Below, piece after piece: positions 1-64,000 of a DNA stretch of 64,000 nucleotides. The notes under the pieces were generated by a model. That model did not search any database and was not told the origin of the DNA. It saw only the letters and a list, made by a program, of their open reading frames with translations. The translations under genes and the position numbers were made by a program. The first letter of the stretch is position 1. Each line of letters opens with the position of its first letter. Source of the stretch: Candidatus Bathyarchaeota archaeon (GTDB lineage Archaea; Thermoproteota; Bathyarchaeia; Bathyarchaeales; Bathycorpusculaceae); assembly GCA_963775895.1 (NCBI GenBank), contig CAVZKL010000017.1:96001-160000 (forward strand). Direction: 5' to 3'.

Positions 1-548
1 CCTCGTTTCGGGTGGTCTCCTCTACCTGCAAAAATGCAGGACGGTTCGGCAGTCCAGTTTGCTATTTCAAGCTTGTTTTCGTCAACGATGGCGTATCCGA
101 ACTTCTCTCTCAGCCCCTCTCGTATTATCTTTCTCTCAGTCGTGAGCTTTTTCTTCTCTTCTTTGGGCATGTTCAGTTTTTTTTGCTGTTCCTGCGTGAT
201 GTAGGCCGCCACTTCTGAGAAATCTATCTGCCCGTTGTCGTCGGTCATCCATTCGTTGTGATCTTTGTCTAGACCATTCAAGTGACTTTTCTCGAAGGCA
301 CGGAGGAATTCCAAGGAAGGATTTTCCGCCTTCAGCGTTGCGAGGAAGTCCTGAATGAAATTCTTGTAAAAGACTCTGTCAGGAGGAGATGTCGGTGACT
401 GTCTCTTCCTGATCCAGAAAACCGCCATCTGTTCGGTTTTTGGAGACAGTTTTACTGATTGTCCTGGAATCTTGATATGAAAGCCTCTGTAATCATATCG
501 CGGAACTTGTATTCCGTTGTGGGCGAGGCTTTTCATACGGTATTTCAT
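1..548 (-). CDS. DNA topoisomerase IB, N-terminal part (runs off window edge)
   Basis: Own translation from ATG at 548: MKYRMKSLAHNGIQVPRYDY...EIANWTAEPSCIFAGRGDHPKRG, matching the TopIB HNG and EPxxxFxGRGxHPKxG motifs; not in the ORF track because no stop falls in the window. Confidence 0.85.
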   Translation of the reverse strand, partial: MKYRMKSLAHNGIQVPRYDYRGFHIKIPGQSVKLSPKTEQMAVFWIRKRQSPTSPPDRVFYKNFIQDFLATLKAENPSLEFLRAFEKSHLNGLDKDHNEWMTDDNGQIDFSEVAAYITQEQQKKLNMPKEEKKKLTTERKIIREGLREKFGYAIVDENKLEIANWTAEPSCIFAGRGDHPKR

Positions 549-611
549 TGTTTATCTCTCGTCATATACGCTGAAGCTCAATATTTGCGTTTTTTGTGAT
601 TTTAAAGTTGC

Positions 612-1011
612 CTAAAAAACTTGTCCCTCGGACTGTCTCTTTCTCCGAAAATTCCTATGGAGCTGTTCAACCGTCTCATCGTCAATGTAGCCTTTGTGGG
701 GACGGAAACCGCCCGCGAACGTAGCTGGAATGTGAAGCAGCTCGTGTATGATGGTCTTCTCTTTGTTGTCTTGCGTCTAGTCTGTCATATCGTTCTGATA
801 TGACCTCTATCACGTATGCTGAGGGAAGGTTGAGGGTTTCCTGCCAGACTTTTCCGAGTCCGTGGATCCTTGCGATCGTGCGCCGGGAGGCGGATCCTTT
901 GCTTCTAATGCAGAAGACGAACTGCGGGACGATGTGGAAGAAGCCTAGTTTCTCAGCGATTTCGTCGGCTAGTTTCTTGACGTCGGGGGCTTCAGAGTAG
1001 GTTATCGGCAC
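612..1011 (-). CDS. predicted metallopeptidase (COG4900-like), one apparent frameshift
   Basis: ORF 682-1041 (RSKGSASRRTIARIHG...YVIEVISERYD) continues in another frame near 770 as KTIIHELLHIP (HExxH) to TAG at 612. Confidence 0.7.
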
Positions 1012-1059
1012 GGCTATCACCACATACACTGTTTGAAACACTCTTACAGTTGCCGGTAG

Positions 1060-1552
1060 TTATTTCCGTGTTGCACTTGCTGCGGCCAGGAAGACAGCTC
1101 TGACGATTAGCGATATGCCAAGAAGCATTAAAATTAAGGCCCAGAATTCAAACCATCTTGATTGCCCAATCAGCCACGTTTGAACAAGATACGCTGTTCC
1201 AAACCAGAAGACAATGTCTGAAAGGTTTTCAGCTCTTCTGCGCACTGGCGAAATCACCAAAAATCTGATTACCAACATTGCGACTAGAAATACGCCCCAA
1301 ACCAGGCTGAACTGTTCAACTGCCGTGTATACAGCTACGTGTTGCCCTATTATTGACGGCTGTGGTAACATAATGTTGTTGGGCAAATTTCCAACGTTCA
1401 CAAGGGTGAGGTCTTGGAAGAAACTGACTAGTCTTGTCATATAAATTTGGGGTCAATATGAAGATGAACCCGACCAGAACCAAGAAGAAACCAGCGGATA
1501 TTGCGCTCAAAAGTCCTTCTCTGCTTCTACGGGGGAATCCTTCCGAAACCAA
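1060..1552 (-). CDS. multi-pass membrane protein, frameshifted
   Basis: ORFs 1316-1552 and 1060-1440 overlap and join into one hydrophobic protein. Confidence 0.6.
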
Positions 1553-1670
1553 TCAGATTACCTCTCAAGAGCATTCTAGTCGCGAGAGCATATATAACAT
1601 TTCTCAGCCTAAGCATGTTTTAAATACTAAAGGTTCAGAATAAAACAAGCAGCAAACAGAGGTTAAAGAG

Positions 1671-2054
1671 ATGACGCAGTGTCCAAAATGCGGTAATGAA
1701 GTCAGTGAAGAAATGAGCTTTTGTCCGAAATGCGGAGCACCTTTGAAGATGCAGCAGCCTGCGCCTGAGACGAGCCCCAGACAATATCGAAGAGACGAAA
1801 AGTCGGAAAAGGGTGAGAAAGAGGAGAAACATGAAAAGGGTGAGAAAGGCGAGAAACACGGATACGGTTTCATGGGTCCGCTGATCGGTGGTCTGATTTT
1901 GATCTTCTTAGGTGTGTCGTTCTGGCTCGAACTCACCGGCACGCTTGACCCGAGATACGTATGGTCTTTCTTCTTGCTACTGGTCGGCATCGCAATAATC
2001 ATCGCTGCCCTCTACGTCTCCTTAGTCTTGGCCAAGAGGCATCCTCGACCCTAG
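1671..2054 (+). CDS. zinc-ribbon membrane protein with an EKxEK repeat linker
   Basis: CPKCG-x9-CPKCG, EKSEKGEKEEKHEKGEKGEKH, two C-terminal TM helices. Confidence 0.8.
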   Translation: MTQCPKCGNEVSEEMSFCPKCGAPLKMQQPAPETSPRQYRRDEKSEKGEKEEKHEKGEKGEKHGYGFMGPLIGGLILIFLGVSFWLELTGTLDPRYVWSFFLLLVGIAIIIAALYVSLVLAKRHPRP

Positions 2055-3189
2055 ATTGACCATCCAACCAGCAGTCTATGAAGTCGATGTTCCAGAAGCG
2101 TCAGGGTGTTGCGTCGGCCGAAAACTCGAAAATAGTTCTTTCCAGCAGCTTCTATCATGTCTCCCATCGCGTACCTTGGAAACAAGCATGAAGAAACTAT
2201 TAGTTCTCCCCATTCTCCACGCTTGAGCTCGTGCAGCATTTTGGTTCCTTTTCCAGTTGCCACTTCAAAGAAGTAGGTGTCATAGTTAGGAGTGACGTAG
2301 GGCAAGTCGTCAAGCTGTTGGCAGAAAACGCCCTCAGTTGCGCTATAAATCTCGACGATTGGAACCCGTCCGAAGTATTTTCTGAGCAACGGCCCGTACT
2401 TGTACTGTATCTTGCGCACACTGGTGCAGAAAAGCGCCCGAACGTTCCAGATGTCTTTCGGTTTCTTTTTATGTTTGCGCTCGACGTACTTGGCGAAGAA
2501 CAGAATCACGGGCGTCACGCCCATGGCGGCGGTCACGTTCTTGTCTAGCGCTTGTTGATATGCGAGTTCGAATCTCTTCTCCCAATCGGGCTTTCTAACG
2601 CCTGCTCCCAGAGCGTCTATTTCCTCTTGTCTAGGAATGAGTCCGATCTGGTCGAGTGCGGGATTGAGTCGTGCATAGGTGCCTGAACTGTACCCGTACG
2701 TCATGGTCTGTCCGTTTACAACTACCGAGTGGACGTTCGATGGAAAATTGAGGTTGAGGACCCTTCCCGTGAATAAGTCATAGTTCCCGGTTCTGAGCGC
2801 ATGATTTATCAAGCCCCTTGCCCCGCACAGTCAGGATCTGCTCAATATGCTTCTTCGTGACTGGCAGAACTTTCGCGGGACCTGTTGACCCCCTAGTCAT
2901 TACCCAGCACAACAATGGCTCAGGAAGAATCGATTTGTAATCGCCTTTCATGATGTCCTCGAAGTATGGGTTAAGATCTCGGAAGTCCACCGTTGCAAAG
3001 TGTTTCCTGAAATCCTCAACGTCTCGTACTTCCGACGCATGGCGATTCTGTCCGTAACGTGTTTTGCCGTATTCTTTCAGAAGCGCAGATAAGACTTCCT
3101 CCTGACTTTGCTGCGGGTCTTTCCAAAGATTTGTACCAAGGCTGGACTAACGGTCGAAAGATGCTGTCGAAGGTGTTTCCTGCAAACAT
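2051..3189 (-). CDS. GH3-family (acyl-acid amido synthetase-like) protein, frameshifted
   Basis: Fragments 3016-3279, 2778-2990 and 2051-2812; motifs TRGSTG-AKVLP, YSATEG, RYAMGD typical of the GH3/ANL fold. Confidence 0.7.
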
Positions 3190-3370
3190 TTTGTCCAGTG
3201 TTCTAGTTGGTTTTAGCCGTTTTATGTGTTTCTTATTTATAAGCTGCGTTGCCGTTGCACGCCAAAATTGCAGTTGCACTTTTGAAAACGTTATTAAGAT
3301 GTTTCTTCTGGCAGAATTGAAGCTGGATAGAAAAAGAGGTTTAGAGCGCTGCTTTTTTGACCTGCGTTCT

Positions 3371-3734
3371 TTACACGTATTTTTTGTCCTTGTAACAATA
3401 CCATCTCTGGTATTGTTGAATGTAAGTCAAAGGTCCTCCGCATGTAGGACAAATGGGTTGCTGCGTTTGGGCCTGCTGAGGTTGACGCTACTGCTTGGGG
3501 TCCGAAAGTTTGCGCGGTTGATGGCTTTAGAAGAACGTAGTCTCCCGCGGCTTGGATTTGTTCCCATGGAACTTCCTTGTCTTGACCCTTCTCTGTTTCG
3601 ACGATTAGGGTCATGCCCACTTTTCCAACCGTAAATGCGATATCCTTGATTGTCCCAGCACCATTTCCCTCGCTGTCAATCACCTGCATACCTATGAGTC
3701 GGTCTTTTGTCAACGCCTTTTCTTGTTTGGACAT
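3371..3734 (-). CDS. PRC-barrel protein with C-terminal zinc ribbon, frameshifted
   Basis: LIGMQVIDSEG...IKDI...VPWEQIQAAGDYVLL; the alternative frame gives CPTCGGPLTYIQQYQRWYCYKDKKYV ending at 3371. Confidence 0.7.
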
Positions 3735-3991
3735 TTTTCTCTTCACCTTCACACAGATTTCAGTTAGACCAACGATTAATAAGCTTTCAGACCTCCAGAT
3801 TCACTTCAACTGAGATGGCTGTTGGCTGGCGCGCCTTTTCGACCCGTGAACGCCAAAGCCAGGTTATGTTGAATGGTCGGCGATTGCAGAGACCGGTTTT
3901 GCCTGTTGCTGGCCACCGAGTTGAACCGTCTTAAAGCTTTATTAACATTAAGAGAAAATAATAGACACTGTAAATCAGCAAACCATGTGAG

Positions 3992-4498
3992 ATGAGAAAA
4001 ATGTCAACAGGAAGCAGTTCACAGTTCGACATAAACCATTGGCTCTTACGCCTCGTTGCATTCATAATCGACAGCATAATAATCGGCATCGTAGCATGCA
4101 TCATATACTTCATCGTAACTCTGTCCATCATCTTGGGCGGCGGTTTGTGGTTCTTGTGGGGGCCATTCCTACTGCTTGGCTTTCTCTTAGGCGTACTTGA
4201 ACTCATTTACTTCATGTTTATGGAAGCTTCATATGGTGCAACGCTGGGGAAGAGAATCTTGGGATTACAGGTGCAAATGGTAAACGGTAGCAAAGTGACG
4301 TTTGAAAAAGCATTCATCCGTAACATAAGCAAGATACATGGGCTTTTCCTCCTACTGGACTGGATATTGGGAGTCGTTACCGCTGGGCACGACCAACGCC
4401 AGAAGTACTCTGATCGTATTGCAGGAACAACAGTTGTTCAACTGAAACAGCCTCTTGCAACAACTAGTCCACCTCCTCCACCGCCTCCACCGACATAG
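3992..4498 (+). CDS. RDD family membrane protein
   Basis: RLVAFIID...GATLGKRILGL...Q..SDRIAGT motifs, poly-Pro tail. Confidence 0.85.
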   Translation: MRKMSTGSSSQFDINHWLLRLVAFIIDSIIIGIVACIIYFIVTLSIILGGGLWFLWGPFLLLGFLLGVLELIYFMFMEASYGATLGKRILGLQVQMVNGSKVTFEKAFIRNISKIHGLFLLLDWILGVVTAGHDQRQKYSDRIAGTTVVQLKQPLATTSPPPPPPPPT

Positions 4499-4528
4499 CA
4501 ACGGTAATTTGGAGATTGAACCTCAGTC

Positions 4529-4553
4529 TTTCCCTTTTTTTGATATCCTTTTC
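4529..4553 (+). terminator. U-rich archaeal terminator after the RDD gene
   Basis: tttcccttttttt...ccttttc pyrimidine tract about 30 nt after the stop. Confidence 0.45.
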
Positions 4554-4777
4554 GCGATGAAAGTCATATTCTTGGATTAAAGGCCACTAACCATTGGGTT
4601 TTCGAACCCAACGTCGTCCTCAATATTCAGTGTCTTCGGCTATTGTCACAAGAATTTGTGGGGACAGCCAGCTGAGACGCTTTTGTCCTTTTAAAATGGG
4701 TGGATAATTGTGCGCGTTGATCTTGTGAAATATAATGTTTAAATACGTTCCATCTCTAGTTCTATCGGAAAATAGAA

Positions 4778-6197
4778 ATGTCATCTGAAAACGTTCATCT
4801 CTTCAACACTCTTGCGCGATCCAAAGAAAGATTCATCGCAATAGAACACGGGCACGTGAAAATGTACACCTGCGGGCCCACAGTCTATGACTATAGTCAC
4901 ATAGGAAATATGCGGGCCTTCATTTTCGAGGATCTGCTCAAGAGATGGTTAGAATACAGAGGATTCAAGGTCACGCACGTAATGAACCTGACGGATGTTG
5001 ACGATCGAACTATTAAAGCCGCCAGAATCCAAGGCATCCCCATCAAACAACATGCGGAACGCTTCATACAAGTGTTCTTCGAAGATGTAACGACATTGGG
5101 AATTGAGAGAGCAGACATCTATCCGAAGGCAACAGACCACATTCCCGAAATGGTTGTACTCGTCAAGAAGCTTATCGATAAGGGATATGCATATCGAAGT
5201 GAGGATGGCTCAATATATTTCAGCATTTCAAAATTCAAAGACTACGGCAAACTCGCCAGAATCCAAGTCAGTGAACTCAAGGCTGGCGCCAGAGTGAAAG
5301 TCGACGATTATGAGAAGGAGGAAGCCTCTGACTTCGTACTGTGGAAAGCATGGGATCCGGAGGATGGCGATGTTTTCTGGAACACGGAAATCGGCAAAGG
5401 CAGACCGGGCTGGCATATAGAGTGTTCGGCAATGTCGATGAAGTATTTGGGAGAAACGTTTGATATTCACTGCGGCGGGGTGGACAACTTGTTTCCTCAT
5501 CATGAGAACGAGATCGCTCAGAGCGAGGCGGCTACTGGAAAGAAGTTCGTGAATTACTGGCTCCACAACGAGCATTTGCTGGTTGAGGGCAAGAAGATGG
5601 CGAAGAGGCTCGGTAACTATTTCACGGTGAGGGACCTAACCGCGAAAGGCTACGATCCTATCGCAATACGTTACCTTATGATATCTACGCACTATCGACA
5701 GCAGTTGAACTTCACTTTCGAAGGGTTAGATGCGGCTGGGAAAACGCTTGATCGTTTGAGAAATTTCATGAATCGCTTGATGGAAGCTGATGGAAAAGCA
5801 AGTGGCCATGCGCTCCAGCAGCTCGTAGAGACTGTGCGGACAGGCTTTGAAGAAGCGATGGACGACGACTTGAACATAAGTGTCGCTCTAGCCCATCTGT
5901 TTGACTTTGTTCGGGACGTGAACAACCTGTTGGACAAAGGTCTATTAGGCAGGGAAGAGGCAAAGGAAATTTGGTACGATGATGCTTAGGTTTGACAAGG
6001 TTCTGGGCGTGATCGGTGAAGTCGAGAAAGGCCAGGAGCTGTCTGACGAGGCGCAGCAGCTCATTCGCAAACGTGAAGAGGCGCGAAAGGCCAAGGACTG
6101 GAAAACCGCTGATCAGATACGAGAGCAGCTCAAGGCCATGGGCATCGTGATCGAGGATACGGCGCAAGGTGTCAAATGGAAAAAGGAAAACCGCTGA
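4778..6197 (+). CDS. cysS: cysteine--tRNA ligase, one apparent frameshift near 5980
   Basis: YTCGPTVY, HIGN, GRPGWHIECS, KMAK motifs; the anticodon-binding tail is in ORF 5979-6197. Confidence 0.95.
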
Positions 6198-6244
6198 TCC
6201 TGTAGGGTATTTGAAGGATGATTTCTTGAGGAAGTCAGGATCGC

Positions 6245-6793
6245 ATGAACCCTGCTGAAATCTTGATGTTGAAAATGATGCAGCTGCTAAGAGCCTTGAA
6301 TGTCACTAGCGTCTTTCGAATTGGGTTGTCATCGTACAGGTTCACGGATTACTTCAAGGGTATGGAAAAAGTTGGAGCTGTGAGAGAAATATTCGGCGAA
6401 AAGACAGAGGAAGTTCTGCACAACCTGATGGTCGAGTTCACTTTCATCGGTGGTTACATGTTTGTAAACAACGCTAACGGTCATTTAATGATTAGCTCAC
6501 GGTACCTCAACAGGGGAGATAGAATCGATATATACTTGGACCTTATACACGAACTCGTCCACGTGAAGCAGCTTATGGAAGGAAAGGAGCTGTTCGATGT
6601 CCATTACGGTTATGCCGAAAGGCCGACCGAGATCGAGGCTTACCGTGCAGCGGTGCTTGAGGCAAAGAGACTCGGGTTGAGTGAGGACAGGATTTGCCAG
6701 TACCTAAAGACCGAATGGATGAACGTCGAAGATTTTAGGAGACTGGCAAAGTCAATGAACGTAAATTGTGAACACTGGCTAATGGCAATGTAG
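6245..6793 (+). CDS. hypothetical HExxH zincin-like protein
   Basis: LIHELVHVKQ followed by EIEAY (possible third ligand); true start uncertain. Confidence 0.6.
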   Translation: MNPAEILMLKMMQLLRALNVTSVFRIGLSSYRFTDYFKGMEKVGAVREIFGEKTEEVLHNLMVEFTFIGGYMFVNNANGHLMISSRYLNRGDRIDIYLDLIHELVHVKQLMEGKELFDVHYGYAERPTEIEAYRAAVLEAKRLGLSEDRICQYLKTEWMNVEDFRRLAKSMNVNCEHWLMAM

Positions 6794-6816
6794 ATTTATC
6801 ATTTTAAGACCAAATT

Positions 6817-7621
6817 TCACAGTTGACTTTTGCCCAGGCTGTTCCAATCGTCGGTGCCGTATTTCTCAAGGCAAAGTTTGTCTGAAACCTCTATCTCGAG
6901 ACTCGTCAGCTTTCCAGGTGCAAGTCGGATATCCAGCGCCCGGTTGAACCCTTCGATCAGCGCCTCGGTGACTTCCGCGACTGTTGTTCTTTCCGTAATT
7001 CCTCGTCTAGCGACGTGATTCTTGTTCTTGGCAACGTCAACGACTTGTCTTAATCGTAGTTGCCCAAGGGACGCGGAGAAAAGTGAACATTTTCGTCAAG
7101 TTGACCTTCAGGAGAAGTGTGCCGTGCTGCAGGACGACTCCTTTCTTGTGGGCTTGAGCGCTGCCAGAAATCTTCTTTCCATTAATGGTGAGGTTTGGGC
7201 AGGTCTTCTCGTTGCCTCGGTTGAAATCTGCTTTTACGCCCAGTGTCCGAACGGCTTCGACCAACCCCGAGTAAATCTTGTTGTAGACTTCGTTGATGTC
7301 CTCAGTTCCTAGATCGTCTTTCTCGGCGACTACGCTATAGGTGATTTCATCGACTGCGTCATGATAAACGGCTCCTCCGCCGGTTATTCTCCTAACAACG
7401 TCAACGCCATGCGCTTTGCAGTTCTCTAAGTGGACCTCTTTTTCAACTTCTTGAAATCTTCCAATTGACACGGCGGAAGGGTTCCATCGGTAGAATCTTA
7501 TCGTGTTTGGAGCAAGGCCTCTCATCCTCGCCTGCAGGATTGATTCGTCAATTGCCATGTTTTCGAAGGCGTTGCGAGTCTCGATTTCGAGCAAGCGCCA
7601 AGTTGTCAAAGTGTTAACCAC
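6817..7621 (-). CDS. lplA: lipoate-protein ligase A family, C-terminal frameshift
   Basis: NMAIDE, VRRITGGGAVYHD, KKISGSAQ, LQHGTLL; the C-terminus continues in another frame to EKYGTDDWN. Confidence 0.85.
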
Positions 7622-7654
7622 GGAAGGAAAATCAGATTGCTCTTAAGTATATTG

Positions 7655-7662
7655 CGATTCCT
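7655..7662 (+). repeat. left target-site duplication CGATTCCT
   Basis: Identical 8-mer immediately outside both terminal repeats. Confidence 0.9.
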
Positions 7663-7714
7663 GGTTCTGTCAAGTCTCCGTCGGAAAAGGGTTCATGTAA
7701 AAATTCGTCGGATA
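7663..7714 (+). repeat. left terminal inverted repeat
   Basis: GGTTCTGTCAAGTCTCCGTCGGAAAAGGGTTCATGTAAAAATTCGTCGGATA; 40/52 identical to the reverse complement of 10806-10857. Confidence 0.9.
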
Positions 7715-7738
7715 CAAGCCGTTTGAAGCCATTCATGA

Positions 7739-7975
7739 TCAATCTCTGAACTTATTAAGTTTAATGTAGATGTACGCCGCAAGTCCGAAACCAGCAATCA
7801 TTAGAGCCAAGCCGAAGAGAAATCCGAAAGTATCAAATGGAATCGCGTAGTAAACTGAGTCGTACATTATCTTGCGGTTAGCCAGCCAATCTTCATAGAA
7901 CATGAGCATAAACAGCAAGCCGACAACTATGAGAATGATGGCGAGCACAACTCGTTTTCTACCTTTCTCATTCAC
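7739..7975 (-). CDS. small 2-TM passenger protein
   Basis: 78 aa, two hydrophobic helices, 3-nt gap to the neighbouring ORF. Confidence 0.65.
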   Translation of the reverse strand: MNEKGRKRVVLAIILIVVGLLFMLMFYEDWLANRKIMYDSVYYAIPFDTFGFLFGLALMIAGFGLAAYIYIKLNKFRD

Positions 7976-7978
7976 TTA

Positions 7979-8224
7979 TTAACCCTCATCAAGTCCAAAC
8001 ATTCGTTTAACTGCTTTCCGAATGTCGGGTACACATACGAGAAAGAACATTATGATTAATGTTATGACTACTATAGCGGCTAAACTGTTGAAAAACTGAA
8101 TGAACCAATTAGTGCTACTGTAATACGCTTTCACAGCAAAATCGTACATTATCGCTGTGACAAATATCAGGAGGGCAATGAACAAAGAAACTTTGAACAA
8201 CGCTAGAAACTCAGCTTTCTTCAT
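7979..8224 (-). CDS. small 2-TM passenger protein
   Basis: 81 aa, two hydrophobic helices. Confidence 0.65.
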   Translation of the reverse strand: MKKAEFLALFKVSLFIALLIFVTAIMYDFAVKAYYSSTNWFIQFFNSLAAIVVITLIIMFFLVCVPDIRKAVKRMFGLDEG

Positions 8225-8414
8225 ATCACTCTTTTAGCACGTTATTGTGGCGACCCCTATCTAGTTTTCTGTATTTTTCTTCTGGCGACATGAGACTTGC
8301 CTTATCAAAGAAAACACACGAAGTACCAGAAGAGACAAGCTAGAAGAAAAGTAACAGGAACTCGTCATTAGGGCAGTAGAAAAATGGGGGATACAGGTAC
8401 GAATGTTCGAGGCA

Positions 8415-8669
8415 CTAGTACCTGTATCTTCTCTTTTTGGATTCTTTGTAGACCCAAAGAATTATCGCCGTAGCCACGAGAATATAGCCATCCGTAGTAA
8501 GCGATTGGTTTGCATTGAAACTTCGTATACCGATTCCTATGTACACAAGAGTCATGCCGAAGAACAGCAATAGCGCTAGGAAAGTCTTTGGGTTCTGCAG
8601 GTTTATACTCAGTCGTGTCATTCTCTTACTTCGTTCTATTCCTAGAAAATGACTCTTCCATTCATCCAC
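8415..8669 (-). CDS. small 2-TM passenger protein
   Basis: 84 aa, two hydrophobic helices, basic tail. Confidence 0.55.
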   Translation of the reverse strand: MDEWKSHFLGIERSKRMTRLSINLQNPKTFLALLLFFGMTLVYIGIGIRSFNANQSLTTDGYILVATAIILWVYKESKKRRYRY

Positions 8670-8806
8670 TCTAACTGCGCATAAGTTTAAATGCTAAGGT
8701 TAGCATTGTCCTTATTGGCATTAGTAGTTCAGAGTGGCGATGATATGAGCCATTCTCCAATTCTCATTCTGCTCTTTGACTATTTAAACACAGCAAAAAG
8801 TGGATT

Positions 8807-9954
8807 TTACAGGTCTTTTTGGGTCGCATTTTGAATTTTGGTCGAATTTTGAATCAGTGTTAACCATTTATTTTTTCCTTCTACCTTGATTCCGCAAGCT
8901 TCACTAGGCGTGTTACCTTCGAGTCCTTCATGAGCCCTAATGTAATTGTGAAAAATCTGATAACCTGTGAGAATCGGCGTATCATTCTTCTTGAGCCCAC
9001 GCATAGTTTTTTCTCTGTCTCTGATTTCACCATTCAACCTTTCCATTTTGTTGTTGTTTCTGTCTCCTCTAATCGTGATATGTCGTATGTGTTCGGTTCT
9101 TGGATAAGCTAAGGTTCGCCATTCTTTTTTGTACGCATCATGATATGTTGGTAAGCCGTCGGTTATCAGAGTCATGGGTTTCTTTCCCATCAATTGTCTC
9201 GCTCATCTTGAACAGTCTTCTTGCATCATGCTGGTGTTTGGTTTCTGCAACTTCCTGAGCAATCCAGAAACGAGTCTCATCATCCATCAAGGCGAAAAGA
9301 TATTTCAGGTCTCCCTTGATTTTCACGTATAATTCGTCTGCTCTCCAAGTGTCGCTTACGTTTGGAACAATTCTCTCGACGTAGTTTTTGCATCAGAGAG
9401 ACGTATTTGTTAATCCAATTATAGACGGTTTGGTGTGAGACTTCAACGCCTAGCAGTTTGAGAGATTTCATCGTGTTTCTTAATGATTCTCCGCTAAAAT
9501 AGAGTTGCATGGCAGAGGTGATGGCTTGAGGATTATGTTTCATCTTTTCAAAGCCTATGTTGAATGTGAAATAGTGCTTGCAGTCTTGGCAATAGAATTT
9601 CTGAATCTCACCACGCTTGTTCTTTCTTACTCCGTCTTTAACGATGTTTGATGAACCACAAAAGATGCATTCTGTCAAATTGTCTATGGGCTCGATTTTT
9701 CTGACTGATCTCTCTGAGTGAGACTGAAAACTCTACTGCAAAAATGTGCTTACACTTTACGTGACGATAAACGTGGTCTGGACATTCGCAGAACCATTCA
9801 TCTGAGACTTTGAAGACCTTGTATTTACCATGATTTGACTGAGATTTAACCGTGTAGGTGTTTGAGTCGATTCTTTTGATTTGGTTTGGTTGTTGTGCGA
9901 TTTCTTTTCCGCATTGTTCTCGCGTTCTTGGGATGTTGTCATTTCTATCGCCAT
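8807..9954 (-). CDS. IS6-like DDE transposase with N-terminal SWIM and Zn-ribbon domains; at least 3 frameshifts
   Basis: Joined fragments: CECPD..CKH (SWIM), CIFC..CQDC, SLRN..VSHQTVYNW (HTH), WRADE, ITDG, NNKMERLNG, HNYIRAH; start 9954 or 9973. Confidence 0.85.
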
Positions 9955-9984
9955 ATAACCGTATATACAGCATAGTATTTATGC

Positions 9985-10024
9985 TTTACGGTTTAACAGT
10001 AAACCTTAAATACGGTAAACAGTA
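9985..10024. promoter_or_regulatory. divergent promoter with palindrome and direct repeats (candidate operator)
   Basis: TTTACGGTTTA-acag-TAAACCTTAAA (10/11 inverted); TACGGTTTAACAGTA and TACGGTAAACAGTA direct repeats. Confidence 0.55.
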
Positions 10025-10045
10025 TCTAGAATGATAGGTGATCGA

Positions 10046-10201
10046 ATGCCAAAGAAATGGACTCTTCTAATAGATGACGAATTGGATGAGAGATTCAGAA
10101 AAGCCGTGTTTGAGACAAAAGGAATGCACAAGGGCAATTTGACCGAAGCAATGGAAGAGGCGATGAGATGCTGGATAGAGCAACAAAAGAAGAAAAAATG
10201 A
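10046..10201 (+). CDS. ribbon-helix-helix-like microprotein (51 aa)
   Basis: Own translation MPKKWTLLIDDELDERFRKAVFETKGMHKGNLTEAMEEAMRCWIEQQKKKK; AGGTGA SD-like site; ATGA overlap with the next gene. Confidence 0.75.
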   Translation: MPKKWTLLIDDELDERFRKAVFETKGMHKGNLTEAMEEAMRCWIEQQKKKK

Positions 10202-10611
10202 AAAAGCGTGAAAAAGAGGCGGAAGAGCTTCTTACGGAGATAGATAGTCTCCGTAAAGATATAATGACAGAATTGGAAAGGGAAAAGGCATCACGATGGG
10301 CTAGTTCAAAAGATAAGAGCCGTCTGAAACGTTTTCGAGAATTATACACAATAAGCTTGATGCTCCTTGACCAGCGCATAAGAGACGAACTTTTCCTTGG
10401 CAAGTTGAAAGTGCAAGTGGATAACTTAAACGAAATGTTGCAGAAAATTGCTGAAAAAGTTGATGTTGACCTCTCCAGCCTAAAAACTGAGGTCGAAACA
10501 TTGCATAAGACCATACAAGAGCCCATGTTCGCCGAAGTTGCTCAATTCGTAAAATTCGTGAAAAGTAATATCGAACAATCTAAAAAAGCAGGAGAACAAT
10601 ATGTCGAGTGA
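10198..10611 (+). CDS. coiled-coil hypothetical passenger protein
   Basis: ORF 10168-10611; start placed at the ATGA overlap. Confidence 0.7.
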   Translation: MKKREKEAEELLTEIDSLRKDIMTELEREKASRWASSKDKSRLKRFRELYTISLMLLDQRIRDELFLGKLKVQVDNLNEMLQKIAEKVDVDLSSLKTEVETLHKTIQEPMFAEVAQFVKFVKSNIEQSKKAGEQYVE

Positions 10612-10873
10612 CATGCTTGGAGAGATTATCAATACTCTCCAAGAGCTTAGGCGAATGCATCAGTTGAATTTTGAGCTTCTTGAAGAATTAAATGTAGCTT
10701 GTGCCTATCTTCTAGAAAACCATGCAAGCCTACCTAACCAAGAGAAGCTTGCGTCTCTTCTCTCGAAAGCTATGACACTTCTCAAAGAAATCAACACTGA
10801 ACCCCTATCCGACGAATTTTTACAGCGAAAGAAATCCGACAAAGACTTTACAGAACCCGATTCCTCATCTTGA
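10601..10873 (+). CDS. helical hypothetical protein whose 3' end overlaps the right inverted repeat
   Basis: 90 aa, overlaps the upstream gene, GGAGA SD-like site; stop codon lies outside the element. Confidence 0.65.
   Translation: MSSDMLGEIINTLQELRRMHQLNFELLEELNVACAYLLENHASLPNQEKLASLLSKAMTLLKEINTEPLSDEFLQRKKSDKDFTEPDSSS
10806..10857 (-). repeat. right terminal inverted repeat
   Basis: Reverse complement is GGTTCTGTAAAGTCTTTGTCGGATTTCTTTCGCTGTAAAAATTCGTCGGATA. Confidence 0.9.
10858..10865 (+). repeat. right target-site duplication CGATTCCT
   Basis: Identical to 7655-7662. Confidence 0.9.
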
Positions 10874-11030
10874 GCATTTTCAACACGGCAAAAGACAAGT
10901 TTTGAGGCGTGTCATCGGCGCTTATTTAGTAAGAAAATCTGAGGATCAAGGATTTTGATAGGCAGACAGGGCCACTTTAATAATCTTTCAGCGTTATGAC
11001 AAACGATAACGGCACGGGTGCGTAGAAAAC

Positions 11031-11423
11031 ATGCTAGCAGATTTCATTGTTGTCATGGATCGAGAACTGGTCAACATGATTCTTGAGGGTGCCAGAAGGC
11101 TTTACCCAAGGGAGTCCTTCCTGCTTCTCCGAGGAAAGAAAAGCAAGAACACGATCAAAATAACGGACCTGCTGGTTCCTCCACTCGCAAACTATGGCCG
11201 TGGTTTTGCTGAAGTCCAACTTCACAGGTTGCCGATGGATTTTTCAATCGTCGGAACAGTGCATTCTCACCCTTCTGGAAATCTTAATCCCTCAAGCATG
11301 GATCTTAACCATCTGATCGGACGCATTCTTATGATCATGGCATATCCATTTGCCGATGAGAGTAACATTGCCGTTTACAGTCGCAGCGGAGAAAAGGTGC
11401 AGCTTCAGGTAACTGAGACCTGA
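11031..11423 (+). CDS. JAMM/MPN+ (Mov34) metalloprotease
   Basis: YPRE...GTVHSHPSG..PS..D motif. Confidence 0.85.
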   Translation: MLADFIVVMDRELVNMILEGARRLYPRESFLLLRGKKSKNTIKITDLLVPPLANYGRGFAEVQLHRLPMDFSIVGTVHSHPSGNLNPSSMDLNHLIGRILMIMAYPFADESNIAVYSRSGEKVQLQVTET

Positions 11424-11476
11424 GAAGCAATTGTGGAAGATGCGGGCACAAACGTGATAATCATGGGGCTGAAGCT

Positions 11477-12588
11477 TTGCCGACAAGGGTCATAATGCTC
11501 GTTGACTTGGACTACTTCTACGCCCAGAGTGAGGAGCTCAGAAATCCTTCTCTGAAAAACAAGCCAGTCGTTGTTTGTGTCTTCTCAGGACGCACCGAAG
11601 AAAGCGGTGCTGTTAGCACCGCGAATTACATCGCACGTGGTTATGGAGTCAGGTCCGGTATGCCAATCTACTTGGCGAAGAAGAAGCTCGAGAGCGTCAA
11701 TGCCGCATTCCTGCCTGTTGACGAGAAACTTTACACGGAGACATCCGACAAAGTGATGCAGGTGCTGAGAGTCTACGCTGATGAATTTGAGCAAGTGGGT
11801 ATTGATGAGGCCTATCTTGACGTCACGAAACGGGTGCAAGCGGAGTTTTCAAAACGCCAAAAATCTCGCTAACACGATAAAGAGTGAGCTGCGCAATCAA
11901 CTAGGGCTGACTTGTTCCATCGGGGTGGGGCCGAACAAACTTGTCGCAAAGATCGCAGCAGACGAAAAGAAGCCTGACGGATTGACAATCGTGGAACCGG
12001 ATAGAGTCAAGAGGGTTCTTAGAACCTCTTCCTGCAAATCGTCTTCTCGGCGTGGGCGTGAAAACTGCGAAAAAAATGGCGGCTATGAACATCTGTACGA
12101 TTGGCGATCTTGCAAAGTATGATGTTCAGAGACTGATTTCCACGTTTGGCAGGACTCTCGGGACGTACTTTCACAACGCCTCCATTGGAGTTGACAATGA
12201 GCCTGTAAAAGAGAGAGGTGAGGCAGGGTCACTGAGTAGAATTGCCACTCTCATGCAAAACACCAGCGACTCGAGCGTTGTCCTTGAGAAGGCCAACGAA
12301 CTCTGTGTCGACCTGTATGCAAGTATCGCTGAGCAGAAACTGACGTTCAAATCGGTCAGCATAATCTTGATTGCCAAAGACCTGAGTGTCTACAGTCGAT
12401 CCAGAACACTTGAGAGCTCATCGAACAGCTTGGAAATGATGGAGAAAGTTGCCGGAGAGCTTTTTGAAGCGTTCCTGAGCGAAAACCCCATTGAACTTCG
12501 AAGGGTCGGGGTGAAGCTTTCAGGTCTTTCGGGCATTGGAAAGGGTCAGAAGCAGATTACTGGCTTTTTCGGTTCTCCACAAGACTAG
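11477..12588 (+). CDS. dinB: DNA polymerase IV (Dpo4/DinB), two frameshifts
   Basis: DLDYFYAQ, STANY.AR.YGV.SGM, GIDEAYLD, NKLVAKIA, RRVGV; C-terminal QKQITGFF PIP box. Confidence 0.9.
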
Positions 12589-12657
12589 CTCGCTTACGGC
12601 AGTGTGCTTCTGGAGAAGCCTTATCTTTCTAAGAATTCACGTTGCTATTGAACCAGT

Positions 12658-13260
12658 ATGACCTCTAGAGCTGAAAAGAAAAAGTCCGATAGGTTGCCTC
12701 CAGGGCAGTCTCCTATAAAGGAACTTTTGAGATGGGGAAAAGATCACCCCGGGATCGCCCGTTCTAACCCCAAGATAGATCTGAAGACCTACACGCTGGA
12801 AATAGGCGGAGAAGTAGAAAGACCAGTCAGACTCAACTGGGAGGAAGTTCTGAGACTTCCAAAAGTGGAGTCGGTGAGTGACTTCCACTGCGTGGAAGGA
12901 TGGAGCGTGCTTGACTGCAGGTGGAAAGGCGTTCAGTTCAAAAGGATAGTCGAACTGGTGAAGCCGAAGGAAAGAGCAAAGTTCGTGACTTTCCATTGTG
13001 CAGACGGGTACACAACTTCATTTACGTTGGATGAACTTTCTGGGGACAACGTTCTTTTGGCCTATGGGCTAAACGGTGAACCCTTGGAAGAGGGATATGG
13101 ATTTCCGTTGAGACTCGTCGTTCCAGACAAATACGCGTACAAGAGTGCCTTGTGGGTCGTGAAAATACGGTTCACAGTTGAAAAAGAGCTTGGGTTCTGG
13201 GAAAGACGAGGCTACAGCGACAAAGCAGATGTTTGGACTAGCGATCGCTTTTCAACGTGA
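12658..13260 (+). CDS. sulfite-oxidase-family molybdopterin oxidoreductase
   Basis: LPPGQ, DFHCVEGWS, GFPLRLVVP..YAYKS, GFWE.RGY. Confidence 0.85.
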   Translation: MTSRAEKKKSDRLPPGQSPIKELLRWGKDHPGIARSNPKIDLKTYTLEIGGEVERPVRLNWEEVLRLPKVESVSDFHCVEGWSVLDCRWKGVQFKRIVELVKPKERAKFVTFHCADGYTTSFTLDELSGDNVLLAYGLNGEPLEEGYGFPLRLVVPDKYAYKSALWVVKIRFTVEKELGFWERRGYSDKADVWTSDRFST

Positions 13261-13340
13261 GCTAGAGTCTGGTTTCATTGGGTGACTGACAGAAAGGTTA
13301 TTCTACTTTCAAGGACAAACACGCTAACCAAGTCTACCAG

Positions 13341-14270
13341 GTGGGTTTATTGTCGGATCCAGTTCAGACAGCAGTCAAACAGATAAGACGCCTCGAGATT
13401 CAAGGTGCGAGAAACGTGGCCATTGCCGCTATCAAGTCGATAGAAGCTCTTGCGTCGCGAACCGAAGCCTCCAACAAGAAGGATTTTCTGAGAGAACTGA
13501 TCAAATCCAAGGATGCCCTTTTTGCTTCCAGAGCGACGGAGCCTCTCATGCGAAACGCCCTGAGACTGATCATAAATCGGGTTGACAGGAGTGAAGAAAA
13601 GAATGTCAATAAACTCGCAGAGATCGTGTATCAGGCTTCGAAACAGTTTCTCGGGGATCTTGAAAACTCCAGCAAGAGAATTGCTGAAATAGGCTCGAAG
13701 AGGATCAAAAGCAACTCTGTTGTCTTGACACACTGCCACTCTTCGACGGTTACCGACCTTTTGAAGAGGGCCAAGTTTGAAGGCAAGGTTTTTAAGGTCA
13801 TTTGTACGGAAACGAGACCTGTCCTTCAAGGGCAGATTACTGCGAAAGAAATGCTGGAGATGGGGGTAGAAACAACGTTCATCGTGGATTCTGCCGCGCG
13901 GTTCTTCATGAATGACGTTGACCTTGTTCTCGTTGGCGCCGATGCGATAACGTCCGAAGGAAACGTGATCAACAAAATCGGGACGAGCATGGTTGCTTTG
14001 ATAGCCCATGAGGCTAGGACGCCTTTCTACGTCGTCAGTGAGCTGTTGAAGTTTGATCCTGCAACCGTTTCGGGTGACTACGAGAAGATTGAAGAGAGAA
14101 GTCCTAATGAAATATGGAAGAATGCTCCGAAGGAATTGATAATTAGAAACCCGGCGTTTGACGTAACTCGTAGAGACTTCATTCACGGCATAATCTGTGA
14201 AGACGGAATGATATCCCCGCACTCGATAACGGAAGTAATGCACAGAAAATACCCGTGGGTCTTTGAATAA
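13341..14270 (+). CDS. ribose-1,5-bisphosphate isomerase (eIF2B-like)
   Basis: IQGA, THCHSS (catalytic Cys), ETRP, GADAI, NKIGT, NPAFDVT; adjacent to AMP phosphorylase. Confidence 0.85.
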   Translation: MGLLSDPVQTAVKQIRRLEIQGARNVAIAAIKSIEALASRTEASNKKDFLRELIKSKDALFASRATEPLMRNALRLIINRVDRSEEKNVNKLAEIVYQASKQFLGDLENSSKRIAEIGSKRIKSNSVVLTHCHSSTVTDLLKRAKFEGKVFKVICTETRPVLQGQITAKEMLEMGVETTFIVDSAARFFMNDVDLVLVGADAITSEGNVINKIGTSMVALIAHEARTPFYVVSELLKFDPATVSGDYEKIEERSPNEIWKNAPKELIIRNPAFDVTRRDFIHGIICEDGMISPHSITEVMHRKYPWVFE

Positions 14271-14336
14271 AGAGTCTTAGGTCTTTTCAAAGCCTTTAAT
14301 TCCGATCAATTATACTATCTGCGAGGTTGAATACTT

Positions 14337-15881
14337 ATGAACCTGAGAGCTAGGCTCCTGAACATTCAAGCCGGAGGAAAAAACATTGCCATACTTGATG
14401 ACGCCGACGCAAGCTCACTCGGTGTTCATTCATCGGATCGTGTGAAGATAAACTACAAAGACAAGTGTGCTGTCGCCATCCTCAACGTTGCCGCCAATTT
14501 TCCAAGTCATTCAATTGGACTCTACGAGGAAACCTCGCGAAAACTGGGGATGACCGCTGAAGACGCCGTTGAGGTCGAAGCGGCCACGCCTCCAGAGTCA
14601 ATCAGTTACATACAAGCGAAAATAAGGAATGAACGGCTGCGCGAAAATGAAATAATGTCCGTGATCAGGGATGTCGTGGAGCGTCATCTCAGCGATATCG
14701 AACTTTCTTCGTTTCTTACTGCCCTGTACATTCACGGGTTGAGTATGGATGAGATCGAAGCTCTGTCGATAGCGATGGTGAAAACTGGGAGCTCGTTATC
14801 ACTTGGCAAGAAGCCTATACTTGACAAGCATAGTATTGGCGGGATACCTGGAGACAAAACCTCAATTCTCGTGGTACCTATAATAGCCGCCGCTGGCTTC
14901 ACGATCCCGAAAACTTCTTCCAGAGCAGTGACGTCGCCTGCAGGAACGGCTGACCGGGTTGAATCATTGTGTCCAGTCAACCTTTCCCTCGAAGAAATAC
15001 GACCCGTCGTAGAAAAAACGAACGGTTGCTTAGTTTGGGGTGGAGCGCTCGATCTGGCTCCTGCGGATGATCTTTTCATTCAGATCGAGTACCCATTGGC
15101 GATAGATCCGATGCTTCTTCCCTCAATAATGAGCAAGAAGAAGGCAATCGGCGCCACGCACGTCGTGCTAGATATCCCCACGGGCAGAGGTGCCAAGATT
15201 AAGACGATAGGCGAGGCTGGTGCACTTGCCGCGGATTTTATTGACCTGGGCAAACGATTAGGCATGAACGTGCAATGCGGGGTCACTTTCGGAGAGCAGC
15301 CGCTTGGCAACGCGGTAGGTCCAGCATTGGAAGCAAAAGAGGCGTTGTCGACCATAATGGGAAATGGTCCAGTTGACGTGCGCGAGAAGGCGATCAGTCT
15401 TGCAGGAATTCTTCTGGAGATGGTTGGGAAAGAGAACGGAAAGCAAATCGCTGAAGAACTATTGAAGTCGGGAAAGGCCGAGAAGAAACTGAGAGAGATC
15501 ATTGAAGCTCAAGGCGGGAACCCCGGGGTGAAACCTGAAGATCTGGCAATCGGCAAGGAGCGGGCTTCAGTGGAGGCCGATGATGACGGACTAGTTCTGT
15601 ATATCAGCAATGAAGACATCGCGAAGATTGCGAAACAGGCCGGAGCTCCGAAGGACAAGGGTGCAGGATTGTTGCTCAGGGCAAAGCTTGGGGATCGTGT
15701 CAAGAAAGGTCAGATTATTCTGGACATATTTGCCGAGAGGAGCACCAAACTCGAATCTGCACTGATGCTCGCAAACAAACTCAAACCACTGGGCCTCAGC
15801 AAAAAGCCCGAGGACAGAATGTTGATGGAAAGAATTCCAACAGTAGCTGTACACAAGAAGACTTTCATACTGGAAAGATGA
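14337..15881 (+). CDS. AMP phosphorylase (thymidine phosphorylase family)
   Basis: N-terminal extension, DKHSIGGIPGDKT, KTSSRA.TSPAGTAD, APADD, SIMSKK. Confidence 0.9.
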   Translation: MNLRARLLNIQAGGKNIAILDDADASSLGVHSSDRVKINYKDKCAVAILNVAANFPSHSIGLYEETSRKLGMTAEDAVEVEAATPPESISYIQAKIRNERLRENEIMSVIRDVVERHLSDIELSSFLTALYIHGLSMDEIEALSIAMVKTGSSLSLGKKPILDKHSIGGIPGDKTSILVVPIIAAAGFTIPKTSSRAVTSPAGTADRVESLCPVNLSLEEIRPVVEKTNGCLVWGGALDLAPADDLFIQIEYPLAIDPMLLPSIMSKKKAIGATHVVLDIPTGRGAKIKTIGEAGALAADFIDLGKRLGMNVQCGVTFGEQPLGNAVGPALEAKEALSTIMGNGPVDVREKAISLAGILLEMVGKENGKQIAEELLKSGKAEKKLREIIEAQGGNPGVKPEDLAIGKERASVEADDDGLVLYISNEDIAKIAKQAGAPKDKGAGLLLRAKLGDRVKKGQIILDIFAERSTKLESALMLANKLKPLGLSKKPEDRMLMERIPTVAVHKKTFILER

Positions 15882-15939
15882 TTGAAGGACTTTGGTTTTC
15901 ACTCCATATCTACAAAGCGATAAGGCTGTCAGGTTTGAC

Positions 15940-16371
15940 ATGATATTTATGCGAAAGCAAGAAACCAGCGACGAAAACGGTCTGGAGCAACAGTTCAAGG
16001 TACGCATCGTGTGGCTTGTCGCAAGTGGGGACGTCGAGAAAGCGCTGGAGCTGCTTGCAAAGCATTTCGAGGTTAGTGTTCCTAAACTGAAGATTGGTCT
16101 TCCCAAACGTCATAGACTGAAGACACTTGGCTGCTACATCCCAGAGAATGAGACAATATATCTGCTCAATGGTGAGACACTGACGAATCCATCCGTTATC
16201 CTACACGAGTTTTACCATCACCTACGAACGTCAATCGACAAGAAGCACAGAGGAACGGAGAAATACGCGAACAGATTTGCCAAAGAATTCATTGCAGCCT
16301 ATCAAGCCTTCGGTACTTCTATTCTTGGGAAAGCCAAACCGCCTTCAGGCAATCAAATAGAGAAAGATTGA
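15940..16371 (+). CDS. hypothetical HExxH protein
   Basis: VILHEFYHHL...EKYANRFA. Confidence 0.6.
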   Translation: MIFMRKQETSDENGLEQQFKVRIVWLVASGDVEKALELLAKHFEVSVPKLKIGLPKRHRLKTLGCYIPENETIYLLNGETLTNPSVILHEFYHHLRTSIDKKHRGTEKYANRFAKEFIAAYQAFGTSILGKAKPPSGNQIEKD

Positions 16372-16452
16372 ATTCTCGGAAAACGTTCTGAAGAATCGTA
16401 GCTCACTTTAAATATCAGAGTTGTGATTAGACGTAGCGAGAGGATATTATCC

Positions 16453-16893
16453 ATGGGTTCTAAGTCCCCTAAAGGCGAATTCGGTGCAAGAGCCCTCGTC
16501 GAAAAGAGAAAGAGGTTCCGCTGGAGCAGCATGTACTACAAGCGTCGAATGTTGAGGCTCGACGTCAAAGCGGACCCGCTTGAGGGAGCACCCATGGGAC
16601 GTGGAATCGTGCTGGAGAAGGTCGGCGTGGAGAGCAAGCAGCCTAACAGCGCGATTCGCAAGTGTGTAAGGACTCAGCTTATCAAGAATGGACGTTTGAT
16701 CACGGCTTTTCTTCCTGGAGACGGTGCGTTGAACGTCGTCGACGAACACGATGAAGTGCTCGTTGAAGGAATAGGAGGTTCACGTGGAAGAAGTATGGGC
16801 GACATTCCAGGAGTTCGCTGGAAGGTCATCACAGTTAACGGGGTTTCTTTGAACGAACTCGTCTACGGGCGGAAACAGAAACCGGCTCGGTGA
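16453..16893 (+). CDS. rps12: 30S ribosomal protein S12 (uS12)
   Basis: [20 protein letters not shown]. Confidence 0.97.
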
Positions 16894-17492
16894 GTTTTTT
16901 GAGTCAGAAGCAAGAAGAGAAGCAGGCGAGAGAAATAAAGCTCTTCGGGAAATGGAGTTTCAAAGGTATTGCGGTTCTTGATCCGGGGCTTCAAAGGTAC
17001 ATTTCGCTCAAGCCAGTGGTGATTCCTCACAGTATGGGAAGGCATGAGCACAAACGTTTTCGCAAAGCGAGTGTCAACATCGTGGAGCGCTTGGCAAACA
17101 ACATAATGCGTCCTGGAAAAAACGCTGGCAAGAAGGCTAAAGTAACAAACATGGTTAAGCACGCCCTTGAAATAATCAACTTGCGCACGGGCAAAAACCC
17201 GGTTGAAGTTTTGGTCAAAGCCGTAGAGAATTCTGCTCCGTGTGAAGACACAACAAGGATCAGCTACGGTGGAATAGTCTACCACCTTTCAGTGGATGTT
17301 GCCCCGCAGAGAAGAGTTGACTTGGCATTGAGACATATTACAGACGGAGCTCGACAGGCTTCTTCGAACAACCCACGTTCCATCGATGAATGTCTGGCGG
17401 ACGAATTGATCTTGGCAGGAAACAAAGACGTGAAGAGTTTTGCAGTTGCAAAGCGCAACGAAATTGAAAGGGTAGCTCAAGCATCGCGGTAG
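16890..17492 (+). CDS. rps7: 30S ribosomal protein S7 (uS7)
   Basis: [28 protein letters not shown]. Confidence 0.97.
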
Positions 17493-17510
17493 CAGCTTTT
17501 GCAAATCGTT

Positions 17511-18686
17511 CTATTTCAGATGGATTTCTACGACATCGCCGTCTTTAAGATGAAAGGTTGTGCCAACTCTTTGTGGGCTGAAGACGAGACGTTTGGACCA
17601 CACCTTGGCAAAGTTGAAATTCTCTTTGAAATCACTATGGATTGCTTTGGCCAAATCGTAGATCGTGGCTCCCTTCTTGAGGATGAAAGGCTTCTCTGAA
17701 AATTCTCTTTCATTAGGTTCTTTCGTGTAAATTCGCATTATCTCCAATGTTCTGAAAAGGTTCTCGCCGAGTTCGTTGAGACCTTCGCCCGTTATCGTTG
17801 AGACTGGAATTATCGGAAGTCGGTCGCTGAGGTAAGCTTTCAACAGTTTTAGGTTTCCTTCGGCTCCTTCCAGGTCGATTTTGTTGCCCACTATTATTGT
17901 GGGTTTGAAAACCATCGTTTCAAAAACTGCTTCCTCCACATCGCTTAACGTTGCTTCACCGTAGATCTTTACAAAAGCGTCCGTGACGTTGTAGCCTTTT
18001 AGCAGTGTTTCAACTTCTCTGAAGGTGCAGTCGATTAGTCTTCCTAGGACCACGATTCGCAAGCCTGCGCCCATGTACTTTCTATCAATATCAACTCTTG
18101 ATTTCGGTTTGCTCGTCGAAATCCGCGCTTTGTTCATCTCATCCAATATTCTGGTCAACTGTTTGATCGGATCTCGTGACAGGTCGATCACGATAATCAG
18201 TCCGTCAGCATTTCGAGCGATGGCTAACGTCTTGAGCCCCCAAGCCTTTCCGTTCGCGGCGCCTTCCATCAGAGCCGGAGCCTCGATTATCTGGAATTGC
18301 AGATCCTCAAAATCCATGACTCCTGGAACGGGTTGCCTCGTGGCGTACGGGGTGGCTGAGATCTCAACTTTTGCGTTGGTAACTGAACTCAACAAACTGC
18401 TCTTCCCTGCTTTCGTCAGACTCAACAATACTACTTGCGCTGCACCCTCCTTTTCCAAGAAGATCTTGGGTCCGCTCTTTCCAGTCCTTTTCTTCTTTTT
18501 CTCTTCGATTTCCCTCTTGAGAGCAGCCATCTGCTTCTTGACCTGTGCACAGGTTTTGGCTGTGCCCTTGTGTTTGGGCACTAGGCTGAGAAATTCTTCC
18601 ATGCGCTGGATTCTTTCTCTTGGGTTTTTTGTCTCTTCGACTTCCGCCCATTTCTTCCTAGCGTCAGGGGGCAAATTAGCAGGCAT
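17511..18686 (-). CDS. DRG/OBG-family GTPase with TGS domain
   Basis: MPANLPP, PKHKGT, AGKSS, NKID, C-terminal TGS (IHSDF..FAKVW..DGDVVEI). Confidence 0.85.
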   Translation of the reverse strand: MPANLPPDARKKWAEVEETKNPRERIQRMEEFLSLVPKHKGTAKTCAQVKKQMAALKREIEEKKKKRTGKSGPKIFLEKEGAAQVVLLSLTKAGKSSLLSSVTNAKVEISATPYATRQPVPGVMDFEDLQFQIIEAPALMEGAANGKAWGLKTLAIARNADGLIIVIDLSRDPIKQLTRILDEMNKARISTSKPKSRVDIDRKYMGAGLRIVVLGRLIDCTFREVETLLKGYNVTDAFVKIYGEATLSDVEEAVFETMVFKPTIIVGNKIDLEGAEGNLKLLKAYLSDRLPIIPVSTITGEGLNELGENLFRTLEIMRIYTKEPNEREFSEKPFILKKGATIYDLAKAIHSDFKENFNFAKVWSKRLVFSPQRVGTTFHLKDGDVVEIHLK

Positions 18687-18919
18687 AAATTGAACGCGTC
18701 CAACTGATATTTCCCAAGGCCAAGTTTAATATTTGTTCCGATTTCGACGTTTGCATCGCACCTTTTCCGTTGTAGAACTGGCTGATCGAGTTAGTCATGA
18801 TTCCTGTGTGCGTTATCTGATCCTTCATGGGACCTTGGACCTACGGTTCAAGAAGAAAGTTGCGGTGAGTCTTCACCGGTTGTGCGCAGGCGCGAAGTCA
18901 TCTACCGTCTTTTACATTC

Positions 18920-19354
18920 TTAGGCTAATTGGCCGGGAGTGAAGGGAAGGAAGAAGCCGAACAGCAAACCCAGTATGACCAATAGTATGATGAAAATGAT
19001 TGCGGCTAGTATGGCTATTGCCAAGGCTCCTAGCCAGCGTGTCTTGAAGGTTGCCTTGTACACGCCGATCCAAGCTATGAATGCCAGTATGAAACCTGCG
19101 ATATAGCCTGAAGAACCCAGTAGTCCACCTAAGAGGAAGTCCACTGCCAAGAGTACTATGACGTAGACTATGGGGCCCAAGAGCGTGGCCGCCATCGCTT
19201 CTCCGAAAGTAGCTTTTCCTCTAGTCACCAACTTGCCTCCGATGTACGCTGGTATTGAAACTAGAATCCAGATGACTATCAAGGCTACGATTATTTCAAG
19301 CAAAGTTAGTATCGTGGTTCCGCTTGGAAATAGGGTTGAGAGAATCGAAATCAT
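18920..19354 (-). CDS. membrane protein
   Basis: 144 aa, about 4 TM helices. Confidence 0.7.
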   Translation of the reverse strand: MISILSTLFPSGTTILTLLEIIVALIVIWILVSIPAYIGGKLVTRGKATFGEAMAATLLGPIVYVIVLLAVDFLLGGLLGSSGYIAGFILAFIAWIGVYKATFKTRWLGALAIAILAAIIFIILLVILGLLFGFFLPFTPGQLA

Positions 19355-19404
19355 TGACTGTATTTTTGTCGTTGTCTTCTTATAAGACCTTTCCTTAGCG
19401 CGCG

Positions 19405-20094
19405 CTAGGCTAGAAGAACAGCTATTATGCCTGTTAGAAAGATGCCGTCGAACGTGCCTGCCCCGCCTATGCTTGCGACAGGTGCACCGAGTTTGGGAAT
19501 ACGGTTAAGATTAGACAGATCGGCACCTATGAGTGTTCCTAGCACACCTGAAACGTAGGCAATCACTCTTGGTGCGGCTGGAAGAAGAAGGTAAGCTGAG
19601 AGAGCAGCGACTAGGGGTGGAATGAAGATTGGCGTACTGATGCCTACTCCCTTCACTGGTCGCGCAACGAGGTGGGTCACAAATGCGACGACGGCAACCC
19701 CCAGTAAGGCGTACAATATGACCGAGGGCACTTTCCACAACAGATAGGCTGAAACAACAGTGGGTACCAACGCTCCTCCAACGTTGACGGCTACCATCGT
19801 TGTTGTCTCACCGTACTCCACGTTTGGAATTCGATAGGCAATGCCAAAGAAACTCACAAACTCCTCCCTCATCACTGGGATCTTTGTTTTCAGCTTCAAA
19901 ATTGGGATGTTAATCCAGCTTCCAACGAAAGTGCCAACCAGAATCAAGGCAGTGATGATTGGACTAAATCCAACATCCTCGAAGGCCGCTCCGATGACTC
20001 CTACAAAAATCAGGCCTATCACTATGACAAGAATAATTACCAAGACTGCGAACACCAAAGCATTGTGAGGAAAATAGACGGTTTTCCTGCTCAT
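19405..20094 (-). CDS. DUF1614 membrane protein
   Basis: GSWINIP, AVNVGGALVP, GTLIGADL.NL, SIGGAGTFDGIF. Confidence 0.85.
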   Translation of the reverse strand: MSRKTVYFPHNALVFAVLVIILVIVIGLIFVGVIGAAFEDVGFSPIITALILVGTFVGSWINIPILKLKTKIPVMREEFVSFFGIAYRIPNVEYGETTTMVAVNVGGALVPTVVSAYLLWKVPSVILYALLGVAVVAFVTHLVARPVKGVGISTPIFIPPLVAALSAYLLLPAAPRVIAYVSGVLGTLIGADLSNLNRIPKLGAPVASIGGAGTFDGIFLTGIIAVLLA

Positions 20095-20199
20095 AACCCG
20101 GTGGCCTTGCCTTTCACTTCTCAAGACCAAATTCTTGTTCTCGTGTATTAATATAGCGCTCTTAGCGCGCGCCAAGGTTAAATACAGTATTCCACGATT

Positions 20200-20716
20200 T
20201 TGATCGTGAGGCTTATGACCCAGAAAGCAAGTGGCGAAAAGTATCTTGAACCGTTGGTAGCAGTTGCTATTGTCCTTTTGGCCATCTTTTTGCTTATACG
20301 GTCACTGTTTCTTTTCGACTTTTTTGTTATAATCGATGAAGACTCATTAATCGCTGCAGAAGCCACAATTCTAGGGTTCTTCGGGTTAGTGGTTGCCTAT
20401 TTTCTTGGACGACGCGCCCACAGAGCTGGAAGACAGTTAGGAAGTTCTGTTTATTTCGTTGCAGGGTTCCTTATTGATCTCTTGTCCTATGGCATAATTG
20501 AGCGGTATCTGGAAACTTGTCCTTTCTTTTTTTGTTATTGACACTTGGAGTATAATAGCGATTCCGCTTGTGCTTTTTGGCATCATCATCGCACCTATAA
20601 TCGTAGGAAGAGTTTGGAAACACAAGAGGAATGACTACTGGAACGGCGTGTTACTCGGTTTCGCAGTCTTATCAATCATAGCATTCGTCCGCGCGTTGCA
20701 ATTTAGGCATGGTTGA
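20200..20716 (+). CDS. hypothetical membrane protein, probably frameshifted
   Basis: Hydrophobic ORFs 20200-20541 and 20498-20716 overlap. Confidence 0.45.
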
Positions 20717-20829
20717 AGTCGTTTTTCTGTAACTGGGCGAGAAGAACGTGCGCGCGCTTCTAGTATTTGGTTATGGCAAATGTCTAATTCAATGCTGAAT
20801 AATACGCATATGGGAGAGGAGAGAGAGAA

Positions 20830-23072
20830 ATGAAGAGCGAAGCGATTTTTGGTTGCTTGATTGCTGCGTTGTTGGTCTTGGTGTTTTTCATAAACATGGG
20901 GGTTTCTTCCGCTCTGTTGGAGCAAAAGAACGGCTGGAGTTTCAGTACTTCAACGCGTGACACGAGTCCGCGCGCATTGGTTGGCAGTGACACAGGGTAT
21001 AGTCTGACAGCAGGTGAGAGTCTGAATGTTTCATGGAGTAGTACGTCTTCAGGGCTGGGTGTGACGATCTCGATGAGGTTTTACTTGCTCAATAGTTCCC
21101 AAATAAGTGGTTGGAGGTGGGTGGTGACACCGCTTGCTCAATTTGAGGAAACAAATTCAGGCTATCTCATAAAACTAGACAACTGGGGCACGACTGTTAC
21201 TTGCCTGATAAACTCGACTGACACATACTACGTCATATTCGTATGTAATGGAGTCTACAACCCTATGGAGTTGCCACCTGAAATATACGTCGACTCCTAT
21301 GCCGCTTACGCATCATTGCCCCCGTCAGTCAACGTAACACCTGGCTCCGTCGCCATGGATTTGGGACAATCGCAGTTGTTCACTTCAAACGTTTCTGACG
21401 GCACGTCTCCTTACTCTTACCAATGGTATCTGTCCACCGCCATTTTAGGCAACACGATTGTTAACCCTGGGTTTGAGACTGGCAACTTCACCGGGTGGAG
21501 CCAAGAGGGAATCAACAACGCAACTATAAGAAACGATGAACATCATTCTGGAAGCTACTCTTGTACGTCAACATACAATGGGTCGCCATATTACTTGTAC
21601 CTGCCGTTTAAGATAACGCAGAGGTTGCCCACCGTCCTATCGGACTTCATTACTAGTGTTAGTTGCTGGATCAAGTATGGTGTTTCCTCGATAGATTGGC
21701 TCAGAGTGAATTACACGGATGGGTCCGTTTCAAGCATAGGCTTGGGGGCGTCTAGCGATTGGACTCATGTGACTCTGAATCTTGCGGCAAACAAAACCGT
21801 GGATTCATTGATACTGGAAAGGAACGCCTCAAGTGGCTATATAATCTGGATTGATGACGTTGAGTTCAGTGTGAATGGTGGTCCAGTTTCAGGCGCCACA
21901 GGTTCCACTTGGACTTTCACGCCACGTTCTTTGGGATCCTACACAGTCTACGTCCAAGTTACGGATAATGCTGGTTTCAGCGCAAATTCTAATTTCGCAA
22001 ACGTCACTGTCAATCCTGTCCCATCTGTCGCCATTTCGCCTAGCTCTGTCGTTATGGATGTTGGTCAGTCTCAACTGTTCAATTCAACCGTCTCCGACGG
22101 CTTATCTCCGTATTCGTATCAATGGTACCTGAATGATACTCCGGTCTCAGGAGCTACCAACCCGACTTGGACTTTTACTCCTTCTTCTTCCGGCTCTTAC
22201 AACATCTACCTGAACGTGACTGACACTGTTGGATTCACGGCAGAATCTAACATCGCCTACATCACTGTTAATCCTCTGGTCTCCGTCAGTGTTTCGCCCG
22301 CTTCTGTCGTTATGGATGTTGGTCAGTCTCAACTGTTCAATTCAACCGTCTCCGGTGGTACGTCGCCCTACTCTTATCAATGGGTGCTCGGGACAGAAAA
22401 CCCGTCGTTGTTAGTCCTCGCGCCTGGCGCCACAAACGCGACGTGGGCCTTCACTCCATCATCTGCAGGTTCTTACACGGTTTCTGTGCTAGTCAATGAC
22501 AGCGTCGGGATGCAGTGACCGTCCAACACTGTGGCTGTTGCTGTGCACGTTGATGATGTTGCCGTCACCAATATTACGTCTTCCAAAACTGTGGTTGGAC
22601 AAGGCTACAGCCTAAACATGACCGTTACAGCGGCAGACTTTGGTGACTGCGCAGAAACGTTCAATGTCACAGTTTACGCCAACAAAACTTCTATTGCATC
22701 ACAGAATGTTGCCCTGTCAAGCGGAAACTCCACGACCATCATGTTTACATGGAGCACAACGGGCTTTACTTACGGCAACTACACCATTAGCGCCACTGCA
22801 GGACCAGTTCCGGGCGAAACCGACACAGCCAACAACAACTACACCTGCCTTATTCCTGTTCATGTGGGCGTTCCGGGCGACGTGTCCAGCACGATTCCAG
22901 GAGTGTACGATGGAGTAGATAACGTGAAGGACATCGCCTACATGGTTGCACTCTTGAACACCAAGACCAGGCTCGCCAAACTGGAACCCCAACGCGGACG
23001 TGAACAACGACGGCGTAGTCAACATGAAGCGACATAGCCATAGCCGTAGCCTACTTCAACCAACACGAATAG
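20830..23072 (+). CDS. secreted surface protein: CBM-like jelly roll, PKD/Ig repeats, CARDB-like domain and C-terminal dockerin; frameshifted
   Basis: Signal peptide; NPGFETG..GW; three SV.MD.GQSQLF..V..G..PYSYQW repeats; DVAVTNI..SKTVVGQG; GDV...DG....KDI / ADVNNDGVVNM dockerin repeats. Confidence 0.75.
22045..22354 (+). repeat. identical 52-bp intragenic repeat (22045-22096 and 22303-22354)
   Basis: tctgtcgttatggatgttggtcagtctcaactgttcaattcaaccgtctccg twice, 258 bp (86 codons) apart. Confidence 0.85.
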
Positions 23073-23170
23073 ACTCACGCGCGTGCCCGAAAGTTTTAAT
23101 CATCGAACGCACATTGCTAATATAGAGAAACGTCCGCGTTTTCCAGGGAACAACCATTAGTTTCAGGAGA

Positions 23171-24558
23171 TTGGAGTTGGTGAAGAGAACTGTTTTTGAG
23201 GTAATGCTTGTTTTCCTCGTTGCAAGAGCACGTTTGTATTGGCGTCCAAAATTCAGCCCGTCAGGTCGAATGGGACGACCATCATGGTACCAGACGTCAA
23301 CACTTCAGACCCACCATTTCCGGGAGTGGGAGTCAAGGTTAATATTCACCAATGGTTCAGTTCAATATGTAACTACTTGGACTACTTCTATGTGATCCAC
23401 GGGTGGGTTAGTGCCAATTGGAGCAGCTTCACAACGGCTGCCCAGAATGCGTTCCTGGACCTTCACAGAGCAACTTCACCCTAGCGACCAATGCCACCCA
23501 CTTCCTAAACCCATCTATGACCCAATTCACGTACTATAATAGCACCGCAGACGAAATGCTAGCCTATTTTGGTTCCAGTTTCAACCTGACGACCTTGCTC
23601 TGGGCGCCTACTCATTCACCGGCACGTGGAACCTGGCGGCAGCTGCCAACCCGCCCAACTACACCGCCGTCCAGGCCCAAAACACGATCACACTCATCGT
23701 TAAAGTCCGAAACGATCGTTTCCTGTTCACCCAACCCTGTCTCCAATCGGCTATCCCGTAACCTGCACCGCAACCGTTACTGGTTCCAACCCGACGGGGA
23801 GCGGTCACTTGGAGCACGAGCAGCACAACGGGCGCATTCACTTCTCCCAACGTGCACCCTGCTCAAACGGAACCTGTTCGACCACGTACAGCCGACAACT
23901 ACACTGGCCACGAAACGATCACGGCAAGCTACAGCGGAGACTCAAACAACGCGCCGAGCAGCGGCAGCACGATCCTGACGGTTTTCGAAAACGTTACGGT
24001 GGGCACAAACATGACCGTTTACCCGACAAACGGCCTTGGCCTGACTTTCGCCAACGTCACCGTCGCAGGCGTTGTCATCGCAGAACGAAACACCCACGGT
24101 TCCCGCGCCCCCATTGAACAACACGGTGGGACAATACTACGACGTGAGGGTGACGGCGGGCTACTCTGGCAACGTAACGGTCAGCCTAGCCTTTGACGGT
24201 TCAAACATGACTCAGCAGCAGAAAGAGCAGCCTGAAAATGATGCAGTACACGCCATTGGTTGCCGACATGTCCGGTCCGACCCCGGGCGTTTCTGACGGC
24301 GTCGTGAACATGAGAGACATAGCTTACATAGTAGCACACTTCAAACGACGCCCAACAGCACCAACTGGGATCCGACGCTGCGACATCTACGGACCAACTG
24401 GAGTCCCGGACGGCGTCGTGAACATGCGCGACATAGCCTTCGCGGTCGCATGCTTTGGCCAGACTTCCAGTTGGGTAAACATCACTGCGTACGTCGACAC
24501 CGCAAACAACATCATCTACGGACAGACCACCCACTTCTCATTCATAGGCATACACTAG
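23171..24558 (+). CDS. second surface protein with Ig-like (Big_3-like) and dockerin domains; many frameshifts
   Basis: Fragments: IQPVRSNGT, ITASYSGDSNN, and twice DGVVNMRDIA. Confidence 0.6.
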
Positions 24559-24758
24559 CTAAGAAATACGATGAGCGCAGAATAGGAGAAACGTGTGTCG
24601 GCTATTACCGAAGACCCAAAAAGATTTTCCGCGTATGGTTCCTAAACGCCAAACGAACGTTCAGCCGATCATGATAAACTTAAAATAACTGATTGAACAG
24701 TTGTGTAACCGAATTCACCAATATTTAGAGGAAATCAGAAAGAATTGGAGGAGAAGAA

Positions 24759-26063
24759 ATGAGCAAAAGCGGAAAACCACACCTTAACCTGGTGATTATG
24801 GGACACGTAGATCACGGAAAATCAACAACCACAGGACACTTACTGTACCTTGCAGGGGCAGTCGACGAAAGAGATGTCAAAAAGTTCGAAGAAGAAGCCA
24901 AAAAAGCAGGAAAAGAAAGCTTCAAATTCGCATGGGTTCTGGACAATCTGAAAGAAGAAAGAGAACGAGGAGTAACAATTGACCTTCGATTCCTCAAATT
25001 TGAAACCAAGAAATTCTACTTCACGGTCATCGACGCGCCAGGACACAGAGACTTCGTCAAGAACATGATTACGGGTGCCAGCCAAGCCGACGGTGCTGTC
25101 CTGTTCTGCTCAGCCAGAAGAGGCGAATTCGAAGCAGGAATCGGTCCGGGTGGACAGACCAGAGAACATGCATTCTTGGCTTTCACTCTAGGTGTTCGAC
25201 AGTTGGTCGTTGCCGTAAACAAGATGGACGACATTTCAGTAAACTACAGTCAAGAACGATACAATGAGATCAAGAACGAAGTCAGCAGAATGCTCAAGAT
25301 GGTCGGCTTCAAAGTTGAGAAGATTCCGTTCGTTCCAACTTCGGGTTGGACAGGAGAAAACCTCGTCGCAAAAACCGACAAGATGCCATGGTACAATGGA
25401 CCAACTTTGATTGAGGCACTCGACACTTTTGAAGTTCCTTCGAAACCCACAAACAAGCCTTTGCGAGTTCCGATTCAAGACGTATACAGCATAACCGGAG
25501 TCGGCACAGTTCCAGTCGGCAGAGTCGAGACTGGGATAATCAAAGAAAACGACATCGTTGTATTCATGCCATCCAACAAACAAGGCGAAGTCAAATCACT
25601 AGAAATGCACCACGAGAGAATCCCGAAAGCAGAACCAGGCGATAACATAGGCTTCAACATCCGAGGCGTCGCCAAGACGGACATCAAACGTGGAGACGTT
25701 GCCGGACACACGACTAATCCGCCCACGATTGCAAAAGAATTCATCGGACAAATAATAGTGATCTATCACCCGACGGCAGTGGCTGCGGGATACACACCAG
25801 TATTGCACTACCACACGGGGCAAATCGCATGCAAGTTCACGGAACTCATAAGAAAGATTGACCCGCGTTCGGGACAAGTCGTGGAAGAAAAACCCACATT
25901 CCTAAAGACAGGAGACGCCGCCGTGGTGAGAATGGAACCTTTGCACCCAATATCAATCGAAACATTCTCCGAGTTCGAAGAACTCGGGCGCTTCGCAGTC
26001 AGAGACATGGGTACCACCGTGGCAGCTGGCATCGTCAAAGAGATCACCAAGAAAGGGCCGTAA
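24759..26063 (+). CDS. tuf: translation elongation factor EF-1 alpha
   Basis: [30 protein letters not shown]. Confidence 0.98.
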
Positions 26064-26068
26064 AAATC

Positions 26069-26089
26069 TCCTTTTCCATCTTTTTTATA
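26069..26089 (+). terminator. U-rich terminator after tuf
   Basis: ccttttccatcttttttat tract. Confidence 0.5.
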
Positions 26090-26164
26090 GAATCCTTCAC
26101 GTTTTCGAAGCGACGTTTCCGCAAGTCTACAAACTGCAGAGAAAGTCAAAACCAAAACTGTGTT

Positions 26165-26725
26165 TCACGGTAGTGTTGCAAGTATCAAGTAGTGGTAGGG
26201 TCCCATTTCTCTTGCCTCTTCCACTTTGAAACCTGCCTTGTCCAACAAACCCGCTGCTTGTGTTTCACTAAACCTGATGCTCATCGGGGGACCGAATTGC
26301 ATCGGTTCCTTTTTCCAGTCAACATCGGCGAGTAGGCCTCTGGGTTTTAGCATTTTTCTCGCGTTCTGTAATACTTTTAGTGGGTTTTGAAAGTCGTGTA
26401 GCACGATGCCGAAGAAAACAAAGTCAGCACAGGCTTCCCCGAAAACGATTTCCTCTGCTGCGCCAACTTCCGTCACCAAATTGGTCAATTGTTCTGAGTC
26501 GGCCTTCTTGCGAACAATTGCAATGGCTTCTTCATCAATGTCTAATGCGTACACTCGACCCTTCTTGCCTACGATTCTAGCCGCTGGAATGGAGAAAAAG
26601 CCTTCTCCGCAACCCAGATCGATGAAGGTTGAACCACTTTTCAACCCCAATTCAGCCAGTATTTCCTCTGGATTCTGCCACTTCCGTCTTTCTCTTTCGT
26701 TGCCATAGAACGTGCGATTGTGCAT
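26165..26725 (-). CDS. class I SAM-dependent methyltransferase
   Basis: DLGCGEGFF, VYALDID, LKPRG, DWKK..GPP. Confidence 0.85.
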   Translation of the reverse strand: MHNRTFYGNERERRKWQNPEEILAELGLKSGSTFIDLGCGEGFFSIPAARIVGKKGRVYALDIDEEAIAIVRKKADSEQLTNLVTEVGAAEEIVFGEACADFVFFGIVLHDFQNPLKVLQNARKMLKPRGLLADVDWKKEPMQFGPPMSIRFSETQAAGLLDKAGFKVEEAREMGPYHYLILATLP

Positions 26726-26839
26726 TTCAAGCGCGCCTCGCAAGAGTCCGAGTAGAATCTGCACCTTTTCTATATAACTATGTTTCATCGGAAGAATTAA
26801 TAACGAATCAAACAAAATAGGAACCGTTGAGGAATCACT

Positions 26840-27334
26840 TTGGAACGGAAACTCAAGGTCGGAGACAAAGCAAAGAGTTTCGCCCTGCTAGATCAGTCCG
26901 AAAAAGAATTCACACTTGCAAAGGCTAAGGGCAAACGCGTGCTGCTTTCATTTCATCCCTTAGCGTGGACATCTGTCTGTTCGGAGCAAATGAAATCTCT
27001 GGAGAAGAATAAATCAGCTTTCGACTCACTGAACACCGTAGCAGTCGGATTGAGTGTCGACACGGTGCCTTCAAAAAAGGCATGGGCAGACAGTTTAGGG
27101 ATCAAGAGTACTCGGCTTCTTTCAGATTTCTGGCCACACGGCAAAGTTGCGAGAGCATATGGACTATTCCGAAAAGATGCTGGAACCTCGGGACGAGCCA
27201 ACGTAATCGTCGACGAAAACGGAATAGTGCGTCTCTTCAAGGTTTACCCCTTGGGTAAGCTTCCAGATATTCAGGAAATACTGGATTTCTTAACTGAAAT
27301 GCCTAAAATCGCCGGGAAAAGACAACACAAATAA
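26840..27334 (+). CDS. 1-Cys peroxiredoxin (AhpE/BCP-like)
   Basis: FHPLAWTSVC (PxxxTxxC), LLSDFWPHG, RANVIVD. Confidence 0.85.
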   Translation: MERKLKVGDKAKSFALLDQSEKEFTLAKAKGKRVLLSFHPLAWTSVCSEQMKSLEKNKSAFDSLNTVAVGLSVDTVPSKKAWADSLGIKSTRLLSDFWPHGKVARAYGLFRKDAGTSGRANVIVDENGIVRLFKVYPLGKLPDIQEILDFLTEMPKIAGKRQHK

Positions 27335-27335
27335 G

Positions 27336-28436
27336 GTGAAGCAAACGATGGACAAGAAGTCATTGGCTCTTCTGATAGAAATGCTAGAATCTTTCGGGCC
27401 CGCAGGGTTCGAAGTTGAAACGGCAACGATCGTCAAGAAAGCTGTCAAGTCTTACGCTGATGAAGTCAAGACTGACAAGCTAGGCAACGTGATATTCACT
27501 CACAAGGGAACATCTGAGCAACCTCGCGTACTGCTCGCTGGTCACATTGACGAAGTCGGATTCGTCATATCGGGAATAGACGAAAGAACAGGTTTTCTCT
27601 CGTTCAACCCGCTAGGAGGATGGTGGGATCAGGTACTTCTATCGCAACGAGTCGTCGTGCGAACCGAAAAAGGCGATCTTCACGGCGTGATAGCTGCTAA
27701 ACCACCGCACTTGTTGCCGCCTGACGAACAGAAGAAAGTCGTTGAGAAAAAAACGATGTTCATCGACATCGGTGCAACGAGCAGGAAAGAATCCGAAGCC
27801 ATGGGCGTCAGAATAGGAGACCCAGTGGTGCCCTTCTCAATATTCACGACTATTCGCGATGGAAAACTCGGAATGGGCAAAGCCTTTGATGATCGCATCG
27901 GCGCATTCATAGCGATGGAAGTTGTTCGAAAGCTCTCGGAAACAAAGACAAAACATCCGAACACCGTCTATGGCGCCGCGACCGTACAGGAAGAAGTTGG
28001 CGCTCGAGGCGCAGCAACAGTTTCTCACGTAGTAGATCCGGACGTTGCGATAGTGTTGGAGGTTGATATCGCAGGCGACGTTCCAGGAGTTCAGCCTCAA
28101 GATGCTCCCACAAAAATAGGAAAGGGTCCATCGATATTGACCTTTGATACCTCTATGATTCCAAATCAAGCCCTAAAACAGTTCGTAATCGACACAGCTA
28201 AGAAATCGAAGATTCCGTATCAGCTCTCAATTTTGGCAGCCGGTGGAACGGACGCCATGAGGATCCATATAAGTCGAGCGGGATGCCCCAGCATAGTCAT
28301 TGGCGTGCCAACACGACACATCCACTCTCATGTGGGAATACTGAGCTTCGAAGACGTTGACAACACTATCAAACTCACGCTTGAACTGGTGAAACGATTC
28401 GATCAAAAAACTGTCAGCGAATTCACAGCTTTTTGA
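27336..28436 (+). CDS. M42 family aminopeptidase (TET)
   Basis: GHIDEVG, KAFDDR, QEEVG.RGA, GGTD, RHIHS. Confidence 0.9.
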   Translation: MKQTMDKKSLALLIEMLESFGPAGFEVETATIVKKAVKSYADEVKTDKLGNVIFTHKGTSEQPRVLLAGHIDEVGFVISGIDERTGFLSFNPLGGWWDQVLLSQRVVVRTEKGDLHGVIAAKPPHLLPPDEQKKVVEKKTMFIDIGATSRKESEAMGVRIGDPVVPFSIFTTIRDGKLGMGKAFDDRIGAFIAMEVVRKLSETKTKHPNTVYGAATVQEEVGARGAATVSHVVDPDVAIVLEVDIAGDVPGVQPQDAPTKIGKGPSILTFDTSMIPNQALKQFVIDTAKKSKIPYQLSILAAGGTDAMRIHISRAGCPSIVIGVPTRHIHSHVGILSFEDVDNTIKLTLELVKRFDQKTVSEFTAF

Positions 28437-28542
28437 ATACGAAACCTCAACATTATCCTATCCATTTCTTCACGCGCGTGCAAGTAACTCAGCAAACCCA
28501 AATAAGACGGACTGATTGACGTTATTTCCGTGAGTTGAGCAG

Positions 28543-29253
28543 ATGGCTGGAACTGAGAGTTTGCTTCCCTACTTACGCGAAAAGAAAGGTTCTGGACAAG
28601 AGCAACCGACCATAATTGTTGATAGCCGTGAGGCAAGTTCCGCACCCAAAATAGTTAAAGGTCTCAGGGAGCGAGGCGTTAGCATACGTACTGAAATGTT
28701 GGAGAAGGGCGATTACGTTTTGTCGGATGTTTGTGCCGTAGAGAGGAAGACTGTGCAGGATTTTGTGTACACTCTTACTCGCCGTTTTCTATTTGAACAG
28801 CTCTTCCGATTGAAAGAAGTCTATCCCAGATCATTGATACTGCTCGAGGGTTACCTGCCGATAATCTACAAGTACAGTAGAATTCAGCCCGCATCGGTTT
28901 GGGGCGCGATGTTCAACCTGGCTAGAAATGGCATTGCCATGGTGAACACCACGTCTTACAAGGAAACTGTCGATTTTCTCTACGTAGCAGCACGTCAAGA
29001 GCAGATCGTTGAAAAAAGAACGCCCACGGTTCATCCATTCAAGAAAGTGGATACCTTGGCTGACGCTCAACTGTATTTCGTCGCAAGCCTTCCTAACGTG
29101 GGAAGAGAAAAAGCATCAGCAATCCTCAAATGCTACCAAACGCCACTGAATGCCATGATAAACGTGAACGACTGGCCTGAGACCGTTCATGGGCTCGGAC
29201 CGAAAATAAGTGCCAAGGCGAAGGATGTCTTGAATACGCCTTTCAGTGAGTGA
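28543..29253 (+). CDS. xpf: short XPF/ERCC4 nuclease with HhH domain
   Basis: IVDSRE, GDY, VERKT..DF, HhH motifs LPNVG and VHGLG. Confidence 0.85.
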   Translation: MAGTESLLPYLREKKGSGQEQPTIIVDSREASSAPKIVKGLRERGVSIRTEMLEKGDYVLSDVCAVERKTVQDFVYTLTRRFLFEQLFRLKEVYPRSLILLEGYLPIIYKYSRIQPASVWGAMFNLARNGIAMVNTTSYKETVDFLYVAARQEQIVEKRTPTVHPFKKVDTLADAQLYFVASLPNVGREKASAILKCYQTPLNAMINVNDWPETVHGLGPKISAKAKDVLNTPFSE

Positions 29254-29617
29254 GACAAGAATGGATGTCGATATCAATCCCACGAAAAAGGTCACCGTTT
29301 TAGGACTGGACAATCGTTCGAAAGACAACATTGCATGGTGTGCAGCAAGTTACGGTGCAAACAGGCTTTACTGGATAGACGGGTACTTACTGTGTTTGGA
29401 AGTCTACGAAAAATCCTTTGAGGAAGAGCTTAAGAAAAAAGAATTTCCGATCAGCCAAGTTTGCTACGTGAAATTTCCGAAGTACGAGAAACTCTACGAG
29501 ATCGACAAGAGCTTTCAGATTCCCGTGGTCAACGTGTCCGACATGAAGCTGTTCCAGAACATACTGAAAGCGATACTCGAAAGCGAAAAAACAGGGACAG
29601 CTTCCCCAAGAATCTGA
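29246..29617 (+). CDS. hypothetical protein coupled to xpf
   Basis: 123 aa ORF overlapping the xpf stop. Confidence 0.65.
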   Translation: MSETRMDVDINPTKKVTVLGLDNRSKDNIAWCAASYGANRLYWIDGYLLCLEVYEKSFEEELKKKEFPISQVCYVKFPKYEKLYEIDKSFQIPVVNVSDMKLFQNILKAILESEKTGTASPRI

Positions 29618-29623
29618 CGAAGC

Positions 29624-30233
29624 CTAATTCGCATGCCGAGCTTCTTCTGTGATTTTATAGCCCAGCTTGAACGCCCTGATATTCGTGTCCACGTGCTTTT
29701 CTGGAACGAGTTCTTTGACCGCCAGTACAAGACTTTCGGTTTTCACTGGCAACAACTTGGTTCCAGCCAGAGCACCCAACAACACGACATTCTGCGTGAG
29801 ATTGCTACCAGCCTTCTTAGCCAATTGTGAAGCGTCAACCAAAACGATCTTCTTGCGTGAAGGAACGAATCTTCTGAACGATTTCCTCCACGCTTGGATA
29901 TTTCAACTTCTTAGAAGCCAACTCCGCAGGCGGAATTCTCTCGGTGTTCATCAGCACGATCGTTTTTTCACTGGCATACTTCACGTTTCGCAGCGTTTCC
30001 AGACGCTCGAAACCCAACAATATGTTTGCTTGACCTTCTAGCACGGTCGGCGCTAGGACGTTTTCACCAATTCTCACCGTTGAAACTACACTGCCGCCTC
30101 TCTGAGCCATTCCGTGGATCTCGCTGACTCTCACGTTCAATCCATCCTTTACAGCGGCAATTCCCAAGGCTTCAGCCGCTAATAGCGTGCCCTGTCCACC
30201 TACTCCTGCCAAAACAATGTTGAACTCCTTCAT
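29624..30233 (-). CDS. iorB: indolepyruvate:ferredoxin oxidoreductase beta subunit, frameshifted
   Basis: GVGGQG, HGMAQRGGSV, NVVLLGA, N.RAF.LG. Confidence 0.88.
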
Positions 30234-32098
30234 TCAGCACAGCTTCCTTCTATGGCTTTGTAGGGGCAAATGGAGATACAGAGTCCACATCCTGCGCAGG
30301 TGTTCTCATCGATGGCTACCTTGTCGTCTTCTAGGACTATTGCTGGGCAGCCCAGCAGTTTGACGCAGGCCATACAGTTCGTGCATTTATCGGTGATCCT
30401 TGCCTGAATTACCTTTATGCCGTGATGTCTTTTCTCTCTTAGATTCATCAGTGTGCATGGCGATCTGAAAACTACGACGGATGGTCCGGGTTGCTGCAGG
30501 GCTTCTTTTAGAACTGCCGTGGCTTCTTTTGTCTTGAAAGGATCCACGACTCTTACGTACTTCACGCCGCAACCTTCGGCCACTTTCTCAATGAGGACCT
30601 TTTCCGTTGGTGCTTGCATGCCAGTCACACCCGTGCCAGGGTGCGGTTGATGTCCAGTCATCGCAGTTGCCTGATTATCGAGAACAGCCACCACAACCTT
30701 GCTTTGATTGTAGACGGCGTTTATCAGCCCAGGAATTGCAGCGTGAAAGAAAGTTGAGTCTCCAAGGGTTGCGATCGTCTGTCTCCCCGTTGCTCTGCTT
30801 ATTCCTTGGGCTGTGCCGACGCTCGCTCCCATGCAGATCATGATGTCTCCAACGTTCAATGGCGGTGAAATCCCTAAGGCATAGCATCCGATGTCATCGG
30901 GGTAAACTGCTTTGTCACCCCCAACCTTCTTGATGACAAAGTAGGATGCCCGGTGAGGACAGCCTGCGCAGAGCACCGGCGGTCTGGATGGCAGGTCTCT
31001 GGTGGCTTCAACGTATCTTTCTTTAATCTTCTGGAAATCTATCGGCACTTTCTTGCTCGTTATCCTAGAGAGTCCGACCGCGACCAAACGTGTCGAAAGC
31101 TCTCCTTCTCTCGGGAAAAACTGCAGATTCATTTTGCCAAATATTTGGACTTTCGGTGCATGATCCTTGGCTACCGCCTTGATCTGCATCTCCAAGTAAG
31201 GTTCGAGCTCCTCAACGATCACAACCTTACCATGGCCTCGTAAGAAATCTGCAATCTTTCTTTCAGGAAGCGGGTGCGTCATACCCAATTTCAAAAAGTC
31301 AGCATCCAAACGCAGTAGATTCGCGGCTTCAACCGCGTAGTTGAAGGCTGAACTCGAAGATATTATGCCAATTTCTCCGTGGTTCCCAACCACCGTGTTG
31401 TAAGGTGACGTTTCGCTGAGTTCCTTGGCTTCCGCGACTTTCTTGAGAAGAACTTCATGTTTCGGTCTCGAGAAAGCCGGAACCATGATTAGGCGTTTCA
31501 TGTCTCGAATGAACTCGCCTTTCAGTTTCGGTTTCAACACTCTTCCATATTCAACGGGTCCTCGAGTATGGTTGACCCGGGTTGTTGTTCTCAGAAGAAC
31601 TGGCAACTCGAGCTTCTCAGAGATCTCGATAGCTGAGACGGTCATTTCCTTGGCTTCTTGAGGATTGGACGGTTCTAAGCATGGAAGATTTGAAAACAAT
31701 GCGTAGAAGCGGTTGTCCTGCTCGTTTTGCGAACTGTAGCATTCGGGGTCGTCTGCCGTGACAATTACGTAGCCCCCCCTCACACCCACGTAAGCAAGGG
31801 TCATAACCATGTCCGCAGCCACGTTCAATCCAACATGTTTCATCGCTGTCAGAGCTCTAACTCCACAATTAGCAGCGCCTGCGGCGACCTGGACAGCGAC
31901 CATTTCATTGACAGAATATTCCATGTACAAACCAGCGTCGCCTGCAATCTCTGATATCGAGTCGCCAATCTCGGATGCAGGTGTCCCTGGGTACGTGGTT
32001 ACCACGCCTATTCCAGCTTCAAGAATTCCTCTCGCGATGGCCTCGTTACCGAGTAGAAGCACCCGTCTCCTGGGAGTGTCTTGAAGCAGCACTCTCAT
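30230..32098 (-). CDS. iorA: indolepyruvate:ferredoxin oxidoreductase alpha subunit
   Basis: LGNEAIARG, KHVGLNVAAD, RPPVLCAGCPH, GDSTFFH, two C-terminal ferredoxin motifs. Confidence 0.92.
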   Translation of the reverse strand: MRVLLQDTPRRRVLLLGNEAIARGILEAGIGVVTTYPGTPASEIGDSISEIAGDAGLYMEYSVNEMVAVQVAAGAANCGVRALTAMKHVGLNVAADMVMTLAYVGVRGGYVIVTADDPECYSSQNEQDNRFYALFSNLPCLEPSNPQEAKEMTVSAIEISEKLELPVLLRTTTRVNHTRGPVEYGRVLKPKLKGEFIRDMKRLIMVPAFSRPKHEVLLKKVAEAKELSETSPYNTVVGNHGEIGIISSSSAFNYAVEAANLLRLDADFLKLGMTHPLPERKIADFLRGHGKVVIVEELEPYLEMQIKAVAKDHAPKVQIFGKMNLQFFPREGELSTRLVAVGLSRITSKKVPIDFQKIKERYVEATRDLPSRPPVLCAGCPHRASYFVIKKVGGDKAVYPDDIGCYALGISPPLNVGDIMICMGASVGTAQGISRATGRQTIATLGDSTFFHAAIPGLINAVYNQSKVVVAVLDNQATAMTGHQPHPGTGVTGMQAPTEKVLIEKVAEGCGVKYVRVVDPFKTKEATAVLKEALQQPGPSVVVFRSPCTLMNLREKRHHGIKVIQARITDKCTNCMACVKLLGCPAIVLEDDKVAIDENTCAGCGLCISICPYKAIEGSCAE

Positions 32099-32264
32099 GT
32101 CTGGCAATAAACTTCTCCTCAGACTGATCAGAAAGTTCTGACAGTCTGTGTCTTTCACATATAGCTTTTGGTGAAGATAAGTTGATACGTTATATCGAAA
32201 TGGGCAAACCGAAAGTATTATTAAAATCCAGACAAGATAACTGCAACCTCTCGAGGTTTACATC

Positions 32265-33710
32265 ATGTCTATAAAATTATCTACTGGTGAAGAGTTCCCA
32301 ATAGAAATGCACAAGACACGAATGGTTCAAAAAATCCAGTTAGTGCCCGTTGACGAACGTCTAAAAGCCATGGAGGAAGCAGGCTACAACACGTTTCTAC
32401 TCAAGACCAAGGACATCTTTCTCGACATGCTCACGGACAGCGGCGTAAACGCAATGAGCGACAACCAGTTTGCTGCCATGATGCGAGTTGATGACGCTTA
32501 CGCGGGAAGCATGACTTTCTACGAGTTCGCCAAAGCAGTGGACGATGTTCTGGGATACAAGCACGTGATGAACGTCCACCAAGGAAGAGCAGCCGAACAC
32601 CTTCTCGCAAAAGTCTTCGCCAAACCCGGCGGCGTAGTCCCCACAAACTACCACTTCACCACGACTCGGGCACATATTGAGCTTCAAGGAATGCAAGTTC
32701 TGGAAATCTATTATGATGAAGCATTGAAGACTGAGAGCACCAATCTATTCAAAGGATGCATGGACCCGCAGAAACTCAAGAACGTGATCAAAAAGTACGG
32801 AAAAGACAAAATCGGCTTCGTTCGAATGGAGGCAACCACTAACCTGATCGGTGGGCAACCCTTCTCCATGAAGAACCTCAAGGAGATAAAGCAGATCTGT
32901 ACGGAAAACGGACTGCTTCTGGTACTGGATGGAAGCCTGATTGCAGAAAATTGCTATTTGATAATGAAACGTGAAAAGGGATACGAAAACAAAACGGTTG
33001 CAGAAATAGCCAGGGAAATGTGCAGCATTCCTGACATCTTCTACATGAGCGGAAGAAAGAACACGTGCGTCAGAGGTGGTTGCATTGGAACGAATAATCT
33101 GAAACTCTTCGAACTGATACAACCTTGGCTTCCTGTGTACGAAGGCTTCTTTACGTACGGTGGTATGTCCATGCGCGAGATCGGCGCGATGGCCGTTGGA
33201 ATGAGGGAGATGGTGGATCCTGAAGTTGCTGGATGTTCAGTTGAGCAAATCAAATACTTTGTCAATAAACTTTCTAAAGCTGGAATTCCAGTTGTCACTC
33301 CGCCGGGTGGATTGGCGTGCCATCTCGACGCGATGAGATTCTTGCCTCATGTTCCACAACCGCAGTACCCCGCAGGAGCTCTGGCCGCGGCGCTTTACAT
33401 TTCCTCAGGAATCAGAAGTATGGAAAGAGGAACCATTTCGGTCGACAGAGACAAAGACACTGGAAAGGAAATCATGGCAGACATTGAACTGACTAGACTC
33501 GCATTACCTAGAAGAGTGTACTCGGTGTCGCATATTGAATACGCAATCGATAGAATAAAGTGGTTGTATGCACACCGAAAACTTGTGAAAGGTTTGAAAT
33601 TCGTGTCCGAACCACCAGTGCTCAGGTTCTTCCTCGGAAAACTCCGAGCCCTAGACAACTGGGGAAAAGACCTGTCCGAAACCTACAAGAAAGAAATGGG
33701 CCAGCTTTAA
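32265..33710 (+). CDS. beta-eliminating lyase, tyrosine phenol-lyase/tryptophanase family
   Basis: DMLTDSG, DDAYAGS, HQGRAAE, MSGRK (PLP Lys), YGGM, RLALPRRVY. Confidence 0.9.
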   Translation: MSIKLSTGEEFPIEMHKTRMVQKIQLVPVDERLKAMEEAGYNTFLLKTKDIFLDMLTDSGVNAMSDNQFAAMMRVDDAYAGSMTFYEFAKAVDDVLGYKHVMNVHQGRAAEHLLAKVFAKPGGVVPTNYHFTTTRAHIELQGMQVLEIYYDEALKTESTNLFKGCMDPQKLKNVIKKYGKDKIGFVRMEATTNLIGGQPFSMKNLKEIKQICTENGLLLVLDGSLIAENCYLIMKREKGYENKTVAEIAREMCSIPDIFYMSGRKNTCVRGGCIGTNNLKLFELIQPWLPVYEGFFTYGGMSMREIGAMAVGMREMVDPEVAGCSVEQIKYFVNKLSKAGIPVVTPPGGLACHLDAMRFLPHVPQPQYPAGALAAALYISSGIRSMERGTISVDRDKDTGKEIMADIELTRLALPRRVYSVSHIEYAIDRIKWLYAHRKLVKGLKFVSEPPVLRFFLGKLRALDNWGKDLSETYKKEMGQL

Positions 33711-33750
33711 AGCCCTCTTCTACCTCTTTTTCGCCGCTCCTATGATTTTT

Positions 33751-34413
33751 TCAAAGCTTCAGCTTCTTCAACTGCTCAAGAATGTCTTCGACAGCCATTT
33801 CAGGAGTTGTTTCAAGGCTCTCGGCCTTGAAATCCACAAAGGGCACTTTTTTCTCCAAGTAGTATTTGAGAATTGGCTCGGTCTGACGTTCATAGACCCC
33901 TATTCGTTCTTTGATAACCTGAGGCGTATCATCGGAACGTTGGTAAAGCGGCCCACCGCATTTATCGCATATTCCTTCGACCTTAGGTTTAAGAAATCTA
34001 GTGTTATACACTTGTCCACAGTTTTTGCATATTCTTCGACTTGACAGTCTCTCAATGATAATCCAGTCTGGAACCGTCAGTTTGATGACGCCATCGATTT
34101 TTGTGAGCTTGTCCAACTCCTTGGCCTGCTCGATCGTTCTAGGAAAGCCGTCAAGTATGAAGCCTTTCTTGTTCGAAAGGCGAGACATGCGCTCCCGAAG
34201 TACTTGAATGACAACCTCGTCTGGAACCAGTTGTCCCTTTTCAACATATCCCTTCACTTTCTTTCCAAGTGAGCTATCCTCTTTCATAATCTCTCGAAGC
34301 ATGTCTCCAGTGGCAAACACGTCAACACCAAGTTCTGCTTGCAAGCGAGATGCGTAAGTTCCCTTGCCCGAGCCTGGCGGACCAAAGATGATGAGCTTCA
34401 TCGTTTTCACCAT
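33751..34413 (-). CDS. adk: adenylate kinase, bacterial type with Zn-LID
   Basis: GPPGSGKGT, GDMLR, LDGFPRT, CKNC..CDKC, QRSDD. Confidence 0.92.
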   Translation of the reverse strand: MVKTMKLIIFGPPGSGKGTYASRLQAELGVDVFATGDMLREIMKEDSSLGKKVKGYVEKGQLVPDEVVIQVLRERMSRLSNKKGFILDGFPRTIEQAKELDKLTKIDGVIKLTVPDWIIIERLSSRRICKNCGQVYNTRFLKPKVEGICDKCGGPLYQRSDDTPQVIKERIGVYERQTEPILKYYLEKKVPFVDFKAESLETTPEMAVEDILEQLKKLKL

Positions 34414-34458
34414 GTTACAGCGTCTGTTTGCTTAGTACCACAGATTTTTCAGTGGAGC

Positions 34459-35241
34459 CTACTTACCCTTGAAAACTGGCTTTCTTTTTTCTGTGAAGGC
34501 TGAGACTCCTTCTTTGAGGTCTTCGCTGGACCCTACAACTCCAAAGCCTTCGCGTTCAAGAGCCAAAGCTGACTCTAGACCTGTGTCACTGCCTCTGTTG
34601 ATCAACGCCTTAGCAACTTTGATTGCCACCGGCGCTTTTGAAGCCAAGTCTTGGGCAAACTGGCGGACGGTTTCCCTGAATTTGTCCGCGGGCACGACCG
34701 CGTTTACGATTCCAATCTGTTCAGCCGTTTTTGCATCTATGATCCTTCCTGTGAAAACCATTTCTTTCGCCTTAGTCATGCCCACAAGTCGGGTCAGTCT
34801 TTGCGTGCCACCCCAGCCAGGGATGAGTCCGAAATTGATTTCTGTCTGCCCCATTTTGGCGTTTTCCGAGGCTATTCGAAGGTCGCATGCCATCGCAACT
34901 TCTAAACCGCCGCCCAAAGCGTAGCCGTTGATTGCGGCCACTATTGGTTTTTCAAGATTTTCTAGGCTCGTGCACAGTCTCTCACCCATGAGCGACAGTT
35001 CTCTCGCCTTGAGGGCCGTCATTCCAGTCATGGCCTTTATGTCGGCGCCTGCCGAGAAGGCTTTTTCGCCTGCTCCAGTCAACACAACGGCTCGGATTGC
35101 TTCGTCGGTTTTGATGTCGCCCAGCGCATCGAGGATTTCTTCTACGACTTCTTTGCTGAAAGCGTTAAGTGCTTCAGGACGGTTCAGTGTTATTGTGGCT
35201 ACGCCGCCGCTCTTTTCATAGATTATGTACTTGAATTCCAT
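34459..35241 (-). CDS. crt: enoyl-CoA hydratase (crotonase)
   Basis: AFSAGADI, GGGLE, E...G.IPGWGGTQRL. Confidence 0.9.
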   Translation of the reverse strand: MEFKYIIYEKSGGVATITLNRPEALNAFSKEVVEEILDALGDIKTDEAIRAVVLTGAGEKAFSAGADIKAMTGMTALKARELSLMGERLCTSLENLEKPIVAAINGYALGGGLEVAMACDLRIASENAKMGQTEINFGLIPGWGGTQRLTRLVGMTKAKEMVFTGRIIDAKTAEQIGIVNAVVPADKFRETVRQFAQDLASKAPVAIKVAKALINRGSDTGLESALALEREGFGVVGSSEDLKEGVSAFTEKRKPVFKGK

Positions 35242-35258
35242 AGAATCTCACTCCACGT

Positions 35259-36134
35259 CTATTTCTGCGTCCAGTCGTAGAAGCCTTTTCCGGATTTTCT
35301 TCCGAGCATCTGCGCTCTGACCATCTGTTTCAAGCCTACAGTGGCATGGAACTTCGGGTCGAGCTCTTTTGTCAAGACGTCAGCGATGGACAAAGTTGTG
35401 TCCAGACCAATGTAGTCCAGTAGTGTCAAGGGACCCATGGGCCAGTTTAACCCAAGTTTTATCGCCTTGTCAATGTCTTCTTTCTCAGCGACTCCCTCCC
35501 AGTACAGAGCGACGGCCTCATTCAAGGCGGGGATTAAGATACGGTTGACTATGAACCCCGGACTGTCCTTTTTCACGAGAACTGTTTCCTTCTCCATCTT
35601 GTGAGCAACGGCCAAGACTGTTTCGACCGTTTGGTCTGATGTCTTGGCTCCTCTGATGACCTCGACGAGTTTCATCAGTTGCGGCGGGTTGAAAAAGTGC
35701 ATTCCGCACACTTTTTCAGGACGTTTGGTGGCTGACGCCATTTCCGTGATACTCACAGAAGAAGTGTTGGAAGCAATAATCGCATGGGATGGAGCATAAC
35801 CGTCAACTTCTCTAAAGGTGGTTTTCTTCAGTTCGATGTTCTCAGGTATTGCCTCAATCACTAGATCGGCGTTTGAAACCGCTTCCTTCAGACTGAGCAT
35901 AGGATGAACCCTTCCCAGAATCGCCTTCATGTCCGCGTCTGAAAGTTGTCCTTTCTTGACGAATCGTTGAAGACTGTCGTTTATCATGCCCATGCCTCCA
36001 TCGATAAACCTTTGTTCAACGTCACGGATGTTGACCTCGTACCGTCCAACTTGGGCTGCTACTTGAGCTATTCCGTGTCCCATCAGACCTGCGCCCAAAA
36101 CTGCGACTGTTTTGATTTCCGTCAATTTCATCAC
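35259..36134 (-). CDS. hbd: 3-hydroxyacyl/3-hydroxybutyryl-CoA dehydrogenase
   Basis: GAGLMGHGIA, SNTSS, GMHFFNP, PMGP, GRKSGKGFY. Confidence 0.9.
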   Translation of the reverse strand: MMKLTEIKTVAVLGAGLMGHGIAQVAAQVGRYEVNIRDVEQRFIDGGMGMINDSLQRFVKKGQLSDADMKAILGRVHPMLSLKEAVSNADLVIEAIPENIELKKTTFREVDGYAPSHAIIASNTSSVSITEMASATKRPEKVCGMHFFNPPQLMKLVEVIRGAKTSDQTVETVLAVAHKMEKETVLVKKDSPGFIVNRILIPALNEAVALYWEGVAEKEDIDKAIKLGLNWPMGPLTLLDYIGLDTTLSIADVLTKELDPKFHATVGLKQMVRAQMLGRKSGKGFYDWTQK

Positions 36135-36275
36135 CCATCATTTTAGAATTAGTAACTCGACCGTTTTTGCTAAAAAGGTTTTCCAGCTATGTATTGAGAA
36201 AGATATCTCAATCTGAGCAGCAAAAGGAATCTATTCGACTCTGCACTCATTGACTGTCTTCGAAAAGTTGGAATG

Positions 36276-37804
36276 TCAGAAGATGAAGTCTTTGCTGAGC
36301 CACTCTGGGTACCACTTCAATTTTTCCAAAGGTTCAGCTTTTCGCAGTCCGTTGTACGTTGCTTTTGCAAGGACAATTGTTTTCTTCGAGTTACGGTAGA
36401 GCTTGACGAGTTCTTTTGATTCTAGTTTCATCAGAATTTCATCGAGTTTCTCATCATTTGCATCGTTGAGTCTTTCCTTGAGATCCTCCCTGGACATGTA
36501 GAGGCCTGGGTTCACCACGTAGTCTTCGGTGAGAATTTTCAGCAGGTTTTCTTCGGTTGGCTCACGTTTCAGCGGTGATTCAGCCGTTGAGATTGGAACC
36601 TTGATCTTCTTGTTCAATTGCCTGTGGGGCATTTTCAGGTCTTCGGCCATGTCTTTAAGTCCGCCACGGAGTATTACGAGTCTCATGATATCGTTGGTTC
36701 CGGCTCCGATTTGGTTGACTTTTGCATCGCGGAGGTACGTTTCGACAGGATAGAATCTTGTCCAACCGTCTCCTCCCATGACCTGGATCGCGTTGCTGAC
36801 GAGTCTCTCATATGTCTCTGAAGTGAACATTTTTGCGTTTGCAGCTTCGACCATCGCGTCTTCGTGCTCGTCCAGCAGGTGTGCAGCATGATACACCAGT
36901 AGTCTTGAAGTGTACAGTTGTGAGATCATCTCGGCTATCTTCGCTTGGTTTGTCGGGAGATCTGAAGTGGGCTTGTCGAACTGCATTCTTCTCTGCGATA
37001 AGTCACTGCGTGCCGTATGGATTCTCTCATCGGTCCAAGCATTCCGGCGGAATATACGACGCGTTCGAAATTCAAGCCTGCCATCATCACTTTCCAACCT
37101 GCGCCCTCGGGTCCAATGCAATTTTCAGCAGGAACTTTGACGTTGTCAAAGTCTAAGAACCCATTTGGAAGGCCGATCCACCCTGACAGTTCGTTGATTT
37201 TTTCAATCGAAAAGCCAGGTGTCTTCTTTTCGACGAGAAACGCGGTCAAGTGTTGATATTTCGTTCTGTCTTCCGGCTTCTCACTTGATCTCGCGTAAAC
37301 TACGTAGATGTCTGCGAGTCCCGCGTTGGTGATGAAACGTTTTTTTCCGTTCAGAACGTAGTTTTCTCCTTCACGTTTGGCCATCGTTTCGATTCCAGCG
37401 GCGTCGGAGCCCACAAAAGGTTCGGTGATGCATACCGCTCCCACGAGCTCGCCTTTGGCTATTCTTGGAAGCCATTTACTTTTCTGCTCTTCAGTGCCGA
37501 AACTCAATAGTTGTTCAACTCCGCCGAACATTGATACCGAATACGCTTCTGAAAGCGCTGAGCAGACTCTGCTAAGCTCTTCTGCAATTATGCTTGTTCC
37601 AGTGACTTTTGCGTCCATTCCACCATATTTCTCGGGGATGACGGCTCCAAACCATCCTTTATGAGCGACCTGTCTCAACAAATCTGTGGGGAACTCCTTC
37701 GTCCAGAAAACTTCCTCGCCTTGAGGGATGCTCTTATCAGCGAAGGCTTTTGCTTCTTCCATTAAGGCCTTTTGCTTGTCATTCCACCATGAATATGCTT
37801 CCAT
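36276..37804 (-). CDS. acyl-CoA dehydrogenase with C-terminal wHTH-like extension, frameshifted near 36950-37000
   Basis: ITEP..GSD, LNG.K.FITN, LNFER, QVMGG.G, RDAK...IGAGTNDI, then about 110 extra residues. Confidence 0.85.
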
Positions 37805-38117
37805 AATCGTGCACCTGAAGTGATATTGACTGGTGGCTCAATGGAATTTTAAACTTTCGCTGTGCGAGAAAACGTGTTCTCGCGCGCGCGAAAAACTATG
37901 CCAAGGAAAACTGTGACCACAAAACCTGTGAATGCTCCAAGCATTACGCTGCCCATGGTCACACCAGAATCGCTAATTGAATGTGGGAACTAAAGAATTT
38001 CGCCTTCTTACGGACAACCCCAGGTCTAGCGTTTATTCGTCGAATGCTCGATCATATCAAATCTTATATGATTGACGCGAGAATAGAAGAATAGCCTAGG
38101 TCTGCCACGTTCGGATT

Positions 38118-39455
38118 GTGTCTTGTATGAGAAAGACCATTTTCAAGAAACTCGAAGCCCAAGGCCTGATTACAAATTATAATCACATGAGAAAAAACTT
38201 GCCTCCGAAACTTCCAGAAAAAGTTTTCATCTGGGATGAGACAATCTATGAAGGTGCTCAGACTCCAGCTGTTTTTCTGACCTACGTTGAAAAGGTCAAA
38301 CTGGCGAAGATGATGGACGAAATGGGCGTTTCGGTGATAGAGGTCGGTTTCCCAGGTCTTTCGGAGCAGGAGAAAACAACCGTCAAGAAAATTGCAAACG
38401 AAGGTTTTCAACAATCAAGCATTGCGGCTTCTTCACGCATAATGAAGAGCGACATCGATGCATGCCTTGACTGCGGCATAAGAGACATATCAATCGTAAC
38501 CGCATTCAACGGGCTTCAGCTTCAGAACAGGCTTAAAATGAAGAAAACCGAAGTGCTGCAGAAGACTGTTGAAAGCGTCGAATACGCAAAGAAGCATGGG
38601 GCAAGAGTCATTCTCGTTCTCGAAGATGGATCGCGCACGCCTCTGGAGAACATGCTGGAGATTTTCGAAGCAACGGTGAGAGTTGGCGCTGACCGACTGG
38701 TTATCGCAGACACCGTTGGGTTTCTGAGACCGCTGTCGATGCGCTACCTCATCTCACACGTCAGAGACGAACTGAACGGACGCGTGAAGAAACAAGTTCC
38801 TCTAGCCGTCCATTGCCACAACGACTTCGGGCTCGCCACTGCAAACACGCTAGCGGCTGTCGAGGAGGGCGTAACTTACCTGCATACATGCGTGGCTGGT
38901 TTTGGCCAGAGAGCAGGCTGTGCGCCTTTGGAGGAAGTCACCACGGCTCTGGAGCTACTTTACGACGTGGACACCGGAGTGGACCTCGGAAAACTGTTCA
39001 GACTCTCGCAGATGGTGGAAAAGGCCTTCGCGATGCCCATTCAATTCCACAAACCTATCATCGGTGAGAACGCTTTCTCCTATGAGATGGACGAAAACAC
39101 TAAGACAATGCTGTCAAACCCGATCGTGGATGAGCCTTTCCCACCCGAAATCATCGGCAGAGAAACAACGTTTCACATGGGCAGACGAACGGGAAAACGT
39201 GTCGTCGAGGACCGATTGAAGATCGCTGAAATAAACGCCACGCCGATTCAGATAGACGACATCGTGAAAAGAATCAGGGGAGCACAAGAGTCTTTGGACA
39301 AGGGTGAGGCCCAAATGACCTTCTACCAGGTCAAGAAACTCATGAAGGAAATGAGGAAAAGCCTTACTGAGGAAGAATTTTGGAGAATTGTCGAACAAGT
39401 TACAAAGCAGAAGCCTAAGCTGCCACAGCCGCCAGGTTCCGCGGCCCCCGCTTAG
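38118..39455 (+). CDS. isopropylmalate/homocitrate/citramalate synthase family (DRE-TIM), degenerate motif
   Basis: IEVGFP, ADTVG, HCHNDFGLA.AN, KPIIGENAF. Confidence 0.8.
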   Translation: MSCMRKTIFKKLEAQGLITNYNHMRKNLPPKLPEKVFIWDETIYEGAQTPAVFLTYVEKVKLAKMMDEMGVSVIEVGFPGLSEQEKTTVKKIANEGFQQSSIAASSRIMKSDIDACLDCGIRDISIVTAFNGLQLQNRLKMKKTEVLQKTVESVEYAKKHGARVILVLEDGSRTPLENMLEIFEATVRVGADRLVIADTVGFLRPLSMRYLISHVRDELNGRVKKQVPLAVHCHNDFGLATANTLAAVEEGVTYLHTCVAGFGQRAGCAPLEEVTTALELLYDVDTGVDLGKLFRLSQMVEKAFAMPIQFHKPIIGENAFSYEMDENTKTMLSNPIVDEPFPPEIIGRETTFHMGRRTGKRVVEDRLKIAEINATPIQIDDIVKRIRGAQESLDKGEAQMTFYQVKKLMKEMRKSLTEEEFWRIVEQVTKQKPKLPQPPGSAAPA

Positions 39456-39610
39456 TTCTTCTCACGTAGGCATGTTTTTCGAAGAGTTCTTGCGTCCAAT
39501 GAATCCTCAGTCTTTCCCTCTCCTACTGTTGCCCTCTGACTCTGTCGATCTTTCCAGGTTGACGCTACGAAGAGAACCACAGATAACGTGGATTTAATGA
39601 AGCGCGTCGA

Positions 39611-40399
39611 CTACTTCGTTCTCGGTATGTATATTCCGGTGGGGTCAATTGCCCTCAGCAGTTCCAACTCTTCGAGCGTCGGAAGTTCTGTGGTTGGAAC
39701 GTTTTGAGGGGTTTTCAGGTCGAAGCTTGAGTTCTCAACGACTTGTTCAACCGTTACACCCGGGTGCACGGTGGCCAGTCTTATGCGTTTTGTGTGCGGG
39801 TCAAAATCCATCTGACAGAGGTTGGTGACTACTAATGAGGGTCCGCCGCCCACTAAACCTGCCTTTTCTCTGGCTCCAGGTCCGTCGAGGAAACCGGGAC
39901 TTGTCAGGTAATCGAGCTTGTTGACCATTTTCCTCTTTTCGTGGGGCATTATGACGACTATGCGTTTGGCTGAAGAGACCATGTCGTTTCCTCCGCCGCT
40001 TCCTGGCAGTCTGACCGTTGGTTTCTCGAAGCTTCCGATGTACGTGGTGTTGATGTTTCCGTACGCGTCGATCTGGGCTGCACCGACGAACCCCAGGTCC
40101 ACGTGTCCTCCTTGAACCATGAGCCCAAGCGTTTCGAGCAGTCCGATTGCTCCTGACGCTCGCCAGCCAAGTCTTGAATCGGCGATGGACAAGGCCAAAT
40201 CTTTCGCGTTCGAATCTATGAAACCCGATTCAAAAACGATCTTCGCTCGAGGCGCATGAGTTCGTTTGGCCAGGAGTGAAGCAACCATGGGGAGCCCCGT
40301 TCCGACGAACACCACTTCCCCGTTCTTTATCTGTCGCGAGCCGCAAACGGCCATCAGTTCCAGAGTGCTGAACTCGCTTGGTTTTGCAAGTCTTGACAT
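39611..40399 (-). CDS. family I CoA-transferase beta subunit (GctB-like)
   Basis: FVGTGLP, FESG (catalytic Glu), GAAQID.YGN.N, RLPGSGG.ND. Confidence 0.85.
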   Translation of the reverse strand: MSRLAKPSEFSTLELMAVCGSRQIKNGEVVFVGTGLPMVASLLAKRTHAPRAKIVFESGFIDSNAKDLALSIADSRLGWRASGAIGLLETLGLMVQGGHVDLGFVGAAQIDAYGNINTTYIGSFEKPTVRLPGSGGGNDMVSSAKRIVVIMPHEKRKMVNKLDYLTSPGFLDGPGAREKAGLVGGGPSLVVTNLCQMDFDPHTKRIRLATVHPGVTVEQVVENSSFDLKTPQNVPTTELPTLEELELLRAIDPTGIYIPRTK

Positions 40400-40414
40400 G
40401 ATTCTTTCTCCCTC

Positions 40415-41353
40415 CTAGTACGGAAAAGGTCTTCTCGCCTTCAGCTTCATGAGCCGCTGTAATCCTATTTTCTGCAAGAATTCGTCGTGGTTCTCGACGC
40501 TCGTTATGAAGTTCTCGCAGTACTTTTGCCATCCTTCTTCGGTTTTGCACTGATCGTAGTACATGCGGACGTGTTCCATGTCGTAGTCGTAATAATTGTA
40601 GACCATCATGGGATAGGAGCCCCATGGGCGTTCCACGACGTGCGTAACGTAAATGTTGGGGATGACGGTCTGGTCTGGTTGGGACCTTATGAATTCCGTG
40701 TCCACGATTTCTTCGGTCAAAACTATGACCTTTTTTCCCGCCCTGGCGCCTTCAACGTCTTCTCCCTTGATTCCGTCTATTTGCACGTTCCCTTCACGGT
40801 CTACTCGTGAAGCGTGGACTATGCTGAAATCGGGGCGGATTGAAGGCACGAGCACAACCTTCTCTCCTGTGAAGGGGCAATGGATCACTTCTGCCTTCTT
40901 CTCCCTGAACTTCTTTTTCGCAAGCATGTCGGTGCCCAGCATGCTCTTCAACGGCATGAAAGGCACGCCAAGGGCACCGCCTAACAGGCGCATGACCATC
41001 GCCAGGTTTGAGTAATCTTCGATTTCAATGGTTCCATCCTTGATTCTTCTCTGAATGTTGGGGACGAGACCTATTCCTTCGATCGCGTAGAAAGCCAGTT
41101 CGTAGCGTGAGGCAACTCTTGCGCCTGAAAGTATGTCAAGGTCCAATTCCGAGCCACAGGTGTAGATTGTTAAGCCTCTTTTCTTCTGTCGGACCAACTC
41201 GTGTGCAAAAGCCATGGGTGGACGTTGGAAGCCGAAACCGCCCCAGAAAAGGTGAGCGCCATCGGGAACGAGTTTCACGGCTTCTTGGAGCGTTATCAAT
41301 TTGTCTTCTACAGGGGATGCCAATTGAATGTCTCCCGCCGTTTGGCTCTGCAT
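40415..41353 (-). CDS. family I CoA-transferase alpha subunit (GctA-like)
   Basis: GGFG..R.PMA, GALGVPF.P, LGTD, CPFTG, D..GN. Confidence 0.85.
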   Translation of the reverse strand: MQSQTAGDIQLASPVEDKLITLQEAVKLVPDGAHLFWGGFGFQRPPMAFAHELVRQKKRGLTIYTCGSELDLDILSGARVASRYELAFYAIEGIGLVPNIQRRIKDGTIEIEDYSNLAMVMRLLGGALGVPFMPLKSMLGTDMLAKKKFREKKAEVIHCPFTGEKVVLVPSIRPDFSIVHASRVDREGNVQIDGIKGEDVEGARAGKKVIVLTEEIVDTEFIRSQPDQTVIPNIYVTHVVERPWGSYPMMVYNYYDYDMEHVRMYYDQCKTEEGWQKYCENFITSVENHDEFLQKIGLQRLMKLKARRPFPY

Positions 41354-41452
41354 AGATTAATCCTCAGCATTTAGACTTTTCGACGAACAAAAACAGCGGA
41401 AACCAGCGTTCTTTCAAATGGAAAATGGAGACAGTTTGGTTTTTTTGCGAGT

Positions 41453-42501
41453 CTAGCCATTCCGTGTTTTCTTCACTTCGAGTGCCAGTTCGCTTTGAGT
41501 CCTTGAAACTTCGTTTCGGGTCAATTTCCTCGCGTAGTTGTAGATCGGGACCTCCAGGTCTTTCATTGTAGTAGGGCCTGTTGCAACCCGGGCATCCGGA
41601 CGTGACGAAAGGCTTGCCGGTTCTGATCACGCGTCGAAGCGTCTGCACGATCAACTCCGAAGCCTATGAGGCGGTCTCCATCAAACTCCATTCCTTCGTA
41701 CCTCGCTGTTCCGTGCAGAATCAGGTAACGTGCAACTTGAATCCGCCTGTACAGCGTGACTTCAGGGGGCGTTTTCTTGGCCAATGCTGTCCCTGGAACG
41801 GGCGTGAACGCGAAGAGTCCTGGAAGAACACCCATGTCGACACAGTCCTGAATCGTCTTGATCATCTGCTTCTCGGTTTCTCCGATGCCGACGATCAGGT
41901 GCGTGCTGACCATTTTTTTTCCGAAGACTTCTACAGCGTCCCTGAGGAGTTGCAGTTGTCTTTCCCAGCTGTATGGACCGCCTGCGTCGGGGCCTTTGAT
42001 CTTGTTGAAGACCTCTTTCGTTGCGGCGTCCAACGGTATGCCTATTCGCTGCGTTCCGGCCTTTGCCAACGTGAACGATGTCTTCTCTTCTCATGGGCTG
42101 GCATGACACCGAGATTGGCATTCGGGTCAGCGAATGGGTTGCTCGAACCAGAGCGACGAGATCCTCGAACACTCCGGGATAATTCAATGCTTGAATGCAG
42201 ACTCTCTCGATTTCTCCTCTCTTTCGAGCTCCTTCTATTTCCTCGAGAACTTTTTTCGTTGGATAGGTTGGCCAGGAGACTCTTGAGAGCATGTCCGTTT
42301 TGCTGCTGCTCTCTCTGGCTGCGGGCAGAAACCACAGTTTGCTGTGCACTTCTCCTTTCTGTAGGTCATCAAGTAAGCCGTTGTGGGTGGAGCGTCCAGT
42401 TTGGTCTTCAAGAGGCCCAGCACTGCGGCGGAACCAACGGAAACGCGAATGAATTCGGGCAGGAAATCGTCTTTGATCATGAGTTCTCGCGCGTTCTCCA
42501 T
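41453..42501 (-). CDS. lipS2: radical SAM protein, archaeal lipoyl synthase LipS2-like; several frameshifts
   Basis: CTANCGFC (CxxxCxxC), LSRVSWP, STHLIVG.GE, and the TSGCPGCNRP LipS2 signature. Confidence 0.8.
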
Positions 42502-42683
42502 CCAGACAGCTTCTGAAGGTCTGCAGAGTCGACGCGTTGAATTAAAAAGTTTCTAAATCAGCAGACCACGTGCGTTTGCGGGCTTCAACGAGTGAATTTA
42601 GACTCGTGTTTGCTGATTAAGATCATCGATTCATAATTGATTTATCTGGAACCGGGCAACATGCAAAGAAAGGGTGCGCAGAA

Positions 42684-43016
42684 ATGAGAAGGTCTAAGCT
42701 GGAAACCTACGAGGCGATTCTGGAGGCATTGATGAAGAAGCCTCTGGACGTCGATCGAATCGCGTATGAAACGGGCCTAGATTGCGCCGTGCTGAATCAG
42801 CGTTTGAGCTTCCTGTTGGAGAATGGATTGGTCGAAGAGAGATTTCTGACGAAGAAAACGCTTTACGCCATCACGGAAAGAGGCGTGACTGTTTTCAAGA
42901 CTTTGAACTTCAACAAATATCTTGAGAAAGTGTCACACGCTCTTTCGGCTATCGATGACGCAATGGACACTTTGCCTTTGATTTCAAAGGACCAAGATGA
43001 ACCGCTGGAAGAGTAG
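42684..43016 (+). CDS. winged-helix transcriptional regulator
   Basis: MRRSKLE...IL..L, RIAY.T.L, L...GLV, YAITERG. Confidence 0.8.
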   Translation: MRRSKLETYEAILEALMKKPLDVDRIAYETGLDCAVLNQRLSFLLENGLVEERFLTKKTLYAITERGVTVFKTLNFNKYLEKVSHALSAIDDAMDTLPLISKDQDEPLEE

Positions 43017-43063
43017 AACGAAAGGTAATAAGCAGGCTGTGGCGCAGTCCTAAGCGAGGAATA

Positions 43064-44053
43064 ATGGTCAGACTCTCGCCCGAAAGTCTATGGCAGTTGA
43101 ACGAAGAGGAACTCGAGGAAATTCTCGATCGAGACTTTTTGCCCAGCCGAAGGAAGGAAATTCGCTTCTACGCGCCGAGCTTCATGTACTATAAAACGGA
43201 TTATTTCTGTTCTTCGTCAGACGATTTTCCAACGATATCCGTCACGGGCAGGAGTTGCGCTCTGAAGTGCAAGCACTGCGGCGGAATAGTGCTGAACACG
43301 ATGCACGAAGCCACCACTCCTGAAGCGCTTTTTAAAACGTGCGCAACTCTGAAGCAAAGGGGGGCAATAGGCTGCTTGATAAGCGGCGGATGTTTGCCCA
43401 ACGGTGCCGTTCCTATCGGCGGCTTTATCGCCACTATAGCGCAGATCAAGAAACAACTCCAATTGACGGTTTTCGTGCACACGGGAATCATCGATTTCGA
43501 GACCGCAAAAGACTTGCGGAAGGCTGGAGTCGACGCAGCACTGATCGATGTTCTGGGCTCAGATGAAACTATACGTGAAATATACAATTTGAGAACGACA
43601 GTGAAGGATTATGCTGATTCGCTACGGGCTCTGACTGAAGCAGGGATTCCGTTCGTGCCCCACGTTATCGTTGGGCTTCACTACGGCAAACTCAAAGGCG
43701 AGCTGAGCGCGTTACAGATGATCTCCGAGTACGTGCCGTCGGCTCTGGTCGTGATTGCGTTCATGCCAATACGCAAGACTGATATGGAAAACGTCAGCCC
43801 CCCAAAACCACAGGACGTTGCAAGGGTCGTGGCGGCCAGCAGACTGATGTTCCCTCAGATTCCAGTGGTGTTGGGCTGTATGCGGGCAAGAGATGACCTC
43901 AGAAGCGAGACTGAAATCTTGGCGATAAAAGCCGGTGCGGATGCAATTGCTTTTCCGACGGAGCAGGCTGTGAAGTTTGCCGAAAGCCGCGGATTGAAAA
44001 CTTCCTTTTCCTCCTATTGTTGCTCGCAGATCTATCTTGACATGAGGACCTAG
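43064..44053 (+). CDS. lipS1: radical SAM protein, archaeal lipoyl synthase LipS1-like
   Basis: ISVTG..CALKCKHC, LISGG, and the GCMR and C-terminal CC signatures. Confidence 0.82.
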   Translation: MVRLSPESLWQLNEEELEEILDRDFLPSRRKEIRFYAPSFMYYKTDYFCSSSDDFPTISVTGRSCALKCKHCGGIVLNTMHEATTPEALFKTCATLKQRGAIGCLISGGCLPNGAVPIGGFIATIAQIKKQLQLTVFVHTGIIDFETAKDLRKAGVDAALIDVLGSDETIREIYNLRTTVKDYADSLRALTEAGIPFVPHVIVGLHYGKLKGELSALQMISEYVPSALVVIAFMPIRKTDMENVSPPKPQDVARVVAASRLMFPQIPVVLGCMRARDDLRSETEILAIKAGADAIAFPTEQAVKFAESRGLKTSFSSYCCSQIYLDMRT

Positions 44054-45692
44054 CTATTTCTGATACGCAACAATCACTGTCATCAACAGCAAATTCTGTC
44101 ACAGCCGCTGCGGAGAAGACTGGCAAAACGAATGCTGGAAACAAGAAGAAGCTGACGAAGGCCAGAACTATCGGTACGGCAGCGAAGATGTATCCTGGAA
44201 TGAGAATCATGATGTACGTAGTCATTCTTGAGTAGATGTTGCCCACGGCAAAGCCTTCCGTCCAGAATTTCCTGAGCAGAATCGTGATCTCGAGCATCGT
44301 TGCGGCGGCGACGGAGAACGTGTGAATGATTCCGAAGGCGGCAATAGCGAAGTAGTCCTTTCCGATGAAGAACGCGACTGCCGTGAGGATAATGATAGAG
44401 ATGACGTAAATGATCGTTGCCATGAGGGTTTTTGCGGTGATCAACGTCCTCTTTTTCAGGGGCAGATGCCTCGTGTACGCCGAGGCTAAGCCTTCGATCG
44501 ACAGAAGAGTCGGGGGAAGCAGAAGCGTCAGCATTGAAATCCCCGTCAGCATACCGAGAGCGGTGCTGGGTCCGATTTCGTTGAAAGAGGTGAACGTTGC
44601 CGCCAGCACGACGGTCTGCACAACCGGTAGGAGAAACAGGCTTGCGTAAGCCGGCGATCTGGAGGCGACCCTTATGTCCTTGCGGATGATCCCGATCCAC
44701 GGGATCTGAGGTGTGATGATCGTGTCTTTAACAGTCTCTCTGACACTTCGTGCCACGTTGCCCGTTCCGATTTCTCTCACGGTTCGAGTGACCCATCGTA
44801 AACAGTAGTAGGCGAGGAGCGCGTATGCACCCGAGGACACGATCGACAAGCCAAGAGTTGCGTAGTTCACGCCTTTCGTGAAAGTGGTGTAAGAGGCTAG
44901 AAACGCGTACGAAAAAGGATAGACCAGGACGAGTGCCTGTGAAATAGACGCAAGACCCTGCGTCAGGAAGGCAAAGGATTCCACTATTTGTCTTGCGAAA
45001 TTCACCACGAGATACGCTGCGAATGTTGGAAGAATCCACACGAGCATAAACATGAACCTCAAGACTGTCTGCAGCCTTGATCTGCCTCCTGCTCTTGCCA
45101 CCTTTGCATAGAAGAATCTGGCCAACAGAACGGTGAGAGCCAGTGCGAAGATTTCACTAACAACAACGCCCGCGAGAGATATGATTCCGCCCAGAACCGA
45201 GCCGCCGATGAAGAAGAAGACTCCTAGGAAAATCGCGGCCGCCGCGACCAAGGGGATATCGAATATTCTCACGAAGCACAAGAACACGATTCTGGAAATG
45301 TCTTGTTTCGAAAGGGGGAGAGGGCTGAGAACGTCCACGATTTTGGACGACACGAAGGATGTGGACATCTGAAGTCCCATGAAGACTATCAGGAAAAGCA
45401 CGACTGTGAGAAAGGCCGAGATGCCTCCTGGAAGGGCCACTTCTTTCGGAACGGGCTGTCCCATCTCAGGAAGAATTATTGGCAGGAAAACGGTGACTGC
45501 GAAAACTGCCAGAAAGACCGTGGTGACCAGCTTGCTGATCAGCGTGTTGAATTTGGCGTTGGAAACAAGCTGCTTGATGTCCCTTCTTCCGCCCTGAGGG
45601 AGTCCTGACCCGGCTCGAAGCGAAAAGATGGATTGGAACGAGACTTCCCTGTAGACCGTGCTCGACAGTCGCCAAAGTTCCGAGAATTTCAC
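44054..45692 (-). CDS. ABC transporter permease-like multi-pass membrane protein (3' frameshift)
   Basis: About 12 TM segments, 8 nt downstream of the ABC ATPase; probable true stop at 44054. Confidence 0.75.
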
Positions 45693-45700
45693 GGCGTCTT

Positions 45701-46474
45701 CTACTCCTCTTCGAGAGCCTTGATGATGTCTTGCATTCCTGCTTCCTGCTCTGTGACTTTCAGGAAAATGTCTTCCAAAGAGCCTTCTGCACTTCGCACG
45801 AGTTTCCGAAGATCATCCACCGTGCCTTCGCCGACTATCTTTCCCTTGTTTATTATCCCCACGCGCGTGCACAGTTTTTCGGCGACTTCCATTATGTGCG
45901 TCGAGAATATGACGGCTCCACCCTTCTTGGCGTGGTAGGTTATGAGTTCCTTGAGGATTTTCGAGGCGCGAGCGTCCAGTCCGATCAGTGGTTCATCCAG
46001 AATCAGAAGCTTCGGGTCATGCAATAGCGCAGCGAGCAGTGCGACTTTCTGTTTGTTACCCATCGAGAGGGCAGCAATGGGCGTGTCAAAGTATTGGTTC
46101 AGTTCAAAGGCAGACACGAATCTTTCGAGCCTGGAGTTGACGGTCTTCTTGTCCAATCGTCTGATCGAGGCCGTGAACTCTAGGAACTCCCTCGGCGTGA
46201 GTGAGTCTAACAACACGACTTCTTCGGGCACGTAGCCGATTTGGCTTTTTGCCGCCACTTCGTCTGAGATCGGTGTGTTGTATATTTCGACCTTGCCGCC
46301 TCGCGGTTGCAGTACTCCTACTAGCACTTTGATCGTGGTGGTCTTGCCCGCGCCGTTGGGACCCAGGAGTCCGTAGATCTCGCCGTTCCTTACTGTGAAC
46401 GACAGGTTTTCGACAGCCACGAACGAACCGTAGCTGACGACCAGTCCTTCAACTCTCACCGCGGTCAATTCCAT
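45701..46474 (-). CDS. ABC transporter ATP-binding protein
   Basis: GPNGAGKTT, LSMGNKQK, LILDEP, STH. Confidence 0.93.
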   Translation of the reverse strand: MELTAVRVEGLVVSYGSFVAVENLSFTVRNGEIYGLLGPNGAGKTTTIKVLVGVLQPRGGKVEIYNTPISDEVAAKSQIGYVPEEVVLLDSLTPREFLEFTASIRRLDKKTVNSRLERFVSAFELNQYFDTPIAALSMGNKQKVALLAALLHDPKLLILDEPLIGLDARASKILKELITYHAKKGGAVIFSTHIMEVAEKLCTRVGIINKGKIVGEGTVDDLRKLVRSAEGSLEDIFLKVTEQEAGMQDIIKALEEE

Positions 46475-46632
46475 TGATAATCCTTCACCAGTGAATCATA
46501 ACTTCCTTGTTCTGTTGCCTTAATACATTTCCCTCGCCAACAACTAAACAAACGTGAAGGATTCTGACTTTCGAAGTGATTCGAAGTAACTGAAACGCTT
46601 TGCACTTTCACAAAAACACCGCGAAACGTTGA

Positions 46633-47232
46633 CTACTTTCCTGACCGTGAGCCATTGCTTACCATTTTGAAACCGAGAACTACAGCCCACAACGATGCGG
46701 CGAGGGCCGAAAGAGTCTCTGGAATCGCTACGCCGGGCACGTATCTGATTATGAATTCCAAGATCCACACCAAGGCAGCAAACAAGGCCACTGCCAGAGT
46801 GAACACTGCTTTCTTAGGTTTGGCCAGAGAAAAAAGGATATCGTAAACACAAGCATGGAAACAGGGAACAAGGCAAAGAAAGCCACGGACGCGTAGACAT
46901 GCATTGGCGTCATGTTCTCTGTAAAAACTCCTATGCTGGTGAGTGCAACGGCACAGAGCAAGAAGATTATTGCACCAAACCGACCGAGAACGCTTTTCTC
47001 AAAGCTGAGATAGAGCCCGGTCGCAAACAGCATGGTCAATATTCCGCTGATTATCAACCCTGCGTTGAACACGATAGCCGTGGTCCCCTGACATCACGCC
47101 TAAGTCGCTCAGGGCGTTGTCAGTCCAACTGAAACTGGGTGCCAAAGTTGTTGCAGCCAGTATGCATCCGAACGCAATCATGGGAGTGATTATTCCGAAA
47201 AAGCCAGATACCCTAATCCATGTCTTTCTCAT
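46633..47232 (-). CDS. DUF998 membrane protein, frameshifted
   Basis: FSWTDNALSDLG, FNAGLI, IGVFTE...H...S..FF; 3' end uncertain. Confidence 0.7.
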
Positions 47233-47367
47233 TGAGCTCCTCAAGCTCTTCCCTCTGTATGCCAAAGTATCTAGTTTATGCAGTGTAAAAACGTGACGTT
47301 TTGTCTGCAGACCACAAGTAACTCTGGGCGCTAGTGCGTAGCCAGCGCCTTCGGCAACCTTGATGAT

Positions 47368-48489
47368 CTATGGTGGAACGAATCTTCTTAGTCTATCAAG
47401 TGAGCTTATTCTTTCTTTGTTCCCTATCTTTGCTTCTTGAACTGCTTGTCTGAGTATCTGTACGGATTGATCCATCGCTTTTCGGTCAACAGGGTATGGG
47501 ACTCCGTCTTTTCCTCCGTAGGCGAAGGAATATTTCACGGGATCTTTCCAGCTTGGCTTCTCACCGTAGATCAGTTCGGCGATTAAGGCTAGTCCTCTGA
47601 CGGTCGCTGGACCGACGCCTCTGAAGCTGAGGAGCTCTTCATAATTGGCTGGCTGGAACTCGTAAACGTTTTTCAGTGTTTTCCAGTTGATGTTCCATGG
47701 CATGGACAGCATTTGAGGCAGATTTCTCGCCTCCACGTCAATCGTGCTTGGTATCCATTCACTCAACGATTTCTGGAATTCCGGCCTGGCTGACATGACC
47801 AGCCGCATCAGTCGTTTCGGTTGCTCCTTCACCAGATCGACTGAAGCCTTGCGACATCCCTCACTCTCCTTTGCGGTCAGGTCTAGCACCATTGGCTTCT
47901 TTGCTTCTCCAACGATCGCGTTGTGCGGTTCAACAACGAATTCTTTCACTTTGTCGGAGAGCCAGTGGTATCGTCTCGCCGTACGATCCTGCTCGCATAG
48001 ACCCTGCTGCACAACGGCCCATTTTTTGCCTTCTGTTAAGAAGAAAGCATGGTGGTAGAGCTGATAGCCTGCCTGAATCGCGGTGTTGTCGACTTTTGCG
48101 CTCATTCTGCTCGCGTATTTCAGGGATTCAACGTTGCTGTCTGAGAAGCCAAACTTTTCTCCGACTGCTTGAATTTCCTCAGGCGCGAGTCGAGAGGCTC
48201 TGCCCTTGCCTCCGCAGACAGCGATGCCATGCTCTTCCGGAGTTATTGCCTGTTTCAGAACGCCAGTTAGCACCGTCGTGACACCCGAGGAGTGCCAGTC
48301 GTAGCCTAGAACGCAGCCGAGCGCTTGGAACCAGAAAGGGTCAGAGACTCGTTTCAGAAACTCTTCGGAGCCATACTCTTCAAGTATGATTGAAGTGATT
48401 TCTTTTGCAAGTTTTCGCATCCGCACGATGAGGTATCTGGGGGCTTTTCCGTAGTGAAGTGGGAGTTTGGCGAAGCCTGTTCTTTGCAA
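47368..48489 (-). CDS. DUF763 family protein
   Basis: LPLHYG, DWHSSG.TT, AKVD, WAVVQQG, ARRYHW, GGKDG.P.PV. Confidence 0.85.
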   Translation of the reverse strand: MQRTGFAKLPLHYGKAPRYLIVRMRKLAKEITSIILEEYGSEEFLKRVSDPFWFQALGCVLGYDWHSSGVTTVLTGVLKQAITPEEHGIAVCGGKGRASRLAPEEIQAVGEKFGFSDSNVESLKYASRMSAKVDNTAIQAGYQLYHHAFFLTEGKKWAVVQQGLCEQDRTARRYHWLSDKVKEFVVEPHNAIVGEAKKPMVLDLTAKESEGCRKASVDLVKEQPKRLMRLVMSARPEFQKSLSEWIPSTIDVEARNLPQMLSMPWNINWKTLKNVYEFQPANYEELLSFRGVGPATVRGLALIAELIYGEKPSWKDPVKYSFAYGGKDGVPYPVDRKAMDQSVQILRQAVQEAKIGNKERISSLDRLRRFVPP

Positions 48490-48526
48490 GCGGTCATCTC
48501 TTCTGTTTCGCTCGTTGGCAATTGGA

Positions 48527-49009
48527 TTAAGGACTCTTTTGCTTTAAAACGTGTCCTTCGCGGTCTATTTCTCCGCTTCTTATCCGGGTTGTGGATATGG
48601 GTGTGTGATTCTCGGACGGGATCATGTCTATTACGAATATCTGAAGTGGCGGCAATTTTTTTTCTTTTCTTTTCTTGTTTATATTAGTCGCTATTGACTC
48701 GGTTTCCTTGCTAACGACGAGGGCATCAACAAGCCCTTTTTCCAATGTGACACCGTAAGGGTCGTTGAGGGGAATGATTTTTGCTCGGACCGACCATCCA
48801 TATTCTTGTAGAAATCTTTCCAGGTCTTTCAGTCGTTCTTCGTATGAGGCAACGATGTGTGGTTTGTTAATCTTCTCGGCGAATTCGTCAGAGGAGAGAC
48901 CGATCAAAACGTTCTCGCCAACGTCAAAAGCCTTTGTAAGCAGGGCCTTGTGTCCTCTGTGGAGCTCGTCGAATGTGCCGCCTACAGCCACGTTCTTCAC
49001 TTTTTTCAT
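48527..49009 (-). CDS. coaD: phosphopantetheine adenylyltransferase (archaeal type)
   Basis: VGGTFD.LH.GH, DPYG, VVS.ET, ISTTRIR.GEID. Confidence 0.9.
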   Translation of the reverse strand: MKKVKNVAVGGTFDELHRGHKALLTKAFDVGENVLIGLSSDEFAEKINKPHIVASYEERLKDLERFLQEYGWSVRAKIIPLNDPYGVTLEKGLVDALVVSKETESIATNINKKRKEKKLPPLQIFVIDMIPSENHTPISTTRIRSGEIDREGHVLKQKSP

Positions 49010-49018
49010 CTTTCTGGT

Positions 49019-49955
49019 TCATCCCAGCAGTCTTGCGCCTTGGAAGTCGATTTTTGCCGTGATGATTTTTTCTTGGGGCAGCACTTGCATAAAAGCTTGA
49101 ACAACCCTTTTTGCGTTTTCCGATGTTGTTAGCGCGTGAATCACTTCGCCTACCATGTTCTGGGCCGCGCCTATTGCTCCTGCTCTTTCGGCAAGATCTG
49201 CTAGTTCTCGTAACTTGGGATTCATGAAGCCTGTTTCTTCCGCAAAATCTCGGCAGGAATGCATGAAGTTTTCAGGTGAAGGATTTGACAGGATTTTTTG
49301 CAGGGTTTTTCTGCCGCTCTTGTTGATCGCATGTCGTTTTTCAGACGAGGATAGGACACTCTTCGTTGGTATGCCCTGCAGCACTCCAGCGACGATGACG
49401 TGATTTGGCGTGAGAGGGATTCGGTCTATAACCGCCTTTCCCGGTGCGCCTGGCTCAACGGTGAGTATGCAACCGCCAATCATCAATGGGCCCACTGTTC
49501 CGAGTCCGGTTTTGCATTTGATCTCCGCAGCGTGGGCAATCTGTCCCAGCTCATTGTAGGTGTGGGTCAGGCCCAAGGCTTTCGACAAAGCCAACGCCGT
49601 GCTCAAGGCGCCCGCGGCGCTGGTTCCAAACCCCGCTCCGATAGGAACTTCGATTTGATGTTTGACTTTGACATCGAAGGTTGAATCAGCCTGTTGCAGA
49701 AGCATTCTCACCACAGTGCTGGTCGTTTCGGCTTCGGATGTGTGTTGCCCATTTATTTCTACTTGTATCTTGCTCTTTTCCAGCAGATGCGACGCTGACT
49801 TCGGTTGTTACTCCTTTTTCGATTACGAAGCCGCCGCCCCTGGCTCCTATCCTTTGAGGATCTGTAATTGGTTTTCCATCTTCCAGCGTGTCACATATCT
49901 CAAAAAAACTTGAAATTCCCGCGGGAGCAAATGCCCTCGCAGTCTTCGCTGACAA
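49019..49955 (-). CDS. pantoate kinase (GHMP family), frameshifted
   Basis: AFAP..ISSFF, G.RGGG, P.GAGFGTS, AH.AE....TGLG, QNMVG. Confidence 0.85.
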
Positions 49956-50699
49956 TTATTCTCCTCTTTCTTCGGTTTTTTTCTTAAGCCCAAGAGAGGG
50001 AAACGCACGTTGACACGCTTTAATCACAGGTGGACCTACGAGCAAGACGAACGGTATCTCCGTCGCAAAAGTCCAGATAAAAATTGCTGGAATAAAAGAA
50101 GCCTGAATGGGTTGTTTGAAGTACGCCGTCGCTGAATAGAACAATTGACTGTAGCCCCACACTCCAACCGCCACGATTGCTGCTCCAACGCCCTGTCCAA
50201 TTACAGACCCCACACCGTAACTTCTCCATTCACGCCAGCGCCTCGAAGCGATCAGTATCACACTCAAACTTACGATAACGGTCATAATAAATATGGCAAC
50301 GATCTCCCAAGTTGGCAAACCTGTGAGTCCCGCGAATTGATCAGGCAACAATAAGGTTGGGAGCAATAAGCCACCAGCCACGATCACGCCAGCCAACGCC
50401 GTGCCCAAAGCCAGTTTTTTCGAATCTAGGCTTCTCTGCGAAACGTAACCAATGATAAAGAACATGACAAAATTGGACGTGACGCCCGCGGTGAGACTCA
50501 GCAAGGGGTCTCCATGGAAAAGCATATCCCTAACAAAAATGCCTATAGCAGCACCTGTCCCTCCAACCCAGGGTCCATATAGAACGGCGAAAATTGCAGG
50601 TATGACAGCGGCAGGCCAAAAGGCTACACCTATAAAGGTGAGACCGAGGTCCGTCAGCCGCCCAATTACAGCATACATCGCAGCGCATATGCCTAACAC
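49956..50699 (-). CDS. ECF transporter S-component-like membrane protein
   Basis: AAMYA, P....PAIFA..YGP..G..GAAIG...D pattern; start may be frameshifted (about 50736). Confidence 0.65.
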   Translation of the reverse strand: MLGICAAMYAVIGRLTDLGLTFIGVAFWPAAVIPAIFAVLYGPWVGGTGAAIGIFVRDMLFHGDPLLSLTAGVTSNFVMFFIIGYVSQRSLDSKKLALGTALAGVIVAGGLLLPTLLLPDQFAGLTGLPTWEIVAIFIMTVIVSLSVILIASRRWREWRSYGVGSVIGQGVGAAIVAVGVWGYSQLFYSATAYFKQPIQASFIPAIFIWTFATEIPFVLLVGPPVIKACQRAFPSLGLKKKTEERGE

Positions 50700-50914
50700 C
50701 GCAACATCCGAGGTCTTCGTCGCTTACCACTCTCATCGAAGTATGAATGTCTGTTGAAAAATAAGGTTTCCGTATGAATTGTCTATACAAGTCTAAACAC
50801 GCCTAATCTATCCCTCAGCAGGCAAAGACTGGACAGTTTCGTAATCACTTTCTGGTTTCGAGTCTTTTAAATATGGAACATGACATTTTCTACGTGAAAC
50901 GATGAGGGCCGCAG

Positions 50915-51603
50915 ATGTCTGATGAATACGCGTCTCGTTACTTATTCACTCTTCTCAAATTGGCCGAGATGGGGGCACATCGTAGAACGGCCAAGATCTC
51001 AACCGAGTATTTGGCCAGAAGCTTGATACTTCTCAACAGACGGCTTCACGTTATCTTATTGAACTTGACCGCATGGGTTGGATCAAGAGAACGGCAACAC
51101 CTGAGGGTTGTCTGATAAGAATCACGGACGTGGGCACACGAGAGCTCAACAAACTGCATCAGACGCTTCGCTTTGTGATGGAAGCGACTTATCCACCGTC
51201 AATAACCCTGGAAGGCACCGTGTTCACTGGATTGGGGGAGGGAGCGTACTACATTTCCAAGGAGAAATACCGGAAACAGTTCATGGAGAAGCTGGGGTTC
51301 GATCCATATCCAGGCACGCTCAACTTGAAACTCACGACCGAGTATGACTTTAAGGCTCGAAACGAACTTGAAGCTTATCCAGCAGTGGAAATCGAGGGTT
51401 TCATAAACGAAGACCGCACTTTTGGATCCGTGAAGTGCTATCCCGTCATAGTCCAAAACAAGGTCAAAGGCGCGTTAATCACTGCACTGAGAAGCCATTA
51501 TGACGTTTCGGTTTTGGAGATCATTGCACCCGTTCCTCTTCGAAAAGCTCTCAATCTCAAAGACGGCCACAAAGTGAAGATTGAAGTCTTGACTCTCCCG
51601 TAG
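50915..51603 (+). CDS. CTP-dependent riboflavin kinase with N-terminal wHTH (RbkR-like), frameshifted
   Basis: HTH N-terminus; G.V.TGLGEG.YY, PYPGTLN, RSHY, LEII. Confidence 0.85.
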
Positions 51604-51618
51604 TCGTCGCGCGCGCTT

Positions 51619-52250
51619 TCATTGACCATATGAGCTGGGGTAGTTGTATTGATAGGTCACTTGACGCGAAGGTCTACGACTTGCTGCAAACAGGTAACCA
51701 AGTGCCAATCCCACGACGAGTCCTCCCAGGTGTGCCCATATGTTGACGTTGGGAGCAATATTGATCGTGAAAAGGAAGAAAGCATAGACCAGTGCTGTCA
51801 ATATCGATTGTCCAATGGACCGTCTGGAATATATCATGACAGCTCCGAGCACACCGAAGATAGCGCCCGAGGCTCCCAAGGAGATAAAGTCGGTCGACAA
51901 CATCAAAGCGGTCAACAACGTCAAAGCGTTTCCTGCCAGTCCACTTAAAAAGTAGATCGTCATGTATTCTTTTAAGTCGAACATCTTTTCGGCCCTCAAT
52001 CCGTATATGAAGAGGAATAGCATGTTGCCAGCGATGTGTGCGATGTCAGCGTGGACAAACATTGATGTAATCATCCGCCACCATTCGCCTTGGAAAACAT
52101 ACGGGACGTACAATACTGTTGCCTCGTAGAACGCGCTGTCGTTTGTTTGGATGGCGCTCCCTCCATAGTACGATGTTACGATGTAGACGGCTACGTTTGC
52201 TGCGATGAGAATGAAGGTTGGAATGAATCTCTGCGAATTCTTGTACGTAC
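51619..52250 (-). CDS. rhomboid intramembrane serine protease (5' frameshift, start approximate)
   Basis: WWR..TSMF.H, H...NM, GASGA, AHLGG. Confidence 0.85.
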
Positions 52251-52253
52251 GGC

Positions 52254-52731
52254 TTACCTCTTGGATTGTTCCATTATTTTCTGCTTGATTTTTGAAGAGC
52301 TATCCAACTCGTCTGAGCTGAATTTTCCAACTTTGACTATTCTGATCCTTAAACCTTTCTTCTTCACTGCTTCTGCCACCGCCTGCTCCAGGCCGCTGGA
52401 GTGACTGTCATGGCCAACCGCAACGATGTCTGGTCTAAGTTTGTCAAGCACCTTATCCCATGTCAAAATCTTCGTATCCCAGCATTGCCTCGTCAACAAC
52501 CTTAAGGGAAGCGACCAACGCACATCTCTGGTTCTCTGGCATTATAGGCTTCCTTCCCTTTCTCTTTTCCACGGTACTATCTCTTGCCACGATCACTATC
52601 AGCTTCGCATGGGGTCCACCTGCTTTCTTGGCTTCCTCCAGAAACCTGACGTGTCCAAGATGGAGCAGATCGAATACGCCCGAGGCAAGAACTATTTTAT
52701 TCTTTTTGCTTTTCTTGCTTTTGAGGGCCAT
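52254..52731 (-). CDS. ribL: FAD synthase (archaeal RibL), frameshifted
   Basis: SGVFDLLHLGH, VARD, K..PI, RPDIVAVGHD, SSSKI. Confidence 0.82.
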
Positions 52732-52982
52732 TCAAAACTCACTGCTCCCAACAGTCTAAGCGCGTCAAGTAAACCTTCACAATAGGCGATCGACGTTAGG
52801 CTGACCTCGAATTTCTTCTTTTCCCTGTAGAACTTGGCGTCCTGTAGATAGTCTTTGGCCCAATCTACCACTTCTTCGACCTTGCCCCGTTCCAGATTTA
52901 TCGGTGTTTTGCTGGCTTGCATCTTGCGAAAAACAGTTTCCGTGGTTTCTATGTATTTTGTTGCAAGTTGTTGCGCATTCAT
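52692..52982 (-). CDS. DUF357 protein
   Basis: A..YL.DA.FY, S..Y.EGLLDALR.LG. Confidence 0.8.
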   Translation of the reverse strand: MNAQQLATKYIETTETVFRKMQASKTPINLERGKVEEVVDWAKDYLQDAKFYREKKKFEVSLTSIAYCEGLLDALRLLGAVSFEWPSKARKAKRIK

Positions 52983-53779
52983 TCGACGAGCCTTCTAACG
53001 GTTTCAGGTGCGCCGGCCAGAACTATGAGGGCTTCCGCCTCCATGAAATGGAGGCTGCCTGGAAAGATCAGAGTGTGTGGGGGGTCACCGAAATCATTTT
53101 TCAACAGGGTCTTCACGTATCCCGCTCTTACGGTTGGGTTGCGGCTTCCTGCTCTTGCCACGCCAACAGCAAGCGAGTCATCCGTGACTGCTTTGGCGTT
53201 CCTCCTAGACTCGATTTCCAGAAGTGTCTTCAATGCGTCTCCAATGTTCAGAAAGCGTTTTTCCTCTGTCATGATGTCTAACAGGCACAGCGTGTGAAGC
53301 CCAGACTTCTTATTTTCGGCGATGACAGAGTAGGGCGTAATCGACGGATTTTCGGTAGCAAAAGGAATCGTTACGGTCTTTCCAAACTTGTAACTGTGCA
53401 ATCCAGAAAGCCCGATAGCCGCTGAAAGTATTGAGGAACCGTGAACGACGCGGGTTTCTATACCGCGTTTCTTTGCCTCGATCCGCAAGGCTACGTGAGT
53501 CGTTGCGATCAGGGGGTCGCCTGGCACGAGCAAAACGGTCTTGCCTCTCTTTGCTGATTCAAAGACGATTTTTCCGTTGTCCTCTTCTAGATCCTTCCTG
53601 TTCAGGATGCGAGTTTCTTTGCCTGACAGTTCTCTGAATGATCTTGTTGAGAACTCGGGTAACAGACTCGTGTAAAGTTCGATGAAGACAGTGTTTGCTG
53701 TCTTGGTCTCTTCAAGTCCTTGGAGACTTATCCCCTTGTGATCGTGTAGACCAAGTCCGATGAAGACCAGTTCACCCAA
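52979..53779 (-). CDS. dph5: diphthine synthase
   Basis: FIGLGL, E.YTS, GDPL.ATTH, YKFG.TVTIPF, GLHTL.LLD. Confidence 0.93.
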   Translation of the reverse strand: MGELVFIGLGLHDHKGISLQGLEETKTANTVFIELYTSLLPEFSTRSFRELSGKETRILNRKDLEEDNGKIVFESAKRGKTVLLVPGDPLIATTHVALRIEAKKRGIETRVVHGSSILSAAIGLSGLHSYKFGKTVTIPFATENPSITPYSVIAENKKSGLHTLCLLDIMTEEKRFLNIGDALKTLLEIESRRNAKAVTDDSLAVGVARAGSRNPTVRAGYVKTLLKNDFGDPPHTLIFPGSLHFMEAEALIVLAGAPETVRRLVE

Positions 53780-53963
53780 ATGTTCCAGCCTCTTCTCAAC
53801 GAGATTGAATGTTACAGCTTAAAGCTTTATTCAACGGAAGCGCATGCACGCTGCTTACATGTTTGCACGGCGGAAATCAAAAACATGAATATTCTTGCAA
53901 TCTTAAATAGAGAAAACGAGATAAGTGAAAGGCAGAAGCAGGTGAAATGTCGGAGGTGATACA

Positions 53964-54167
53964 TTGCCAGAGAATAGTTGCCCGGAGTGTCCTGAGTGTG
54001 GAACGAGAATGATAAGCCGGAAGTCGAATGGTTCGTGTAAGTGTCCAAAATGCGGTGCGGTCTTCATCCCGAGCGGATGTACAGGCATTTTCATTCCCGC
54101 AAGCTTTATCGGCATACACTCGAATGTTCCAAAAAGCTTATCGGCATACACTCAAATGAACAAATAA
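53964..54167 (+). CDS. small zinc-finger protein
   Basis: CPECG...CPKCG; GGAGGTGA SD upstream of the TTG start. Confidence 0.5.
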   Translation: MPENSCPECPECGTRMISRKSNGSCKCPKCGAVFIPSGCTGIFIPASFIGIHSNVPKSLSAYTQMNK

Positions 54168-54351
54168 CAGATTTGCGGCGGACCTAGACATCGTTTCACA
54201 GATCAATCATGCTTCCGATTGTTATTGGCGTGTGAGCCAACATTGAATATCCATCTCTTTCACAGTGACCGCGCGCGTTAGACAGCGCCTTGCCTTTAAG
54301 CTTCGGACGGAATTTCTAACGCGCCTTATTTTCTTCTCAGAAGCACCATGT

Positions 54352-54609
54352 TCAAGTTGTTCGGATTTTCACTTTCTCAAGAGGCTTGTCGAGGGACCAC
54401 GTACTTTCATTTCCCTCCCACCATCCCAGAAACTCAAACCTGCCGTTGAGTTCCACCAATAGCTTGAACTCCTGTGGAAAAATGAACTTCAAATCCTCGC
54501 TGCTCTCGAGCTTCAATTCCTTCCCATGATCATTGACCTCAAGCGACACCTCCTCAGTGAATATCTGATTAAGCATATCCTTCCAACGCATGTTGTAGAC
54601 AGTTTTCAC
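54352..54609 (-). CDS. hypothetical protein
   Basis: 85 aa ORF with protein-like composition filling an otherwise empty gap. Confidence 0.45.
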   Translation of the reverse strand: MKTVYNMRWKDMLNQIFTEEVSLEVNDHGKELKLESSEDLKFIFPQEFKLLVELNGRFEFLGWWEGNESTWSLDKPLEKVKIRTT

Positions 54610-54710
54610 TTTGATTCCCTCTCTTTCTATGTCCCAGCTCTGACCTCACGTGCTCGCAATGTTGAAATACTGCAAAGAACGAACCATCATCAGCGAATGA
54701 GGGAGGATGC

Positions 54711-55136
54711 ATGACTTCAAACGAAGACAGCAAACTAGCTGCACCCTGCGGTCTCTACTGTGGCGCTTGCATCGACCACTTGGTCCACAAAAACTGTCAT
54801 GGCTGCGGCTGCAACTGCGACTCATGCGCTGCTTCAACCCATCACAAGCAATGCGACATCTACAAGTGTTGCGTTGAACAACGAGGTCTTGAAGCCTGCA
54901 GCGAGTGCGAAGAGTTTCCCTGCTCTCAGCTCATACAGTTCTGCTACAACCCCGTGTGGCAGCATCATTTGACAGCCATCGAAAACCTGCGAAGACGTAA
55001 AGCCGTCGGAACAGGAAGATGGCTAGAAGAACAAAAGAATGCATGGAGCAACGACTGGTACCGGAAGAAATGGCTCTGGCTCCAGAGAGAATGCGAAGAC
55101 AGGCTGAAAAAGTCTAAAGAAGAATCAGAGCCGTAA
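54711..55136 (+). CDS. DUF3795-like cysteine-rich protein
   Basis: APCGLYCGAC, CHGC, C.IY.CC, CSECEEFPC. Confidence 0.8.
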   Translation: MTSNEDSKLAAPCGLYCGACIDHLVHKNCHGCGCNCDSCAASTHHKQCDIYKCCVEQRGLEACSECEEFPCSQLIQFCYNPVWQHHLTAIENLRRRKAVGTGRWLEEQKNAWSNDWYRKKWLWLQRECEDRLKKSKEESEP

Positions 55137-55267
55137 TGGGAAGAGAATCTAGAAATACCTCTGGATTGCCAAGTAAACAACGCGCGCACTAGCAATTAGT
55201 ATGCGCTCAAAAACTGATTAAAAGCTTTAATCTGAAGTACACTCTAAAGTCAACTGAAGGGATTAGC

Positions 55268-55582
55268 GTGAACAAAGACGCCCGACTGCTTCTCGTGTTC
55301 GTGCTAAACCTCCTGTTGCCGGGACTTGGGTTTCACTATTCTGGAACGAAGCACAACCTCCGATGGTTGCGTCGGCTGGGTCTCGCAACAATGGTTGCGT
55401 TCTTGTTTGCTTTCCCTTTGGGCCTGGTCTTGTTTCTACCATATGCGACGACGAACTACCACTTCAGTTTGCTGGAACTTGCTGCCTACCTTGCCGTGAT
55501 ACTCTGCTCGGCTACGGTGGGAGCGAGCATCGAAGGAAGATTAGCAGAGAAGACGGGAAATTGCAACTCAAATGCAAGATAG
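55268..55582 (+). CDS. small membrane protein (TM2-like start)
   Basis: LN.LLPGLG..Y motif, about 3 TM helices. Confidence 0.6.
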   Translation: MNKDARLLLVFVLNLLLPGLGFHYSGTKHNLRWLRRLGLATMVAFLFAFPLGLVLFLPYATTNYHFSLLELAAYLAVILCSATVGASIEGRLAEKTGNCNSNAR

Positions 55583-55692
55583 CAAGTGCCTCCCGAGTGA
55601 CAAAATGCAGGGCATTAGCCTGTGCGACAACAATGGGGGAACCGTAAGCTCTATATTTATTGATGAACGTTGTCTTCGAACAGTGTTTCCGT

Positions 55693-55770
55693 GGGCCCGT
55701 AGCTCAGTCAGGCTAGAGCGGCGGACTCTTAATCCGTAGGCCGCGGGTTCAATTCCCGTCGGGCCCGCCA
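55693..55770 (+). tRNA. tRNA-Lys (anticodon CTT), intronless, CCA encoded
   Basis: GGGCCCG/CGGGCCC acceptor stem, GCGGA-ctCTTaa-TCCGT anticodon arm, GGTTCAATTCC T-loop, 3' GCCA; AT-rich TATA-like tract upstream and T-tract downstream. Confidence 0.95.
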
Positions 55771-56116
55771 ACCACAGTGCAAATTTCCCCGGTTGACTAC
55801 TTCTTTTTCCCTCTCTTTTTTCTTCCATAAACGAGAATTGGGCGTTATTGACGTCAATGTTGCTTTTCAAGCGTTTCAACCTGTAAACAGGTTTGATTTA
55901 TCATGCTTTCGAGTGAAAAAAAATAGCACCAAAAACTTTTAGGCTGTCGAATCCTATTGGGACTTAAAGATCATCCAGTTTAGTATCGTGGCCATTATGT
56001 TGAACACAAACCAGAAATCAAGCGCGCGCGAGAACTGATTCGACAAGAATGCCCAAAGGCTTTAATGAAAGGCTTCAGCGAATTGATCCTATCATCGTAA
56101 CCAATGTGTCTTTCAT

Positions 56117-56296
56117 TCATGTTTTCATTTTTTCCCTGTCATAAAGCTCTACGTAACCACACTTACCGCAGACATAAGCAACAAGTTCTGCCCCCGGTAT
56201 TCGCCAACTTGGGACTCCTGAATCTGAAGTTTCTATCTCCATGGGCCTTCTGACCATTCTTCCACGGCATCTGGGACACCTCTTGGTCTCACTCAT
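56117..56296 (-). CDS. Zn-ribbon microprotein (59 aa)
   Basis: Own translation MSETKRCPRCRGRM...AYVCGKCGYVELYDREKMKT; ATGA overlap with the upstream paralog. Confidence 0.75.
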   Translation of the reverse strand: MSETKRCPRCRGRMVRRPMEIETSDSGVPSWRIPGAELVAYVCGKCGYVELYDREKMKT

Positions 56297-56481
56297 GTCT
56301 TAACACCTCCTTTTTCCAGATAGAATTCCACGTAGCTGCAACTCTTGCAAGCGTACCCCCAGATACGAGGACCATGTCTTAATCGATAGTAGTTCGTTCC
56401 TTGATTCCAGTAGTAGGTTCCGTCAAGATGGCCTATATCCATTTCCCCACCGCATTTTGGACAATTCTTGACCTCACTCAT
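56293..56481 (-). CDS. Zn-ribbon microprotein
   Basis: MSEVKNCPKCGGEM..G...YACKSCSYVEFY. Confidence 0.75.
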   Translation of the reverse strand: MSEVKNCPKCGGEMDIGHLDGTYYWNQGTNYYRLRHGPRIWGYACKSCSYVEFYLEKGGVKT

Positions 56482-56725
56482 GTTTGACCATTTTCCTTTT
56501 TCAACCACTCAAGTTAATTGGCGATCTTCAGTATTATTTCTTCCCATTTTTGGTGCATTGCTTGGAAGAGGAGACCAAACTAAAGTGTTTTTTCAAGGCC
56601 AAAGATTTTTTGAACGAATCTCCTTTCTACGTGACTCTCACCGTGCGTGTGCAAGTTGTGTTTATCCGAAAGTCATATTAGTCATGATCCACAAATCTGA
56701 CAAATGCTTATTTGCAAATTGAGTT

Positions 56726-57622
56726 GTGAAAAAAATGAATAAGACTACGGTCGTTTTTGTAGTTCTGTGCGCCACGATTCTCGTCTCCGTTTCAAACATG
56801 CCCACTTCGAAAGCTTCTATAGGCAACTACAACTGGATTGGCACGATAGTGCGAAATGGTTATGATGACTTCTACGGAGCCTCTGTCACCGGATATGAAG
56901 AAGGAACAAATGCGAATCTTGTCGTAGGCGTTTCCAATGACTACAATTTTGTTAGTCAAATCAACGTCTCAGCAGTAAAGGTCGGCTTCGATTGGGGCAT
57001 TAACTACAGCTCAAGCGAATGCAGTATTGATAACCCGTTCGTTATCTCTAGCTTCGGATTTCACATCTTCAACCTGAATTTCACGGTTCCGTCAGTATTG
57101 CTAGCGTCGAATCTAGTCACACACAGCTACACAGTCTACGTAGAGCACGTGAACAGTACTACCGGGAACAAAAGAGTAGTGAGCAGCTGGACACTGAGCG
57201 GCACCGGTTTTGCCGTGTTCTCTTCAGACCAGGCAGACGCTTACAACTACAAACAAGAGATCAATGCCTATCCTTCTTCTCTAGTCGACAACATTCCTCT
57301 TCTTACGGCAAAGGCAAGGCAATTAATGCTAGAATCGAACGTTGCTAAATCTTTGGCGAGCACCGCCTATACACGAGGAGATTTCAGCACCGCCAAAGCG
57401 CAGTATAACAATTCTCTGAACTTCATACAACAAGCTTGGTCCAACGAGACGGATAAGTGGTCAACGTTTGAAGATTCCTTTGCAGGCCTATTGAACGGTG
57501 GCGGTACTTTGCTCGCGTTCCAAGGATACGCTTGGATCCTCTTTGGCGTAGGCTTCATACTGATGAGCATCGGGGCTCTCGTCTACTTGACAAGAAAGAA
57601 ACCACAACCGATGACAAACTGA
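56726..57622 (+). CDS. exported protein with a C-terminal membrane anchor
   Basis: Signal peptide, beta-rich domain with N-x-S/T sequons, helical stalk, TM helix plus RKK. Confidence 0.8.
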   Translation: MKKMNKTTVVFVVLCATILVSVSNMPTSKASIGNYNWIGTIVRNGYDDFYGASVTGYEEGTNANLVVGVSNDYNFVSQINVSAVKVGFDWGINYSSSECSIDNPFVISSFGFHIFNLNFTVPSVLLASNLVTHSYTVYVEHVNSTTGNKRVVSSWTLSGTGFAVFSSDQADAYNYKQEINAYPSSLVDNIPLLTAKARQLMLESNVAKSLASTAYTRGDFSTAKAQYNNSLNFIQQAWSNETDKWSTFEDSFAGLLNGGGTLLAFQGYAWILFGVGFILMSIGALVYLTRKKPQPMTN

Positions 57623-57720
57623 CGAAGGTTGTGGCAAACCCTTTTTTCTCAATTTTCTACGGTTCTACGATATTCTTTGATCGTGCTTTTCAGTAGATCA
57701 GCGTTGGGCAACGAGACACA

Positions 57721-58683
57721 CTAAGAGTACAGCTCTGCAAAGGCTCCGATTCCAACCGAGCTAATGAGAAGAGTCACTCCCAGAGTGGTGAACGGATCGC
57801 CTTGGACCAGGATAAACCCAGACATCCATGCCAAAGCCAGGGTTATGAATCCGAAGTTGCCGACTGTTCTACGTGCACAGAGAACCGTGGATGCAAGCCA
57901 GATGAACGCGCCTAGTGTCAACAGAAACTGTATGGGTTGTTCCTGTGGAGCTAGCGAGAAGATCGTAAACTCGACTCCGAAATGAATGAACAAACCGCCG
58001 AGGAAGCCGAAGATAAGGATGAGCTGCTGGCGCATAACTTTCTCTTTGATAGATAGCGGCATCTTATCGTGGTGGGCAGATTGGTGTTCGTGCAATTTTC
58101 TTTTCAACCAGTTTCCTCTTAACCTTCGTTCAACGTCGTCTGATGGGGCGGCATCTTGTTTCTGATGAGGAGCTTCAATGTCCTCTGACAGCTTGACTCC
58201 CTTTCCTGCAAGAACGTAGTAAGACGCGTTTCTGACTTGAAGTTCGGTGACTAAGCCATTCTTGACAAATGACTTCAATGCCTGCGCCACGTTGACATTG
58301 GACAAGCCTGATTCGTGGACTATTTCCTTCCGGTTCATTGGCTTCTTCGCTTTAGCCATGGCTTCTATTGTTTTGATTCCAGTTGTCGAATCGGCCAGAC
58401 CGATTTCCGAGCATTTCCTCGCAAAATCCTTTTGCGAAATGAATCTGCTTAACGGATTAATCGAATCCCTATCCATGAGAAAGTGAATAACACCAGCCAC
58501 TATCAAGAGTAGTCCCAGAGCTAGGACAACTGTTCCCATCAAAGAAAACAGCCACATTTCCCCAAACACTTCGATCGGAGAAACGAAGCGCAGCAGAAAG
58601 CCCATCATCATAACGACTATACCTAAGCCAAGAGACGTGTCCTTATCAAGCGTCTTCATCAAGGATGCGAATCTGTTGCTCAT
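57721..58683 (-). CDS. membrane protein with an internal winged-helix domain
   Basis: 2 TM, then MNRKEIVHESGLS...VAQALKSFVKNGLV...YVLAGKG, then about 4 TM. Confidence 0.7.
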   Translation of the reverse strand: MSNRFASLMKTLDKDTSLGLGIVVMMMGFLLRFVSPIEVFGEMWLFSLMGTVVLALGLLLIVAGVIHFLMDRDSINPLSRFISQKDFARKCSEIGLADSTTGIKTIEAMAKAKKPMNRKEIVHESGLSNVNVAQALKSFVKNGLVTELQVRNASYYVLAGKGVKLSEDIEAPHQKQDAAPSDDVERRLRGNWLKRKLHEHQSAHHDKMPLSIKEKVMRQQLILIFGFLGGLFIHFGVEFTIFSLAPQEQPIQFLLTLGAFIWLASTVLCARRTVGNFGFITLALAWMSGFILVQGDPFTTLGVTLLISSVGIGAFAELYS

Positions 58684-59042
58684 TCAAACCCCTTAGAAAT
58701 AGTTGAGAGTAGAATCTAGTTATATAGAATTACTCTATAGGTAGAATTACTCCACAAGCGGATACAATCCAGATTCCAGATATTCCGATTTTTGATATAT
58801 CTGCGGATTTACGGGCTTGACCACAAATCATATCCGCTAGACACTTGGTTTGTTGTTCGAGACAATTCCATATAATCCCACGTGAATGTAAGCTCCAACT
58901 CAATCGCGCGGCAACGTATTTTTTTGAGAAGTAGACCAGAGTGTTCGGGTCGTCTTGAACAAATCCCGTCGTGGCATAAAGCAATAAATAGAAATCCTTG
59001 GAACAATCATTAGGTGCACTGGCGCACGATCGAGGAAAAACA

Positions 59043-59429
59043 ATGATCAAAACGGTTTGGAGCATAACCTTCAGCGTGTCAAATCTGAAAAGAGCCACGA
59101 GATTCTATGAGGACACATTGGGGTTGGAGAAGAAGTACGAATTTCCAAGCTATGTCGGCTTTGAGTGTGGAGGCGTCGAAATAGGTCTGACACCGAAGCC
59201 GAAAAAGAAAGTTCCACATGATCCCTCTGTCTCAGTACAACTCCTCGTGAGTAACGTTGAGGATTTCTGCAGAAGGTTGAAGGCGAAAGGAGTCTGCTTA
59301 ACTAACGAGCTTCACCAAGAAACTTGGGGAGGGAAGCAAGCAACCTTCAATGATCCAGACGGAAACGTTCTTGAAGTTACGCAAATTGACTGGAAGAAAT
59401 ATTACAAAGTCTCCGCGAAAGGCGCTTGA
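59043..59429 (+). CDS. VOC/glyoxalase family protein
   Basis: V.NL.RA..FY...LGL, WGG..A.F.DPDGN.LE. Confidence 0.88.
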   Translation: MIKTVWSITFSVSNLKRATRFYEDTLGLEKKYEFPSYVGFECGGVEIGLTPKPKKKVPHDPSVSVQLLVSNVEDFCRRLKAKGVCLTNELHQETWGGKQATFNDPDGNVLEVTQIDWKKYYKVSAKGA

Positions 59430-59602
59430 CTGACCATACGATTCACGGCATATCAGAATTCAAGACGAGTAGCTCTGATGCCTGTGATGTAAAAAACACG
59501 GTGTTTTCTGATTGAAACAATGAATATCATAAGCGCAAGATCTTGAGAGCAACAAATATAAGCGTGAAGGGGTCATGGAGAAAGATACTTGGTGAACAAG
59601 AG

Positions 59603-60562
59603 ATGGATGTTTGGAAGCTACGGGCATCCATGGCCGGAACGATGGCCCTGATAATCGGAATATCTACGCTGTTCTTCACAGTAGTATTGAGCTTAACGGG
59701 CTATTTTGACTTCCTGACGCTGGGCGTGCTGGTAGTTGGAATGAGCGTCGTTCAATGGTTGATCTCGCCTTATCTTATCGATGCAATGTATCACACAAAA
59801 GAGATCTCGCAGACTGAGCAACCTAAACTGCACGAGATAGTCGACAACATAAGTCAAAAGAGCGGAATCAAGAAGCCGAGACTGATGCTGGCTCAAATAC
59901 CTCTGCCAAACGCTTTTGCGTACGGATCACCGATCGCGGGAACTCGCGTAGCAGTGACGTCAGGATTAATGAACACCTTGAATGACGGTGAAGTTGAAGC
60001 CGTTCTGGGACACGAACTCGGGCACCTAAAGCACCGTGACGTGCAGGTGATGATGTTCGTTTCATTGCTGCCTGCAGTGGCTTATTACATTGGTTTTTCC
60101 CTCATGCTTTCAGGCGCTTTTGGCGGAAACCAGAAAAACCAAGGCAGTGCAGCAGCGATGGGAATGGTTTTCATGGCGTTTTCATGGATAATGAACCTGT
60201 TCATACTCTCCCTCAGCAGACAAAGAGAGTATTACGCTGACAGGCACAGTGCAACCACGGTAGAAAACGGTTCACAGAAACTTTCAACAGGACTCGCAAA
60301 AATCGTCAGCGCCACAAAGAACATGCGAGGAAACAGAAAACAGACAAAGAACATGGGCGCTTTTAAGGCGCTTTTCATAGCCGATCCCGACCGCGCCGAG
60401 ATAGATTCAGCACAACTGTCATCGGTCAGAGGTGTGGACAGCCAAAAGCTGGTTGACGAAATCCTTTCAAAGAAACTGACGACCGGGGATAGAATTCTAG
60501 AGATCTTGTCAACGCATCCGAACATAATCAAGAGACTCAGAGCCCTCAAACAATTAAACTAG
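59603..60562 (+). CDS. htpX: zinc metalloprotease HtpX
   Basis: PNAFA, HELGH, SR.REY.AD, STHP....R. Confidence 0.9.
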   Translation: MDVWKLRASMAGTMALIIGISTLFFTVVLSLTGYFDFLTLGVLVVGMSVVQWLISPYLIDAMYHTKEISQTEQPKLHEIVDNISQKSGIKKPRLMLAQIPLPNAFAYGSPIAGTRVAVTSGLMNTLNDGEVEAVLGHELGHLKHRDVQVMMFVSLLPAVAYYIGFSLMLSGAFGGNQKNQGSAAAMGMVFMAFSWIMNLFILSLSRQREYYADRHSATTVENGSQKLSTGLAKIVSATKNMRGNRKQTKNMGAFKALFIADPDRAEIDSAQLSSVRGVDSQKLVDEILSKKLTTGDRILEILSTHPNIIKRLRALKQLN

Positions 60563-60656
60563 AAGATCACCACCTAGGTTCGCTTTCTTTGACGCAGGGC
60601 AAAACCATTAAAGACTACAAGTTAGACTAAAGCCTAACTTACAGGAAGCAGCATCG

Positions 60657-61880
60657 ATGAAGACAGACCTCGTTTTCAAAGAAATAGAAAAGATGCAGAA
60701 CGAAATGACTCAAACTCTAATGGAGCTCATTCGCATTCCTGCAATAGCTCCTGAAAGCGGTGGAGACGGTGAAACCAAGAAAGCCGAAAAACTCGAACAC
60801 GTCCTAGGGAAGATGGGCTTCTCTAACATACGACATTTTGACGCAGATGACGATAGAGTTTCTTCCAAGAAAAGACCCAACATCATCGTTACGATTGACG
60901 GTGAAACGAAGGAGAGGCTGTGGATTGTCACGCACGTCGACGTAGTTCCGCCGGGCGAAGAAGCTCTGTGGACCGTTACGAAACCTTTTGATCCGAAAGT
61001 CAAAGACGGAAAGGTCTACGGAAGAGGTGTCGAAGACAACATGCAGTCAATGATATCATCCTTATGGGCTGCAAAGGCTTTGATGAACTTGAGAATCACG
61101 CCAAAGCGGACCATCGTCCTGTGCTTCGTCGCGGACGAGGAGCAAGGAAGCAAATTCGGAATACAACACCTAATACGGCAAAACCTTTTCAGGAAAGATG
61201 ATCTGGTGTTGGTGCCGGACGGTGGGAAGAGCGACGGCAGTTTCATCGAGATCGCTGAAAAGAGTTCGCTCTGGTTGAGAATCACCACCATAGGAAAACA
61301 GACGCATGCAAGTATGCCAAGCGACGGATTGAACGCCAATCGCGTGGGCATGGAATTCTCAATCGCTCTCGATCAGATGCTGCACGAAAAATACCCAGCA
61401 AGAGATGAGTACTTCGACCCGCCAGAGAGCACGTTTGAGCCTACGAAGAAGGAAAAGAACGTAGACGCCATAAACATCGTTCCTGGAGAAGACATAGTTT
61501 ATGTTGATTCCAGAATTCTGCCTCGCTATGACGTTGACGAGGTCCTGAAGGAAATAAAGTCGCTTGCAGCCGATTTTGAGAAGAAAACAGGAGCGAAGAT
61601 AACGATCGATGTCGTCTACAAGACCATTGCTCCTAAGCCCACGGACGCCAATGCGAAAATCGTGACTTTGCTGAGAGAAGCAGTGCAATCAGTAAGAGGG
61701 GTCAAATCGACGGTCGGTGGAATCGGCGGAGGAACATGCGCGGCGTACTTTAGGAAAATCGGAATTCCCGCCGCTGTTTGGTCCACCGTTGACGAGATGG
61801 CCCATCAACCCAACGAGTACGCAAAAATCGAAAACATGATCAACGACGCCAAGGTTTTTGCCCTATTGGCTATGGAATGA
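60657..61880 (+). CDS. M20 family metallohydrolase (DapE/ArgE-like)
   Basis: HVDVVP.G, GRG.ED, DEE.G, HAS.P, GGGT, AHQPNEY. Confidence 0.88.
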   Translation: MKTDLVFKEIEKMQNEMTQTLMELIRIPAIAPESGGDGETKKAEKLEHVLGKMGFSNIRHFDADDDRVSSKKRPNIIVTIDGETKERLWIVTHVDVVPPGEEALWTVTKPFDPKVKDGKVYGRGVEDNMQSMISSLWAAKALMNLRITPKRTIVLCFVADEEQGSKFGIQHLIRQNLFRKDDLVLVPDGGKSDGSFIEIAEKSSLWLRITTIGKQTHASMPSDGLNANRVGMEFSIALDQMLHEKYPARDEYFDPPESTFEPTKKEKNVDAINIVPGEDIVYVDSRILPRYDVDEVLKEIKSLAADFEKKTGAKITIDVVYKTIAPKPTDANAKIVTLLREAVQSVRGVKSTVGGIGGGTCAAYFRKIGIPAAVWSTVDEMAHQPNEYAKIENMINDAKVFALLAME

Positions 61881-61951
61881 GCCTTTGCTTCTGCAAACTA
61901 GTAAGGAAAATCATATATTCGCTGAAATCAATCTTCAAGTCAGGTATTGCT

Positions 61952-62363
61952 ATGAGTGAAAAACCGACTACTGCTTACCTACTCTCTCTGATTGGCGGAA
62001 TATTCGTATTCCTAGGTGGGCTTCTGTGGGCAGCTGTGGGCGCGCTCATCGCGTTCTTGACCGGTTTTGGCTTTCTTCTATGGGCTTTTCTGATCTTTGG
62101 AATCGTAATCATCATCGGTGCAGTGCAGCATGAACAGTAATCCAAATTCGACGCACACTTGGGGTATCGTTATCCTTGTTCTCGGAGTCATTTCACTCTT
62201 CGGCGTGGTAACAGCGCTCGGTGGATTACTGGCGATAATTGGCGGAGCAATGGCATTATCCTGGAAGCCCTCAACCCCCACACCCACGCCAATAAGCATC
62301 CTAGACTCAGCAACCCTTTCTTTTTTTGGTTGCAACCGGACTAATCGCGCGAGCCGCCTGTAG
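61952..62363 (+). CDS. membrane protein, frameshifted; end uncertain
   Basis: KPTTAYLLSLIGG...; WGIVILVLG...GGLLAIIGG. Confidence 0.55.
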
Positions 62364-62412
62364 GGCTGTAAGAAAAGCTTATAGCCTTGGTTGGATAATC
62401 CATCCAACAACC

Positions 62413-62703
62413 ATGGACTCCAACAAGATAGCCGTTATTGCAGTTCTTGTCGCGTTGGAAACAGCAACAAACTATGCGATGATTCCGCTTTACAACGTAA
62501 AACTGATGGACATAATAGTTTTCATTGGCGGTTTCTTGTTCGGGCCACTGGTTGGGGCGTCGATTGGCGTCTTCTCCTGGACAGTTTATGGAACGTTGAA
62601 CCCGTTGGGTTTCTCGGTTAACATATGGGTGGCTACAATGCTTTCTGAGACAGTCTTCGGGGTTGTCGGAGGCTTGGTTGGCAAGACCACGATTTTAAGC
62701 TGA
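62413..62703 (+). CDS. ECF S-component-like protein, apparently truncated
   Basis: NVKL.D.IVF..G..FGP..G..IG, YGTLNP.G; 96 aa is about half the usual length. Confidence 0.55.
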   Translation: MDSNKIAVIAVLVALETATNYAMIPLYNVKLMDIIVFIGGFLFGPLVGASIGVFSWTVYGTLNPLGFSVNIWVATMLSETVFGVVGGLVGKTTILS

Positions 62704-62725
62704 TAACCTGTGATAGATAAACTGC

Positions 62726-63439
62726 TTGCACAGGGAAGGGAAGAATCTGAAAGCTTCAAACATTTTCTCCCAAGCTGAGAAGGAAGGAAGAAAAGCCTTA
62801 CTCGAAACCGAAGCGAAGACCGTCTGCATGGAATACGGCATCCCAGTTACGAAGTTTGAACTCGCAAAGAACAAAGCAGACGCCGTAAGATTCGCGGAAT
62901 CAATCGGCTTTCCAGTAGTTTTGAAAATAGTCTCACCTGAAGTGATCCACAAGTCTGACGTCGGAGGCGTTGTCATCGGGATAAAAAACGCCAAAGAAGT
63001 GACAGACGCCTACGAGAAAATCATGGAAAACGTTAAGAGAAACGTTCCAAAAGCAAGAATTGAAGGCATGTTGATTCAGGAAATGGCTCCGTCAGGAACA
63101 GAGGTTATAGTGGGATCTGTAAAAGACCTTCAGTTTGGGCCAGCCATAATGTTTGGGCTCGGTGGCATCTTTGTCGAGGTACTGAAAGACGTGACTTTCA
63201 GAATCGCGCCGATAACGGAAGACGAGGCAATGGAGATGATAGGTGAAGTCAAAGCTTATCCTTTGCTCAAAGGTTACCGGAACACCCCGCCTGTCGACCT
63301 TGAAGCTATAACCAAAATTCTGCTTGACACGTCAAAACTAGTTATGGAACATATGGAGATCAAGGAATTAGACCTTAATCCAATCATAGTTTATGAAAAA
63401 GGAGCAAAAACCGTCGACGCACGCATAATTCTAGAATAG
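62726..63439 (+). CDS. acdB: ADP-forming acyl-CoA synthetase beta subunit
   Basis: GFPVVLKIVSP...HKSDVGGV, FGP.IMFGLGG.FVE, ELDLNP, VDARI. Confidence 0.9.
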   Translation: MHREGKNLKASNIFSQAEKEGRKALLETEAKTVCMEYGIPVTKFELAKNKADAVRFAESIGFPVVLKIVSPEVIHKSDVGGVVIGIKNAKEVTDAYEKIMENVKRNVPKARIEGMLIQEMAPSGTEVIVGSVKDLQFGPAIMFGLGGIFVEVLKDVTFRIAPITEDEAMEMIGEVKAYPLLKGYRNTPPVDLEAITKILLDTSKLVMEHMEIKELDLNPIIVYEKGAKTVDARIILE

Positions 63440-63557
63440 GTTTTCACCCTCTCTTTTTCACCTTTCGCGTCAAGAAGACAATCTGGGCGCGAACTCCTCA
63501 GAAGGGCAAAAGTAATAAAACAGATTCTGGAATGCACAAGACTGAAGGAAAGCTGAC

Positions 63558-64000
63558 TTGTCAGCACAGCAAAAGAACCGCACGATCGAAGAACTTGAAG
63601 AGAAACTTAGGCTGCTGAAAGAGAAGAGGGCAACCTCGTACGATCATGCGACAGAATTTGCTGAAAATCGTGACAAGCTCAACGACAGGGTCAAAAATGT
63701 CCGCGGGGAGATCGAACAGCTGCGCGAACAGAGAGACGAAATAAACTGCAGGGTCAAAACGCTGAAACAGCAAAGAAACGACCTGACTTCAAAAATCAGC
63801 GAGAAAATCGAAGAAATCAAGAACCTGCGAGAAAAAGTCATAGACACGGCTCGGAAAAGGTCTTCCAAGAGCCACCAGACACTGCAGGAAGAAGTCGAAA
63901 GAATAGACTGGCAGATACAGACCACCCCACATACTCTGCAAGAAGACAAGGATCTCGTGGAGAAGGTAAAGGAACTTGAAGGTCAATTAAACGTTCATAA
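63558..64000 (+). CDS. archaeal coiled-coil protein (COG1340-like), partial
   Basis: Open frame from TTG at 63558 to the window end: RDKLN..V..REQRDEIN..QRNDL..DWQIQTT. Confidence 0.7.
   Translation, partial: MSAQQKNRTIEELEEKLRLLKEKRATSYDHATEFAENRDKLNDRVKNVRGEIEQLREQRDEINCRVKTLKQQRNDLTSKISEKIEEIKNLREKVIDTARKRSSKSHQTLQEEVERIDWQIQTTPHTLQEDKDLVEKVKELEGQLNVH

What the first reader, a model, noticed from the sequence alone, without database searches (positions are those of the whole stretch)
7655..10865. Complete cargo-carrying IS6-like transposon with intact ends and an 8-bp target duplication
Seen: 52-bp inverted repeats (7663-7714, 10806-10857) starting GGTTCTGT, each flanked by CGATTCCT. They enclose 3,195 bp with one transposase and six other ORFs in two divergent blocks. 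Known: IS6 members such as IS257/IS1216 end in GGTTCTGT and make 8-bp duplications. They are usually under about 1 kb, encode only a transposase, and move passengers as composite structures through cointegrates. Inference: this is a single-ended-pair transporter IS with internal regulator and cargo, inserted recently enough to keep a perfect TSD. It may represent an undescribed archaeal transposon class.
Basis: partly seen in the sequence, partly recalled or inferred. Interest (0 to 1): 0.9.

Follow-up and report, generated by a model that had tools for sequence, protein, structure and literature searches.

The report
Cargo-carrying IS6-like archaeal transposon
A 3.2-kb jumping gene in an archaeal genome is related to the small IS6 insertion sequences but is four times larger and carries extra genes, and it belongs to a widespread archaeal transposon family that I could not find described and whose members often carry defence genes.

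Summary
A 3,195-bp element (7663-10857) has 52-nt imperfect inverted ends (40/52) that start GGTTCTGT, and a perfect 8-bp duplication, CGATTCCT, flanks it. Metagenome contigs from three runs join 7654 directly to 10858 with a single copy of the 8-mer, so the empty site exists.

The transposase is IS6-like. Intact relatives are 370 aa: SWIM finger, zinc finger, HTH and DDE domain. In this assembly it is split over four frames by three +1 shifts. Neighbouring host genes show the same kind of shift, so assembly error is as likely as decay.

The element is one member of a large archaeal family found in Bathyarchaeia, Nitrososphaerota, Methanoperedens and Methanocellaceae.
- 26 sibling elements of 2.0-6.1 kb have GGTTCTG ends and perfect 8-bp duplications.
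- Each end carries two element-specific sites.
- A small RHH or AbrB-type gene usually sits upstream of the transposase.
- The cargo varies: restriction-modification genes, GmrSD, MazF, ParB.
- Members abut one another with spacers of exactly 8 nt.

Three of the window's "cargo" ORFs are family accessory genes. The real passengers are small orphan membrane proteins.

Searches of the held papers found no description, but ISfinder could not be checked. Verdict: real, a new variant of a known kind, of moderate to high interest.

The parts
7655..7662 (.). Left copy of the 8-bp target-site duplication, CGATTCCT
   Evidence: Identical 8-mer on both flanks. Contigs that lack the element hold a single copy ('both = 8' at joint 7654->10858).
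7663..7714 (+). Inverted repeat at the end downstream of the transposase. It has an outer site (GGTTCTGTCAAGTCTCCGTCGGA) and an inner site (TGTAAAAATTCGTCGGATA).
   Evidence: 40/52 match to the other end. The two-site layout is seen in the sibling ends listed. Recurrence of the outer-site core is counted.
7739..7975 (-). Passenger ORF, 78 aa, with two hydrophobic segments. No relatives found.
   Evidence: ORF list. Kyte-Doolittle windows, and no tblastn hit in the sibling loci or elsewhere in the genome. No Pfam or PHROGs family.
7979..8224 (-). Passenger ORF, 81 aa, with two hydrophobic segments. Rare.
   Evidence: The large protein collection holds only 2 relatives, at 98% and 54% identity. 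Weak PHROG match at E 1.7e-4.
8297..8371 (+). Micro-ORF of 24 codons with a TTG start, encoding a very basic peptide
   Evidence: Conserved in four same-genus loci with synonymous-type changes, for example AGA to CGT for Arg. tblastn hits in 7 loci. No Rfam family.
8415..8669 (-). Passenger ORF, 84 aa, hydrophobic
   Evidence: One distant relative in a sibling-bearing locus (L015, 34% identity over 58 aa).
8807..9973 (-). IS6-like DDE transposase gene (SWIM, zinc finger, HTH, DDE), read in four frame segments in this assembly
   Evidence: Colinear with the intact 370-aa homologue over residues 7-369, with three +1 shifts. Pfam DDE_Tnp_IS240 on the C-terminal fragment, 28.5 bits against a cutoff of 27. 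The D, D and E motifs are present in the fragments (compared).
9974..10045 (.). Divergent control region between the transposase and the RHH gene, with a 19-nt imperfect palindrome (9975-9993 / 9995-10013) and GGTGAT before the ATG at 10046
   Evidence: the repeat finder I1, 84% complementary. Sequence reading. The operator role is inferred.
10046..10201 (+). Small ribbon-helix-helix-like protein (51 aa from the ATG at 10046; 56 aa from 10031), a likely regulator
   Evidence: Pfam RHH_6 E 0.0014, 19.6 bits, below the cutoff of 27. Homologues lie directly upstream of the transposase in 8 other family loci.
10168..10611 (+). 147-aa coiled-coil-like accessory protein
   Evidence: 23% identity (E 8e-7) to the protein at the same position in the G008 sibling. 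tblastn hits in 2 loci. No family assignment.
10601..10873 (+). 90-aa accessory protein whose frame runs through the right inverted repeat and the duplication and stops 8 nt beyond, in host DNA
   Evidence: Homologues at the same terminal position in 14 distinct loci (15 rows, two of which are the same locus). Only 11 proteins in the large collection, 90-141 aa long.
10806..10857 (-). Inverted repeat at the end upstream of the transposase (outer plus inner site)
   Evidence: 94% identical to the end of the G005:C5 sibling.
10858..10865 (.). Right copy of the 8-bp target-site duplication, CGATTCCT

Best explanation
This is a single transposon of an IS6-related archaeal family. It inserted between the divergent lplA-like and JAB/JAMM genes and duplicated 8 bp of target.

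Shown:
- It has IS6-type tips (GGTTCTGT) and an 8-bp duplication.
- Relatives carry an exact empty site.
- Its DDE transposase belongs to a distinct clade that is IS6-like by HMM.
- Many siblings have the same end architecture and different cargo.

Inferred mechanism:
- The roughly 370-aa transposase binds two element-specific sites of about 19 bp at each end (four per element), through its zinc-finger and HTH region.
- It synapses the ends and joins them to a target cut with an 8-bp stagger.
- The small RHH protein, transcribed divergently from a shared control region of about 70 bp, represses or tunes expression.
- The 147-aa and 90-aa proteins are family accessory factors of unknown role.
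- The three small membrane ORFs and the micro-ORF are passengers.

The pathway is not settled: it could be an IS26-like cointegrate followed by resolution, or a direct simple insertion. The high share of siblings with intact duplications, and the habit of inserting exactly beside resident ends, point to frequent simple insertions.

Whether this particular copy is still autonomous depends on whether its three frame breaks are real.
For: Ends and duplication.

Empty site: the joint 7654->10858 skips 3,203 bp with 8 shared letters. It is seen in contigs of X2 (3,112 bp), X6 (2,929 bp) and X7 (1,657 bp), which come from three studies. Same-genus genomes G006 and G005 have lplA and JAMM 223 and 268 bp apart, and one 8-mer-like site (TGATTTCT, CGATATTCT) lies where the left alignment stops, at window 7662.

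Occupied allele: X1 holds a 170-bp contig across the left junction with 2 differences. X1 may be the source sample.

Transposase:
- The intact homologue scores Pfam DDE_Tnp_IS240 at 60.2 bits (cutoff 27).
- NCBIfam transpos_IS6 gives E 6e-34.
- D203, D262 and E301 are invariant against IS6100, a Listeria IS6, ISCpe7 and a Halorussus IS6, and an R sits 7 residues after the E.
- Every annotated feature under the 25 best plasmid matches is an IS6-family transposase.

Family:
- 26 of the 32 loci with a GGTTCTG end pair around the transposase have a perfect 8/8 duplication. Control 8-mers 12 nt further out match in 0 of 31 (79 loci examined).
- Lengths run from 1,983 to 6,051 bp.
- The outer-site 7-mer recurs (at least 6/7) in the inner part of the same end in 49 of 64 ends, against 610 of 3,968 comparisons between different elements.
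- Cargo families are listed.
Against: - The transposase is in four frames here. If that is real, this copy cannot move by itself.
- The copy is single in its genome, and no second identical insertion was seen, so recent activity of this very copy is not shown.
- The ends are only 77% alike.
- The NCBIfam IS6 score of 117.5 is below the curated cutoff of 125.
- In the tree the family sits on a long stem apart from all six IS6 references, so 'IS6 family' membership is arguable.
- No biochemical datum exists for any member. The binding sites, the regulator role and the pathway are inferences.
- 47 of the 79 loci gave no end pair under my criteria.
Confidence: 0.85

Rival explanations
1. The element is a dead relic. 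The three frame breaks in the transposase are real mutations, so the copy is a non-autonomous fossil that could move only with a transposase supplied in trans, and this genome has no close one.
For: Three +1 shifts fall within 1.1 kb of transposase, against 7 shifts in about 18.5 kb of host coding DNA in the noisiest neighbouring region. A Poisson estimate from those counts gives p of about 0.01; this is my own arithmetic. The 81%-identical G005:C5 sibling is also broken into at least four ORFs, although host genes of G005 are mostly whole. The only other family-like gene in the genome is 33% identical (C13:41855-42739).
Against: All 10 shifts seen, 3 in the transposase and 7 in host genes, go the same way, with one extra base. 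Random decay should mix insertions and deletions. Related contigs lack exactly one letter at 7050 (lplA), 9196 and 9709. Within each segment there are no stops and identity to the intact protein is 67-79%. The transposase region recruits very many related reads in metagenomes (word depth up to 1,758 in X2), which can spoil a consensus.
Confidence: 0.45
2. The 3.2-kb unit is secondary. It arose from two or more family elements stacked end to end, after which the inner ends were lost and modules from different elements fused. The present 'cargo' was acquired that way rather than captured gene by gene.
For: Family members abut with spacers of exactly 8 nt: 13 junctions in 938 kb of loci, and none at spacings 0-7, 9 or 10. 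Arrays repeat the same 8-mer at each junction (L069, L070, L026, L087). Siblings share the transposase and ends, but homology breaks exactly at the inner edge of the right repeat (10805/10806) and near the transposase start (9922).
Against: No internal end remnant is detectable in the window's element. The only GGTTCTG ends with an inner site in the contig are the two termini. This rival concerns origin, and it is compatible with the best explanation for what the element is now.
Confidence: 0.3
3. It is a pseudo-compound (IS26-style) or composite structure, or an integrated plasmid or virus fragment, that merely happens to lie between IS ends.
For: IS6 members classically move passengers between two directly repeated copies (PMC7986276, passages read). 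An RHH gene and coiled-coil genes are common on plasmids and viruses.
Against: There is only one transposase gene and one pair of inverted, not direct, ends. The duplication flanks the whole unit, and the empty site removes exactly 3,195 + 8 bp. No replication, capsid or integrase gene was found.
Confidence: 0.03
4. The repeats and the flanking 8-mers are chance, or the insertion is an assembly chimera.
For: The occupied allele is supported only by the assembly and by short contigs of run X1, which may be the same sample.
Against: The chance expectation is about 8e-10. The empty site is exact in 3 of the 4 runs laid. 26 siblings in other genomes have the same architecture.
Confidence: 0.01

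Closest known systems
IS6/IS26 family proper (IS26, IS257/IS431, IS1216, IS6100)
   Same: DDE transposase with an HTH, and K/R seven residues after the E. The tips match: the bacterial consensus is GGTTCTGTTGCAAA (PMC6807381, passage) and the ends here are GGTTCTGTCAAGTC and GGTTCTGTAAAGTC. The target duplication is 8 bp.
   Different: Known members are 700-890 bp with inverted repeats of 14-20 bp and only a transposase of 213-254 aa (PMC7986276, passages). Here the element is 3,195 bp, the ends are 52 nt with two sites each, the transposase is about 370 aa with SWIM and zinc-finger additions, and there are seven further ORFs. Identity to IS6100 is 27.7% over residues 154-331. Cointegrate formation, the family's hallmark, is untested.
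Long clostridial IS6-like elements (ISCpe7 group; clades h and i of Varani et al., VII and VIII of Harmer and Hall)
   Same: These are the best annotated matches: 27-32% identity, E 1e-19 to 2e-25. They have an N-terminal zinc finger before the HTH and DDE domains. Clade i adds a further N-terminal domain, as the SWIM domain does here.
   Different: They are 1.2-1.8 kb with no passengers. They have a double zinc finger and no SWIM domain. Only one starts with GG (PMC6807381, abstract). They are bacterial. In my tree they form a separate clade.
Archaeal IS6 entries of ISfinder (ISH14, ISH29, ISC774 and others)
   Same: Archaeal hosts; many have GG tips and 8-bp duplications (Table 5 of PMC6807381, part seen).
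   Different: In the rows I saw they are 671-778 bp, with transposases of 206-231 aa and inverted repeats of 13-22 bp. A Halorussus IS6 transposase is 28% identical over 58% of the query and lies outside the clade.
tIS (transporter IS): ISDsp3 in IS6; recalled from memory, the passenger-bearing groups of IS1595 (such as ISNha5) and the ISMhu11 group of IS1
   Same: IS-type ends and transposase plus passenger genes inside one pair of ends. Varani et al. name ISDsp3 as the single IS6 member with a passenger (PMC7986276, passage). From memory, the ISMhu11 group is archaeal, up to about 4.6 kb, with GGnnnTG ends.
   Different: ISDsp3 is about 1.5 kb with one passenger. The transposase here scores IS6 above IS1 (117.5 against 55.8 bits) and no IS1595-family transposase model was among its hits.
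Insertion beside resident ends, as in IS30-type inverted-repeat targeting (recalled from memory)
   Same: Family members sit end to end, separated by exactly one duplication length (8 nt), and the same 8-mer repeats along an array.
   Different: It was seen only in sequence and no assay exists. The abutting elements often have different end sequences. It is unlike IS26 targeted conservative insertion, which makes no duplication (PMC6807381, passages).

Membership tests
IS6/IS26 family (ISfinder sense) | DDE transposase with an HTH; catalytic D, D, E with K/R seven residues after E | tested here: met
   D203, D262 and E301 are invariant, and R308 is present, in an alignment with IS6100, a Listeria IS6, ISCpe7, a Cetobacterium IS6 and a Halorussus IS6. 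The same motifs are present in the window's fragments.
IS6/IS26 family (ISfinder sense) | Passes curated family HMMs | tested here: inconclusive
   Pfam DDE_Tnp_IS240 scores 60.2 bits, above the cutoff of 27. NCBIfam transpos_IS6 scores 117.5 bits, below the cutoff of 125, although it is the best of 9 families at E 6e-34.
IS6/IS26 family (ISfinder sense) | Tips GG, G at position 7, cTGTt motif | tested here: met
   GGTTCTGT at both ends, and GGTTCTG in 61 of 66 sibling ends listed (63 of 64 without the mis-paired L025). Consensus taken from PMC6807381 and PMC7986276 (passages).
IS6/IS26 family (ISfinder sense) | 8-bp target duplication | tested here: met
   CGATTCCT on both sides. 26 of 32 siblings have 8/8.
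IS6/IS26 family (ISfinder sense) | Short ends (14-20 bp), length 0.7-0.9 kb (at most 1.76 kb), transposase the only gene | tested here: not met
   52-nt two-site ends, 3,195 bp, seven further ORFs. Validated siblings are 1,983-6,051 bp.
IS6/IS26 family (ISfinder sense) | Moves by replicative cointegrate formation | not testable with these tools
   Only end products were seen. Simple insertions with duplications dominate.
IS6/IS26 family (ISfinder sense) | Transposase groups within known IS6 clades | tested here: not met
   19 family transposases form their own clade (support 97/98) on a stem of 3.49, apart from 6 references. The tool gave long-branch warnings and only 6 references were used.
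tIS (IS with passenger genes inside one pair of ends) | One transposase, one pair of inverted ends, one duplication round the whole unit, and genes unrelated to transposition inside | tested here: met
   Passenger families in siblings include GmrSD, N6_Mtase fusions, methylase plus Mrr, PemK/MazF and ParB.
Pseudo-compound / composite transposon | Two IS copies flanking the passengers | tested here: not met
   One transposase, and no internal ends.
IS1 family, including the ISMhu11 group (group features recalled) | Ends GGnnnTG, duplication 8-9 bp, N-terminal zinc finger | tested here: met
   GGTTCTG ends and an 8-bp duplication. The IS1/IS1595 zinc-domain model scores E 5e-5, 23.8 bits, below its cutoff of 28.
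IS1 family, including the ISMhu11 group (group features recalled) | Passes the IS1 transposase HMM; two ORFs joined by a -1 frameshift | tested here: not met
   transpos_IS1 scores 55.8 bits, below the cutoff of 100 and below the IS6 score. Intact homologues are single ORFs. The window's shifts are +1.
IS1 family, including the ISMhu11 group (group features recalled) | Sequence likeness to ISMhu11 itself | not testable with these tools
   No ISfinder access. No held paper mentions ISMhu11. Two review look-ups failed.

The most novel reading that the evidence does not exclude
A previously undescribed family of archaeal transposons, related to but distinct from IS6. Its features:
- a SWIM plus zinc-finger DDE transposase;
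- ends of about 50 nt, each with two element-specific binding sites;
- a built-in RHH or AbrB-type regulator;
- interchangeable cargo rich in defence genes.

Members move between Bathyarchaeia, ammonia-oxidising Nitrososphaerota and methane-cycling Methanoperedens and Methanocellaceae. They insert preferentially exactly at the tip of resident copies. This builds arrays that re-duplicate a single 8-bp target and provides the substrate for shuffling cargo.
Probability: 0.5. Interest if true: 0.72.

Novelty: new variant of a known kind. Interest (0 to 1): 0.6.

Why it matters
IS6 elements are textbook minimal insertion sequences. They carry passengers only as pairs, through cointegrates, and the reviews I read name a single IS6 member with one passenger gene.

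Here an IS6-like enzyme drives self-contained transposons of 2-6 kb. They are common in uncultured soil, wetland and sediment archaea, and in siblings they carry restriction-modification genes, GmrSD, toxin-antitoxin genes and other cargo.

This gives:
- a concrete vehicle for defence-gene exchange among Bathyarchaeia, Nitrososphaerota and methanogen relatives, groups whose mobile elements are poorly known;
- a natural series of ends and transposases that appear to have co-varied, useful for studying end recognition;
- a testable case of insertion directed to resident ends.

For genome annotation, it means that genes annotated as 'DDE-type integrase/transposase/recombinase' in one NCBI record, or as 'transposase-like protein' in the JGI records, mark definable mobile units with exact borders.

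Tried and rejected
- Rfam (E up to 1) on 7500-11000: no match. The conserved module of about 90 nt at 8253-8371 is therefore not a known RNA, and its substitution pattern fits a 24-codon ORF instead.
- PDB sequence search with the intact transposase: none.
- PHROGs on six ORFs and the transposase: only weak matches.
- Protein Atlas for the 147-aa and 90-aa proteins: best scores 0.82 and 0.85, below the level the tool calls meaningful.
- An ungapped 18-mer comparison of outer and inner end sites did not separate same-element from different-element pairs (10.3 against 9.0 of 18). The sites differ by small indels, so I replaced it with a 7-mer core test.
- DNA fold of the divergent control region: z-score -1.75, not remarkable.
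- Programmed frameshifting as the cause of the three breaks: rejected as unlikely. Intact homologues are single ORFs, host genes carry the same +1 breaks, and the runs at two of the sites are only five bases long.
- The 2.0-2.5 kb between lplA and JAMM in G001, G002, G008 and G010 might have been another insertion. In G001 it is an ABC-transporter ATPase and permease pair, not a mobile element. The other three were not examined.
- Run shares of 0.06-0.12 say nothing about habitat by themselves. Stretches without cover are not evidence of absence.
- No structure prediction or complex prediction was run.
- Supplementary files of the papers were closed, and I did not ask for them. Table S1 to S3 of PMC6563490, and the supplementary figures and tables cited in PMC6807381 and PMC7986276, may list thaumarchaeal or other IS6 entries that bear on novelty.
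- Literature searches that found no description of this family. 'IS6' as a word start also matches IS605, IS607 and IS630, so the four hits in PMC6563490 are uninformative.

Full report
1. THE OBSERVATION

- The ends 7663-7714 and 10806-10857 are inverted repeats matching at 40 of 52 positions. The outer blocks match at 8+6+6 positions, there is a poorly matching stretch of 10 nt, and a perfect 19-nt inner block. The repeat finder listed only that inner block (I2).
- Both ends start GGTTCTGT.
- CGATTCCT abuts both ends on the outside (7655-7662 and 10858-10865).
- The enclosed interval is 3,195 bp.
- I scanned the whole 64-kb window for 52-nt inverted pairs 1-6.5 kb apart with at least 38/52 matches. 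It returned six hits, all of them this pair or one- to three-base shifts of it. The binomial expectation is 5e-5 pairs per window, and 8e-10 if an 8/8 flank match is also required.
- The element is single-copy in its 1.77-Mb, 28-contig genome (blastn; tblastn).

2. GENES INSIDE

On the + strand:
- a 51/56-aa protein (10046 or 10031 to 10201) with a weak ribbon-helix-helix match (RHH_6, E 0.0014, below the cutoff);
- a 147-aa coiled-coil-like protein (10168-10611);
- a 90-aa protein (10601-10873), whose frame runs through the right repeat and the duplication and stops 8 nt beyond, in host DNA.

On the - strand:
- the transposase (8807-9973);
- three small ORFs of 84, 81 and 78 aa. The 78- and 81-aa ORFs each have two hydrophobic segments and the 84-aa ORF has one.

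Its DNA is conserved in four same-genus loci, with changes that keep the peptide, for example AGA to CGT for Arg and TAG to TAA at the stop. Rfam has nothing there.

Flanks: an LplA/B catalytic-domain gene on the - strand starting at 7621 (E 6.5e-46) and a Prok-JAB gene on the + strand from 11031 (E 1.5e-8).

3. THE TRANSPOSASE

In the window the transposase is read in four overlapping frame segments.

A same-genus genome, G008, holds an intact 370-aa homologue (L012:6186-7298, minus strand).
- tblastn of that protein against the window is colinear over residues 7-369 in four pieces (67-79% identity), joined by three shifts that are all +1.
- The intact protein has a CxC...CxH SWIM-type motif near residue 52. 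Pfam SWIM on the window fragment scores 18.3 bits, just under the cutoff of 19.6.
- It has an IS1/IS1595-type zinc-binding region at residues 93-127 (E 5e-5), an HTH region, and a DDE_Tnp_IS240 domain at 198-336 (60.2 bits, cutoff 27).
- NCBIfam's IS6 model is the best of nine hits (E 6e-34) but scores 117.5 bits, under its cutoff of 125. IS1 scores 55.8 against a cutoff of 100.
- In an alignment with five annotated IS6 transposases, D203, D262 and E301 are invariant and an R lies seven residues after the E.
- All 25 best plasmid matches carry IS6-family transposase annotations. The closest are clostridial long IS6 elements of the ISCpe7 family, at 27-32% identity and E down to 2e-25. A Halorussus IS6 is 28% identical, and IS6100 is 27.7% identical over residues 154-331.
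- No solved structure matches by sequence.

4. ARE THE FRAME BREAKS REAL?

Host genes beside the element are broken in the same way when compared with intact orthologues of G006 and G005. These are a 474-aa gene (about 5964-5971), lplA (about 7050) and the DinB-type polymerase (about 11846 and about 12015).

A wider survey used 36 G005 ORFs covering 10,655 aligned residues. It found 6 shifts, plus the lplA shift, which my filter missed.
- All lie in contig C17 between 84 and 108 kb.
- None lie in the 16 ORFs between 111 and 132 kb.
- All ten shifts, three in the transposase and seven in host genes, go in the +1 direction.

Related metagenome contigs lack exactly one letter at 7050, 9196 and 9709.

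A one-directional error pattern argues for an assembly or polishing artefact. On the other hand, the density in the transposase (3 in 1.1 kb) is higher than in the neighbouring host DNA (7 in about 18.5 kb). The G005:C5 sibling is also broken. I leave this open and put the chance of real decay at about 45%.

5. THE EMPTY SITE

Among 41 related genomes, the two closest that keep lplA next to JAMM are G006:C21 and G005:C7.
- They lack the element.
- The left alignment ends exactly at window 7662.
- The gaps are 223 and 268 bp.
- The homologous position reads TGATTTCT and CGATATTCT, once in each.

The stronger evidence comes from Logan contigs of four public runs laid on 7000-11500.
- Contigs of X2 (3,112 bp, depth 31.9), X6 (2,929 bp) and X7 (1,657 bp), from three studies, join 7654 directly to 10858.
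- They skip 3,203 bp, with 8 letters fitting either side. That means one CGATTCCT and no element.
- Their flanks differ from the window at 49 of 634 positions on the left and 14 of 643 on the right, so they are close relatives and not the same strain.
- X1 holds the occupied left junction (170 bp, 2 differences) and an identical 300-bp internal piece, but it may be the source sample.

6. THE FAMILY

Breadth of the transposase family:
- The word-indexed search found 5,389 proteins with E at most 1e-3 among 6,722 candidates. The best 120 are 366-387 aa and 71-100% identical to the query.
- The exhaustive search of 1.84 billion cluster representatives found 6,013, 2,324 and 454 proteins at E of 1e-3, 1e-10 and 1e-30.
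- In species-representative genomes, 151 of 184 candidate stretches encode a relative. 79 distinct loci were kept.
- Their record titles are mostly Bathyarchaeia/Bathyarchaeota. There are also many Nitrososphaerota (Nitrosopumilus, Nitrosotalea, Nitrosotenuis, Nitrososphaeraceae), two Methanoperedens, one Methanocellaceae and one Sifarchaeum. Two bins are labelled bacterial and may be mis-binned.

Borders:
- In 32 of the 79 loci a pair of ends starting GGTTCTG (at least 19/25 alike) encloses the transposase.
- 26 of those 32 have a perfect 8/8 flanking duplication. Control 8-mers 12 nt further out match in 0 of 31.
- Two more loci (L047, L067) look like duplications offset by one base.
- Validated lengths are 1,983-6,051 bp, with a median of 3,633. 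None is a bare transposase gene.

Phylogeny: I built a tree of 19 family transposases, chosen by hand for host spread out of the 79 loci, plus 6 IS6 references. The family forms one clade (support 97/98) on a long stem. Hosts of different phyla are interleaved within it. The tool warned of long branches.

7. END ARCHITECTURE

The listed sibling ends share a layout:
- an outer site, GGTTCTG-TTAACTTnnCGnnnGAT;
- a spacer of about 9 nt;
- an inner site, TGTTAACTnTCGnnnGAT.

The variable core differs between elements but is shared by the four sites of one element.
- The outer-site 7-mer recurs (at least 6/7) in the inner part of the same end in 49 of 64 ends.
- It recurs in the inner part of the opposite end in 45 of 64.
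- It recurs in 610 of 3,968 comparisons between different elements.

I read these as two transposase-binding sites per end. This is an inference and no binding datum exists.

8. CORE AND CARGO

Maps of 33 elements and tblastn of the window's ORFs against the loci give the following.
- RHH homologues lie directly upstream of the transposase, and divergent from it, in 8 other loci.
- Other siblings have a MazE/AbrB-type protein at that position (3 of the 10 tested by Pfam).
- The 90-aa protein has homologues at the same terminal position in 14 distinct loci. The large protein collection holds only 11 proteins of this kind, 90-141 aa long, which fits read-out into different flanks.
- The 147-aa protein is weakly related to its positional counterpart (23% identity, E 8e-7).
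- The 78-aa and 81-aa ORFs have no relative in any locus. The 81-aa ORF has two relatives in the collection. These are the true passengers here.

Cargo in siblings includes:
- GmrSD (L039);
- GmrSD_N plus HNH (L085);
- N6_Mtase restriction-modification fusions (L060, L101);
- methylase plus Mrr (L088; L017);
- ParB (L061);
- PemK/MazF (L064);
- a proteasome-type subunit (L065).

Two of the 10 cargo proteins tested had no family.

The G005:C5 sibling shares the transposase DNA (81% identity) and the right end (94% identity), but it has an unrelated module between them. An X2 contig shows the same breakpoints, at 9922 and 10805.

9. ELEMENTS THAT ABUT

In the 938 kb of loci held, two ends face each other (CAGAACC, N nt, GGTTCTG) 13 times with N = 8, once with N = 11, and never with N = 0-7, 9, 10 or 12-20.
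- In L069, L070, L026 and L087 the same 8-mer stands at every junction and at the outer borders.
- The abutting elements often have different end sequences.

In whole genomes of 41 relatives:
- 5 of 10 distinct matches to N = 4-12 have N = 8, while the reversed control pattern matched 3 times;
- 4 of those 5 share the 8-mer CTTTATCA, across three genomes.

An X2 contig joins a right end like the window's to a left end with 8 nt in between (table 5c).

The simplest reading is repeated insertion into the 8 bp next to a resident end, which re-duplicates it. I did not test this further.

10. COMPARISON WITH WHAT IS KNOWN

Passages of Varani et al. 2021 (PMC7986276) say the following about IS6:
- most members are 700-890 bp;
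- seven members are 1,230-1,460 bp and three are 1,710-1,760 bp;
- they have short, related inverted repeats and 8-bp repeats;
- a single member (ISDsp3) carries one passenger;
- clades h and i have zinc-finger and further N-terminal additions.

Passages of Harmer and Hall 2019 (PMC6807381) add:
- the bacterial end consensus is GGTTCTGTTGCAAA;
- the archaeal ISfinder entries in the rows I saw are 671-778 bp with transposases of 206-231 aa;
- the authors argue that the archaeal and the long clostridial groups do not belong in IS6/IS26 proper.

Krupovic et al. 2019 (PMC6563490, passages) describe thaumarchaeal IS as having 1-2 genes.

Eight full-text searches found no description of this family.

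From memory only: ISfinder lists passenger-bearing groups in IS1595 (for example ISNha5) and an archaeal ISMhu11 group in IS1, with GGnnnTG ends and lengths up to about 4.6 kb. I could not check either.

The concept, an IS with passengers, is therefore known. The combination seen here was not in anything I could read: an IS6-like SWIM transposase, two-site 50-nt ends, a built-in regulator, defence cargo, and end-to-end stacking.

11. VERDICT

Corrections:
- the ends are imperfect;
- the transposase frame is interrupted in this assembly;
- half of the 'cargo' is family accessory genes;
- the element is one member of a large family rather than a singular oddity.

Novelty: a new variant of a known kind, with the caveat that ISfinder could not be checked. 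Interest 0.6.

Noticed in passing
window 8297-8371 (+); also L015:4720-4791, L021:5892-5963, L020:4224-4295 (-), L014:6417-6482 (-): A conserved 24-codon ORF with a TTG start encodes a very basic peptide. In relatives GGTGAT precedes it. Where it occurs, it often sits about 80-250 bp inside the end downstream of the transposase, but it also occurs at many other places in same-genus genomes. Function unknown.
   Followed up: partly
window about 1440, 5964-5971, about 7050, about 11846, about 12015; also contig C17 near 84.3 kb and 89.9 kb, outside the window: Host genes are interrupted by +1 frame shifts relative to orthologues in G005 and G006. All seven go in the same direction and all lie in C17 between 84 and 108 kb. 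None were seen in 16 ORFs between 111 and 132 kb. This looks like local assembly or polishing error.
   Followed up: partly
L069:146-167 and 4028-4049; L070:910-931 and 3877-3898; L026:7395-7416; L087:1619-1640 and 4080-4101; G008:C1:88298 and 92453; G002:C1:265748; G001:C1:1715689: Family elements abut end to end with spacers of exactly 8 nt, and the same 8-mer repeats along an array. The 8-mer CTTTATCA recurs at such junctions in three same-genus genomes, with different elements abutting in the two junctions examined (G002, G008), which suggests a shared hot spot or an old array.
   Followed up: partly
own genome, contig C13:41855-42739: A second IS6-like transposase gene, distant from the first (33% identity over residues 56-369), uninterrupted in one frame. 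Its ends and context were not examined.
   Followed up: no
window 9975-10013: A 19-nt imperfect palindrome (84% complementary) lies in the roughly 70-bp region between the divergent transposase and RHH genes. It is a candidate operator.
   Followed up: no
window 10601-10873: The 90-aa ORF has no stop inside the element. It reads through the right repeat and the duplication into host DNA. ORFs reading out through this end occur in many siblings, though they belong to different protein families, some with zinc-ribbon motifs.
   Followed up: partly
L006:1-1403 (G001:C1:176163-177565): In G001 an ABC-transporter ATPase and permease pair lies between lplA and JAMM. G002, G008 and G010 also have 2.0-2.5 kb between the two genes (not examined). 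The lplA|JAMM adjacency is therefore specific to the window's closer relatives.
   Followed up: partly
L027:3847-4714, L064:1353-2102, L065:2783-3619: Three sibling elements carry a proteasome-subunit-like gene (Pfam Proteasome E 4.7e-14, tested only for L065) next to a MazE/AbrB-type gene. This is an unusual passenger.
   Followed up: no
window 7622-7662: The insertion point lies 33-41 nt upstream of the lplA start codon, just beyond an AT-rich TATA-like stretch (7643-7653), so the core promoter of lplA may have been spared. This is sequence reading only.
   Followed up: no
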